In this document: positions 1 to 64,000 of the stretch, in pieces
Layout of the letters: every line of letters starts with the position of its first letter
Numbering within the stretch: the first letter of the stretch is position 1
Assembly (NCBI RefSeq): GCF_026626685.1
Contig: NZ_JAPNJX010000001.1
Span: 140,752 to 204,751 of the forward strand
Direction of reading: 5' to 3'
DNA length: 64,000 bases
Source: Nannocystis sp. SCPEA4
GTDB taxonomy: Bacteria > Myxococcota_A > Polyangia > Nannocystales > Nannocystaceae
Program-made: the position numbers and the translations under genes
Notes under the pieces: model-generated
The model's database searches: none
What the model was told of the DNA's origin: nothing
The model's input: the letters and a program-made list of their open reading frames with translations, nothing else

Positions 1-1420
1 CCACAGTCGTGCCCATCTGCCGGCCAAGGATCCCGCGGCCCTGCCCGGCCTGCTCGCGCGTCAGGTCCGCAAGGAGCGGCCGCCCGAGATCGCGACCCTG
101 TGCGGCCAGATCGGCCCCAGCGAGTTCTGCTTCGGCGACGCCAGCGCGCTGCTGGTCGTTCGCAAGGAGCAGGCGGCCGTGGTCCTCGACCTGTTCATGT
201 TCCCCGCCGGCACCGGCGCGGCGTGGGACCCCGACCGCGTCCCCGCCATCACCTCGGGCCTGGCCGCCGCTCCGGCGACCCTGCCGGTGCTCTCGACCCT
301 GCGCGGCGACTTCGCGGCCTACGCCGACGCGGCCGCCGTGCCCGCGCTGGCCGAGGTCATCGAGATCGCCGACGCCGTCGGCGACCTGCGCTGGTACGAG
401 CCGTCGCAGCGGTCCGAGCGGGTCACCCGCGCGCTGAACCAGCGCGCCGCGCTCGAGCAGCTGCGCGAGACCCGGCGCATGTTCGCCGGCATGCGCCTCG
501 AGGCCTCGGTCGATCCCGAGACTGTCCAGATGACCATGTCCTGGGAGCCAGCCGACGGCGCGGCCGCCGACCTGGCCGAAAAGACATTCTCGCGCGCCCA
601 GGCCGGCGTCGGCGTGCCCACGCTGGCCGGTTTGTGCGACGGCGCCCTGGCGTGCTGGCGCAGCTCCGGCCTGCCCGCGTTCGCCGGGCTCGGCGAGCTC
701 GCCATCGGCCTCTACGGCCGCGACGAGCGGGCCTTCAAGGACGCGATCGACAACGCCGGCGACTTCGGCCCGGTCGTCGTCATGCTCGAGACCTGGCCGA
801 GCGCGCTCGGCATGGTCGAGCGGTGGGGCCGCGAGCAGAAGGGCATGGAGGCCGGCATCATCCGCACCGTGCTCGACATCGTCGGCCGCGTCGAGGGCAC
901 CGGCGGCAGCCTGCGCAGCTTGCAATTCGCCGACCGCAACGTGCAGACCGACTACGTCGCCTACTCGCGCGTGCAGGGCCAGGATCTGGCGCTGTTCCGC
1001 TCGCTCGTCGGCCTGTCCTCGCTGCGCTTCTCGCCGGCCACCGTCCCCGGCGTCGACGCCAAGGTCGAGTCGGCCAGCATCCCCGGCGCCGACGCCCCGG
1101 CGCAGTTCTTCCTCGTCACCGACCCGGGCACCGTGCGCCTCGCCGACAAGGACGTCGAGTTCGGCTGGATCGTCGTCGCCGACGGCCAGGACCGCCTGAA
1201 GTGGATGCTCGCCGACCTCGAGCGCGACAAGGAGACGAACCCCGCCTTCTACGGCGAGCTGCCCGACCTGTGGCGGCTGGTCTCGAGCTTCGAGGGCGGA
1301 CCGCGCGACGCCGGCTTCCTGCAGTCGTGGCTGACCGGCCGCGGCTTCCGCCTGGCCGCCGACGTCGTCGGCGGCCGCGTCCGCCTCGACGTCGAGTTCG
1401 CGCGCCGACCCGCGAAGTGA
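1..1420 (+). CDS. Large secreted/lipoprotein-family protein, 5' end outside window; paralog of CDS 19542..21374
   Basis: Frame 2 is open from nt 2 through the track ORF 179..1420. Protein-like composition. Clear collinear similarity to 19542..21374 (e.g. RVPAITSGLAAAPATLP vs RVAAITSALATTPAELP; SWEPADGAAADLAEKTF..LCDGALAC vs SWEPVDDEAARTVERLF..LCHEALAC; LETWPSAL vs LETWPNLI). Confidence 0.6.
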   Translation, partial: HSRAHLPAKDPAALPGLLARQVRKERPPEIATLCGQIGPSEFCFGDASALLVVRKEQAAVVLDLFMFPAGTGAAWDPDRVPAITSGLAAAPATLPVLSTLRGDFAAYADAAAVPALAEVIEIADAVGDLRWYEPSQRSERVTRALNQRAALEQLRETRRMFAGMRLEASVDPETVQMTMSWEPADGAAADLAEKTFSRAQAGVGVPTLAGLCDGALACWRSSGLPAFAGLGELAIGLYGRDERAFKDAIDNAGDFGPVVVMLETWPSALGMVERWGREQKGMEAGIIRTVLDIVGRVEGTGGSLRSLQFADRNVQTDYVAYSRVQGQDLALFRSLVGLSSLRFSPATVPGVDAKVESASIPGADAPAQFFLVTDPGTVRLADKDVEFGWIVVADGQDRLKWMLADLERDKETNPAFYGELPDLWRLVSSFEGGPRDAGFLQSWLTGRGFRLAADVVGGRVRLDVEFARRPAK

Positions 1421-1438
1421 CGATTTCACAATACGCGC

Positions 1439-1465
1439 GAGGCGCGGCCACGCGGCCGCGCCCTC
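1439..1465. terminator. Bidirectional GC hairpin GAGGCGCGGCC-acgc-GGCCGCGCC(c)TC between convergent genes
   Basis: Lies between stops at 1420(+) and 1492(-). Confidence 0.45.
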
Positions 1466-1491
1466 ACGTCATTCACGCCCTCGACATGGAC

Positions 1492-3012
1492 TCAGCCGCA
1501 CAGGCCGTAGCACTCGTCGACGCAGGCCGTATTGCACGTGCAGAAGATCTGCTCGTTGTAGAGGTCGATGACCGCGGCGTCGACGTTCTCGGCGCACATG
1601 TAGAAGCACTCCTGCGTATCGCACCCCTCGATGCAGGTCTCGAGCGCCTTGCAGGCCGCGTTGGCGGCGCAGGCGTCGTTCTGCGGCTTGCAGACGCCGG
1701 CCTCGTTGTCCGCCGCGCACGCGTTGCAGGCATTGTTGCCGTTGCAGGTGCCATTGAGGCACGTATCCGGGCCGACGCAGGTGTTGCCGCAGTCGCCGCA
1801 ATTGCTCGGGTCGAACTGCACGTCGACGCATTCGTCGTCGCACACCGCCTCGCCGGGATTGCAGCCCTGGAACGAGTGGTACTCCGTCGAGCTGGTGACG
1901 ATGTGCAGGAACCCGACCGGCTGCACGGTGACGCCGGTGAGCTCGCCCTTGGTCGTCAGGTCCTTGTACACGTCGACGCGCTGGCGCTGGATCGACACCG
2001 TGATGTTCGCCGCCGGCTCGCCGCCGACGGCCGCCTCGAGCGCCGCGCGCGGGATGTCGAAGCTGCCGCTCGGGTCGTCGGCCTTGCAGGTGATCGTGCC
2101 AGTGGCGAAGTTGCTGCTGGTGACCGTCGCGGTGATCGTGACCTCGCCGTCGCCCGGGGTCCAGCGCACCGGCAGCGGGCCGGAGCCGAACACCTCGGCG
2201 AAGCCGAGCGTGTCGAGCTTCGGGCTGCTCTGGATGAACTCCGTCCCCGTGAACTCCTTGTCGAACGCCTCGAAGCCGGCGTTGCTGGCGCCCGACGCCT
2301 GCACGGAGGCGGTGCCGCCGGGAGCGAAGGGCGACGCGCTGTCGTCGCTCATGAACGCGTAGGGCGGGAACAGGGTGATCGGGATCGGCGTATTGAGGAA
2401 GGTCAGCGCGCCGGCGTCGAACGACTCGATCTTCTTGCAACCGGGCGTGCCCGGGGCCGGGAAGTAACACACCTCGTCGGGCGCGCACTGGGCGTCGCAG
2501 ATCGGCTGGCATGCCGCCTTGCACCCGTCGTCGAAGCCGCAGTACTCGTCGACGTCGCAGCCGGAGCCGCAATCGGGCACCAGCGCCAGCTCGCACCCGG
2601 CGACGTTCTCGGTGCAGCCCTTGAACCCGCCGGCGTCGGCGTCGGGGATGAAGCTCGCGTACACCGTCGGCGTGGTCGCGCCCCCGGCCGAGGGGTGGCT
2701 CTCGCCGAGGAGGATCGTGCCGAGCGCGTGAGGACCGTCCTGCGGACCACCTGTCGGGTCGTCGGTGTCGGTTCCACCCTCGGTGGGATCGCCCGTCGGG
2801 TCGCCGGACGGGTCGCCGGACGGGTCGCCAGACGGGTCGCCGGACGGATTGCCGGACGGGTTGTTGGTGGTCGGGCCCGCGGTGATCGTCGCGGTCGCGG
2901 TCAGCAGGGGATTGCTGTCGTCCCCGCACGCGGGGAGCGAGAAGAGTCCGAGGCCGGCCACGACGAGCGCGGCCGCGTGAGAGACAGAGAGGGGGTGCTT
3001 CAAGGAGTCCAT
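1492..3012 (-). CDS. Cysteine-rich secreted lipoprotein (hypothetical)
   Basis: Track ORF 1492..3420(-). Probable start at Met MDSLKHPLSVSHAAALVVAGLGLFSLPAC (lipobox LPAC). Pro/Ser/Gly/Asp linker, then a Cys-rich C-terminus with NCGDCGNTC-type motifs. Alternative start MKKL at 3108. Confidence 0.7.
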   Translation of the reverse strand: MDSLKHPLSVSHAAALVVAGLGLFSLPACGDDSNPLLTATATITAGPTTNNPSGNPSGDPSGDPSGDPSGDPTGDPTEGGTDTDDPTGGPQDGPHALGTILLGESHPSAGGATTPTVYASFIPDADAGGFKGCTENVAGCELALVPDCGSGCDVDEYCGFDDGCKAACQPICDAQCAPDEVCYFPAPGTPGCKKIESFDAGALTFLNTPIPITLFPPYAFMSDDSASPFAPGGTASVQASGASNAGFEAFDKEFTGTEFIQSSPKLDTLGFAEVFGSGPLPVRWTPGDGEVTITATVTSSNFATGTITCKADDPSGSFDIPRAALEAAVGGEPAANITVSIQRQRVDVYKDLTTKGELTGVTVQPVGFLHIVTSSTEYHSFQGCNPGEAVCDDECVDVQFDPSNCGDCGNTCVGPDTCLNGTCNGNNACNACAADNEAGVCKPQNDACAANAACKALETCIEGCDTQECFYMCAENVDAAVIDLYNEQIFCTCNTACVDECYGLCG

Positions 3013-3461
3013 CCTGGGGTCGACCGTCGACACGACGGAGGCCCGCACGACGCAACGCCGGAGCGCGTATTGCCCGAGCCCGGCGATTGCTCGCGTGAGC
3101 TTCTTCATCAGGGCGTCCCCTTCGTGACGCGCTAGCTCCAGTTCGACGCCCGGCACATCACGCGACGCTGTTGACGAGTCGCTCGCGATCTGTCTCGGAC
3201 GCGTGGAATCCGATCGCGCGCCGGCCGAGCGACGCGCTCGAATCAACCTGTCCCGAAGTTCATGTGCTCTGTCCTCCCCCGCCGCGCTCGAACGACCCCC
3301 GATCGCTCGAGTCCGGTGGTTACCGACGCGCGATGCGCCGCGCCTTTCCAGCGGAGGCCGCTCGTGTCCGAGCCCGGCGGAACCACGGGTGGGCGAGCCC
3401 CTGCTGGACTCTCCCTCCACCCCGCGGCATCGTGCCTGCCCTCACCACCGCGGAGAGCTCC

Positions 3462-4379
3462 ATGAACACGACTCGCACTCCAAGCATGCATCGTCTCGGC
3501 GCCGTCATGGGCCTCGGGCTCTCGCTCGCCATGTTCGCCTGCGGCGGGGGCGGCGGCAGCACCGACACCACCACGGGCACGGCCGGCACCACGACCGGCA
3601 GCACGGGCCTCACGACCGGCACGACGGGCCCCACGACGGGCAGCACGACCGCGCCCACGAGCGGCACCTCTGTTGACGACACCACGACCTCGTCGACGTC
3701 CCCGACCACCACGACCGGCGACGGCACCACGACCACCTCCACCAGCAACACGACCACCGACGCGACCACGACCTCGTCGACCTCCACCGGCAACGAGGCC
3801 GAGCCGTCGCTCAGCTTCTTCGTGTCGAGCACCGGGAGCCCCACCGCGAACCTCGGCGGGCTCGAGGGCGCCGACCAGCGCTGCCAGGAGCTCGCCGAGG
3901 CCGTCGGCGCCGGCGCGAAGACGTGGCACGCCTACCTCAGCATCGAGAACGGCCCGAACGACCAGCCGGTCCACGCCAGGGACCGGATCGGCACGGGGCC
4001 CTGGTACAACGCCGACCTCGTGATGGTCGCCACCGACCTGGCCGATCTTCACACCAAGGACGGGTACGCCGCCATCTTCCTCGACGAGAAGGGCGACATG
4101 GTGCCCGGACAGTGGGATGGTTCGCCCGCTCCGAATCAGCACGACATCCTCACCGGCACGAACAAGGACGGCACCGTCCTCCCCGGGAAGACGTGCGCCG
4201 ACTGGACCTCGGAAGATCCGGCCCTGTTCGCCCAGGTCGGCCACTCCGACGGCCTCGGGCCGATGGGCAACGACGCCGAGCAGTACAGGTCGTGGAACTC
4301 CGTGCACGAGAACGGCGGCTGTCACGACACCGCCCCCAAGGGCGGCGCAGGCCGGATCTACTGCTTCGCCATCGATTGA
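3462..4379 (+). CDS. Lipoprotein with Thr/Gly-rich linker and C-terminal globular domain (hypothetical)
   Basis: Track ORF 3171..4379. GGAGAG SD-like sequence 5 nt before ATG 3462. Signal MNTTRTPSMHRLGAVMGLGLSLAMFACGG (lipobox). Long T/G/S linker, then a ~190-aa Trp/Cys-containing domain. Confidence 0.7.
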   Translation: MNTTRTPSMHRLGAVMGLGLSLAMFACGGGGGSTDTTTGTAGTTTGSTGLTTGTTGPTTGSTTAPTSGTSVDDTTTSSTSPTTTTGDGTTTTSTSNTTTDATTTSSTSTGNEAEPSLSFFVSSTGSPTANLGGLEGADQRCQELAEAVGAGAKTWHAYLSIENGPNDQPVHARDRIGTGPWYNADLVMVATDLADLHTKDGYAAIFLDEKGDMVPGQWDGSPAPNQHDILTGTNKDGTVLPGKTCADWTSEDPALFAQVGHSDGLGPMGNDAEQYRSWNSVHENGGCHDTAPKGGAGRIYCFAID

Positions 4380-4396
4380 GCGGTGCGCCGCTCGGC

Positions 4397-5263
4397 TCAC
4401 GCCTCGGCGTCGAAGCCGGTCGCGCGCGCCAGCGCCTCGGACCTGTCGACGTCCGCGGCGATGAGCGCCAGCTTGGCGCGGATCTGGTCGACCGCGTCGC
4501 CGCCGAGCGGGAGGCGCAGCGGGACCTCGGGGCGCGCCACGACATCGGCGATCACGCGCGCAGCTTTGGCTGGATCGCCGCCCTGTTCGCCGTCAGTCTG
4601 CCGCACCCACGACCGCATCGCGCCGACCGTCGCGGCGTAGGCGTCGAGCGCGGGCATGTGGCGGAACGCCGCGCCGAACAGGGACGTGCGGAACGCCCCC
4701 GGCTCGACCACCAGCACGCGCACGCCGTGCGGCTGCACCTCCGCCGCCAGGCTCTCGGACAGCGCCTCGAGCGCGTGCTTGGCCGCGCAGTAGGGCCCGA
4801 ACCCGGGCGCCGTGGTGATGCCGCCGACGCTGGTGATCTGCACGATCGTCCCGCTCCGGCGCGCGCGCATGTGCAGCAGGACCTCGCGGGTGGTCGCGAC
4901 CGCGGCGAAGAACATCAGCTCCATCGTCGCCCGCAGCGCCGCCTCGTCGGTCTCCTCGACCGCGCCGAGGATGCTAAAGCCGGCGTTGTTGACCAGCACG
5001 TCGATGCGGCCGAACCGGGCCACCGCGGCGGCCACCGCGGCGCGCACCTGCTCCGGGCGGGTGACGTCGAGCTCGGCGAGCTGCACGCGATCGGGGGCCT
5101 TCGCGGCGAGGTCGGCGAGCGCCTCGGGCCGGCGCGCGGTGGCCACGACGCAGTCGCCGCGGGCGACGACCTCCTCGACGATCGCGCGGCCGAACCCGGA
5201 GGACGAGCCGGTGACGAACCAGACTCTGGACGTTGCAGTGGTGTTGTCGGCGTGGGTGCTCAT
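4397..5263 (-). CDS. Short-chain dehydrogenase/reductase (SDR) family oxidoreductase
   Basis: TGSSSGFG Rossmann motif, NNAG, catalytic Y-x3-K (YCAAKHA). 288 aa. Convergent with upstream lipoprotein, divergent from LysR. Confidence 0.9.
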   Translation of the reverse strand: MSTHADNTTATSRVWFVTGSSSGFGRAIVEEVVARGDCVVATARRPEALADLAAKAPDRVQLAELDVTRPEQVRAAVAAAVARFGRIDVLVNNAGFSILGAVEETDEAALRATMELMFFAAVATTREVLLHMRARRSGTIVQITSVGGITTAPGFGPYCAAKHALEALSESLAAEVQPHGVRVLVVEPGAFRTSLFGAAFRHMPALDAYAATVGAMRSWVRQTDGEQGGDPAKAARVIADVVARPEVPLRLPLGGDAVDQIRAKLALIAADVDRSEALARATGFDAEA

Positions 5264-5332
5264 GGCGGTCTCCTGCGTGCAAGCTAGGCGGCCGGGCCGC
5301 GGCGGAGAAGCTCGCGAATTGCCGTTCGCTTT

Positions 5333-5345
5333 TTAGTTCTGCTAA
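5333..5345. promoter_or_regulatory. Candidate LysR-type T-N11-A operator (TTAGTTCTGCTAA, inverted TTAG/CTAA) in SDR-LysR divergent region
   Basis: Seen in sequence 11 nt upstream of the LysR start, in the 92-nt divergent intergenic region. Fits the classical T-N11-A dyad used by LTTRs for autoregulation and divergent target control. Confidence 0.4.
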
Positions 5346-5355
5346 TCAATCGCCC

Positions 5356-6258
5356 ATGCACGACCTCTCGGGCCTGACGGCGCTCCTGGTGGTGGCCGAC
5401 AAGCGCAGCTTCACGGCCGCGGCGGCGGAGTTGCGCGTCACGCCCTCGGCAGTGAGCCAGACCGTCCGCGCGCTCGAGGAGCGCCTCGGCGTGCGGCTGC
5501 TGCAGCGGACCACGCGGAGCGTCGGCCTCACCGAGGCTGGCGCGCGCTTCGTCGCCCAGCTCCGGCCGGCGATGGCGGGCGTCCAGGCGGCCTACGAGGC
5601 GCTCGACGAGGTGCGCGGGCGGCCGGCGGGGACGCTGCGCCTCAACGTCCCGCGGGTCGCCAGCCGCTGGGTGCTGGAGCCGATCCTGGCCGCGTTCATG
5701 GCCGCGTACCCCGAGATCCGCCTCGACATCACGACCGACGACGGCTTCACCGACATCGTCGCGCAGGGCTTCGACGCCGGCATCCGGATCGGCGAGATGC
5801 TCGACAAGGACGTCGTCGCCGTCCGGCTGTCCGACGACATGCGCAGCGCGGTGGTCGGCTCGCCGGCGTACTTCGCCGCCCGTGGCAAGCCGAAGCACCC
5901 GCGCGAGCTGCTCGCGCACGAATGCATCAACTACCGTCGGGTCAGCAGCGGCGCCGTCTATCGCTGGGAGTTCACCGACAAGGGCCGAGACATCAGCCTC
6001 GCCGTCGACGGCCGGCTCGTCACCAACGAGTACGACGTCATGGTGCGCGCCGCCCTCGACGGGGTCGGCCTCGCGTACCTGCTCGAGAACTCGGTCACCG
6101 AGGCGCTGGTCGACAAGCGCCTCGTCCGCGTCCTCACCGCCTACTGCCCCCCCTTCCCCGGCCTCTTCCTCTACTACCCGAGCCGCACGCAGGTGCCGCC
6201 CAAGCTGCGCGCGCTGGTCGAGTTCCTGCGGGCCCGCCGGCGCGCCGCGGCGCGATGA
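5356..6258 (+). CDS. LysR-family transcriptional regulator
   Basis: N-terminal HTH MHDLSGLTALLVVADKRSFTAAAAELRVTPSAVSQTVRALEERLGVRLLQRTTRSV, followed by the LysR substrate-binding fold. Start ATG 5356 chosen over upstream junk Met at 5233. Divergent from SDR. Confidence 0.9.
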   Translation: MHDLSGLTALLVVADKRSFTAAAAELRVTPSAVSQTVRALEERLGVRLLQRTTRSVGLTEAGARFVAQLRPAMAGVQAAYEALDEVRGRPAGTLRLNVPRVASRWVLEPILAAFMAAYPEIRLDITTDDGFTDIVAQGFDAGIRIGEMLDKDVVAVRLSDDMRSAVVGSPAYFAARGKPKHPRELLAHECINYRRVSSGAVYRWEFTDKGRDISLAVDGRLVTNEYDVMVRAALDGVGLAYLLENSVTEALVDKRLVRVLTAYCPPFPGLFLYYPSRTQVPPKLRALVEFLRARRRAAAR

Positions 6259-6589
6259 GCTGCCCGCACGGCGGCGAGACGTCGCCGACGTGAAATTGGG
6301 TGAAAGTCGGCGGCCGCGGTCGATCCCCGATCAAGGAAGTCGCCTCGTCGCGTCCGCGAAACCGCGCCCGCGTCGCGGCGAAAAAAACCAGCGACCGCGT
6401 GTCAGGAACCGCCGCGCCCGAGGAACACCCTTCTGAAGCCGGACGCTCTCCGCAACCGGCTCGAACGAGCCCTCGCCCGTCGATAGTGGGCGTTCGCACG
6501 TCCTCCTCGCGCGGCCATTGCGGCCATTCGAGCGGACCTCGTACGCCCGAACAACCGCGCATTCCCATTGAACCATCGCAAAGGCCATC

Positions 6590-7399
6590 ATGCACAAGCA
6601 CATTCGTACCCTGTTCGCCGCATCGTTCCTCTGCTCCGTCGCCTCGGCCCTCACGCTGTCGGCCTGTGACGCGCCGAATGACGGCGCCACCCCCGAGTCG
6701 CAGCCGACGCTGCTCACGCCCGCGCAGCTCGGCCTCGGCGACGGCTGGACCGAGCAGGAGCAGGGGCTGTGGAGCCGGATCGGCGCCGACGGTGTGGAGG
6801 AGTTCGTCGGCGTCGGCGCGCCGGGCAAGCTGCACGGGCTGGCCAGCCTGTACGCCGCCGAGGAGCAGCTCGCCATCGCGGCCGAGGTCGAGGGCGCCGA
6901 CAAGGAGAAGACGCAGGCGCAGCTGGCGGAGCTCCGCGCGCTCATCGTCGACATCGAGAACACGGAGATCGTGAACCCGACCGACGAGCAGTCGTTCCGC
7001 TGCCAGGCCCAGCTGACGCACAACGCGTCGGCCGGCCCGGGCTCCTGCAACGCCGTCCAGGCCAACGCGTCGGTGACCTACAACAATTACTGCAACACCG
7101 TGCAGGAGAGCATCTACACCTATACCTCCGCGACCTGCGGCGTCGTCACCACGACCCATAGCTGCGGCTGGAAGACCGGCACGAACGTCAGCTGCAGCTC
7201 GTACTCGACCCTGTCCTCCGCGACCGACTCCTGCAATTCCTACGCGTACGCGACGAGCAACTACTACTCGACCTGGAAGGACAACACGGTCAAGGGCTAC
7301 TGCGAGCCAGAGGTGACCTGCGGCCCGTGCCCCGGCAACTACGACTGCCACTGCGGCGAGTGGGAGGGCTGCATCCCGCGCAATCAGCTGTGCCGCTGA
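6590..7399 (+). CDS. Cysteine-rich lipoprotein (hypothetical)
   Basis: Signal MHKHIRTLFAASFLCSVASALTLSAC (lipobox LSAC), AAGG SD. C-terminal Cys/Ser/Thr/Tyr-rich region. Confidence 0.7.
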   Translation: MHKHIRTLFAASFLCSVASALTLSACDAPNDGATPESQPTLLTPAQLGLGDGWTEQEQGLWSRIGADGVEEFVGVGAPGKLHGLASLYAAEEQLAIAAEVEGADKEKTQAQLAELRALIVDIENTEIVNPTDEQSFRCQAQLTHNASAGPGSCNAVQANASVTYNNYCNTVQESIYTYTSATCGVVTTTHSCGWKTGTNVSCSSYSTLSSATDSCNSYAYATSNYYSTWKDNTVKGYCEPEVTCGPCPGNYDCHCGEWEGCIPRNQLCR

Positions 7400-7480
7400 G
7401 GCGCGACCGCGGTGAATGTCACGACCGCGCCGGCGATCGCCGGCGCAGTCGTGCGTGCCACGAGCAGCACCGTGTCTCAT

Positions 7481-7525
7481 TGTGCGCGAAATCGCTCCTT
7501 TCGATTTCGCGCACAGTCGTTTCTC
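7481..7525 (+). terminator. Hairpin terminator candidate after lipoprotein gene (TGTGCGCGAAATCG-ctccttt-CGATTTCGCGCACA, then gtcgtttctc)
   Basis: Perfect 14-bp stem with 7-nt loop, 82 nt past the stop at 7399, followed by a T-containing tract. Confidence 0.5.
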
Positions 7526-7566
7526 CCGCCAATTCTCGATCCTGGCCCCGAATAAACTTCATCCTT

Positions 7567-7580
7567 GACTTATATAAGTC
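7567..7580. promoter_or_regulatory. Perfect 14-bp palindrome GACTTATATAAGTC (AT-rich) in ArsR promoter region; candidate ArsR/SmtB operator overlapping -35-like TTGACT
   Basis: Only AT-rich island in this stretch, 22 nt upstream of the arsR-like GTG start. ArsR/SmtB repressors bind imperfect or perfect dyads overlapping their own promoter. Confidence 0.45.
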
Positions 7581-7601
7581 GCCCTTGATAGTCCTCCTTC
7601 C

Positions 7602-7961
7602 GTGCACGCGTTCGACATCCTGGGCGACCCGGTGCGGCGCCGGATCCTCGAGTTGCTGGCTGACGGCGAGCAATCCTCGGGGGCCCTCACCACGGTGATT
7701 CAGGATGAATTCGGGATCTCCCAGCCGGCGGTATCGCAGCACCTGCGGGTCTTGCGGGACCACGGATTCGCCACGGTGCGGCCCGAGGGCACCCGTCGTC
7801 TCTATGCAGTCAGCGCCGAGCGGCTGCAGGAGGTCGACGTGTGGCTCGAGCGGTTCCGTCGTTTCTGGGACCAGCGCCTGGATGCGCTGGCCACCGAGAT
7901 CGCGCGCGGCAAACGCGAACGACGAATGAAGGCCGACGCCACGGAGAAGGAAGACCCATGA
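7602..7961 (+). CDS. ArsR/SmtB-family transcriptional regulator
   Basis: HTH: RRRILELLADGEQSSGALTTVIQDEFGISQPAVSQHLRVLRDHGF. 119 aa, GTG start. The downstream AHSA1-like gene start overlaps its stop at the ATGA motif 7958..7961. Confidence 0.85.
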   Translation: MHAFDILGDPVRRRILELLADGEQSSGALTTVIQDEFGISQPAVSQHLRVLRDHGFATVRPEGTRRLYAVSAERLQEVDVWLERFRRFWDQRLDALATEIARGKRERRMKADATEKEDP

Positions 7962-8596
7962 TCGACATCATCCGACAGATCAGCGCAATTCATCGCGAAG
8001 TTGCCCGTCGCACCGCCGTCACCGGCGGTCCCGGCATCTCGGTGTCGCTGCAGCGCACGTACGACGCCCCGCCGGCCGACGTGTGGGACGCCATCACCAA
8101 CCCCGAGCGGATCAAGCGGTGGTTCGTGCCGATCAGCGGTGATCTGCGCCAGGGCGGCAAGTTTCAGCTGCAGGGCAACGCCGGCGGCGACATTCTCCAC
8201 TGCGAGCCGCCGAAGATGTTGCGGCTGACCTTCGGCGGCGCGACCAGCATCGTCGAGATCCGGCTGTTCGCGACCGACGGCGACACCACGCGGCTCGAGC
8301 TCGAGCACAACGTCCCCAGCGACATCGCCCCCAGCGGGGCCGGCTCGCTGTTCGTCGGCCCCGGCTGGGACGGCGGCCTGCTCGGCCTCGATCTGTTCCT
8401 CCGCGGCCAGGCTCCCGAGGATCCGGTCAAGGCCGCCAGCTCTCCGGAGGTTCAGGAGTTCTCGCGCCAGTCCGCCCACGCCTGGGCCGCGGCCATCGCC
8501 GCTTCCGGCACCGCCACCGCCGACGAGATCGCCGGGGCGTTGCAGGCCTCGCTCGCGCACTTCGCCCCCGACGTCCGCGACCCCTCGGCCTCCTGA
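7958..8596 (+). CDS. SRPBCC/AHSA1 (activator of Hsp90 ATPase homolog)-like domain protein
   Basis: Start at MIDIIRQISAIHREV (M40 of the 7841..8596 track ORF), 4-nt overlap with arsR. Typical ArsR plus AHSA1/SRPBCC pair. Motifs include WDAITNPERIKRWF. Confidence 0.8.
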   Translation: MIDIIRQISAIHREVARRTAVTGGPGISVSLQRTYDAPPADVWDAITNPERIKRWFVPISGDLRQGGKFQLQGNAGGDILHCEPPKMLRLTFGGATSIVEIRLFATDGDTTRLELEHNVPSDIAPSGAGSLFVGPGWDGGLLGLDLFLRGQAPEDPVKAASSPEVQEFSRQSAHAWAAAIAASGTATADEIAGALQASLAHFAPDVRDPSAS

Positions 8597-8610
8597 TCGT
8601 GCGCATCACC

Positions 8611-8632
8611 GGGCCGCGCACGCGCGCGGCCC
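8611..8632 (+). terminator. GC hairpin GGGCCGCGC-acgc-GCGCGGCCC after AHSA1-like gene (no U tract)
   Basis: Perfect 9-bp stem and 4-nt loop, 15 nt past the stop. Confidence 0.45.
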
Positions 8633-8678
8633 TGGCCGCTGGCTCCGCCGCGTCCGACGTGCGACCCTCGCCGGTCCC

Positions 8679-9266
8679 ATGAACCAGATCCGCGCCGAAT
8701 TCGACGCGCGCACGATCGTCGTCTACCAGGCATACGGCCCCGCGATCGCCCGGCCGGCGATCGCCGCGCGCCGGTTCGTGCCGCCGTTTTCGCGGACGCG
8801 CATGACGTGGATCAAGCCCTCGTTCCTGTGGCTGATGGAGCGCAGCAATTGGGGCCAGAAGTCGGGCCAGGAGCACATCCTGGCCGTCCGGATCTCGCGG
8901 GCCGGCTGGGAGGAGGCGCTGACCGCCGCGGTGCTCACGAGCCACGACCCGCGGGTCTATCGCGACCACGACGACTGGCGCGCCCGCTTCGACGCCGCGC
9001 CCGTGCACGTGCAATGGGACCCCGAGCGCTCGCTCCGCGGCGCCGGCCTCAATCACAACAGCATCCAGGTCGGCCTGTCGCGCCACGTCATCGAGCGCTT
9101 CGTCGACGCCTGGACCGTCGACATCACCGACCTCACCCCGCTCGTGCGCAAGATCCACGAGCACCTCAAGGCCGGTCGCGAGCCGCGGGCCAGGGCCCTG
9201 CTGCCGCCCGAGAAGCCCTACCCGCTGTCGCCCGCGCTCGCCCGCATGATCGGCGCGAGCGCGTGA
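8679..9266 (+). CDS. Hypothetical protein, DUF4291-like
   Basis: 195 aa, balanced composition (W/Y/H/F present): MNQIRAEFDARTIVVYQAYGPAIA...MTWIKPSFLWLMERSNWGQK. Family assignment from memory only. Confidence 0.6.
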   Translation: MNQIRAEFDARTIVVYQAYGPAIARPAIAARRFVPPFSRTRMTWIKPSFLWLMERSNWGQKSGQEHILAVRISRAGWEEALTAAVLTSHDPRVYRDHDDWRARFDAAPVHVQWDPERSLRGAGLNHNSIQVGLSRHVIERFVDAWTVDITDLTPLVRKIHEHLKAGREPRARALLPPEKPYPLSPALARMIGASA

Positions 9267-9270
9267 AACA

Positions 9271-9294
9271 GGCCGCGAGCGCTCGCTCGCGGCC
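9271..9294. terminator. Bidirectional hairpin GGCCGCGAGC-gctc-GCTCGCGGCC between convergent DUF4291-like and DJ-1 genes
   Basis: Perfect 10-bp stem and 4-nt loop, placed between stops at 9266(+) and 9321(-). Confidence 0.5.
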
Positions 9295-9320
9295 GCGTGG
9301 GATGACCGAGCTTCGACCGC

Positions 9321-9914
9321 TCAGCGCGGCAGCGTGAGCCCGCGCTCGACGTCGGCCGCGCGCACGTCGCCCATGATCCTGCGGACCAGCGTCAGCCCGA
9401 ACAGGATCGCCGTCCCGAGGCCCTGGCTGGTCACCAGCTGGCCGTCCTCGACGACTGGCTTTTGGACCAGCTTGCCGTACATAGCGATCCGCGAGGCCAC
9501 GCTGGGGTGGCAGGTCATCGACCTGCCGGCGAACACCTGGTGGCCCTGCAGGGCCAGCGGGGCGGCGCAGATCGCCCCGACGACGAGGCCGTCGGTGACC
9601 GCGTGGCGGAGGCGCTCGCCGACCGCCTCCGAGCTGGCCAGGCGGCGCGCCCCCTCGGCGCCGCCGGGCAGCACGATGGCCTGGAAGTGCCCGGTCACGG
9701 CCGACAGCGCGACGTCGGGGAGCAGCTTCATCTTCCGGCTGCACAGCACCGGGCCGTCGCCGTTCAGGCCGGCGAACACCACATCGATCCCGCCGCGGCG
9801 CAGGATGTCGACCACGATCACGGCCTCGGCCTCTTCTGCCCCTTCGGCCAGGATCACCAGGGCCCGCGGGATGGTCGACTCGACCTCGATGTCCTCGATC
9901 ATGTCCTCCGTCAT
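9321..9914 (-). CDS. DJ-1/PfpI (ThiJ) family protein
   Basis: AEGAEEAEAVIVVDILRRGGIDV...ICAAPLAL: conserved nucleophile elbow (Cys in AICAAP), 197 aa. Confidence 0.9.
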   Translation of the reverse strand: MTEDMIEDIEVESTIPRALVILAEGAEEAEAVIVVDILRRGGIDVVFAGLNGDGPVLCSRKMKLLPDVALSAVTGHFQAIVLPGGAEGARRLASSEAVGERLRHAVTDGLVVGAICAAPLALQGHQVFAGRSMTCHPSVASRIAMYGKLVQKPVVEDGQLVTSQGLGTAILFGLTLVRRIMGDVRAADVERGLTLPR

Positions 9915-10070
9915 GTGCCCTCGCCTATCCTTCCGGCCCGGTGAGGCTAGCCGCGATCCCGCGAAATTGACAAAAACCGGCGAACGCGCGTTGCTGCCCC
10001 GCCGGGGCCGGTTTACGGGCCCGCAGAGGCCTCCTGGCGCGGTCCTGGGGCCAGCGCCGCGGCCGCCGGG

Positions 10071-10787
10071 TCAGCCGACGCGGGGGCGGGTCGTGCGGAA
10101 CTCGATCACGTTGGCGTGCTGGGGCACGTGGATGACCCGCTGAACGAAGATTCCGGGCAGGTGGACATCGTCCGGGTCGAGCTCGCCGACGTCGACGAGG
10201 CGGTCGACCTCGGCGATCGTCACCCGCGCCGCCATCGCCGCCAGCGGGTTGAAGTTGCGGGCCGTGCGGTAGAAGCGGAGGTTGCCGAGCGGGTCGCCGA
10301 CGGCCGCGCGGACGATGGCGAAGTCGGGCGCGAGCGCCGTCTCGAGCACGCACGGGCGACCGGCGAACTCGCGGACCTCCTTGCCCTCGGCCACCACCGT
10401 GCCGGCCCCGGTCGGCGTGAAGAACGCCGGGATCCCCGAGCCCCCGGCGCGCAGCCGTTCGGCCAGCGTGCCCTGCGGGTTGAGCTCGACCTGCACCTGG
10501 CCCGCGAGCATCTGCTGCTCCAGATCCGGGTTGCCGCCGACGAAGCTGCAGATCACCCGCGCCACCAGGCGTCGTTGCAGCAGCACGGCCAGGCCCTGGC
10601 CCTGATTGCCGCAGTTGTTCGACACGATCACGAGGTCTTTCGCCCCCGAGGCCGCCAGCGCCTGGATGCACGCCTCCGGGTTGCCGCACAGGCCGAACCC
10701 GCCGACGGCCACCTGGGCCCCGTCGCGCACGTCGTGGAGCGCCTCCGCGGCGCTGGAGAACAGCTTGGAGCGGCTCGTCGCGTCCAT
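10071..10787 (-). CDS. scoA: 3-oxoacid CoA-transferase subunit A (ScoA/AtoD-like)
   Basis: Hallmark motifs GGFGLCGNPE, SNNCGN, ...GGSGIPAFFTPTGAGT. 238 aa. No subunit B gene adjacent; downstream is DJ-1. Confidence 0.9.
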   Translation of the reverse strand: MDATSRSKLFSSAAEALHDVRDGAQVAVGGFGLCGNPEACIQALAASGAKDLVIVSNNCGNQGQGLAVLLQRRLVARVICSFVGGNPDLEQQMLAGQVQVELNPQGTLAERLRAGGSGIPAFFTPTGAGTVVAEGKEVREFAGRPCVLETALAPDFAIVRAAVGDPLGNLRFYRTARNFNPLAAMAARVTIAEVDRLVDVGELDPDDVHLPGIFVQRVIHVPQHANVIEFRTTRPRVG

Positions 10788-10925
10788 GCGGCGGCTATAG
10801 CCCAGGCGCCGCGCCCGGCAAAGCCCCGCAGCAACCCCCGCATGGGCGGGCGCCCGGCCGGGTCCTCGCGCACAATGCGGCCCGCCGCACTCCCGGAGCC
10901 GCGGCCGTCGCTGTAAAGTCGCGGC

Positions 10926-12371
10926 GTGCTGCCCGCTCGCTCACCCGCGCTCACCGCCGCGCTCGCGGTCTCGCTCGTGACCCTCGCCTGCGGCGACTCG
11001 CAGGGCGCCGGCAGCGACGCCGGCATGACCGAAGGGACAGGCAGCACCGGCGCCGCCGGGAGCGATCCCACGAGCGGCCCGCCGGACGTCCCGACCACCA
11101 CCGGCGACGACGACGACGGCGGCACCGGCACCATGGGCCAGGGCCAGACCACCGGCGAGACCACCGGCGCGCCCGCCTGCGACCCGACCGACCTCGCCCT
11201 GGTCGAGCGCGACTACCTCGGCGTCGGCGAGGACGTGCTCGGCGAGACGCTGCCGGCCTGCAGCGAGCACCGCTGGTACGTCGCCTTCCCCGACGAGAGC
11301 TCGTGGCAGATCCGCCTCACCCGCACGGGCGGCGCGGGCCCGCTGCGGGCCACCGTCGCCTACCCCGACGAGCCGGCCGCGCTGGTGTGGCAGACCGGGC
11401 TCGCGCCCCCGCTGGTCAGCGGCGAGCAGCCGGCCGAGGCGATCTTCGCCGTCCCCCGCTCCGGCGAATTCGCAATACATGTCCGTTCGGACAGCCCCGA
11501 CCAGGCCAGCGACTACAACCTCGAATTCGTGTGCTCGATCGGCTGCGGGCGCGAGACCACCCGCTTCCCGATCGTGCTCGTCCACGGCTGGACCGGCTTC
11601 GAGGCGATCGGCCCCATCACCTACTTCTACAACGTGTTCGACGAGCTGGTCGGGCTCGGCTACCCCGTCGAGGTCGCCATCCTCGATCCGTACAACAGCA
11701 GCACGGTGCGCTCGGGTCAGCTGGCCGAGCAGGTCGACGAGTTCCTGGTCGCCCAGCGCGCCCGCAAGGTCGACCTCCTCGGCCACAGCCAGGGCGGCAT
11801 CGACTCGCGCGCCGTCGTCGCCACCCACGGCTACGGCGACCGCGTCTCGGCGCTCGTCACCATCGCCAGCCCGCACCGCGGCACGTACATTACCGACCTG
11901 GCCCTCGGCCTCGCGCCCGGCTCGGTCGAGGCCGCGCTCGGCTTCCTCCTCAACTTCGTCGGCGCCGTCTCGGCCCAGCAGAAGTCCGACGCCGAGGCCT
12001 CGTTCTACTCGCTCAGCGAGCACTACATGCAGGACGAGTTCAACCCCTCGAACCCCGACGACCCGCGCGTCAAGTACATCAGCTACACCGGCCGCACCTG
12101 CGACGCCGCCGCCTTCCTCATCCCCGGCAACCATTGCAACGATCTGGTCGACCCGCTGATCGGCTGGGGCTACGCGCTGCTGCAGCTGGCGCGCGGCGAC
12201 AACGACGGCCTCGTCACCGTCGACAGCGCCAAGTGGGGCGAGTACCGCGGCGAGATGATCGCCGACCACATCGACGAGGTCGGCCAGTTGCTCGGCGTCA
12301 CCGACCTCGACTTCGATCACCTCCTGTTCTACACCGACCTCGCGCGCGACCTCGCGGCGGAGGAGCACTGA
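10926..12371 (+). CDS. Secreted triacylglycerol lipase (alpha/beta hydrolase) lipoprotein with N-terminal PPC-like domain
   Basis: Signal plus lipobox LVTLACGD. PPC-like region (SDYNLEF). Lipase motifs PIVLVHGWTGF and GHSQGG (GxSxG), PHRGT. Confidence 0.85.
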   Translation: MLPARSPALTAALAVSLVTLACGDSQGAGSDAGMTEGTGSTGAAGSDPTSGPPDVPTTTGDDDDGGTGTMGQGQTTGETTGAPACDPTDLALVERDYLGVGEDVLGETLPACSEHRWYVAFPDESSWQIRLTRTGGAGPLRATVAYPDEPAALVWQTGLAPPLVSGEQPAEAIFAVPRSGEFAIHVRSDSPDQASDYNLEFVCSIGCGRETTRFPIVLVHGWTGFEAIGPITYFYNVFDELVGLGYPVEVAILDPYNSSTVRSGQLAEQVDEFLVAQRARKVDLLGHSQGGIDSRAVVATHGYGDRVSALVTIASPHRGTYITDLALGLAPGSVEAALGFLLNFVGAVSAQQKSDAEASFYSLSEHYMQDEFNPSNPDDPRVKYISYTGRTCDAAAFLIPGNHCNDLVDPLIGWGYALLQLARGDNDGLVTVDSAKWGEYRGEMIADHIDEVGQLLGVTDLDFDHLLFYTDLARDLAAEEH

Positions 12372-12372
12372 T

Positions 12373-14202
12373 TTGGCGGCCGTCCCGGCCCCGCCCGAGC
12401 CGCTGACCGCCGACGAGCAGCGCATGCTCGCCCAGGGCAAGCACGAGGCCCTGGCGCAGCTGCTGGCGCAGTCGGGCCGCCACGCCGTGGCCGGCTGGGT
12501 GCTCGAGCAGATCTGGGAATTCGCCGGCGCCTGCGAACACTACGCCCGCGCCGGCCGCCCGCTCGACGCCCTGCGCGCGGCGATCGAGCTCGGCCGGTCC
12601 GACGTCCTCGACCGCATCATCGCCGTGTTCACCGCCGCCGACGCCGACACGCGCCAGCAGGCCGCCGCGCTGCTGCAACGCAAGGGTCGCCACGCCGACG
12701 CCGCCCGCATGCTGGCCCTCGGCGACCACGACCCCGAGGCCCGCGCGCGCGCCCTCGTACGCGCGGGCGATCGTCTCGGGGCCGCGCGCGTGCTCGCCGA
12801 GGCCGACCGCGTGCGCGAGGCCCTGGCGGTGTTGGAGCCGCTGCCCGAGCGCCATGGCCCCACGCTGCAGCTCGCGGCCGAACTGTCGTGGGAGCTCGGC
12901 GACGCCGAGGCGGCGGTGCGGCGGGCCCAGGCGGCCATCCGCGCCGGCGGGGTCGACCGCGCCGCGCTCGGCCGTCTGCTCGCCCGCGGGCTCGGGGCCC
13001 TGGGCCACGACCTCGCGGCCCAGATCGTCCTGCAATCGCACGGCCCCGCGAACAGCCGCGGCGAGGCCCCGCCGGCCGCTCCGGTGCCGGCGCGCTTCCA
13101 GGTCCGCGCCTCGCTGCCGGCCAGCTTCTCCGGCGCCGCCTACGAGGGCATCGATCGCGTCACCCTCGCCGAGGTCGAGATCCACCTCCTGCTCGCCGAG
13201 TTGCAGGAGGGCGGCGCGGCCGACCCCGCGGTCCAGGACACGCTCGAGGCGTTCCACCGCCGGGCCCTCGCCGCCGCCGCGCTCGAGCACCCGGCGATCC
13301 GCGGCATCGTCCAGTTCGACGCCCGTGCCGGCATCCTGATCCTGCCGCACGAGGCCGGCAGCAACCTGCGGGCGCTGATCCGTCCGCCGGGCATGCCGCT
13401 GGCCCGCGCCCGCGCCCTGGTCGCGTTCCTGCTCGAGGGCCTGGCCGCCGCTCACCTGCGCGGCCTGGTCCACGGCTCGCTGCTGCCGGCCCAATTGGTG
13501 TGCGACGCCGCCGGCCGGCCCCTGCTCGGCCCGTTCGGCGCCGACGCGATCGCCGGCCTGATCGCCACCCGCACCGGCGCGCTCGAGGAGCTGCTGACGA
13601 TCACGGCGCCCGAGGTCCGCGCCGGCGCCACGCCCACGGCCGCGAGCGACATCTACTCCGTCGCCGCCCTGCTGGTCGCCCTCGTCGCCGGCAACCTCGG
13701 CGGCGCCGCGCCCGAGGCCCGCGCCCTGGTCGAGGACGCCCTGGCCGACGACCCCGCCCGGCGCCCCGACGCCGCCGCCCTGCTGGCGCGCATGCGCCGG
13801 CGCGTGGCTGACCTTCGGGACCTGTCCATGAGCACAGAGCCCATACGACAGGACCCTACGGTCATGTCCGATGATTCAGGCCTGGCCGGCCACGGCGTGG
13901 TGGTCGAGGCCGCCCCGGGATGGGACGACATCGCCCTCGACGCGCTGCTCGCGGCGGATGTCCCGGCGCTGCAGCCCGTCCTCGACCGACAGGGTCGACG
14001 GGTCGCTCTGGCCGCATGGCCAGAGGGCTGTCGTCGGCTGGCCGACGATGTCCCGTTCATTCAGCTCGCCCCGATGGCGATCGTCGACGCCCTGCCGGTC
14101 GAGGCCGCGGCGGCCGTGCGCGCGCGGCTGACCGCCGGCGCGTGGGTGGTGACGCCCGCCGGCGAGTGGATGCTGGCCCTCGATGAACTACTCACGCGGT
14201 GA
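12373..14202 (+). CDS. TPR-repeat protein fused to a degenerate (pseudo)kinase domain
   Basis: Starts 2 nt after the lipase stop. N-terminal helical/TPR-like repeats. C-terminal kinase-like fold with HRD replaced by HGSLLPAQLV and DFG by GPFG, and no Gly-loop, so predicted catalytically dead. Confidence 0.7.
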   Translation: MAAVPAPPEPLTADEQRMLAQGKHEALAQLLAQSGRHAVAGWVLEQIWEFAGACEHYARAGRPLDALRAAIELGRSDVLDRIIAVFTAADADTRQQAAALLQRKGRHADAARMLALGDHDPEARARALVRAGDRLGAARVLAEADRVREALAVLEPLPERHGPTLQLAAELSWELGDAEAAVRRAQAAIRAGGVDRAALGRLLARGLGALGHDLAAQIVLQSHGPANSRGEAPPAAPVPARFQVRASLPASFSGAAYEGIDRVTLAEVEIHLLLAELQEGGAADPAVQDTLEAFHRRALAAAALEHPAIRGIVQFDARAGILILPHEAGSNLRALIRPPGMPLARARALVAFLLEGLAAAHLRGLVHGSLLPAQLVCDAAGRPLLGPFGADAIAGLIATRTGALEELLTITAPEVRAGATPTAASDIYSVAALLVALVAGNLGGAAPEARALVEDALADDPARRPDAAALLARMRRRVADLRDLSMSTEPIRQDPTVMSDDSGLAGHGVVVEAAPGWDDIALDALLAADVPALQPVLDRQGRRVALAAWPEGCRRLADDVPFIQLAPMAIVDALPVEAAAAVRARLTAGAWVVTPAGEWMLALDELLTR

Positions 14203-14241
14203 GAGCCGCGCATCCGCCCGCCGGCGGCGAACGTGGAGCCG

Positions 14242-14502
14242 CTAGGCGCGCATGCTGCGGCCGACGGCGAGGCGGTAGATGCCGAGCAGGATCAGCGCGC
14301 CGACGATCGAGGCGATGATGCCCGGCCCCTCGTTGACGTGCGAGTACCAGCCCAGCGCGCGGCCGAGGAACGCGGCCACGAACGAACCGGCGATGCCGAG
14401 GAGCATGGTGGCGATGATACCGCCCGAATCCTTGCCCGGCATGACCAGCTTGGCGAGTGCGCCGGCGATCAGGCCGACGATCAACGTCCAGATGAACTCC
14501 AT
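14242..14502 (-). CDS. GlsB/YeaQ/YmgE family stress-response membrane protein
   Basis: Start MEFIWTLIVGLIAGALAKLVMPG with GGAGGAG SD. 86 aa, three glycine-zipper TM segments typical of the transglycosylase-associated protein family. Confidence 0.8.
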   Translation of the reverse strand: MEFIWTLIVGLIAGALAKLVMPGKDSGGIIATMLLGIAGSFVAAFLGRALGWYSHVNEGPGIIASIVGALILLGIYRLAVGRSMRA

Positions 14503-14832
14503 GGTTTTCTCCTCCGCAGGGACTGAGCGCAGGGTAGCGCGATCCGTTGCCCCTGCAACGATTGCCCGCGCATTGCCAATCATCGCATCAGGACCGGCGA
14601 GAATCGTCGATTCACGCGGTCGAGTCTGCCACCGTCGCGGTCGAGTTCGTCACCGCGTGCGGGCCCGCCGCGAGTCCGGCCATTCGCCGCACGGCCTCCA
14701 TCGGCCCGACGGCCGCATTGTCGACCGTCGCGTCCGCCTGCACCCTCGGCGGCGTGATGCGGAGGCTGCTCGAGCGCGCGAGTTCGTGGTGGTCACGCGG
14801 CCCCGGCCGCCCTGCTCGGGCTCGGCGCGCTG

Positions 14833-15498
14833 GTGACGTACCTGTCCGGCTCGCTCCTCGCCGGCGGGTTCACCACGCTCGTGCTCGGCGTCCCGCTGGT
14901 CCTCACCGGCGTGTGGGGCTGCCTCGGCCTCGTCGTCGCCGCGACGCTCGCGTTCCTCGGCGGCGTGCCGCTCGGCGAGTACGGCCGCGTCGCCCGCGGC
15001 GAGCAGGGCACGGTGGGGTTCGCCGAGGTCGCGCGGCATCCCGAACTCGTGCGCCTGGTCGTCGCCGACGCCCGCGTCGACGCGTCGCGCCTGGCGAAGA
15101 CGTACCACCATCACGGCAGCGGCAATTCGTCGTCCTCCCACCAGCCTGCGATCGCGCCGATCGTGCCGTCGTCGTGGCGCCCCGGCGATCCGGTCCACGT
15201 GTACGCGGCCTGCCACGACCTCTCGTTCGACGACCGCGGCTGCCGCGAGGCATGGGCCGTGGCCACCGACGCGCTCGTGCGCGTGCCCGCCGAGGACGAG
15301 CCGTGCTACCGCGAACTCGTGCCGCCAGGCGCGGATCTCGACGCCGTCGCGTTCGTCTACTGGGACCGGCCCGAGCGCTACCTCGGTGTGCTGTGGAACG
15401 AGTGGACCACGGCGCTCCGGGTCACCGCGATCGCGTGGCTGGCGATCGGCGCGCTCGCCCTCGTCGGCCGGGCCGTGGCAGCGCGCGGCAAGGGCTGA
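14833..15498 (+). CDS. Hypothetical membrane protein
   Basis: GTG start. N- and C-terminal hydrophobic segments, protein-like composition (W/Y/H/N). Competing minus-strand ORFs are Arg-rich junk. Confidence 0.4.
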   Translation: MTYLSGSLLAGGFTTLVLGVPLVLTGVWGCLGLVVAATLAFLGGVPLGEYGRVARGEQGTVGFAEVARHPELVRLVVADARVDASRLAKTYHHHGSGNSSSSHQPAIAPIVPSSWRPGDPVHVYAACHDLSFDDRGCREAWAVATDALVRVPAEDEPCYRELVPPGADLDAVAFVYWDRPERYLGVLWNEWTTALRVTAIAWLAIGALALVGRAVAARGKG

Positions 15499-15532
15499 CC
15501 CCGCTGCGCAGACCTGCGGTGAATCCGGGGCG

Positions 15533-16735
15533 CTACGAGCCAGCCTCGGACGTCCCGTCCTCACAATTCGCCGGCCGCCAGAGCAGGGTCGTCTCGCTGT
15601 AGCCGTGCTCGCCTGCCACGGAATTGGCGATGTCACCGCGCTCGTTGATCCGCCCGACGAACAGCACCTCCCACGAGAGATCGAGCGGCAGGGCCCGGGT
15701 GCCCGCAGCCGAGCCGACGAAGAACCCGTCCTCGAACTGGCCGATGAGGACCCCCTGGTTGTTGATACTCTCGGCCACACCGTTCGTGGCGCCGTTGGGC
15801 AGCGGGAGCTCCACGAGCTCGTCGCCGTCCCACAGTGCGGGCACGAACCGCTCGTCGACGTCGACGTAGACGTAACCGACGATCTCCCCGTGGTCGTTCA
15901 TGTCTTGCGGCCGGAACTCGGCCCCTCCCAGCTTCGGCAGCTCGCGGACGTCGTATCCCTCCCAGAGCATGGTCCGCCACGCCCCCTCGCACTCGATCAA
16001 TGCGGCGACCCTTCCCTGCGCGTCGAGGAGCACCGTCGTTGACCCGGTGAGCGGCGAGTCGCACAGGGTCGGGAGCTCCTCCCGTTCGCTCCCTCGCCAG
16101 CGCACGACCGCGCCGGCCCCCGAGTCGAAGCCGACGATCTCGTCGGCATCATTGATCGCATGAACCTCGCCTTCGCCGAGCTCGACGACCTCGCCGTCGC
16201 GCCACAACGACGCGCGCGGCGGCACCGGCTCCTCGCCGAGGTCCACCGGGAATATCGCCGTGCTGAGCGCGACGTGTCCGAGCTCGTTGATCCAACCGTA
16301 CTGGAACTGGAGGCCCGACGGGGCCGGAATTTGCGCGACGGCGTGGCCATCTTTCCACACGAAGGCGTCGGTCCACGGCGGGACCCAGCCGGCCATCGGG
16401 CTCGCTGACACGAGGACCTCGCCGCGCTCGTTCATGTCGAGGGCGTGGGTCTGGAAGAAGCCGTCGAACATGATCGCCTGGGGCTCGCCCCCGGCCCACA
16501 CGAAGGCGGTCTGCATGGACTTTCCGATCGAATGCGCGTCCTCGGCCGGGATCGCGTCGAGGAGGACGCGGCCGTCCTCGTCGAGATCGACGAAGCTTTG
16601 ACTGACCTCCTCGGGGATCCCCAGCGGTGGCACCGCCGCGAGCGAATAACACTCGGCGCGTGCGCCCTCCGCTCGAGCCGTCGGCGGTTCGTTCGCCGCG
16701 CAACCGGGGCCGACCAGGATGGCGAGCGCGAACAT
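15533..16735 (-). CDS. HAF-family extracellular repeat lipoprotein
   Basis: Signal MFALAILVGPGCAAN (lipobox; alternative upstream start at 16804). Six ~45-aa repeats with (I/M)N(E/D)xGxxVG and AFxW/xLW motifs, characteristic of HAF repeats. Confidence 0.75.
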   Translation of the reverse strand: MFALAILVGPGCAANEPPTARAEGARAECYSLAAVPPLGIPEEVSQSFVDLDEDGRVLLDAIPAEDAHSIGKSMQTAFVWAGGEPQAIMFDGFFQTHALDMNERGEVLVSASPMAGWVPPWTDAFVWKDGHAVAQIPAPSGLQFQYGWINELGHVALSTAIFPVDLGEEPVPPRASLWRDGEVVELGEGEVHAINDADEIVGFDSGAGAVVRWRGSEREELPTLCDSPLTGSTTVLLDAQGRVAALIECEGAWRTMLWEGYDVRELPKLGGAEFRPQDMNDHGEIVGYVYVDVDERFVPALWDGDELVELPLPNGATNGVAESINNQGVLIGQFEDGFFVGSAAGTRALPLDLSWEVLFVGRINERGDIANSVAGEHGYSETTLLWRPANCEDGTSEAGS

Positions 16736-16992
16736 GGACGGACGAACGAGCCGTAGCGGCTGTCGCCGCGGGGGAATCAAACGCGACAAGTCGATCATCA
16801 CCACAACCTGCGCTCAGGATGTTCGAGGTACCCGGGGGCGCAAGCGGGCCCATGCGCTCTCCGGCCCCGGCCGGTCGTCGGTCTGTCGCGTCTCGGCCGA
16901 TCCGCCCCCGGTCCGCGAGCGCGGCCCGATTGTACGCACAATTGATGGCACCACCGCCACCGCGCATCCATGCTCGGCAGCCGAGGTCCACG

Positions 16993-18402
16993 ATGTCACA
17001 TCCACTGCTCCTGGCGCCTCGTCGCCGCCGCGTCGTCCTTGTGATGGCCCTGCCCATGGTTGCGGCGGCTCCCGTCGCGCTCGCAAACACGGAGCCCACG
17101 ATCGCGTGGGGCACCTATCACGGCGGAGCCTCCTCCGGGTACCTCTTCGGGCTGGGAGCGCTCCCGGACGGGAGCGTGTGCGTCCTCGGGGGGCCCACGG
17201 AATTCCGCGACGCACGGATCAGCCGATTCGACGCGGCCGGACAGCTGCTCTGGAGCTTCCTCTACGGGGGCCAAGGGGGCTGGGGCCGGGCGCTGACGGT
17301 CGTGCCGGGGCAAAGCGAGTTCTACGTGACCGGCATGACCGAAGCCGACGAGGGCATCGCCACCGCCGGGACCCATCAGACCGCGCGCTCGTGCTTCGGT
17401 CATGGGGCCGAGTGCGGGCACGAGGGCTTCATCGCCCGCTTCGACGCCGCCGGCAACCGGGTGTGGGGCACCTATTTCGGCGGCCCCTTCCACGACTCGG
17501 TCGACGCCGCCGCCGCCGACGCCAGCGGAGCGCTGTACGTCTGCGGCGAGACGGCCTCGCTGGAGGGCATCGCTACGGCTGGCAGCCATCAGTCGACCTG
17601 GATCGATCCAGGCGCCTTCGTCGCGAGCTTCGAGGTGAATGGAGTCTTGCGCTGGGCGACCTATTACGCGGGCAGCTGCGATTCGATCGCGGTCGACGCG
17701 GCCGGTGATGCGGTGTACATCGCCGGGAGCGTCTCCGAGACCGCCGATCTGGCCACGCCGGGTGCACACCAGGAGCAGCCGGGAGGGGCCTTCGACGCTC
17801 ACCTGGCGCGCTTCACCGGCACCGGCGAGCGCGTGTGGGCCACCTACTACGGCGGCTCCGACGACGACCTGGGCCAGAAGATCCGCGTCGATGCGACGGG
17901 CGCGGTCTATGTGCTGGGGGAGACCCACTCCAGCGACGCGATCGCCACCTCCGGCGCGTTCCAGGACCGGCCAGGCGGTCAACAGGACCTCTTCCTCGCC
18001 CGTTTCACCGCGGACGGCGAGCGGGTGTGGGCGACCTACTTCGGCGGCGCAGACGAAGAGCGCGCCTCGAGTCTGGCGATCGGCGACGAGGGCGGTCTCT
18101 ACCTGGCCGCCAGTACGACGTCGAAGGGTCTGGCCACGCAGGACGCCCCGCGTCCGCACCCCGCCGGCGAATTCGACGCGATGGTCGCGAGGTTCGACGG
18201 CGATGGCGCGCTTCGGTGGGCAACCTACTACGGGGGCAGCGGCAGCGACATTGCGTGGGTGGTGGACACCGGCCCGGGCAGCAGCGTCTATCTCGGCGGC
18301 TACACCAGCTCCACCTCCGGGATCGCCACGCCCGGCGCCTATCAGGACGTCTCTCAGTCGGGGCAGGACGCTTTCATCGTCAAGTTCCTGCAGGACTCGT
18401 AG
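16993..18402 (+). CDS. SBBP (beta-propeller) repeat secreted protein
   Basis: Signal MSHPLLLAPRRRRVVLVMALPMVAAAPVALA. Tandem repeats with W(A/G)TY(Y/F)GG...D...(GIATxG) signature. Start chosen at M123 of track ORF 16627..18402. Confidence 0.75.
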   Translation: MSHPLLLAPRRRRVVLVMALPMVAAAPVALANTEPTIAWGTYHGGASSGYLFGLGALPDGSVCVLGGPTEFRDARISRFDAAGQLLWSFLYGGQGGWGRALTVVPGQSEFYVTGMTEADEGIATAGTHQTARSCFGHGAECGHEGFIARFDAAGNRVWGTYFGGPFHDSVDAAAADASGALYVCGETASLEGIATAGSHQSTWIDPGAFVASFEVNGVLRWATYYAGSCDSIAVDAAGDAVYIAGSVSETADLATPGAHQEQPGGAFDAHLARFTGTGERVWATYYGGSDDDLGQKIRVDATGAVYVLGETHSSDAIATSGAFQDRPGGQQDLFLARFTADGERVWATYFGGADEERASSLAIGDEGGLYLAASTTSKGLATQDAPRPHPAGEFDAMVARFDGDGALRWATYYGGSGSDIAWVVDTGPGSSVYLGGYTSSTSGIATPGAYQDVSQSGQDAFIVKFLQDS

Positions 18403-18464
18403 TCGCGGAGGCGGCGGGACTGGCCGCCGAACCGACGCGGTCTCATGTCCTTCACGGCTGTGAC

Positions 18465-19379
18465 ATGATGCTCGCCATGACGTACGGGCGCACGATATCG
18501 AGCCTTTTCATCCTGGCGGCGGCTTGCGGAGACGACGGGTCGACGACCCAGACCTCGGCCAATCCACCCACGAGCGCGCCGACCACGAACAATCCGCCGA
18601 CCTCGGACACGGACGCCGACTCGACCGCGGCCGCGACAGACACGACCGAATCGACGCCCACGACCGGCACGGCCCCCGTCGAGGGAGCGCCGGAGTTCCT
18701 CAGCTTCGGCACGAACGTCGCCACACTCACGCAGGACGAATCGGTGACGTTCAACGCCATCTTGACCGACCCCGACGGCGTCGCCGACATCGTCGGGGGG
18801 ACGCTCCGCAGCGCCGACGAGTCGCTCGAGTTCGGGGTCTTCGTCGCCGCCGGACAGCCCGGGGCCTACTCCATCTCGCTGTCCTGGGCGCAGATCCACC
18901 AGACCGAGCCGATCGAGTTCGACGGTGGCGAGAGCCCGCGAGGGTTCCGCGCGGTGTTCTTCGACCAGGGCGGGAACAAGGCGACCGACGAACTCACGCT
19001 CGATCTGGTCTGCGCCGGTGGTGCTGCCTGTGATGGGACCTGCACCGACCTCGCAGCGGACGGCCTCAACTGCGGCACCTGCGGCAGCGCGTGCGACGCT
19101 GGCGAGGACGCATGCGAGGCCGGAGACTGCCTGCCATCGTGGAGTCAGTGTATCAATTACACAGACGGCTTGAACACGTGCTCTGCGGCCTGCGAAAGCT
19201 TTGGCGAGGCTTGCGTCGACAACGGATGCGGTGACGGTGTGACCGCCGTTTTCTACGATGAGCTCTCCTTCTGCGAGGACGATGTTGGAGGTGACTACGT
19301 GCTTATCGCATGTGGTAAGGTGCAGGAATGGGCGCCCGGCGCTACGGCTATCCGGTGCTGCTGCACCGATACGAAGTGA
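18465..19379 (+). CDS. Cysteine-rich lipoprotein (hypothetical)
   Basis: Start MMLAMTYGRTISSLFILAAACGDD (lipobox), in frame within track ORF 17835..19379. C-terminus LNCGTCGSACDAGEDACEAGDC... Cys-rich. Confidence 0.65.
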   Translation: MMLAMTYGRTISSLFILAAACGDDGSTTQTSANPPTSAPTTNNPPTSDTDADSTAAATDTTESTPTTGTAPVEGAPEFLSFGTNVATLTQDESVTFNAILTDPDGVADIVGGTLRSADESLEFGVFVAAGQPGAYSISLSWAQIHQTEPIEFDGGESPRGFRAVFFDQGGNKATDELTLDLVCAGGAACDGTCTDLAADGLNCGTCGSACDAGEDACEAGDCLPSWSQCINYTDGLNTCSAACESFGEACVDNGCGDGVTAVFYDELSFCEDDVGGDYVLIACGKVQEWAPGATAIRCCCTDTK

Positions 19380-19541
19380 GTGCGTCCCGCGGGGCCCCGA
19401 CGCACTCATTCGCCGCAGCGAACAGACCGCCGCCGGCGTGAACGTCAGAGCCGCGTCGAGGGGTACTGCGACGCGAACGGCCCCGCGAGCAGGGCCTGCG
19501 CGAGACCCCACGAGCAATTCATTTTTGGCATACTCGCCAGG

Positions 19542-21374
19542 ATGCTCACTCGCCCTGGTCGTCTCGCCGCGCTCGCCCTCGTGCTCGCGTGCACGCCCGT
19601 CAGTCCACCGACGCCCGAGTCGACGCCGACGCCGGCGGAGCGACCGGCACCGGCGGCCATCGTGGCGCCGGGGCACATCGACGGCGGCCTGATCTACCTC
19701 GACCTGCGCGCACGCACACTGCCAGCGCTGTGGCGTTCGCCGGCGCTGCGCATGGCGGCGGGCGGGTTCATCGCCGAGTTGAGCGCGGCCGTCGGCGTCG
19801 ACCTGCGCGAGGTGGATCCGGTCACCGCGCTCGGCCTCGATCCGGAGGGCACGATCACGGCCACCCTCATGCGGCCGATCGGCCCCCTCGCCGCCGTCCG
19901 TATGGGCGTTCAGGGACTCGCGGTGCCCGACCCCGCCGGCGATCTCGACTTCGTCGCCACCCCGTTCGGTGGCCCCCCGCCGCCCCCGCTCCCCGACGAC
20001 CTGGTCCGAGAGGCAGGTTCGCTGTACGCCCACGCCCGCGTCCACTTCCCCGCGCAGGAGCCCGAGAAGCTGCTCCACACATTCCGCGCGCCGCACGACG
20101 CCACCGGCCTGTGCGCCCTGCTACCGCCGCAGGACGTCTGCTCCGCCTCGAACACCGGCATAGGTCTGATGCGCCGCCAGGGCGACGCCGTCGTCGCCGA
20201 CCTGTTCATCTCGGCGTACCCCGAACTCGGCGCACTCACCGACCCGACGCGCGTCGCGGCGATCACCTCCGCCCTTGCGACCACGCCCGCCGAGCTCCCC
20301 GGAGACAGCGCGGTCGCAGGCGACCTCGCGCTGTACATCCACGGGCCGGCCGTGCCGGCGCTCGTCGACTTCGGCGTGCACGCCTTCCTGGTGAACCGCC
20401 TGCGCGAGACTCACCCCGCCGCGCGTCTGCGCCAGATCCAGCACTCGCTCGGCATGCGCGACGCGGCGCTCCGGCTCCGCGACACCCGCCGGCTGCTCTC
20501 CGGCCTGCGCGTGACGGTCGCGCTCGAACCGGATGTCCGTATCGACCTGTCCTGGGAGCCAGTCGACGACGAAGCCGCGCGCACGGTCGAGCGGCTGTTC
20601 GCCCGCCCGGCCGTCGCAGGTCTGCCGGCCCCGCCCGTGGCCGCCCTGTGCCACGAGGCGCTCGCCTGCGGCCGCCTGGCCCGGCTGCCCGCGCTCGCCG
20701 GCTTCGGTCCGCTCGCGGTCGGCGAATACACCGACCAGGGCGCCCTCGACCGCCTCACTGTCGACGCCGGCTGGCCCCTCGCCGCCTCCGTGTTCGTGCT
20801 CGAGACCTGGCCCAACCTGATCGCGTCGCTGTCCCGCTGGCACGAGCGGCCCGACGCGGGACCCGACGCCGCGGCGATCCACGACGTCCTGGGCCTGGCG
20901 GAGCGCATCGACAGCGCAGGGTTCCGCCTGTCTCGCGCAAATGACCCGAGCCTCGCCTACGCGCGCCTGGGAGCCGACGAGCTCGCGCTCGTCCGCGCGC
21001 TCGCGCCGCTCAACGGCCTCACCCTCGCCGATTCGCCGATCGCCGAGCTGCCGCACACGATCTCCGCCGGATCGATCGCGGGTGTCACCGCGTCCCTCGC
21101 CACCGATCCCGGCGCGCAGGCAGGCTGGCTCGTCGTCGCCCAGGACGGCGCGGCCGTGCGCTGGCTGCTCGCCGACGTCGCCCACGAGCCCGTCTCCGGG
21201 CCGACGCTGCACCTCGCCAGCGACGACCTCGGGCAGCTCGCGAACACTCTGGGGCTGTCGGGCCGGGAATTCTTGCAGCCCTTGCTGGCGGGGCGCAGCC
21301 TTCGGCTCCAGACCAATATCACCGCCGGTCGCCCGCGCCTCGAGCTCTCGCTCGGCTCGCGCGCCGGCGATTGA
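19542..21374 (+). CDS. Large lipoprotein, paralog of the partial CDS 1..1420
   Basis: Start MLTRPGRLAALALVLACTPVSPP (lipobox LAC), M55 of track ORF 19380..21374. Collinear similarity to the first CDS of the window. Confidence 0.7.
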   Translation: MLTRPGRLAALALVLACTPVSPPTPESTPTPAERPAPAAIVAPGHIDGGLIYLDLRARTLPALWRSPALRMAAGGFIAELSAAVGVDLREVDPVTALGLDPEGTITATLMRPIGPLAAVRMGVQGLAVPDPAGDLDFVATPFGGPPPPPLPDDLVREAGSLYAHARVHFPAQEPEKLLHTFRAPHDATGLCALLPPQDVCSASNTGIGLMRRQGDAVVADLFISAYPELGALTDPTRVAAITSALATTPAELPGDSAVAGDLALYIHGPAVPALVDFGVHAFLVNRLRETHPAARLRQIQHSLGMRDAALRLRDTRRLLSGLRVTVALEPDVRIDLSWEPVDDEAARTVERLFARPAVAGLPAPPVAALCHEALACGRLARLPALAGFGPLAVGEYTDQGALDRLTVDAGWPLAASVFVLETWPNLIASLSRWHERPDAGPDAAAIHDVLGLAERIDSAGFRLSRANDPSLAYARLGADELALVRALAPLNGLTLADSPIAELPHTISAGSIAGVTASLATDPGAQAGWLVVAQDGAAVRWLLADVAHEPVSGPTLHLASDDLGQLANTLGLSGREFLQPLLAGRSLRLQTNITAGRPRLELSLGSRAGD

Positions 21375-21474
21375 GAAAGCGCGCCGATCAGGACGCCCTG
21401 GGCTCCGGCTCCGACATGGATGTTCCACGGGACAGGTTGCGAAAGCGCCGACACGGACGCAAAGCCGTGTCACG

Positions 21475-21930
21475 ATGCCGGACATGAGCGAAGAGCAGTG
21501 GGCGAAGATGCCGCGGGTGCTCCTCTATTCGATCATCGGCCCGCACCTGGTGATCCAGTGGAAGAGCGGGGTGGTCTATCAGAATCAGGCCTGCGGGACG
21601 GCGTGCGCGCAGCCGGAGATGGAGGGGATCCTCGCGCCGCTCGACCTCGACGAGGCGGTGGCCGAGGAGCTCGAGCGCGTGATGACCGAGTGCCATACGC
21701 TCACCGAGGCGCTCGCCGACCAGATCGATGCCCTGCTCCGACGCGGACGGGCGCCCTTCGTCTCCGTCGACCGCGAGCGACTGCACGACTCGTTCGAGGC
21801 GTGGGTGTTCGTGAGGATCGGCGCGATCCCGTGGGAGCTGCGATACGACGAGTGGCCGCGCGAATACACCGGCGAGCTGTTCGGCTTCACCGGCCGGAGG
21901 GCGGTGTTGACCTGGCCGAACAGCGATTGA
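21475..21930 (+). CDS. Hypothetical cytoplasmic protein
   Basis: In-frame Met MPDMSEEQWAKMPRVLLYSIIGPHLVIQWK... within track ORF 20941..21930. 151 aa, balanced composition. Confidence 0.5.
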   Translation: MPDMSEEQWAKMPRVLLYSIIGPHLVIQWKSGVVYQNQACGTACAQPEMEGILAPLDLDEAVAEELERVMTECHTLTEALADQIDALLRRGRAPFVSVDRERLHDSFEAWVFVRIGAIPWELRYDEWPREYTGELFGFTGRRAVLTWPNSD

Positions 21931-21991
21931 CCCGCAACCGGGGCGCTCATCGCGGCCCGGGTCGAGAATCAATGCGCTCGCCACACCTCGA

Positions 21992-23602
21992 TCACCCGAC
22001 CGCCGCGGCGCGCAGCAGGTCGGCCGCACGCCAGCCGATCATCATGCTCGGGGCGTTGAGCGCCGACACCGGCACCTCGGGGATGACCGACGCGTCGGCG
22101 ACCCGCAGGTTCTCGATCCCGCGCACGCGCAGCTGCGGGTCGACCACGCTCCCGGGAACCTGTCCCATGCGACATGTCCCGGCGAAGTGGTAGGTCGTCA
22201 TCGCCATGCGGCGCACGAACGCGGCGATCGCCGCGTCGGAGCGGACGAACGAGCCCGGCAGCACCTCCGGGCCGCCCCACGGCTGCAGCCCCTGGCCGGC
22301 GGCGATCCGGCGGGCCAGGCGGACGCCGGCGATCATCACCTGCATGTCCTCGGGGTCGGCGAAGTAGGCCGGGTCGATGGCCGCGTGCGCGCGCGGATCG
22401 GCGGCCGCCAGGCGCACGGTGCCGCGGCTCTTCGGCTTGCCGAGGATGACCACCACCCCGTAGACCCGCTCGACCGCGCGGCGGACGAAACCTGGCCGAA
22501 AGGCCATACCCACGCCGGCCTTGACCACACGCGGCAGCGCGGTGCGCTGATACAGCGCCGGCGGCACCGTCAGCGCCGGGACCATGCGCATCGTCGCCTC
22601 GCGGAACGACGAGCGCGCCGGGTAGAACACATAGCAGGTGTCGGCCTGGTCGGGTGGCAGGTCGCTGTCGGGCAGCGCGCGGTGGAACCCGTACAGCTGC
22701 GGGTAGTTGCAGTCGACCGCGCGCTTGCCGAAGTAGAACAGCTGGACGTTCGGGTGGTCGTGCAGATTCTCGCCGACGCCCGGCAGGTCGAACAGCGGCT
22801 CGACCCCGTGCTGGCGCAGCACGTCGCGCGGGCCGACCCCGGACAGCATGAGCAGCTTCGGCGACTCGAGCGCCCCGGCGCACAGCACCGCCTCGCGCCG
22901 GACCCGGGCCGTGCGCCGCTGCCCGCCCTCCTCGTACTCGACCGCGACCACCCGGCGGCGGTCGTCGAGCACCAGCCGGTGCGCGTGCGCACCTGTCCGT
23001 ACGACCAGGTTGATGCGATCGAGGTGCGGCTGCACGAACGCGACGTAGGCGCTGCGCCGCTGCTCGCCGCGGTAGTTCATCGCCTCGTAGCCGAGCGCCC
23101 CGAGCAGCGCCCCGTTGTCGAGGTCGCGCTCGCGGTGGAAGCCGGCCTCCTCGGCGCTATGGATGCACGCCTCGGTGAACTCGGTCGGCTCGCGCGGGCG
23201 CACGTCGAGCACCCGCTCGAGCTGCTCGTAGACCGGCACGACGTCCGACCAGCCCCAGCCCGGCACTTCCCACGCGCGGAAGTCGGCCTCGGACCCGCGC
23301 AGGTACACCATCGCGTTGATCGAGCCGCTGCCGCCCATCCCGCGGCCCGAGCCGAGCCACAACGGGCGGCCGCCGCAGCCCCGTTGCTTGACGCTGAAGC
23401 GGTGGTGCAGCAGCGCGTCGTTGACGAACGCGTCCTTGTAGCCGTCGGCCCGCAGCGTCTCGGGGTGCCGCTCGGCCCGGTCGCCGGTCTCGAGCAGCAG
23501 CACCCGCACGGAAGGATCTTCGGACAGCCGCCCGGCCAGCACGCAGCCGGCCGAGCCGCCGCCGAGGATGACGTAGTCGAACGCGTCGGGATCGAAGGTC
23601 AT
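21992..23602 (-). CDS. GMC-family FAD-dependent oxidoreductase (choline dehydrogenase-like)
   Basis: N-terminal FAD-binding fold DYVILGGGSAGCVLAGRLSED. GMC signature GGSGSINAMVYLRG. C-terminal active-site His region HFAGTCRMG. 536 aa. Confidence 0.9.
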   Translation of the reverse strand: MTFDPDAFDYVILGGGSAGCVLAGRLSEDPSVRVLLLETGDRAERHPETLRADGYKDAFVNDALLHHRFSVKQRGCGGRPLWLGSGRGMGGSGSINAMVYLRGSEADFRAWEVPGWGWSDVVPVYEQLERVLDVRPREPTEFTEACIHSAEEAGFHRERDLDNGALLGALGYEAMNYRGEQRRSAYVAFVQPHLDRINLVVRTGAHAHRLVLDDRRRVVAVEYEEGGQRRTARVRREAVLCAGALESPKLLMLSGVGPRDVLRQHGVEPLFDLPGVGENLHDHPNVQLFYFGKRAVDCNYPQLYGFHRALPDSDLPPDQADTCYVFYPARSSFREATMRMVPALTVPPALYQRTALPRVVKAGVGMAFRPGFVRRAVERVYGVVVILGKPKSRGTVRLAAADPRAHAAIDPAYFADPEDMQVMIAGVRLARRIAAGQGLQPWGGPEVLPGSFVRSDAAIAAFVRRMAMTTYHFAGTCRMGQVPGSVVDPQLRVRGIENLRVADASVIPEVPVSALNAPSMMIGWRAADLLRAAAVG

Positions 23603-23694
23603 GCGCGCGCGGACTCTATCACGCGCCCACCCCGGCCCCGCAGCGCCCGCGGCGGACGTTGCGCCGCGTCACAGCCCGCAGCTCGCGCGCGATC

Positions 23695-24207
23695 TCAGAG
23701 ATCGCGGAACGACAGCGGCGCGAGGAAGTCGGGCTTGCCGACGTCGACCCCGTTGTGGCGCAGGATCGAGTACGCCGTCACCGCGTGGAAGTAGAAGTTC
23801 GGCAGCGCGAACTGCTGCACGAAGTCCGGCGCCGCCAGGCCCTTGCCCGGCATGAACGGCAGCGGGATCACCCGCTCCGCCGCGTCGTCGAACTCGGACG
23901 AGCGCAGCGGGGCCAGCCGCTCGCGCGTCGACTGCACCGCCGCGCGGATCGCCGCGACCGTCGGCTCGATCTCGACGATGTCCGGCGGCGCCTGCCCGCG
24001 CAGCAGGTTGGCCAGCCGCAGCGGCGTGGCCACGATCTGCTGGACCTGCCGCGTGAAGTGCCACTGGTCGGGCGACAGGCGGGCGGTGAGCAGCACGTTG
24101 ACGTCGAACTTGCGCGCGTCGGCGTGCGCCTGGGCCTTGTCGAGCCACACGAGGACCTGCCCCACGCTGCGACTCATGTGCGGGATCGAGATGTCGAAGA
24201 GATTCAT
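23695..24207 (-). CDS. DUF1993 domain protein
   Basis: Start MNLFDISIPHMSRSVGQVLVWLDKAQ (M27 of track ORF) with GGAGCA SD. 170 aa. Same strand as, and upstream of, the GMC oxidoreductase. Confidence 0.75.
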   Translation of the reverse strand: MNLFDISIPHMSRSVGQVLVWLDKAQAHADARKFDVNVLLTARLSPDQWHFTRQVQQIVATPLRLANLLRGQAPPDIVEIEPTVAAIRAAVQSTRERLAPLRSSEFDDAAERVIPLPFMPGKGLAAPDFVQQFALPNFYFHAVTAYSILRHNGVDVGKPDFLAPLSFRDL

Positions 24208-24469
24208 CCGGGTGCTCCGGCCGCGGATGGTACCCCCGTTCATCGCGCAGGGCGACGCGCGGGCCGCTGCACGGCTCGCGTGCACGCAGGGCCGCGCCGT
24301 CGCAGCCGCCTCCCCGCGCCCAGGTTCCGCCCCGCGCAGCGCGCGGCGCCCTCGACGAGCGCGATCCCGGGGTGGCCCGACGCCGAGCGGCTTGACCCCG
24401 CCGCCGCGACCATGCTCGCGCGGCCGAGCACCGCGTAGCCCGGCCGCGCTCGCGCAGCGGGAAGCGGCA

Positions 24470-24545
24470 CGCCCTCATGAACATGCCTCATGAACATGTC
24501 CTTTAGAACATTATCTCAAGGACATGGCCTTTCGGACGCCCCCTC
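24470..24545. repeat. Array A of 14-bp-periodic palindromic repeats (units tcatgaACATGcc / tcatgaACATGtcc / tttagaACATTatc / tcaaggACATGgcc / tttcggACGCCccc)
   Basis: CATG/CATT cores at 24482, 24496, 24509, 24523. Divergent intergenic region between DUF1993 (-) and the RCC1 lipoprotein (+). Confidence 0.7.
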
Positions 24546-24660
24546 CGCGATGGGGCTCGTCGCTCGCCAGCGCGCACGAGCTCGGCCGGGACGGCGTGGC
24601 AACGTGAGCTCGAAGACCGAGGGCGCGCAAACGAGCGCCGAACCATGGCTCACTTCAAAC

Positions 24661-26262
24661 ATGAAGCGCGGACTCATCAGCGTGTTGTGCTTGCTCGCGT
24701 GTCAGGGCGGCCAGGAGACCACCGCGACGAGCGGCACCACGACGGCGACGACCTCCGGGGCGACGGACACGTCGACCACCACGAGCGCCACGGAGACCGC
24801 CGGGCCGGTACCGACCGGCACGAGCAGCCAGACCACAGACACGACCGCGCCCGGGACCACGGACAGCAGCACCTCCGGACCCCCGACCACCGGCACCACC
24901 GACCCGGCGATGACCGGCACGACGAGCGTCGGCGAATCGACGACCAGCACCGGATCGACCACGCTCGACCTCGAGACCACCGGCACCACCACCACCGGAC
25001 CCGACAGCTGCGGCGACGGCATCGTCGATGCCGACGAGCTCTGCGACGACGGCAACGCGACGCCGCACGACGGCTGCGAGGACGATTGCAGGCCGACCCT
25101 GCTCGATGTCCAGGGCGGCCTGGTGCACACGTGCGTGCTGTTCGGCAGCGGGGCCGTCAAGTGTTGGGGCGGAAACCCGTCCGGTGAGCTCGGCTACGGT
25201 CACACCGATGCCCTCGGCGACGAACCCGGCGAGCTGCCGACTCCCGATCTCGACCTCGGCGGCAAGGTGGTCGAGCTCGCCGCCGGCGACGCGCACACCT
25301 GCGTACGCCTGGACGACGGCGCCGTGCGCTGCTGGGGCGAGAATACCTACGGCCAGCTCGGCTATGGTCATACCGATCCCGTCGGCGGTGCACCCGGGCA
25401 AATGCCGCCACCCGACGTTCAGCTGGGCGGACCCGCCGTCGCGCTGAGCGCGGGGCTGCGACACACGTGCGCCCTGCTCGCCACCGGTGATGTGCGCTGC
25501 TGGGGCTGGAATTACTACGGCCAGCTCGGGCTCGGCCATACCGAGGACATCGGCGACGAACCCGGCGAGATGCCGCCTCCGCCCGCGCCGATCGGCGACG
25601 ACATCGAGAGCATCAGCTCCGGCTGGCACTTCAACTGCGTCACGCGGGCGGGCGGCGAGGTTCGCTGCTGGGGCAGCGATTTCGACGGCAGCCTCGGCGA
25701 CGCCGACGGCGTTGTCGACTCCCGCGGGGACGAGCCCGGCGAGCTTCCCACGCCGCCGGTGCTGGTCGGCGCACCCGTCGCCCTGCTCAGCGGCGGCCAC
25801 AGCACGGTGTGCACATTGCTGACGGACGGCGCGGTCCGGTGCTGGGGTAACGGCGAATACGGGGCGCTCGGCGCCGGGAACACCGAGGATCGCGGCCACG
25901 ATCCCGGTGACATGCCGCCGCCGGCCGTCGACCTCGACGGAGTCGGAGTTCAGCTGGTGACCCGATTCCTGCGCACCTGCGTGCGCATGGACACCGGCAA
26001 GCTCCGGTGCTGGGGCGACGCGAACGCGAACGGTGCCGCCGACCACATCGGCGACGAGCCGGGCGAGATGCCGCCGCCCGACGTCCCTCTGCCGGGATCG
26101 GTCCTGCGGGTCGGCGGAGGCCACGGTCACATGTGCGCGATCATGGTCGACGGCAACCTTCGCTGCTGGGGATACGGCATCGACGGCCAGCTCGGCCTCG
26201 GCGAGAAACAATCGGTCTATTATGATGAACTCGCCGACAAGCCGCCGATCCCGCTGTTCTGA
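24661..26262 (+). CDS. RCC1-repeat (beta-propeller) lipoprotein with N-terminal Myxococcus cysteine-rich repeat
   Basis: Signal MKRGLISVLCLLACQGG (lipobox). Thr-rich linker. DSCGDGIVDADELCDDGNATPHDGCEDDCR Cys-rich repeat. Seven RCC1-like blades (HTC.L...G.V.CWG.N..GQLG.G). Confidence 0.85.
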   Translation: MKRGLISVLCLLACQGGQETTATSGTTTATTSGATDTSTTTSATETAGPVPTGTSSQTTDTTAPGTTDSSTSGPPTTGTTDPAMTGTTSVGESTTSTGSTTLDLETTGTTTTGPDSCGDGIVDADELCDDGNATPHDGCEDDCRPTLLDVQGGLVHTCVLFGSGAVKCWGGNPSGELGYGHTDALGDEPGELPTPDLDLGGKVVELAAGDAHTCVRLDDGAVRCWGENTYGQLGYGHTDPVGGAPGQMPPPDVQLGGPAVALSAGLRHTCALLATGDVRCWGWNYYGQLGLGHTEDIGDEPGEMPPPPAPIGDDIESISSGWHFNCVTRAGGEVRCWGSDFDGSLGDADGVVDSRGDEPGELPTPPVLVGAPVALLSGGHSTVCTLLTDGAVRCWGNGEYGALGAGNTEDRGHDPGDMPPPAVDLDGVGVQLVTRFLRTCVRMDTGKLRCWGDANANGAADHIGDEPGEMPPPDVPLPGSVLRVGGGHGHMCAIMVDGNLRCWGYGIDGQLGLGEKQSVYYDELADKPPIPLF

Positions 26263-26445
26263 GCGCAGCCGGGTCCACACACGATCGTCGGCGCACCCGC
26301 CTGGTCGCGCGCTTCAGGTGAGGCACCGAGACGAACACGACGCCCCGAGGCGTGTCTTGCACCATGCGACTCGCCCCGCCCACGCCCGACACTTTCTCTC
26401 TCGCAGCGCACCCCAGCAGTCGCCGCGTGATACGCTCGCTCCGCT

Positions 26446-26916
26446 ATGAGCACGGCGATCGCGGGCGCGGTGCCGATAGCCGTCCACGTCCTCGGCGGCG
26501 GCGTGTGGATCGGCGCCATGGTGTTCAGCGTGTTCATCCTCCACCCGCGCGCCGAGCGGTTCTTCACCCGCGCCACCGAGTTCGAGGACTTCATCTTCAG
26601 CGTCGTCCACGGCGCCCGCTACAAGGTCCTCGCCGGCATCGCCGCGATCGTCGCCAGCGGCGTCGCCCTCGCCCTCGCGCACCGGGGCACCGCCGCCCCG
26701 TGGTCGTGGCTGGTCGCCGTCAAGGTCGCGCTGCTGCTGATCTCGCTGGCGCTGTTCCTCCACGTCAGCTTCACGCTGTGGCCGCGCCGCGTGTTCGCCC
26801 GCGAGGACGAGCTACCGGCGGTGCGCCGGCGCTTCTGGTGGATCGGCGTCGTCATGATCGTCTGCAACACCGCCAACATGGGCCTCGGCGTGCTCGCCCG
26901 GGTCTTGCGCGGCTAG
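26446..26916 (+). CDS. Integral membrane protein (4 TM, hypothetical)
   Basis: MSTAIAGAVPIAVHVLGGGVWIGAMVFSVFILHP...; hydrophobic segments with Trp/His, 156 aa. Confidence 0.6.
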   Translation: MSTAIAGAVPIAVHVLGGGVWIGAMVFSVFILHPRAERFFTRATEFEDFIFSVVHGARYKVLAGIAAIVASGVALALAHRGTAAPWSWLVAVKVALLLISLALFLHVSFTLWPRRVFAREDELPAVRRRFWWIGVVMIVCNTANMGLGVLARVLRG

Positions 26917-26926
26917 GAGCCCCGTG

Positions 26927-27420
26927 CCACCAGCGAGCGCCGGACTCGCAGCATGTTCGTCGCCCAGCCCATCGTCGCGCCACCAGCGAGCCCCGGACTC
27001 GCAGCATGTCGTCGCCCAGCCCATCGTCGCGCCACCAGCGAGCTTCGGACTCACAGCATATTCGTCGCCCAGCCATCGTCGCGCCACCAGCGAGCGCCGG
27101 ACTCGCAGCATGTTCGTCGCCCAGCTCTTCGTCGCGTCACCAGCGAGCCCCGGACCGCAGCATGTTCGTCGCCCAGCACATCGTCGCGTCACCAGCGAGC
27201 CCCGGGTTCGCAGCATGTTCGCCGCGCTGTCCATCGTCGCGTCACCAGCGAGCCCCGGACTCGCAGCATGTTCGCCGCCCAGCCCATCGTCGTGTCACCA
27301 GCGAGCCCCGGGTTCGCAGCATGTTCGCCGCGCTGTCCATCGTCGCGTCACCAGCGAGCCCCGGACTCGCAGCATGTTCGCCGCCCAGCACATCGTCGCG
27401 TCACCAGCGAGCGCCGGATA
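26927..27420. repeat. 53-bp tandem minisatellite, about 9.3 copies (unit ~ (c/t)caccagcgagccccggactcgcagcatgttcg(t/c)cgcccagcccatcgtcgcg)
   Basis: Unit boundaries at 26927, 26980, 27032, 27084, 27137, 27189, 27242, 27295, 27348, 27401. Units are 52 or 53 bp, ~90% identical. Every second unit of units 6 to 9 is identical, giving a higher-order structure. The period is not a multiple of 3 and frames rotate, so it is noncoding. Confidence 0.85.
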
Positions 27421-27554
27421 GGACGCCCAGAGGTCCGTCCGAGGGATGGCCGGCCCCGGCCGTCCCTCGGGCGGAATGCACCTGTGCGAAGAGACAGCCG
27501 CCATCGAAGCCCGCGACCGGCGCTCGGGCCACCCACGAGTGGGCCGTGCCTGCG

Positions 27555-27648
27555 GTCGGGGATGCGGTCCTCCGCCCATCCGCAGCGAGATGGGCCCGAC
27601 GCAGGAGGGTCCATCCGCGAGGACTGGGCGGAGGACCGCATCCCCGAC
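27555..27648. repeat. 94-nt element bounded by a perfect 19-bp inverted repeat (GTCGGGGATGCGGTCCTCC ... GGAGGACCGCATCCCCGAC), enclosing the inner hairpin GCCCATC-cgcagcgag-GATGGGC
   Basis: Seen in sequence inside a ~680-nt noncoding gap (27421..28105). Candidate structured ncRNA or MITE-like element. Confidence 0.5.
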
Positions 27649-28105
27649 CGCTCGCGAGGCGCATTCGGCAGTTCGCGAAGCACTCGCGTTCGTGCTGAGC
27701 CCTGCCTCCTCGAGGGCCTGTTCCCCGCGCGACCTGGCGAGCTCTGCTGGACGACGCCTTCATTATTGATGAGTTCGCCAGCCTCGGCGACGGCGCATTC
27801 GACCGCCCGTTCGTCGCCCCGCAAACCGCGATTGCCCCATGGGGGTGACCCCGGACCGCCCCTCCTCCATCTGCCACCACGCGTGCTCGCGGCGTTCCCC
27901 GTACCTCGATTCCACGAAATGCGATTCACGGCGGACGACGCGCGGCCCAATTATCAGGGTTTTGCGAAATCAGCGCAGATGTGATTCCTGCCGTGCGCGG
28001 CCATCATTGTCGCCCACGGCCCCCAATCGTCGAATGTGCGATGATTTTGCTTTACCTCGAGTCGGCGGAAGGGTTACCTGATTGCAACCTCCCCGAAAGG
28101 ACAAC

Positions 28106-28405
28106 ATGCGCATTTCGAAGCACAACATCGTCGCTGCGATCACGACGCTGATCATGGCCGTCTCGGGAACCTCGCTGATGAGCGGCTGCAACAAGCAGCA
28201 GACCGACACCGCGAACCCCGAGCCCGTCGCGGCCGAGCCTGCCGAGCCCGCGCCGGTCGACCCCGCCGCCGAGAACCCGCCGCCGGCCGAGCCCGCCGCC
28301 GAGACCCCGGCCGATCCGGCCGCTGCCGCCACCCCGCCGGCCGAGGCCGCCCCGCCGGCCGAGGCTCCGGCGAGCACCACGCCGGCGCCGCCCGCTCCCA
28401 AGTGA
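28106..28405 (+). CDS. Small Pro/Ala/Glu-rich lipoprotein
   Basis: AAGGA SD 5 nt before the ATG. Signal MRISKHNIVAAITTLIMAVSGTSLMSGC (lipobox), low-GC signal region, then a PAEP-rich tail. 99 aa. Confidence 0.6.
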   Translation: MRISKHNIVAAITTLIMAVSGTSLMSGCNKQQTDTANPEPVAAEPAEPAPVDPAAENPPPAEPAAETPADPAAAATPPAEAAPPAEAPASTTPAPPAPK

Positions 28406-28432
28406 GTCGGGCGCGGCGCGAGGGGCTGTCGC

Positions 28433-28530
28433 TCGCGACATGTCCTTCGCGCCATGCGTACATTCCACCCTGGCTGAATGGACGGAAGCAGGGACATGGC
28501 CTTCGGGCCATGTCCCTTTTTACATGCGAC
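28433..28530. repeat. Array B of 14-bp-periodic palindromic repeats (7 units), includes the perfect hairpin GGGACATGGCC-TTCG-GGCCATGTCCC (28491..28516)
   Basis: CATG cores at 28439, 28453, 28495, 28509, 28523 (two degenerate units in between). Fills the whole convergent intergenic region. The last unit supplies the ATG-TAA end of the minus-strand kinase. Confidence 0.75.
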
Positions 28531-48427: not shown

Positions 48428-49732
48428 ATGAAATTCGAGCAAGGACTTTCCGGACAGACTCTCGCGTTGGCGGGTGCTTTGGCCCTTTTCGCGGGCTGTG
48501 GCGACGACGGCGGAGGCAGCAGCGGGACCGCGGTGATCTCGGACACGGACACCTCGACCGGACCGACCGGGACGACCGCCGAGCCGACCAGCGGGACCAC
48601 CGGCGGAGCCACGGATGCGCCGACGTCCACCACCTCCGACGACACCACCGGCACGACGACCGGGGGTCCGATCGAGCCGCCCGCCTACGACCAGTGGCTG
48701 ACGATCCCGCTCGAAGGGGCGGTGTGCGGCAACAACAGCCAGTACAAGATCTTCGCCAACTTCCACGAGGGCGCCAAGGATCTGATCGTCATGCTCGAGC
48801 CGGGCGGTGCGTGTTGGGACTTCGACACCTGCTCCGGCAAGGCCGACCTCGGCGCCGCCCACCCCGACGGCATCCCCGACGACCTCCTCTACGACCCGCT
48901 GACGAAGAACCTGTCCCCGCTGATGCGCCGCGACGTCGAGGGCCTCACGAAGGACTGGAACATGGTGTTCCTCCCGTACTGCACCGGCGACGTGCACACG
49001 GGCAACAACGTGATCACGTACCAGGATCCCGAGGGCGTCGAGCCCGATCTCGAGTTCCACCACAACGGCCACAACAACGTGATCGCCGCGACCGAGTGGA
49101 TGGCCAACCAGTTCCCGGGCACCGACCGCCTGTTCGTCACCGGCTGCAGCGCGGGCGGGGCCGGCTCGCTCATCAACTACCACTTCTTCCGCTCGCGCAT
49201 CGACGCTCAGCGCGGCTACCTCATGGACGACTCGGGCCCGATCTTCCCCAGCACCGGCTGGTCCGGCCCGCTGCACGAAAAGATCCGCTCGTCGTGGAAC
49301 GTCGACTCGGTGTTCGGCGAGCTGCCGCCGGGCTACGAGATCGGGGACGACTTCGGCGTGCTCAACACCCACCTCGCCGAGCTGTACCCGCAAGACCGCC
49401 TCAGCACCGTGTTCTTCCAGCGCGACTACAACTACTCGCGCTACTCGTACGAGCGCTTCTACCCGAACATGACGAAGGAGAAGATCCACGAGTACTGGGC
49501 CGAGGACACCGACCTGATGACCGCGCTCTACGACCCGCACCCGAACATGGCCTACTACCTGCCCTACTGGCGCGAGCTCAACACCAGCCACTGCGTCTCG
49601 ATCATCTCGTACCTCGACACCGAGATCGAGGAGCAGGGCGTCGACCTCGGCGACTTCATCGCCACCCTCCTCGACGACGACAAGCCGCTCGTCAGCTACC
49701 GCGAGAGCGTCCAGCCCAACGAGGACAACTAG
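48428..49732 (+). CDS. Pectin acetylesterase/Notum-like (PAE family) lipoprotein
   Basis: Signal MKFEQGLSGQTLALAGALALFAGCGDD lipobox. Motifs GGACWDFDTC, YCTGDVHTG, GCSAGG. Confidence 0.7.
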   Translation: MKFEQGLSGQTLALAGALALFAGCGDDGGGSSGTAVISDTDTSTGPTGTTAEPTSGTTGGATDAPTSTTSDDTTGTTTGGPIEPPAYDQWLTIPLEGAVCGNNSQYKIFANFHEGAKDLIVMLEPGGACWDFDTCSGKADLGAAHPDGIPDDLLYDPLTKNLSPLMRRDVEGLTKDWNMVFLPYCTGDVHTGNNVITYQDPEGVEPDLEFHHNGHNNVIAATEWMANQFPGTDRLFVTGCSAGGAGSLINYHFFRSRIDAQRGYLMDDSGPIFPSTGWSGPLHEKIRSSWNVDSVFGELPPGYEIGDDFGVLNTHLAELYPQDRLSTVFFQRDYNYSRYSYERFYPNMTKEKIHEYWAEDTDLMTALYDPHPNMAYYLPYWRELNTSHCVSIISYLDTEIEEQGVDLGDFIATLLDDDKPLVSYRESVQPNEDN

Positions 49733-49825
49733 GCCCACGCGCCGGCCGCCGCGCGCGCTGGCGAACGCGCGGGCGGCCATTGACGGACGCGGGCGGGAGC
49801 CCTACGGTCGGGCCTCGGGAGCCGT

Positions 49826-50158
49826 ATGGACCTCAGCGGACGTTGGGAATTCAGCTTCGACCGGACCCTCAACGGGCAGCTCGCCCCCACCACCGTGCCC
49901 TCCGAGCTGATCATCATCCAGCTCGACGCCGACCACTTCGTCGGCCGCTACGTGTTCCCGGGCGACGACCCCAGCCGCTTCGAGGGCACGCTCTACACCA
50001 CCGAGCGCGGCACCCTGTTCTCGATCCGCCAGACCAACGAGCGCACCGGCTACCACGCGCTCTACGTCGGCAAGGTCGAGAACGCGACCAGCCTGTCCGG
50101 CATCTTCACCGACGTCGCCGGCCCGGCCGGTGACGTCCGCCTGCGCAAGATCCCGTGA
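49826..50158 (+). CDS. Hypothetical small protein (110 aa)
   Basis: MDLSGRWEFSFDRTLNGQLAPTTVPSELIIIQLDADHFVGRYVF...; protein-like composition. Confidence 0.5.
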   Translation: MDLSGRWEFSFDRTLNGQLAPTTVPSELIIIQLDADHFVGRYVFPGDDPSRFEGTLYTTERGTLFSIRQTNERTGYHALYVGKVENATSLSGIFTDVAGPAGDVRLRKIP

Positions 50159-50253
50159 ACGAGCGTCGCTCGCCCGCCGTGACCGGCGAGCGAGCGACGT
50201 GTTGCGAGCGAGCGCTCCGGCGCGCCGCGCGGGCGCACCGGAGGCGGCTGTGA

Positions 50254-52506
50254 TTACGGGGTGCGGACCGTCGCGGCCAGTCGGTAGATGAACTGGGCGT
50301 TGGGGACGTTCTGCACCGCGTCGGAGGCACGGACCTCCACGTAGTACGTACCGGCGGCGAGGTTGTGCGCGCCGGCGTCGCGCGGCACGTTGCCGGTGCC
50401 GTCGATCATCGAGCAGAAGCCGCGGCCGTCGTCGTCGTCGTTGGAGAGCTGGACGCCCATGGCGTTGAACAGCGTGATCTCCGAGTCGATGCCGTTCGAC
50501 TCGCAGGTCTCGACGGCGCGGTCGCCCTCGAAGAGCTCGAGGCGCAGCGAGCTGCCGGCCACCGGCACGTTGATGGCGTAGTAGTCCTTGTCGGCCTCGA
50601 GCGCGTGGTCGCCGAACACGAACACGTCGGTGCTGTCGTCGAGGTTGAGGCTCGCGCTGGCGATGTCCTCGTTCGGCTCGGCCTCCATGCCGTTGTCGCC
50701 GAGGGTGACCGCCTCGAACAGGTAGCCGGGGACCAGGCCGCTGTTGTCGAACTCGCCGACCTGGGCGTAGAAGGTCCCGGCCGGGACCGGGAACACCAGC
50801 GCGCTGCACAGGCTGATGCCCGCGTTCGAGGTGTCGGCGATGATGGCCACGTTGTTGTTGTCGAACAGGCGCAGGGCCATGTCCGCGCCGGTGCAGTCGT
50901 TCGGCTTCGAGAAGGTCTCGAAGCGCATGAACTGCGGGGCGGCCAGATCGAAGCGGTAGCGGTCGACGTCGGCGCTGGGCAGGATGCTGCCGGTGTACGT
51001 CTCGGTCCCCGTCGCCACCAGGCCGGTCGCGTCGGCCTGGGCGTTGGTGTTGTTGGGCTCGATCTCGCCGGTCGCGCCCTCGAACAGGCAGACATCGCTG
51101 CAGCCGTCGCCGTTGGCCACGTTGCCGTCGTCGCAGGTCTCGCCGGGCCCGACCGCGCCGTCACCACAGACCACCGGCAGGAGCTTGATGTCGAGGAAGT
51201 AGCCGCCGGCGATCGCGCCGTTGTCCTGCCAGTCGATGACGCGCACGTAGACGGTCTCGCCCGCCGCGAGCCCGAAGCCGGTGAGCAGCGAGCAGCTGTT
51301 GATGCCGCTCTCGTCGTCGGTGGCGAGCAGCTGGTTGGTGGCCGAGCGGACGTCGATCACGGTGTCGATCGTCTGGCAGGTGCCCGGGCCGCCGGCGCCG
51401 AAGGTCTCGAGGCGCAGCTCGACGTAGCCGGGTCCCGGGTTCTGCACGGCGAAGAAGTCGTCGTCGCCGGCCGGATCGATCTTGGCGCTGATGAAGGTAT
51501 TCGCGGTGAACGGACCCTCGGCGTTCGCCAGCAGGAAGTCGTTGACGCCGATCGCGACCATCGCGTCGTCGTTGGGCTCCGACTCGTCGATCGCGGTGAG
51601 GCAACCCGAGAGGTCGAAGCCGCAATCGGCGTTGCAACCGAGCGTGCCGAAGTCGGCGCCCTGGCTGGCACAGGTCTGGCCGCCGAGATCGGCGCCGTCA
51701 CACTGCTCGTCGCCGCCGATGGCACCGTCGCCGCAGGCGTTGCACATGCTGGTGTCGAGCGCGGCGCAGTCGGCCGCACACCCGAGCGTGCCGCTGTCGA
51801 AGCCCTCCGAGAGGCAGTCGGCGCCGCCGAGGTCGGTGCCGTCGCACACCTCGATGCCCTGGATCGTGTTGTCGCCGCAGGCGAAGCACGCCGAGGTGTC
51901 GAACACGCAGGAGTCGGCCGTACAGGCCAGCTCGCCGCCGCTCATGCCCTGCGAGACACAGTCCTCGCCGCCGAGCTCGGTGCCGTCACACTGCTCCTGA
52001 CCTTCGATCGCCCCGTTGCCGCACGTGGCCAGCACACACTGCGAGACGTCGAACTCGCTGCAGTCGGCCGCACACGCCAGAGTGCCGCCGTCGAAGCCCT
52101 GCATCGCGCAGTCCTGACCCGCGAGCTCGGCACCGTCGCACACCTCGCCGTCGTCGAGCACGCCGTTGCCGCAGTTGTTCGGCCCGGTCGTCGTCGTCGT
52201 CGTGTCGGTGGTGGTGTCGGTCGTCGTGTCGGTCGTCGTGTCGGTCGTCGGGTCCGTGGTGCTGGTCGTCGTCTCCGTCGCCGTGACGGGCGTGGTGTCT
52301 GTGTCGTCGGTCGTGCCGGTCGTCGTCGTCGTCGTCGGGTCGGTCGTCGTGGGCACCCCGGTGGTCGGGTCCGGCTCCGTGGTCGAGGCGTCGGTGGTGG
52401 TCGACGTGTCCTGATTGGAGTCCGTGGTCGCGGTGCCGTCGTCGCCGCACGCGCTCAGGGTCGCGATCGCAGCAAGGAGTGAAGTGGATAGAGCATTCCT
52501 GCGCAT
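50254..52506 (-). CDS. Large lipoprotein with six Myxococcus cysteine-rich repeats and two PPC (pre-peptidase C-terminal)-like domains
   Basis: Signal MRRNALSTSLLAAIATLSACGDDG. Repeats NCGNGVLDDGEVCDG, CGNGAIEGQEQCDG, CGDGAVGPGETCDDGNVANGDGCSDVC. PPC-like EPNDD...DDDFFAV and EPNNT...DVDRYRF. Confidence 0.8.
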   Translation of the reverse strand: MRRNALSTSLLAAIATLSACGDDGTATTDSNQDTSTTTDASTTEPDPTTGVPTTTDPTTTTTTGTTDDTDTTPVTATETTTSTTDPTTDTTTDTTTDTTTDTTTTTTGPNNCGNGVLDDGEVCDGAELAGQDCAMQGFDGGTLACAADCSEFDVSQCVLATCGNGAIEGQEQCDGTELGGEDCVSQGMSGGELACTADSCVFDTSACFACGDNTIQGIEVCDGTDLGGADCLSEGFDSGTLGCAADCAALDTSMCNACGDGAIGGDEQCDGADLGGQTCASQGADFGTLGCNADCGFDLSGCLTAIDESEPNDDAMVAIGVNDFLLANAEGPFTANTFISAKIDPAGDDDFFAVQNPGPGYVELRLETFGAGGPGTCQTIDTVIDVRSATNQLLATDDESGINSCSLLTGFGLAAGETVYVRVIDWQDNGAIAGGYFLDIKLLPVVCGDGAVGPGETCDDGNVANGDGCSDVCLFEGATGEIEPNNTNAQADATGLVATGTETYTGSILPSADVDRYRFDLAAPQFMRFETFSKPNDCTGADMALRLFDNNNVAIIADTSNAGISLCSALVFPVPAGTFYAQVGEFDNSGLVPGYLFEAVTLGDNGMEAEPNEDIASASLNLDDSTDVFVFGDHALEADKDYYAINVPVAGSSLRLELFEGDRAVETCESNGIDSEITLFNAMGVQLSNDDDDGRGFCSMIDGTGNVPRDAGAHNLAAGTYYVEVRASDAVQNVPNAQFIYRLAATVRTP

Positions 52507-52804
52507 GAACCCGGGATGCTATGCAGTGCCGCCCGATGAAGAAAGTGCGGCGATCGGTGCACACCCCCCTTCGCGTCGGACCTGCATCCGCAGGAACCGC
52601 GGAGCGAGCGCCAAGGCTTTGCCTGATGCGCAACCGCCCGCACGCATGCTTGCGGTCGATAACGGAGATGTCCTCGAAGACATGCGGCTCACCCTGTCGC
52701 AGCCAGACCGCACGGGCGCGGTGAGGTGGCCATATCGCGACCACGCGCGGCGGATTCCAAAGATGACTTTCAAGACAGGTGCGAACCCGCCGCCGGCCCG
52801 CGCC

Positions 52805-53100
52805 GAGCATCAATTCCGACCTGGCCCTCGAGACAAGTACGAGTCCGCGGGGACATCCCCCGACGAGCGACCCGAACCTGACCTCGCGATACCTGCGAAT
52901 CCGCCGCCGAAGCCGTGCCCGGTAGGACCTGGCCTTCGAGACACGCTGCCCCGAGGCCGACGACCCCCGGGCCGAGCGACCTCGACCTGACCTTCGAGAC
53001 ACGTGAGAGTCACGTCCACACGCCTGGCGGTCGGCCCCCCGGCCTCGGCCCCACGCCGCGAATGACATGGCGCAAAGGACATGCCCTTCGAGACATGCAG
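52805..53100. repeat. Array G: degenerate higher-order copies (units like GGACCTGGCCTTCGAGACACG) ending in three perfect 14-bp-period units gaatGACATGgcgc / aaagGACATGccct / tcgaGACATGcagc
   Basis: CCTG/CACG cores at 52820, 52834, 52928, 52942, 52985, 53000. CATG cores at 53066, 53080, 53094. Sits in the 618-nt intergenic gap between two minus-strand genes, abutting the HEAT-repeat gene stop. Confidence 0.6.
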
Positions 53101-53124
53101 CCACCGGCCCGCGGCCCGCGGCGC

Positions 53125-54759
53125 TCAGGCGCTGCCGGCCGCGCGGCCGAGGCGGGCGCGCTGGGCCCTGCCCGTCTCCAGCAGCACCTCGGGCGCGGCG
53201 CCGATCAGGTCGATCGCCAGGGCGGTGAAGTCGGTCGGGGTGACGCGGTCCTGGTGGCGGACGATCGCGGCGAGCACTGCATCGAGGCAGCCATCGTCGA
53301 CGCGGATCCGCAGGGCGACGTGGTCGTCGGAGTCCTTGCGGCCGACGGCCAGGCGGATGTGCTCGAGCGGCACGCAGGTGCCGAGCGAGCGCGACAGCTC
53401 GCGGTCGTAGAGCCAGTAGCCGGCCTCGAGGTTGGCGTGGGCGCCGAAGTAGCGGCCGATCGCCGGCGGCTCGACCCGGGCGACTCCACGCATCTGTTCA
53501 TAGAAGGCGAACCACTGCCGGGCCTCGCGCCAATCCTGTCCGTCGAGACAGGCGACGAAGCGACCGATCCGGTCGAGCTCGTCGAGGTCCGGCTCCGGCG
53601 CATCGACGTCGACCCCGTCGTCGTCGCCCTCGTCGTCGCCGTCGCCTCCGCCCTCGCCGTCGTCGTCGTCGTCGTCCTCGGCCAGCTCGGCCGCGTCGAC
53701 GCCCAGCCACCCGGCCAGCGCGGCGCGCTCGGTCAGCGCCGGCGGGAGGCCGATGTCCCGCAGCGCCACGCCGATGTTGGCGTAGCGCCAGGCCGCCGGG
53801 GCGCGCACGAGGCTCGCCAGCGCGGCGCGCTGGACGTCGCCCAGACCGGCCGCGGTCGCGTCCGCGGGCAGGGCCCCGTCGGCGAACACGAGGCCGAGCA
53901 GCGCGGTCGCCAGCCCGAGCGCGTCGCGGCCGCGGACCGCCTCCAGCGCGCGTCCCAGCGCGGGCGCGAGGCGCAGGCGCGCGTCCGCGGGCAGTCGCAG
54001 CAGGCCGTCGGCGAGCGGGCCGTAGCTCATGCGGGCGGCGTTGTCGTGCAGCTCGTCGAGCTGGCCGAACAGATCGACGTCCTCGACCAGATCGGCCAGC
54101 GCGTCGAGGTGCGGGCCGGTCAGCGGCGCGCCGCCGCGCGCCAGTCCGAGCCCGGCGTAGAGGCGCACGGCCGGGTGCTCGCTGCGGTCGGCCAGCAGCT
54201 CGCGCAGCTCGTCGGCGCGGGCCGGGTCGGCGACGCAGGCGAGGGCGAACGCCGCCACCGCGCGCACCGCCGGCTCGCTGTCGTCCTCCACCACCGCACG
54301 CAGCGGCGCCCTGGCCTCGTCGACCGCGAACAGCCCGAGCAAGTAGGCCGCCGCGACCCGCACCGCCGGCTCCGGGTGACCCAGCCGTCGCACGTAGATC
54401 GGCAGCCCGCGCGCCACGGCCTCGCGCGCGGCCGTGGCGACGTTGCTCGGCGCGTCCTCGTCCTCGTCGGGCGTGCCGGTGGCGAGGTGCGCCAGCAGCT
54501 CGAGGATCGCCGGCAGATCCTCCTGCGCGTCGGCGTTGAGCAACTCGACCAGGAACGGCACCGCGGCGGGGCTCGCCGAGTACACGGTGCCCTGATGCCA
54601 GATCGTCGAGAACAGCGCGTCGAGTGCGCCCTCTCGCTTGCCCGGGTGATCGCTGACGAGCGCCCGGATCAGCTTGGGCACGTCGCTCGCCTCGCCGTAG
54701 GCGTGCCGCAAGGACTTCCAGTCGATCGCGTCGAGGTTGCCGAGCACCTCGCCGACCAT
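53125..54759 (-). CDS. HEAT/PBS-lyase-like repeat protein with acidic region
   Basis: Start MVGEVLGNLDAIDW. Repeats PAVRVAAAYLLGLF, PAVRAVAAFALACV, PAVRLYAGLGL. DDDDDDGEGGGDGDDEGDDDG acidic stretch. Confidence 0.7.
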   Translation of the reverse strand: MVGEVLGNLDAIDWKSLRHAYGEASDVPKLIRALVSDHPGKREGALDALFSTIWHQGTVYSASPAAVPFLVELLNADAQEDLPAILELLAHLATGTPDEDEDAPSNVATAAREAVARGLPIYVRRLGHPEPAVRVAAAYLLGLFAVDEARAPLRAVVEDDSEPAVRAVAAFALACVADPARADELRELLADRSEHPAVRLYAGLGLARGGAPLTGPHLDALADLVEDVDLFGQLDELHDNAARMSYGPLADGLLRLPADARLRLAPALGRALEAVRGRDALGLATALLGLVFADGALPADATAAGLGDVQRAALASLVRAPAAWRYANIGVALRDIGLPPALTERAALAGWLGVDAAELAEDDDDDDGEGGGDGDDEGDDDGVDVDAPEPDLDELDRIGRFVACLDGQDWREARQWFAFYEQMRGVARVEPPAIGRYFGAHANLEAGYWLYDRELSRSLGTCVPLEHIRLAVGRKDSDDHVALRIRVDDGCLDAVLAAIVRHQDRVTPTDFTALAIDLIGAAPEVLLETGRAQRARLGRAAGSA

Positions 54760-54957
54760 ACCCCTGCCCGACCCCCGTTGTCTGCAGCGCGCAGGGGCCG
54801 GCACGAGCTCCTGGGGGTCGTTTGAACGCCGTCAACTGCAACCGCGTTCGCCTGCGCTCCCGGCGCTGGAGCCGGCCCGGTCGCGGTGTCGCACGGCTCC
54901 GGCTCGCGGCGACACGCGTCGCCCGGCCCGCCACGCGGTGCTACTGTGGCCCCGCCA

Positions 54958-55619
54958 TGCAGCACCGCGCCCGCTCCTCGCTCCTCGCCTGCGGCCTCCT
55001 CTCGGCCGCGCTGACCGCAGGCGCCTGCGCCTCGTCGCCCGACATCATCTCGTTCCCGCTGGTCTATTCGCCCAGCGACAAGGCCGACCCGTCCAAGGTC
55101 GCCGGGCTCGTGCCGGTCCCGCCCGGCACCCTCATCTTCATCGCCCAGATCGTCGACAAGCGGCAGGTCCAGGACCCGCACCTCCTCGGGATCAGCGAGG
55201 ACGCCAACCCCGACGTCGCCGTCTACAACGCCGCCGGCGGCCAGGTCCCGACCGAGTACGTGCGCAACGTGTTCGCCAAGGAGCTCGCCGGGCTCGGCTT
55301 CCCGGTCACCGCCGACCCGCAGGCCGCGACGCACACGTTGCAGCTGCAACTCGACCAGTTCTGGATCGTCGAGGGCAACACCTACCAGGCCACCCTGATG
55401 GCCCAGGGCTGGCTCATCGACCGCAACAGCACCACCCTGTGGCAGGGCCCGATCGCCGGCAAGAGCAGCCGCTGGGGCCGCAGCCAGGAGGAGAGCAACT
55501 TCCTCCAGGCCTTCGGCGACGCCACCCTCGACGGCTCGGTCAAGCTGGCCCAGACCCCCGAGTTCCGCAACGCGCTCGCGGCCGGCGCCGCCGCCCCCGC
55601 ACCCGTCGCCGGGCCGTGA
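54958..55619 (+). CDS. Lipoprotein (hypothetical)
   Basis: MQHRARSSLLACGLLSAALTAGAC lipobox. 220 aa. Confidence 0.65.
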
Positions 55620-56014
55620 GCCCCGGCGGGCTCCGTCGCGCCTGGCAGATCCACGGCGCCGTGCTCGCGGCGCTCGCGATCTTCTACGTGGTGCTCTTCT
55701 GGGACTACTACACCGGTCCCCCGCCCACGGGCTTCGACGTCGAGGGCTTCGGCGCCTCGATCCTGCTGGTCGTCCTCCTCGGCTACGCGTCGATCTCCTC
55801 GTTCGTCATGCTGTTCATCGGCCGGAACGTGTGGGGGCCGATCGTCCTGCACACCCTCGTGCTCGGGGGCTACGGCGTCGCCCTGGGGTTCGAGAAGCGC
55901 GACGCCCGGGCCCGGGCGGCCGCCGAGGCGGAGCGACTCGCCTCGCCGAGCGCGCGCGCGTCGACCGTTGCCTCCAGGTACGCGTGCTCCGGGTCCGCGC
56001 CGGTGAGCCCCTGA
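55616..56014 (+). CDS. Small integral membrane protein (hypothetical)
   Basis: GTG start overlapping the upstream stop (GTGA). Hydrophobic helices AVLAALAIFYVVLFW, ASILLVVLLGYASISSFVMLFIG, IVLHTLVLGGYGVALGF. Confidence 0.45.
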   Translation: MSPGGLRRAWQIHGAVLAALAIFYVVLFWDYYTGPPPTGFDVEGFGASILLVVLLGYASISSFVMLFIGRNVWGPIVLHTLVLGGYGVALGFEKRDARARAAAEAERLASPSARASTVASRYACSGSAPVSP

Positions 56015-56340
56015 GGGCCGCGATCGAGCTGTACAACGATTGCGAGGCGGCGGTGACGATCGACGAGATCGGCCTGCTCGGCTTCCCGCCCCACGGCGAG
56101 CGGACCCGCTTCGCCGAGTCGTGGCGCGAGTCGACCACCCTGCAGCCGGGTCGCGGGGCCACCTTCGTGGTCGAGCCCGGGCCGTCCGTCGACCCGGTCG
56201 AGCCCGACGACCGCTGGGACTGGCGCGTCGACGTGGCGATCTCCGGGCCCGCCCGCGGCTCGCCGTGCTTCGCCACCCCGCGCGCCCCGGGGGCGCCGGC
56301 CTGCCGCGCGATCGACCGCGTCCTGGCGGTGCAGCGCTGA
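55984..56340 (+). CDS. Hypothetical small protein
   Basis: GTG start. ...AAIELYNDCEAAVTIDEIGLLGFPPHGERTRFAESWRESTTLQPGRGATFVVEPG... protein-like. Overlaps the previous gene by ~30 nt. Confidence 0.4.
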   Translation: MLRVRAGEPLRAAIELYNDCEAAVTIDEIGLLGFPPHGERTRFAESWRESTTLQPGRGATFVVEPGPSVDPVEPDDRWDWRVDVAISGPARGSPCFATPRAPGAPACRAIDRVLAVQR

Positions 56341-56345
56341 GGCGC

Positions 56346-56430
56346 GACGGACATGCTCGAACGTCCATGTCTTCTTGGCCATGTCTTTAAAAACATGCCT
56401 GAACGAGCATGTCCTGGAGCGCATCAGGTG
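56346..56430. repeat. Array H of 14-bp-periodic palindromic repeats (6 units; cggACATGctcg / aacgtcCATGtctt / cttggcCATGtctt / taaaaaCATGcctg / aacgagCATGtcct / ggagcgCATCaggt)
   Basis: Cores at 56352, 56366, 56380, 56394, 56408, 56422, strictly 14 apart. Convergent intergenic region; the last unit overlaps the histidine kinase stop. Confidence 0.75.
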
Positions 56431-57404
56431 ACCGGGCGCCGGCGGCCGCGCAGCTCGACGACCAGGCCGCCGTAGGGTCCGCGGGCCAGCTCGAGCACGA
56501 AGCCGTGGATCCCGGCGACGCGGGCGACGATGTGGAGCCCGAGCCCGCGCCCGCCCGGCCGGGCCTGCTCGCCGTGGGCGCCGCGGAAGTGGCGCTCGGT
56601 GAGGCGCGGCAGCTCGTCCATGCGCACGCCGGGCCCGTCGTCCTCGACCCGCAGGGCGAACCCCTCGCCGCCGCGGCGGATCAGCACCGCCGCCACGTGC
56701 CCGCCGCGGTGGTTGTAGGCGACCGCGTTGTCGATCACGTTGGCCAGCGCCTGCTCGACGAGCAGCGCGTCGCCGTCGATCCACACCGTGGTCTCGGGCA
56801 CCGCCGAGACCAGCTCGACCCCGGCCAGCCGCGCCTGCGCCGACGCGCGGATGACCACCCGCAGCAGCACCGCGTTGAGGTCGATCGCCGCGCGCACCGG
56901 CGCCACCGCGGTCTCGAGGGCCGCCGCGGCCGCGAGGTTGCGCAGGAGCCCGGCGATGTGCTGCACCTCGGCGATGGCCGCGCCGGGCCCGAGCTCGGCG
57001 AGGTGCCCGTGCAGCGCGCTCAGCGGCAGCAGCACGTCGTGCGTGGCGTCGACGACGATGTCGCGCAGCGCCGCGGTGCGCCGCTCGCTCTCGGCGACGT
57101 GGTCGCGCACGGCCCGGCCGGCGGCGTTGAGGCTGTGCGCCAGGTCGGCGATCTCGTCGTCGCCGCGGACCTCGATCTCGCGGTGATGCCCGTCCTCGGC
57201 CGCGCCGCGGGCGGCCTCGGCGAGCCGGCGCACCCGCCCGACCAGCGACCCCGAGACCGCCAGGGCCGCGGCGATCCCGAGGCCGAAGCCGAGGCTCAGC
57301 GCGGCCGTGCGACCGAGCAGCGGCTCGGGCAGCGCGCTGACGCCGATCAACGCCGGCGCCGCGACGACGAACAGCACCGCGGCCGTGCGCGTGCGCAGCT
57401 TCAT
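56424..57404 (-). CDS. Sensor histidine kinase (2 TM, HAMP, HisKA, HATPase), orphan
   Basis: Start MKLRTRTAAVLFVVAAPALIG (M150 of the track ORF). H-box region DATHDVLLPLSALHGHLAEL. N box NVIDNAVAYN, G1 EDDGPGV, G2 GRGLGLHIV. No adjacent response regulator. Confidence 0.8.
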   Translation of the reverse strand: MKLRTRTAAVLFVVAAPALIGVSALPEPLLGRTAALSLGFGLGIAAALAVSGSLVGRVRRLAEAARGAAEDGHHREIEVRGDDEIADLAHSLNAAGRAVRDHVAESERRTAALRDIVVDATHDVLLPLSALHGHLAELGPGAAIAEVQHIAGLLRNLAAAAALETAVAPVRAAIDLNAVLLRVVIRASAQARLAGVELVSAVPETTVWIDGDALLVEQALANVIDNAVAYNHRGGHVAAVLIRRGGEGFALRVEDDGPGVRMDELPRLTERHFRGAHGEQARPGGRGLGLHIVARVAGIHGFVLELARGPYGGLVVELRGRRRPVT

Positions 57405-57468
57405 CGCCCGCCCTCCCGCGCGCCGGCGCGGCCATGACCTGTCTCTTCGGCCAGGGACACCCTCGCGC

Positions 57469-57630
57469 GTCCTCGTGCCGCGACCGGGGCATTTCGAGCA
57501 GTCCTCGCGCCGCGATCCGACAGGCTGGTAACGCACGAGGAGGGCGCAACTCGGGCGATATGCAACCGACGAGCAACGCGGCCAGCGTGGCGGAGAACCA
57601 GCGAGGGCTGCTCGAAATGCCCCGGTCGCG
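57469..57630. repeat. 162-nt element bounded by a perfect 23-bp inverted repeat (CGCGACCGGGGCATTTCGAGCAG ... CTGCTCGAAATGCCCCGGTCGCG)
   Basis: Seen in sequence in the 560-nt noncoding gap upstream of the histidine kinase. Candidate MITE or long-stem ncRNA. Confidence 0.5.
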
Positions 57631-57964
57631 GCACCAGGCCACGCCGGCTGCGCTGCGCGCCGGTTGCATGCTGCCCGGGCGGCGCCGGCCTCGCGCCTGG
57701 AGAGGGCGCGTCGAGGCGCCCCGGTCGCGGCGCTGGCTCTCTCGCGGCGTCTCGCGCGGCCGCGGCCCCCCGCGCCGGGGGGCGGTCCCGGTCGTGGGCG
57801 GAGGAGAGCGCGCGCTCGGCTGTCGGCCGCGGGTCGGTCACGCCGCGGCAAGCGTAGCGCCGGGTCGCGACGGCGCCGCCGCGACCCCGGGCCGGACCCC
57901 TCGGAGCGGCCCCGATTCGCAACTGCGCAGGCGAACGCGCGTCACCCGGCGGGTGCGAGCCGCG

Positions 57965-64000: not shown

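Follow-up and report, generated by a model that had tools for sequence, protein, structure and literature searches.

Introduction

Several families of intergenic repeats dispersed over bacterial chromosomes, among them REP/BIME, REPIN-RAYT, ERIC and Correia/NEMIS, form long single-strand hairpins, and can affect the stability or the termination of co-transcribed mRNA. In the REP, ERIC and Correia families the hairpin is the whole element, made of terminal inverted repeats (TIRs) or of paired REPs, copy number is high, and a RAYT or an IS is known or suspected to act on them. A second kind of dispersed repeat is the MIRU-VNTR of Mycobacterium tuberculosis (Supply et al. 1997, 2000), which reportedly consists of tandem intergenic units of ~51–53 bp, found at dispersed loci and in a number that varies between strains. 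MIRUs are often oriented like the flanking genes and start near the upstream stop codon. They are arrays alone, with no hairpin core, and contain short ORFs coupled to the neighbouring genes.

The BOX elements of Streptococcus pneumoniae, of general formula boxA-(boxB)n-boxC, are composite: copy number of a module varies between strains, and the remaining modules form a stable stem-loop once transcribed, to which the variable one adds little (PMC3049150). Finally, in the genus Nannocystis, msDNA-like chromosomal repeats and a 'retrotransposed' partial msd have been described for N. exedens (PMC6868368; Lampson and Rice 1997; Lampson et al. 2002).

Here we analyse a locus of a Nannocystis genome in which a tandem array adjoins two long hairpins. 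Array and hairpins together (26917–27684) are probably a single copy of a modular interspersed repeat that is restricted to the genus Nannocystis and low in copy number, called below the element. What was an unexplained patch of repeats and hairpins thereby becomes a family whose boundaries and consensus structure are defined, and for which a profile is at hand for genome-wide searches.

Results

A non-coding gap made of three parts

The window, that is the whole stretch of 64,000 nucleotides analysed, contains a 1.19-kb non-coding gap which divides into an element copy, a pseudogene remnant and the upstream region of a lipoprotein gene. Its features are the following.

26446–26916, + strand: upstream flanking gene, CopD-like membrane protein of 156 aa (GC3 ~1.0)
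26917–27684, + strand: element copy, (~53-bp unit)n followed by a ~280-nt two-hairpin core
26917–27418, + strand: minisatellite module, 9.3 units of 52/53 bp (TRF, unit dissection)
27384–27420, + strand: last, core-proximal copy of the conserved ~37-nt unit motif, CCCAGCACATCGTCGCGTCAC-AGCGAGCGCCGGA (alignments)
27402–27684, + strand: structured core, ~280 nt (copy alignments, folding)
27409–27525, + strand: domain 1, a 9-bp stem, GAGCGCCGG (27409–27417) with CCGGCGCTC (27517–27525), around hairpin 1
27434–27475, + strand: hairpin 1, stem of 20 bp including three + strand G.U pairs, loop CCCC
27536–27667, + strand: hairpin 2, a 132-nt stem-loop (fold, inverted-repeat analysis)
~27700–27832, + strand: decayed C-terminal remnant (~44 codons) of a SAM-dependent methyltransferase gene, outside the element (tblastn, DNA alignment)
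27838–28105, + strand: upstream region proper to the lipoprotein gene (its promoter and 5′ UTR), outside the element (BLAST to L009 and L008, alignments)
28106–28405, + strand: downstream flanking gene, Pro/Ala-rich lipoprotein of 99 aa with the lipobox LMSGC

Labels such as L009 designate relatives' loci and genomes in the comparisons (L002, L006, L008, L009, L010, L011, L015 and L035). No GC3 signal was present in any frame from 26917 to ~28105, compared to 0.92–1.0 for both flanking genes. The initial annotation, made from the letters of the window, had seen no credible ORF in the gap, and was right in this, but a methyltransferase pseudogene lies inside. It had also treated the 680 nt that follow the array as one structured, gene-free stretch. 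This is incorrect: the element accounts for just the first ~265 nt, and beyond them come the methyltransferase remnant and the upstream region of the lipoprotein gene. This last region (27838–28105), where GC falls to 57%, is kept in relatives devoid of the element (L009, L008).

The methyltransferase gene is intact (240 aa; Pfam Methyltransf_25/11/12/23) in the relative L008, where it lies between the same two flanking genes. Its tblastn match has an E value of 2e-5 in the window (27714–27812) and of 4e-17 in N. radixulma, and the remnant DNA aligns to the L008 stop region. The remnant, directly to the right of the element, is the least conserved part of the spacer. As judged from these alignments, the element occupies the former place of the 5′ four-fifths of the gene, which may have been lost at the time of insertion, or by a later deletion that was halted at the stop codon of the essential copD-like gene. 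The methyltransferase is a concrete example of a gene lost where the element inserted. That the methyltransferase gene gave rise to the array or to the hairpins was considered and discarded, as the similarity does not go beyond the C-terminal remnant.

The tandem array

The array starts right behind the stop codon of the copD-like gene, where 11 nt, GAGCCCCGTGC, look like a truncated unit. TRF reported it at 26928–27418, with a period of 53, 9.3 copies, 89% matches and a score of 758, in agreement with the ~9 copies of 53 bp and ~90% identity first described. A 32-nt core of the unit is found 7 times with at most 3 mismatches, against 0 in 100 shuffled sequences. The two-unit higher-order structure noticed previously was recovered as well: unit 6 is exactly unit 8, units 7 and 9 differ at 2 positions, and the repeat of units 6-7 as units 8-9 is 106 bp long and 97% identical. 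A small hairpin, GCGAG...CTCGC, and a CATG had been attributed to every unit. Most units of the window have them, but those of the other copies (see below) do not, and neither is a conserved feature. The part of the unit common to the arrays at all loci is the ~37-nt motif; the rest is locus-specific filler.

Two other interpretations of the array were tried and set aside. The absent GC3 signal, together with the 52/53-bp period, ruled out a protein-coding repeat, and the head-to-tail arrangement of the 53-bp units, with no unique spacers, a CRISPR array.

The two-hairpin core

From left to right, the element comprises the (~53-bp unit)n, a stem around hairpin 1, a linker, the 132-nt hairpin 2 and a short tail. 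The core has a predicted folding energy of −201 kcal/mol, and its + strand folds better than its − strand (z = −10.3 and −7.5, respectively). Its right boundary is sharp, directly past GCGAAGCA, and common to the copies. Identity of the core is 92–97% among six radixulma-type copies, and ~78–82% to the copy of N. exedens.

The stem of domain 1 is invariant, being 100% paired in 7/7 copies. Hairpin 1 (−43.5 kcal/mol, z = −5.1), identical in six close copies, had been described as a near-perfect hairpin of 13 bp. The hairpin exists, but its stem counts 20 bp, with arms at 27434–27453 and 27456–27475 which are 90% complementary as DNA and fully paired, via G.U, as + strand RNA. Similarly, the perfect 19-bp inverted repeat said to close an element of 94 nt was found to be a 24-bp perfect repeat (27555–27578 with 27625–27648) inside the larger, 132-nt hairpin 2; the nested inner hairpin is present as described (~27585–27618). 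The arms of hairpin 2 extend to 43 nt with 86% complementarity (27536–27667), and its predicted energy is −118.4 kcal/mol (z = −12.7), none of 200 shuffled sequences being equally stable.

A second long hairpin of the window, at 57465–57644, was inspected as a possible relative, and is unrelated in sequence.

Compensatory changes and wobble pairs

Double, compensatory changes affect 8 base pairs of the core, all stemming from a single diverged sequence, the N. exedens copy, against 1.2 +/− 1.0 in shuffled sequences (0/500) and 0–3 in slid controls. Six are in hairpin 2, in its outer, central and inner stems. Hairpin 1 of N. exedens has two compensatory pairs, to which two wobble-preserving changes are added. 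Between the N. exedens copy and copy c23a, the core is 78.3% identical (82.6% at paired positions, 68.3% at unpaired ones), a value to be compared with the 77.6% of the four-fold sites of the adjacent pgi gene in the N. exedens comparison. By these figures, the sequence of the N. exedens core drifts, relative to the other copies, at about the neutral rate, while the hairpins are held by compensatory substitutions. Variable columns are rarer in the hairpins (13/179) than elsewhere (21/96, p = 0.0009), and the outcome of the stem-versus-unpaired test varies, from p = 0.0007 to 0.5, with the predicted structure chosen for the linker.

All 6 wobble appositions correspond to G.U on the + strand, and none to A.C. 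The suggestion of an RNA-like structure, made in the initial annotation, thus receives real support from the 8 compensatory pairs and from this + strand bias. Against it, template-switch or gene conversion can also make the two arms of a long DNA palindrome change together, even where no RNA is under selection. The element may act in single-stranded form, on the + strand, the likeliest form being a read-through transcript, or a transcript of its own, with two very stable hairpin domains. Such domains could serve, at the RNA level, as a 3′-end barrier, a stabiliser or an insulator, or be bound by a trans-acting factor that also copies the element.

Alternatively, the hairpins may matter at the level of DNA. 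The element would then be a palindrome of the REP/BIME/REPIN type, able to form cruciforms or to bind proteins such as gyrase, a nucleoid protein, or else a transposase of RAYT type that acts on single-stranded DNA, and its arms would be kept complementary by template-switch or gene conversion rather than by selection on RNA. The intergenic and dispersed location of the element suits this proposal, as does the perfection of the stem of hairpin 2, over 24 bp here and ~32 bp in N. pusilla. Moreover, variants are mosaic among copies (alignment columns 171, 195, 206 and 222), which suggests conversion between copies, and correction of one arm by the other predicts compensatory changes. Yet the six G.U wobbles, all on one strand, persist in all close copies, without a single correction to a Watson-Crick pair. 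The conserved unit also includes domain 1 and a linker that is not palindromic, the genes examined around the copies comprised none of RAYT or IS200-like type, and at least 4 copies were found, where REPINs usually reach tens to hundreds. We consider the DNA palindrome rather unlikely.

Dispersed copies and empty sites

The core was searched with nhmmer profiles. In addition, as the initial annotation had recommended, the inverted-repeat arms were looked for elsewhere. In N. radixulma the exact 21-nt arm is present as palindromic pairs at four sites, two in L010, one in L011 and one in L015, the orthologous locus. N. radixulma thus has at least 4 copies, a count based on the exact 21-mer match alone, at unrelated intergenic sites and each with its own locally amplified array. 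When copies were aligned over their full length, the architecture was the same, the core was 92–97% identical and the right end was shared. Their neighbours are unrelated housekeeping genes, identified with Pfam as UDPGP, PGI, MatE, DUF1963, MeaB, a hydrolase and an LRR protein. N. exedens has one diverged copy, located between UDPGP and PGI, and none between DUF1963 and MeaB.

Sites devoid of the element were also found, in more distant relatives. In L009 and L006 the copD-lipoprotein synteny is kept, with spacers of ~430 nt and no element, and the UDPGP-PGI spacer is 121 nt long in L035, where the element is absent, compared to 870 nt in N. radixulma. The element was presumably copied into the copD-lipoprotein spacer before N. 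pusilla, N. radixulma and the source strain parted from their common ancestor. Among the three options initially put forward, the remnant of a mobile element comes closest, as the unit recurs at unrelated sites; it is nevertheless a whole copy that lies here, not a remnant.

Three of the 4 paralogous copies are in the sense orientation relative to the neighbouring genes, the fourth, c24b, being antisense to both. Co-orientation was not retained as a sign of function, since 3 copies out of 4 is not significant.

Outside of Nannocystis, blastn against plasmid and phage collections gave no match to the element, IMG/VR scanned with both hairpin patterns gave none either, and metagenomes scanned with the hairpin 1 pattern gave 0 matches. 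The array motif had 15 single matches in metagenomes, of only 21–30 nt, which were attributed to chance. So were single-arm 21-mer matches in Oscillospiraceae, Ilumatobacteraceae, Phenylobacterium, Planctomycetaceae and Vicinamibacteria, because they had no palindromic partner and no core.

The two other options proposed at first, an sRNA locus and a phase-variable spacer, would both make the structure a local regulatory feature, either a spacer of variable length or a 5′-UTR riboregulator of the lipoprotein gene. In their favour, copy number varies between close species, and the element lies upstream of the lipoprotein gene and is co-oriented with it. The paralogous copies largely refute such a role: since the element adjoins unrelated genes elsewhere, a locus-specific sRNA or a regulator of the lipoprotein gene is unlikely. 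As for the spacer, 687 nt, including the pseudogene remnant, separate the end of the array from the start codon, and the promoter-proximal 270 nt are conserved independently of the array, being kept in relatives that lack the element; steps of 52/53 bp do not fall between promoter elements. Overall, we regard a locus-specific function as very improbable.

Ends, neighbouring enzymes and mode of propagation

Mobility of the element is inferred from its distribution only. Neither in the window nor beside any copy was a transposase, an integrase or a reverse transcriptase (RT) found. When the left end (unit motif ...GCGAGCGCCGGA) is compared with the right end (...GGCAGTTCGCGAAGCA), the one is not an inverted repeat of the other. 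The element differs in this from MITEs, whose hallmarks are TIRs at the ends and a transposase: none of the latter was found in the loci holding copies, as judged from Pfam assignment of the neighbours. The flanks of 5 copies show no evident direct repeat of the kind that a target-site duplication leaves, and the empty sites of L035, L009 and L006 are too diverged for exact junctions.

One may then ask whether the copies are related genes of small RNAs that act in trans, spread to several loci by duplication and each provided with a promoter, the array being incidental. The conserved unit of ~300 nt with defined ends, the covariation within its conserved structure and the strand bias would be accounted for, and copy c24b, because it is antisense to both neighbours, cannot depend on read-through. 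However, several attributes of such genes are lacking. No sigma-70-like promoter was detected within the element or upstream of it. The stems give way to AATGCACC and GCAGTTCG, and a U-run is missing after both hairpins. A scan for canonical Rho-independent terminators recovered the true one, located 3′ of the lipoprotein gene (28490–28517), and neither hairpin of the element. The Rfam scan suggested in the initial annotation, run with Rfam 15 on three copies (E <= 10), matched no family: only eukaryotic miRNA-precursor models came up, far below threshold, as generic hairpin matches. Precise copying of a 300-nt gene to new intergenic sites would, besides, still require a mobility mechanism. 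Small-RNA genes are in our opinion an unlikely explanation.

A further alternative is specific to the genus. The element and the msDNA-like repeats of N. exedens, here likened by description alone, are both RT-less, duplicated and hairpin-bearing. The element could be a retron-related, RT-less repeat of msr-msd type, hairpin 2 being msd-like and domain 1 msr-like, of which the RNA is copied by an RT acting in trans and the cDNA integrated. Retroposition of this kind was proposed for N. exedens (Lampson and Rice 1997; Lampson et al. 2002; summarised in PMC6868368). The genus matches, N. exedens carries a copy, and the repeats described here are duplicated, with a 132-nt hairpin and no RT in the vicinity. 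Sharp ends without TIRs and the + strand G.U bias suit an RNA intermediate. Past the stem of domain 1, ~158 nt remain up to the right end, close to 160, but this count is flexible and the argument weak. Retrons proper, however, are recognised by an RT gene next to the ncRNA, by an a1/a2 stem that is robust and by a branching G that is conserved. Here, the pseudogene remnant and the lipoprotein gene are found downstream instead of an RT ORF, and retron RT motifs (YxDD with NAxxH or VTG) are missing from the six frames of the window, L010, L011, L015 and L002. The putative a1/a2 closing stem has 5 bp, 88.6% paired and without covariation, and the candidate branching G varies, as G, A or T at alignment column 26. 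We consider a retron origin improbable.

A bolder version can be formulated, which we hold to be more doubtful still. The element would be a structured 'orphan' msr-msd-like RNA of ~300 nt, retroposed by a trans-acting RT, of retron type or other, and integrated at gene ends, and would be identical with what Lampson and Rice came across in N. exedens in 1997. Were it true, bacteria would possess a SINE-like element, a non-autonomous retroposon whose fold is selected at the RNA level and whose 5′ minisatellite arises during copying. The family is in any case a testable substrate for the N. exedens question, RT-less msDNA-like repeats having been reported in the genus and never explained. The ~280-nt fold combines compensatory evolution and strand asymmetry with no known RNA family, transposase or RT, and qualifies as a candidate new structured RNA, or as a candidate for a new way of moving for small elements.

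Comparison with BOX, MIRU and REPIN-like repeats

Returning to the interspersed repeat that we favour, the element is best filed as a new structured family of the BOX/MIRU/REPIN-like kind. Like BOX, it is a composite intergenic interspersed repeat in which a module of ~45–53 bp forms a variable-number tandem array, whereas the rest forms a stable stem-loop fold to which this module contributes little. Arrays of 9.3, 5.8, 2.3 and 2.3 units, as well as longer-period variants, are indeed found on the same core at 4 loci or more. The differences are also clear. The variable module of the element is terminal, and that of BOX lies between two end modules. The core (~280 nt) is larger than that of BOX, and as rich in G+C as the genome. 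BOX has TIRs, target-site duplications and more than 100 copies, whereas the element has at least 4 copies and neither of these end features was found. The two belong to different phyla and presumably have no sequence relationship; with 71% G+C on one side and 40% on the other, homology is not expected.

The resemblance with MIRU-VNTR resides in the tandem units of ~51–53 bp (within a 40–100-bp range), present at multiple intergenic loci of a high-G+C genome and polymorphic in copy number. Both also often share the orientation of the flanking genes and start near the stop codon upstream. Unlike MIRUs, the element mixes units of 52 and 53 bp, has no GC3 signal, and every array abuts a hairpin core. 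With the REP, ERIC and Correia families, the element shares an intergenic, dispersed location and long hairpins, but its long hairpin is embedded in a larger unit that is not palindromic, and no enzyme turned up. REPINs are close in that a long hairpin is present, with at least 4 copies by exact 21-mer in N. radixulma against tens to hundreds.

Variation of the array between species and loci

At the copD-lipoprotein locus, the array has 9.3 copies in the window, 5.8 in N. radixulma, and is reduced to a degenerate remnant in N. pusilla, so that the variation in copy number of the 53-mer, of which a check had been advised, exists between species. The 5.8 copies of N. radixulma are 98% identical to each other, compared to 89% in the window, and made of another unit variant. 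At the other loci, arrays of 2.3 units of 52 bp, of 2.3 units of 53 bp and of 128–164-bp units were observed, all containing the ~37-nt motif. Arrays therefore vary between species both in number and in unit variant, and inside a given locus they are homogenised. Because that of N. pusilla was left to decay, the array as such is probably dispensable. It may be a by-product of replication slippage or of unequal recombination affecting the left-end module of the element, like boxB in BOX. In practical terms, it provides a ready VNTR marker to type Nannocystis strains.

The array and the two hairpins of the copD-lipoprotein gap

G+C of the window is 71.5%. Frame-specific GC3 stands near 1.0 for the genes on either side and is flat over 26917-28105; this gap is therefore non-coding. 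It follows the gene of a CopD-like protein (156 aa, 26446-26916) that is 99% identical to its N. radixulma counterpart and 97% to that of N. pusilla; by its proteins, the window belongs to Nannocystis. The array of about nine 53-bp units described in the initial annotation is real: TRF placed it at 26928-27418 (period 53 bp, 9.3 copies, 89% matches, score 758), and the anchor CACCAGCGAG splits it into ten units, each of 52 or 53 bp. Its two-unit higher order was also recovered: unit 8 repeats unit 6 exactly, two positions separate unit 9 from unit 7, and the higher-order repeat of 106 bp is 97% identical. Dissection of the units ruled out a CRISPR array, while flat GC3 and the 52/53-bp units ruled out a coding repeat.

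Both hairpins reported downstream are present, with stem sizes that needed correction. Hairpin 1, initially given 13 bp, has a 20-bp stem (27434-27475, z = -5.1), and hairpin 2, for which a perfect 19-bp inverted repeat had been proposed, has a perfect core of 24 bp (27555-27578 with 27625-27648) within full arms of 43 nt each (27536-27667; -118.4 kcal/mol, z = -12.7). Neither was detected as a canonical intrinsic terminator, while that of the lipoprotein gene, at 28490-28517, was.

Replacement of a methyltransferase gene

The corresponding loci, L001 of N. radixulma and L002 of N. pusilla, share the order GMC oxidoreductase, DUF1993, (RCC1 protein), copD-like, lipoprotein, kinase, nth, vault-like protein. 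The window's 1189 nt between copD-like and lipoprotein compare with 1025 nt in L001 and 1058 nt in L002. Copy number of the 53-mer, which the initial annotation proposed to check for variation, does differ between species here: 9.3 in the window, 5.8 in L001, where the units are 98% identical among themselves and of another variant than the window's, and degenerate remains only in L002. We conclude that copy number is variable and that units are homogenised locally. From the end of the array onwards, the three loci can be aligned throughout (mean identity 94.7% and 89.3%, near the 97% and 91-94% of third codon positions in the flanking genes), in a patchy manner: conservation is high at the hairpins, minimal around 27685-27800, and high again by the lipoprotein start.

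Two more distant relatives, L009 and L006 (CopD-like 84% and 80% identical), keep the copD-lipoprotein synteny with a spacer of only ~430 nt, which holds neither array nor hairpins and can be aligned to the window only over the counterpart of 27838-28105. Relative L008 (CopD-like 89% identical) carries between the two genes a SAM-dependent methyltransferase gene of 240 aa. The last 44 residues of this protein match L001 7087-7218 (68% identity, E = 4e-17) and window 27714-27812 (E = 2e-5), and the DNA alignment with L008 reaches the ancestral methyltransferase stop region, at window ~27830. It follows that the gap consists of three parts:

26917-27684, first part: array and hairpins
~27700-27832, second part: methyltransferase remnant
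27838-28105, third part: upstream region of the lipoprotein gene itself

The array and hairpins stand in place of the copD-methyltransferase spacer and of ~590 bp of methyltransferase coding sequence. The element formed by the array and its ~280-nt two-hairpin core sits where the methyltransferase gene formerly was. The stretch annotated as gene-free indeed has no coding signal by GC3, but part of it is a dead methyltransferase gene.

Other features of the locus were noted. GATGATTTTGCTTTACC (28025-28056), some 55 nt before the lipoprotein gene begins, is also found in L001, L002, L008, L009 and L006, and is kept as far out as the most distant relatives with synteny; it is likely part of the promoter or leader of the lipoprotein gene. 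A gene for an RCC1-repeat/Cys-rich-repeat protein (590 aa, 24490-26262) separates DUF1993 from copD-like in both the window and N. radixulma, and is missing from N. pusilla, where these genes are 181 nt apart (L002 5820-6000). A protein of 906 aa encoded at 30707-33427, conserved in L001 and L002 alike, has a major-vault-protein shoulder domain (PF11978) and a faint Vault_3.

Dispersed copies in the genus

Searching one genome per species (GTDB representatives) with the 21-nt arm of hairpin 2, we found the further copies whose existence the initial annotation had raised. Palindromic double matches occurred in N. radixulma at two sites of contig 23 (L010), at the orthologous locus (L015), and at a second contig-24 site (L011). 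Single-arm matches in five unrelated phyla lacked the partner arm and the rest of the core, and were discarded. All N. radixulma copies share one architecture, namely a short array, hairpin 1, a linker, hairpin 2 and the tail GGCAGTTCGCGAAGCA, after which similarity ends abruptly. Their array units combine a ~37-nt motif (C-CAGCACATCGTCGCGTCAC-AGCGAGCGCCGGA) with a filler specific to each locus, and the format changes from locus to locus (2.3 units of 52 bp whose repeats match at 100%, 2.3 units of 53 bp, or degenerate units of 128-164 bp), so that arrays must have been amplified independently at each site. Core identity across six copies is 92-97%, with a star-like, partly mosaic pattern.

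The adjoining genes are ordinary (UDPGP, PGI, MatE, DUF1963, MeaB, hydrolase, LRR protein), and no RT, transposase or integrase is adjacent to the copies. At two independent loci, after copD-like and after meaB, the array starts within a few nt of the upstream stop codon. The two copies of L010, c23a on the pgi side (836-1216, +) and c23b on the meaB side (5974-6358, -), are inverted to each other and bracket 4.8 kb (pgi, matE, DUF1963), resembling the ends of a composite transposon. Directly after c23a, a 21-bp unit (CAGGCCGCCGCGAACCACGAC, L010 1223-1302) is repeated perfectly in tandem 3.8 times; its sequence resembles ~20 nt 3' of the right end of c23b.

The UDPGP-PGI spacer is 121 nt long in relative L035 (PGI 90-91% identical), against 870 nt with c23a in N. 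radixulma. In N. exedens (L036) the same spacer holds a diverged copy (nhmmer E = 5.6e-45; 79-82% identity to each radixulma-type copy), preceded by three degenerate ~97-nt repeats with the unit motif; its DUF1963-MeaB spacer, where N. radixulma has c23b, holds none. This diverged copy makes the family older than the exedens/radixulma split. The family later expanded, or was homogenised, in the radixulma/pusilla lineage, and the window copy belongs to that later phase. Also in this spacer, CTGCTATAAAGC is kept in all three lineages 8-9 nt upstream of the pgi start (L010 1370-1392, L035 522-540, L036 6982-7000), and may be a -10-like element, which would imply a very short leader.

Conservation of the fold on one strand

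The predicted core fold consists of a 9-bp stem (27409-27417 with 27517-27525) around hairpin 1, and of hairpin 2 with a nested inner hairpin. The six close copies show no double change at any pair, and fewer of the columns in their two hairpins vary (13/179) than of those elsewhere (21/96; p = 0.0009), a test whose outcome on full MFE structures depends on linker folding. With N. exedens added, 8 pairs have changed on both sides with pairing kept (two in hairpin 1, five in the hairpin 2 stem, one in the inner hairpin), compared to 1.2 +/- 1.0 in shuffles (0/500 reach 8) and 0-3 in slid structures. All these events come from a single sequence, and the arms of long DNA palindromes can also be corrected by template switching.

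N. exedens and c23a share 78.3% of core positions (82.6% where paired, 68.3% where unpaired), next to 77.6% at four-fold sites of the adjacent pgi; the core sequence drifts at about the neutral rate with its fold kept. Every wobble apposition in the helices, six in all, reads G.U on the + strand and none A.C, and one-sided changes that keep pairing also pass through G.U on that strand, whose fold is the more stable (z = -10.3 versus -7.5 on the - strand). The most interesting aspect of the element is, to us, this selective maintenance of two hairpin domains on one strand.

Comparison with known repeats

The Rfam scan suggested initially gave no family match for the three copies scanned; plasmid, phage and IMG/VR collections gave no match, and metagenomes no genuine one. 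No target-site duplication was evident in the flanks of five copies. The element also has no evident terminal inverted repeats and is not AT-rich, and in these two hallmarks it departs from MITEs. Lampson et al. reportedly described in 2002 a putatively retrotransposed partial msd in Nannocystis. The same genus offers a published precedent in Ne160, presented in the PMC6868368 summary of Lampson and Rice (1997) as RT-less msr/msd-like repeats. We set both beside the element by published description and consider a link with such repeats improbable: no RT lies next to the element, its a1/a2 stem is not robust, its branching G is not conserved, and a six-frame motif scan of the window and copy-bearing loci found no retron-type RT.

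Parallels exist among non-homologous systems. The array alone resembles mycobacterial MIRU-VNTR loci, and the long hairpin alone REPINs, ERIC and Correia elements. The pneumococcal BOX element, which joins a tandem module of variable number to a stable fold within one composite repeat (PMC3049150), comes closest in architecture and behaviour. We conclude that array and hairpins together make up one copy of a new, putatively mobile family of modular repeats that is low in copy number, restricted to the genus and equipped with a minisatellite of its own.

Other repeats and hairpins of the window

A second very long intergenic hairpin, unrelated in sequence to hairpin 2, lies at 57465-57644 (44-nt arms, 91% complementarity, 92-nt loop; -124.5 kcal/mol, z = -8.0). 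Small GACATG...CATGTC hairpins near gene ends (28493-28514, 40899-40934, 40983-41018, 46617-46638 and 56350-56385) number 5 in the window for 0.05 expected (0/100 shuffles reach 5), at least one being followed by a T-run. More occur at Nannocystis loci L001, L002, L009, L011, L015 and L036, and they look like a separate, SPRITE-like family of terminator repeats. Finally, ~144-150-bp tandem repeats at 51679-52147 (2.6-2.9 copies, ~70% matches) give way to short GTC-rich repeats at 52185-52351; this is probably repetitive coding sequence of the minus strand.
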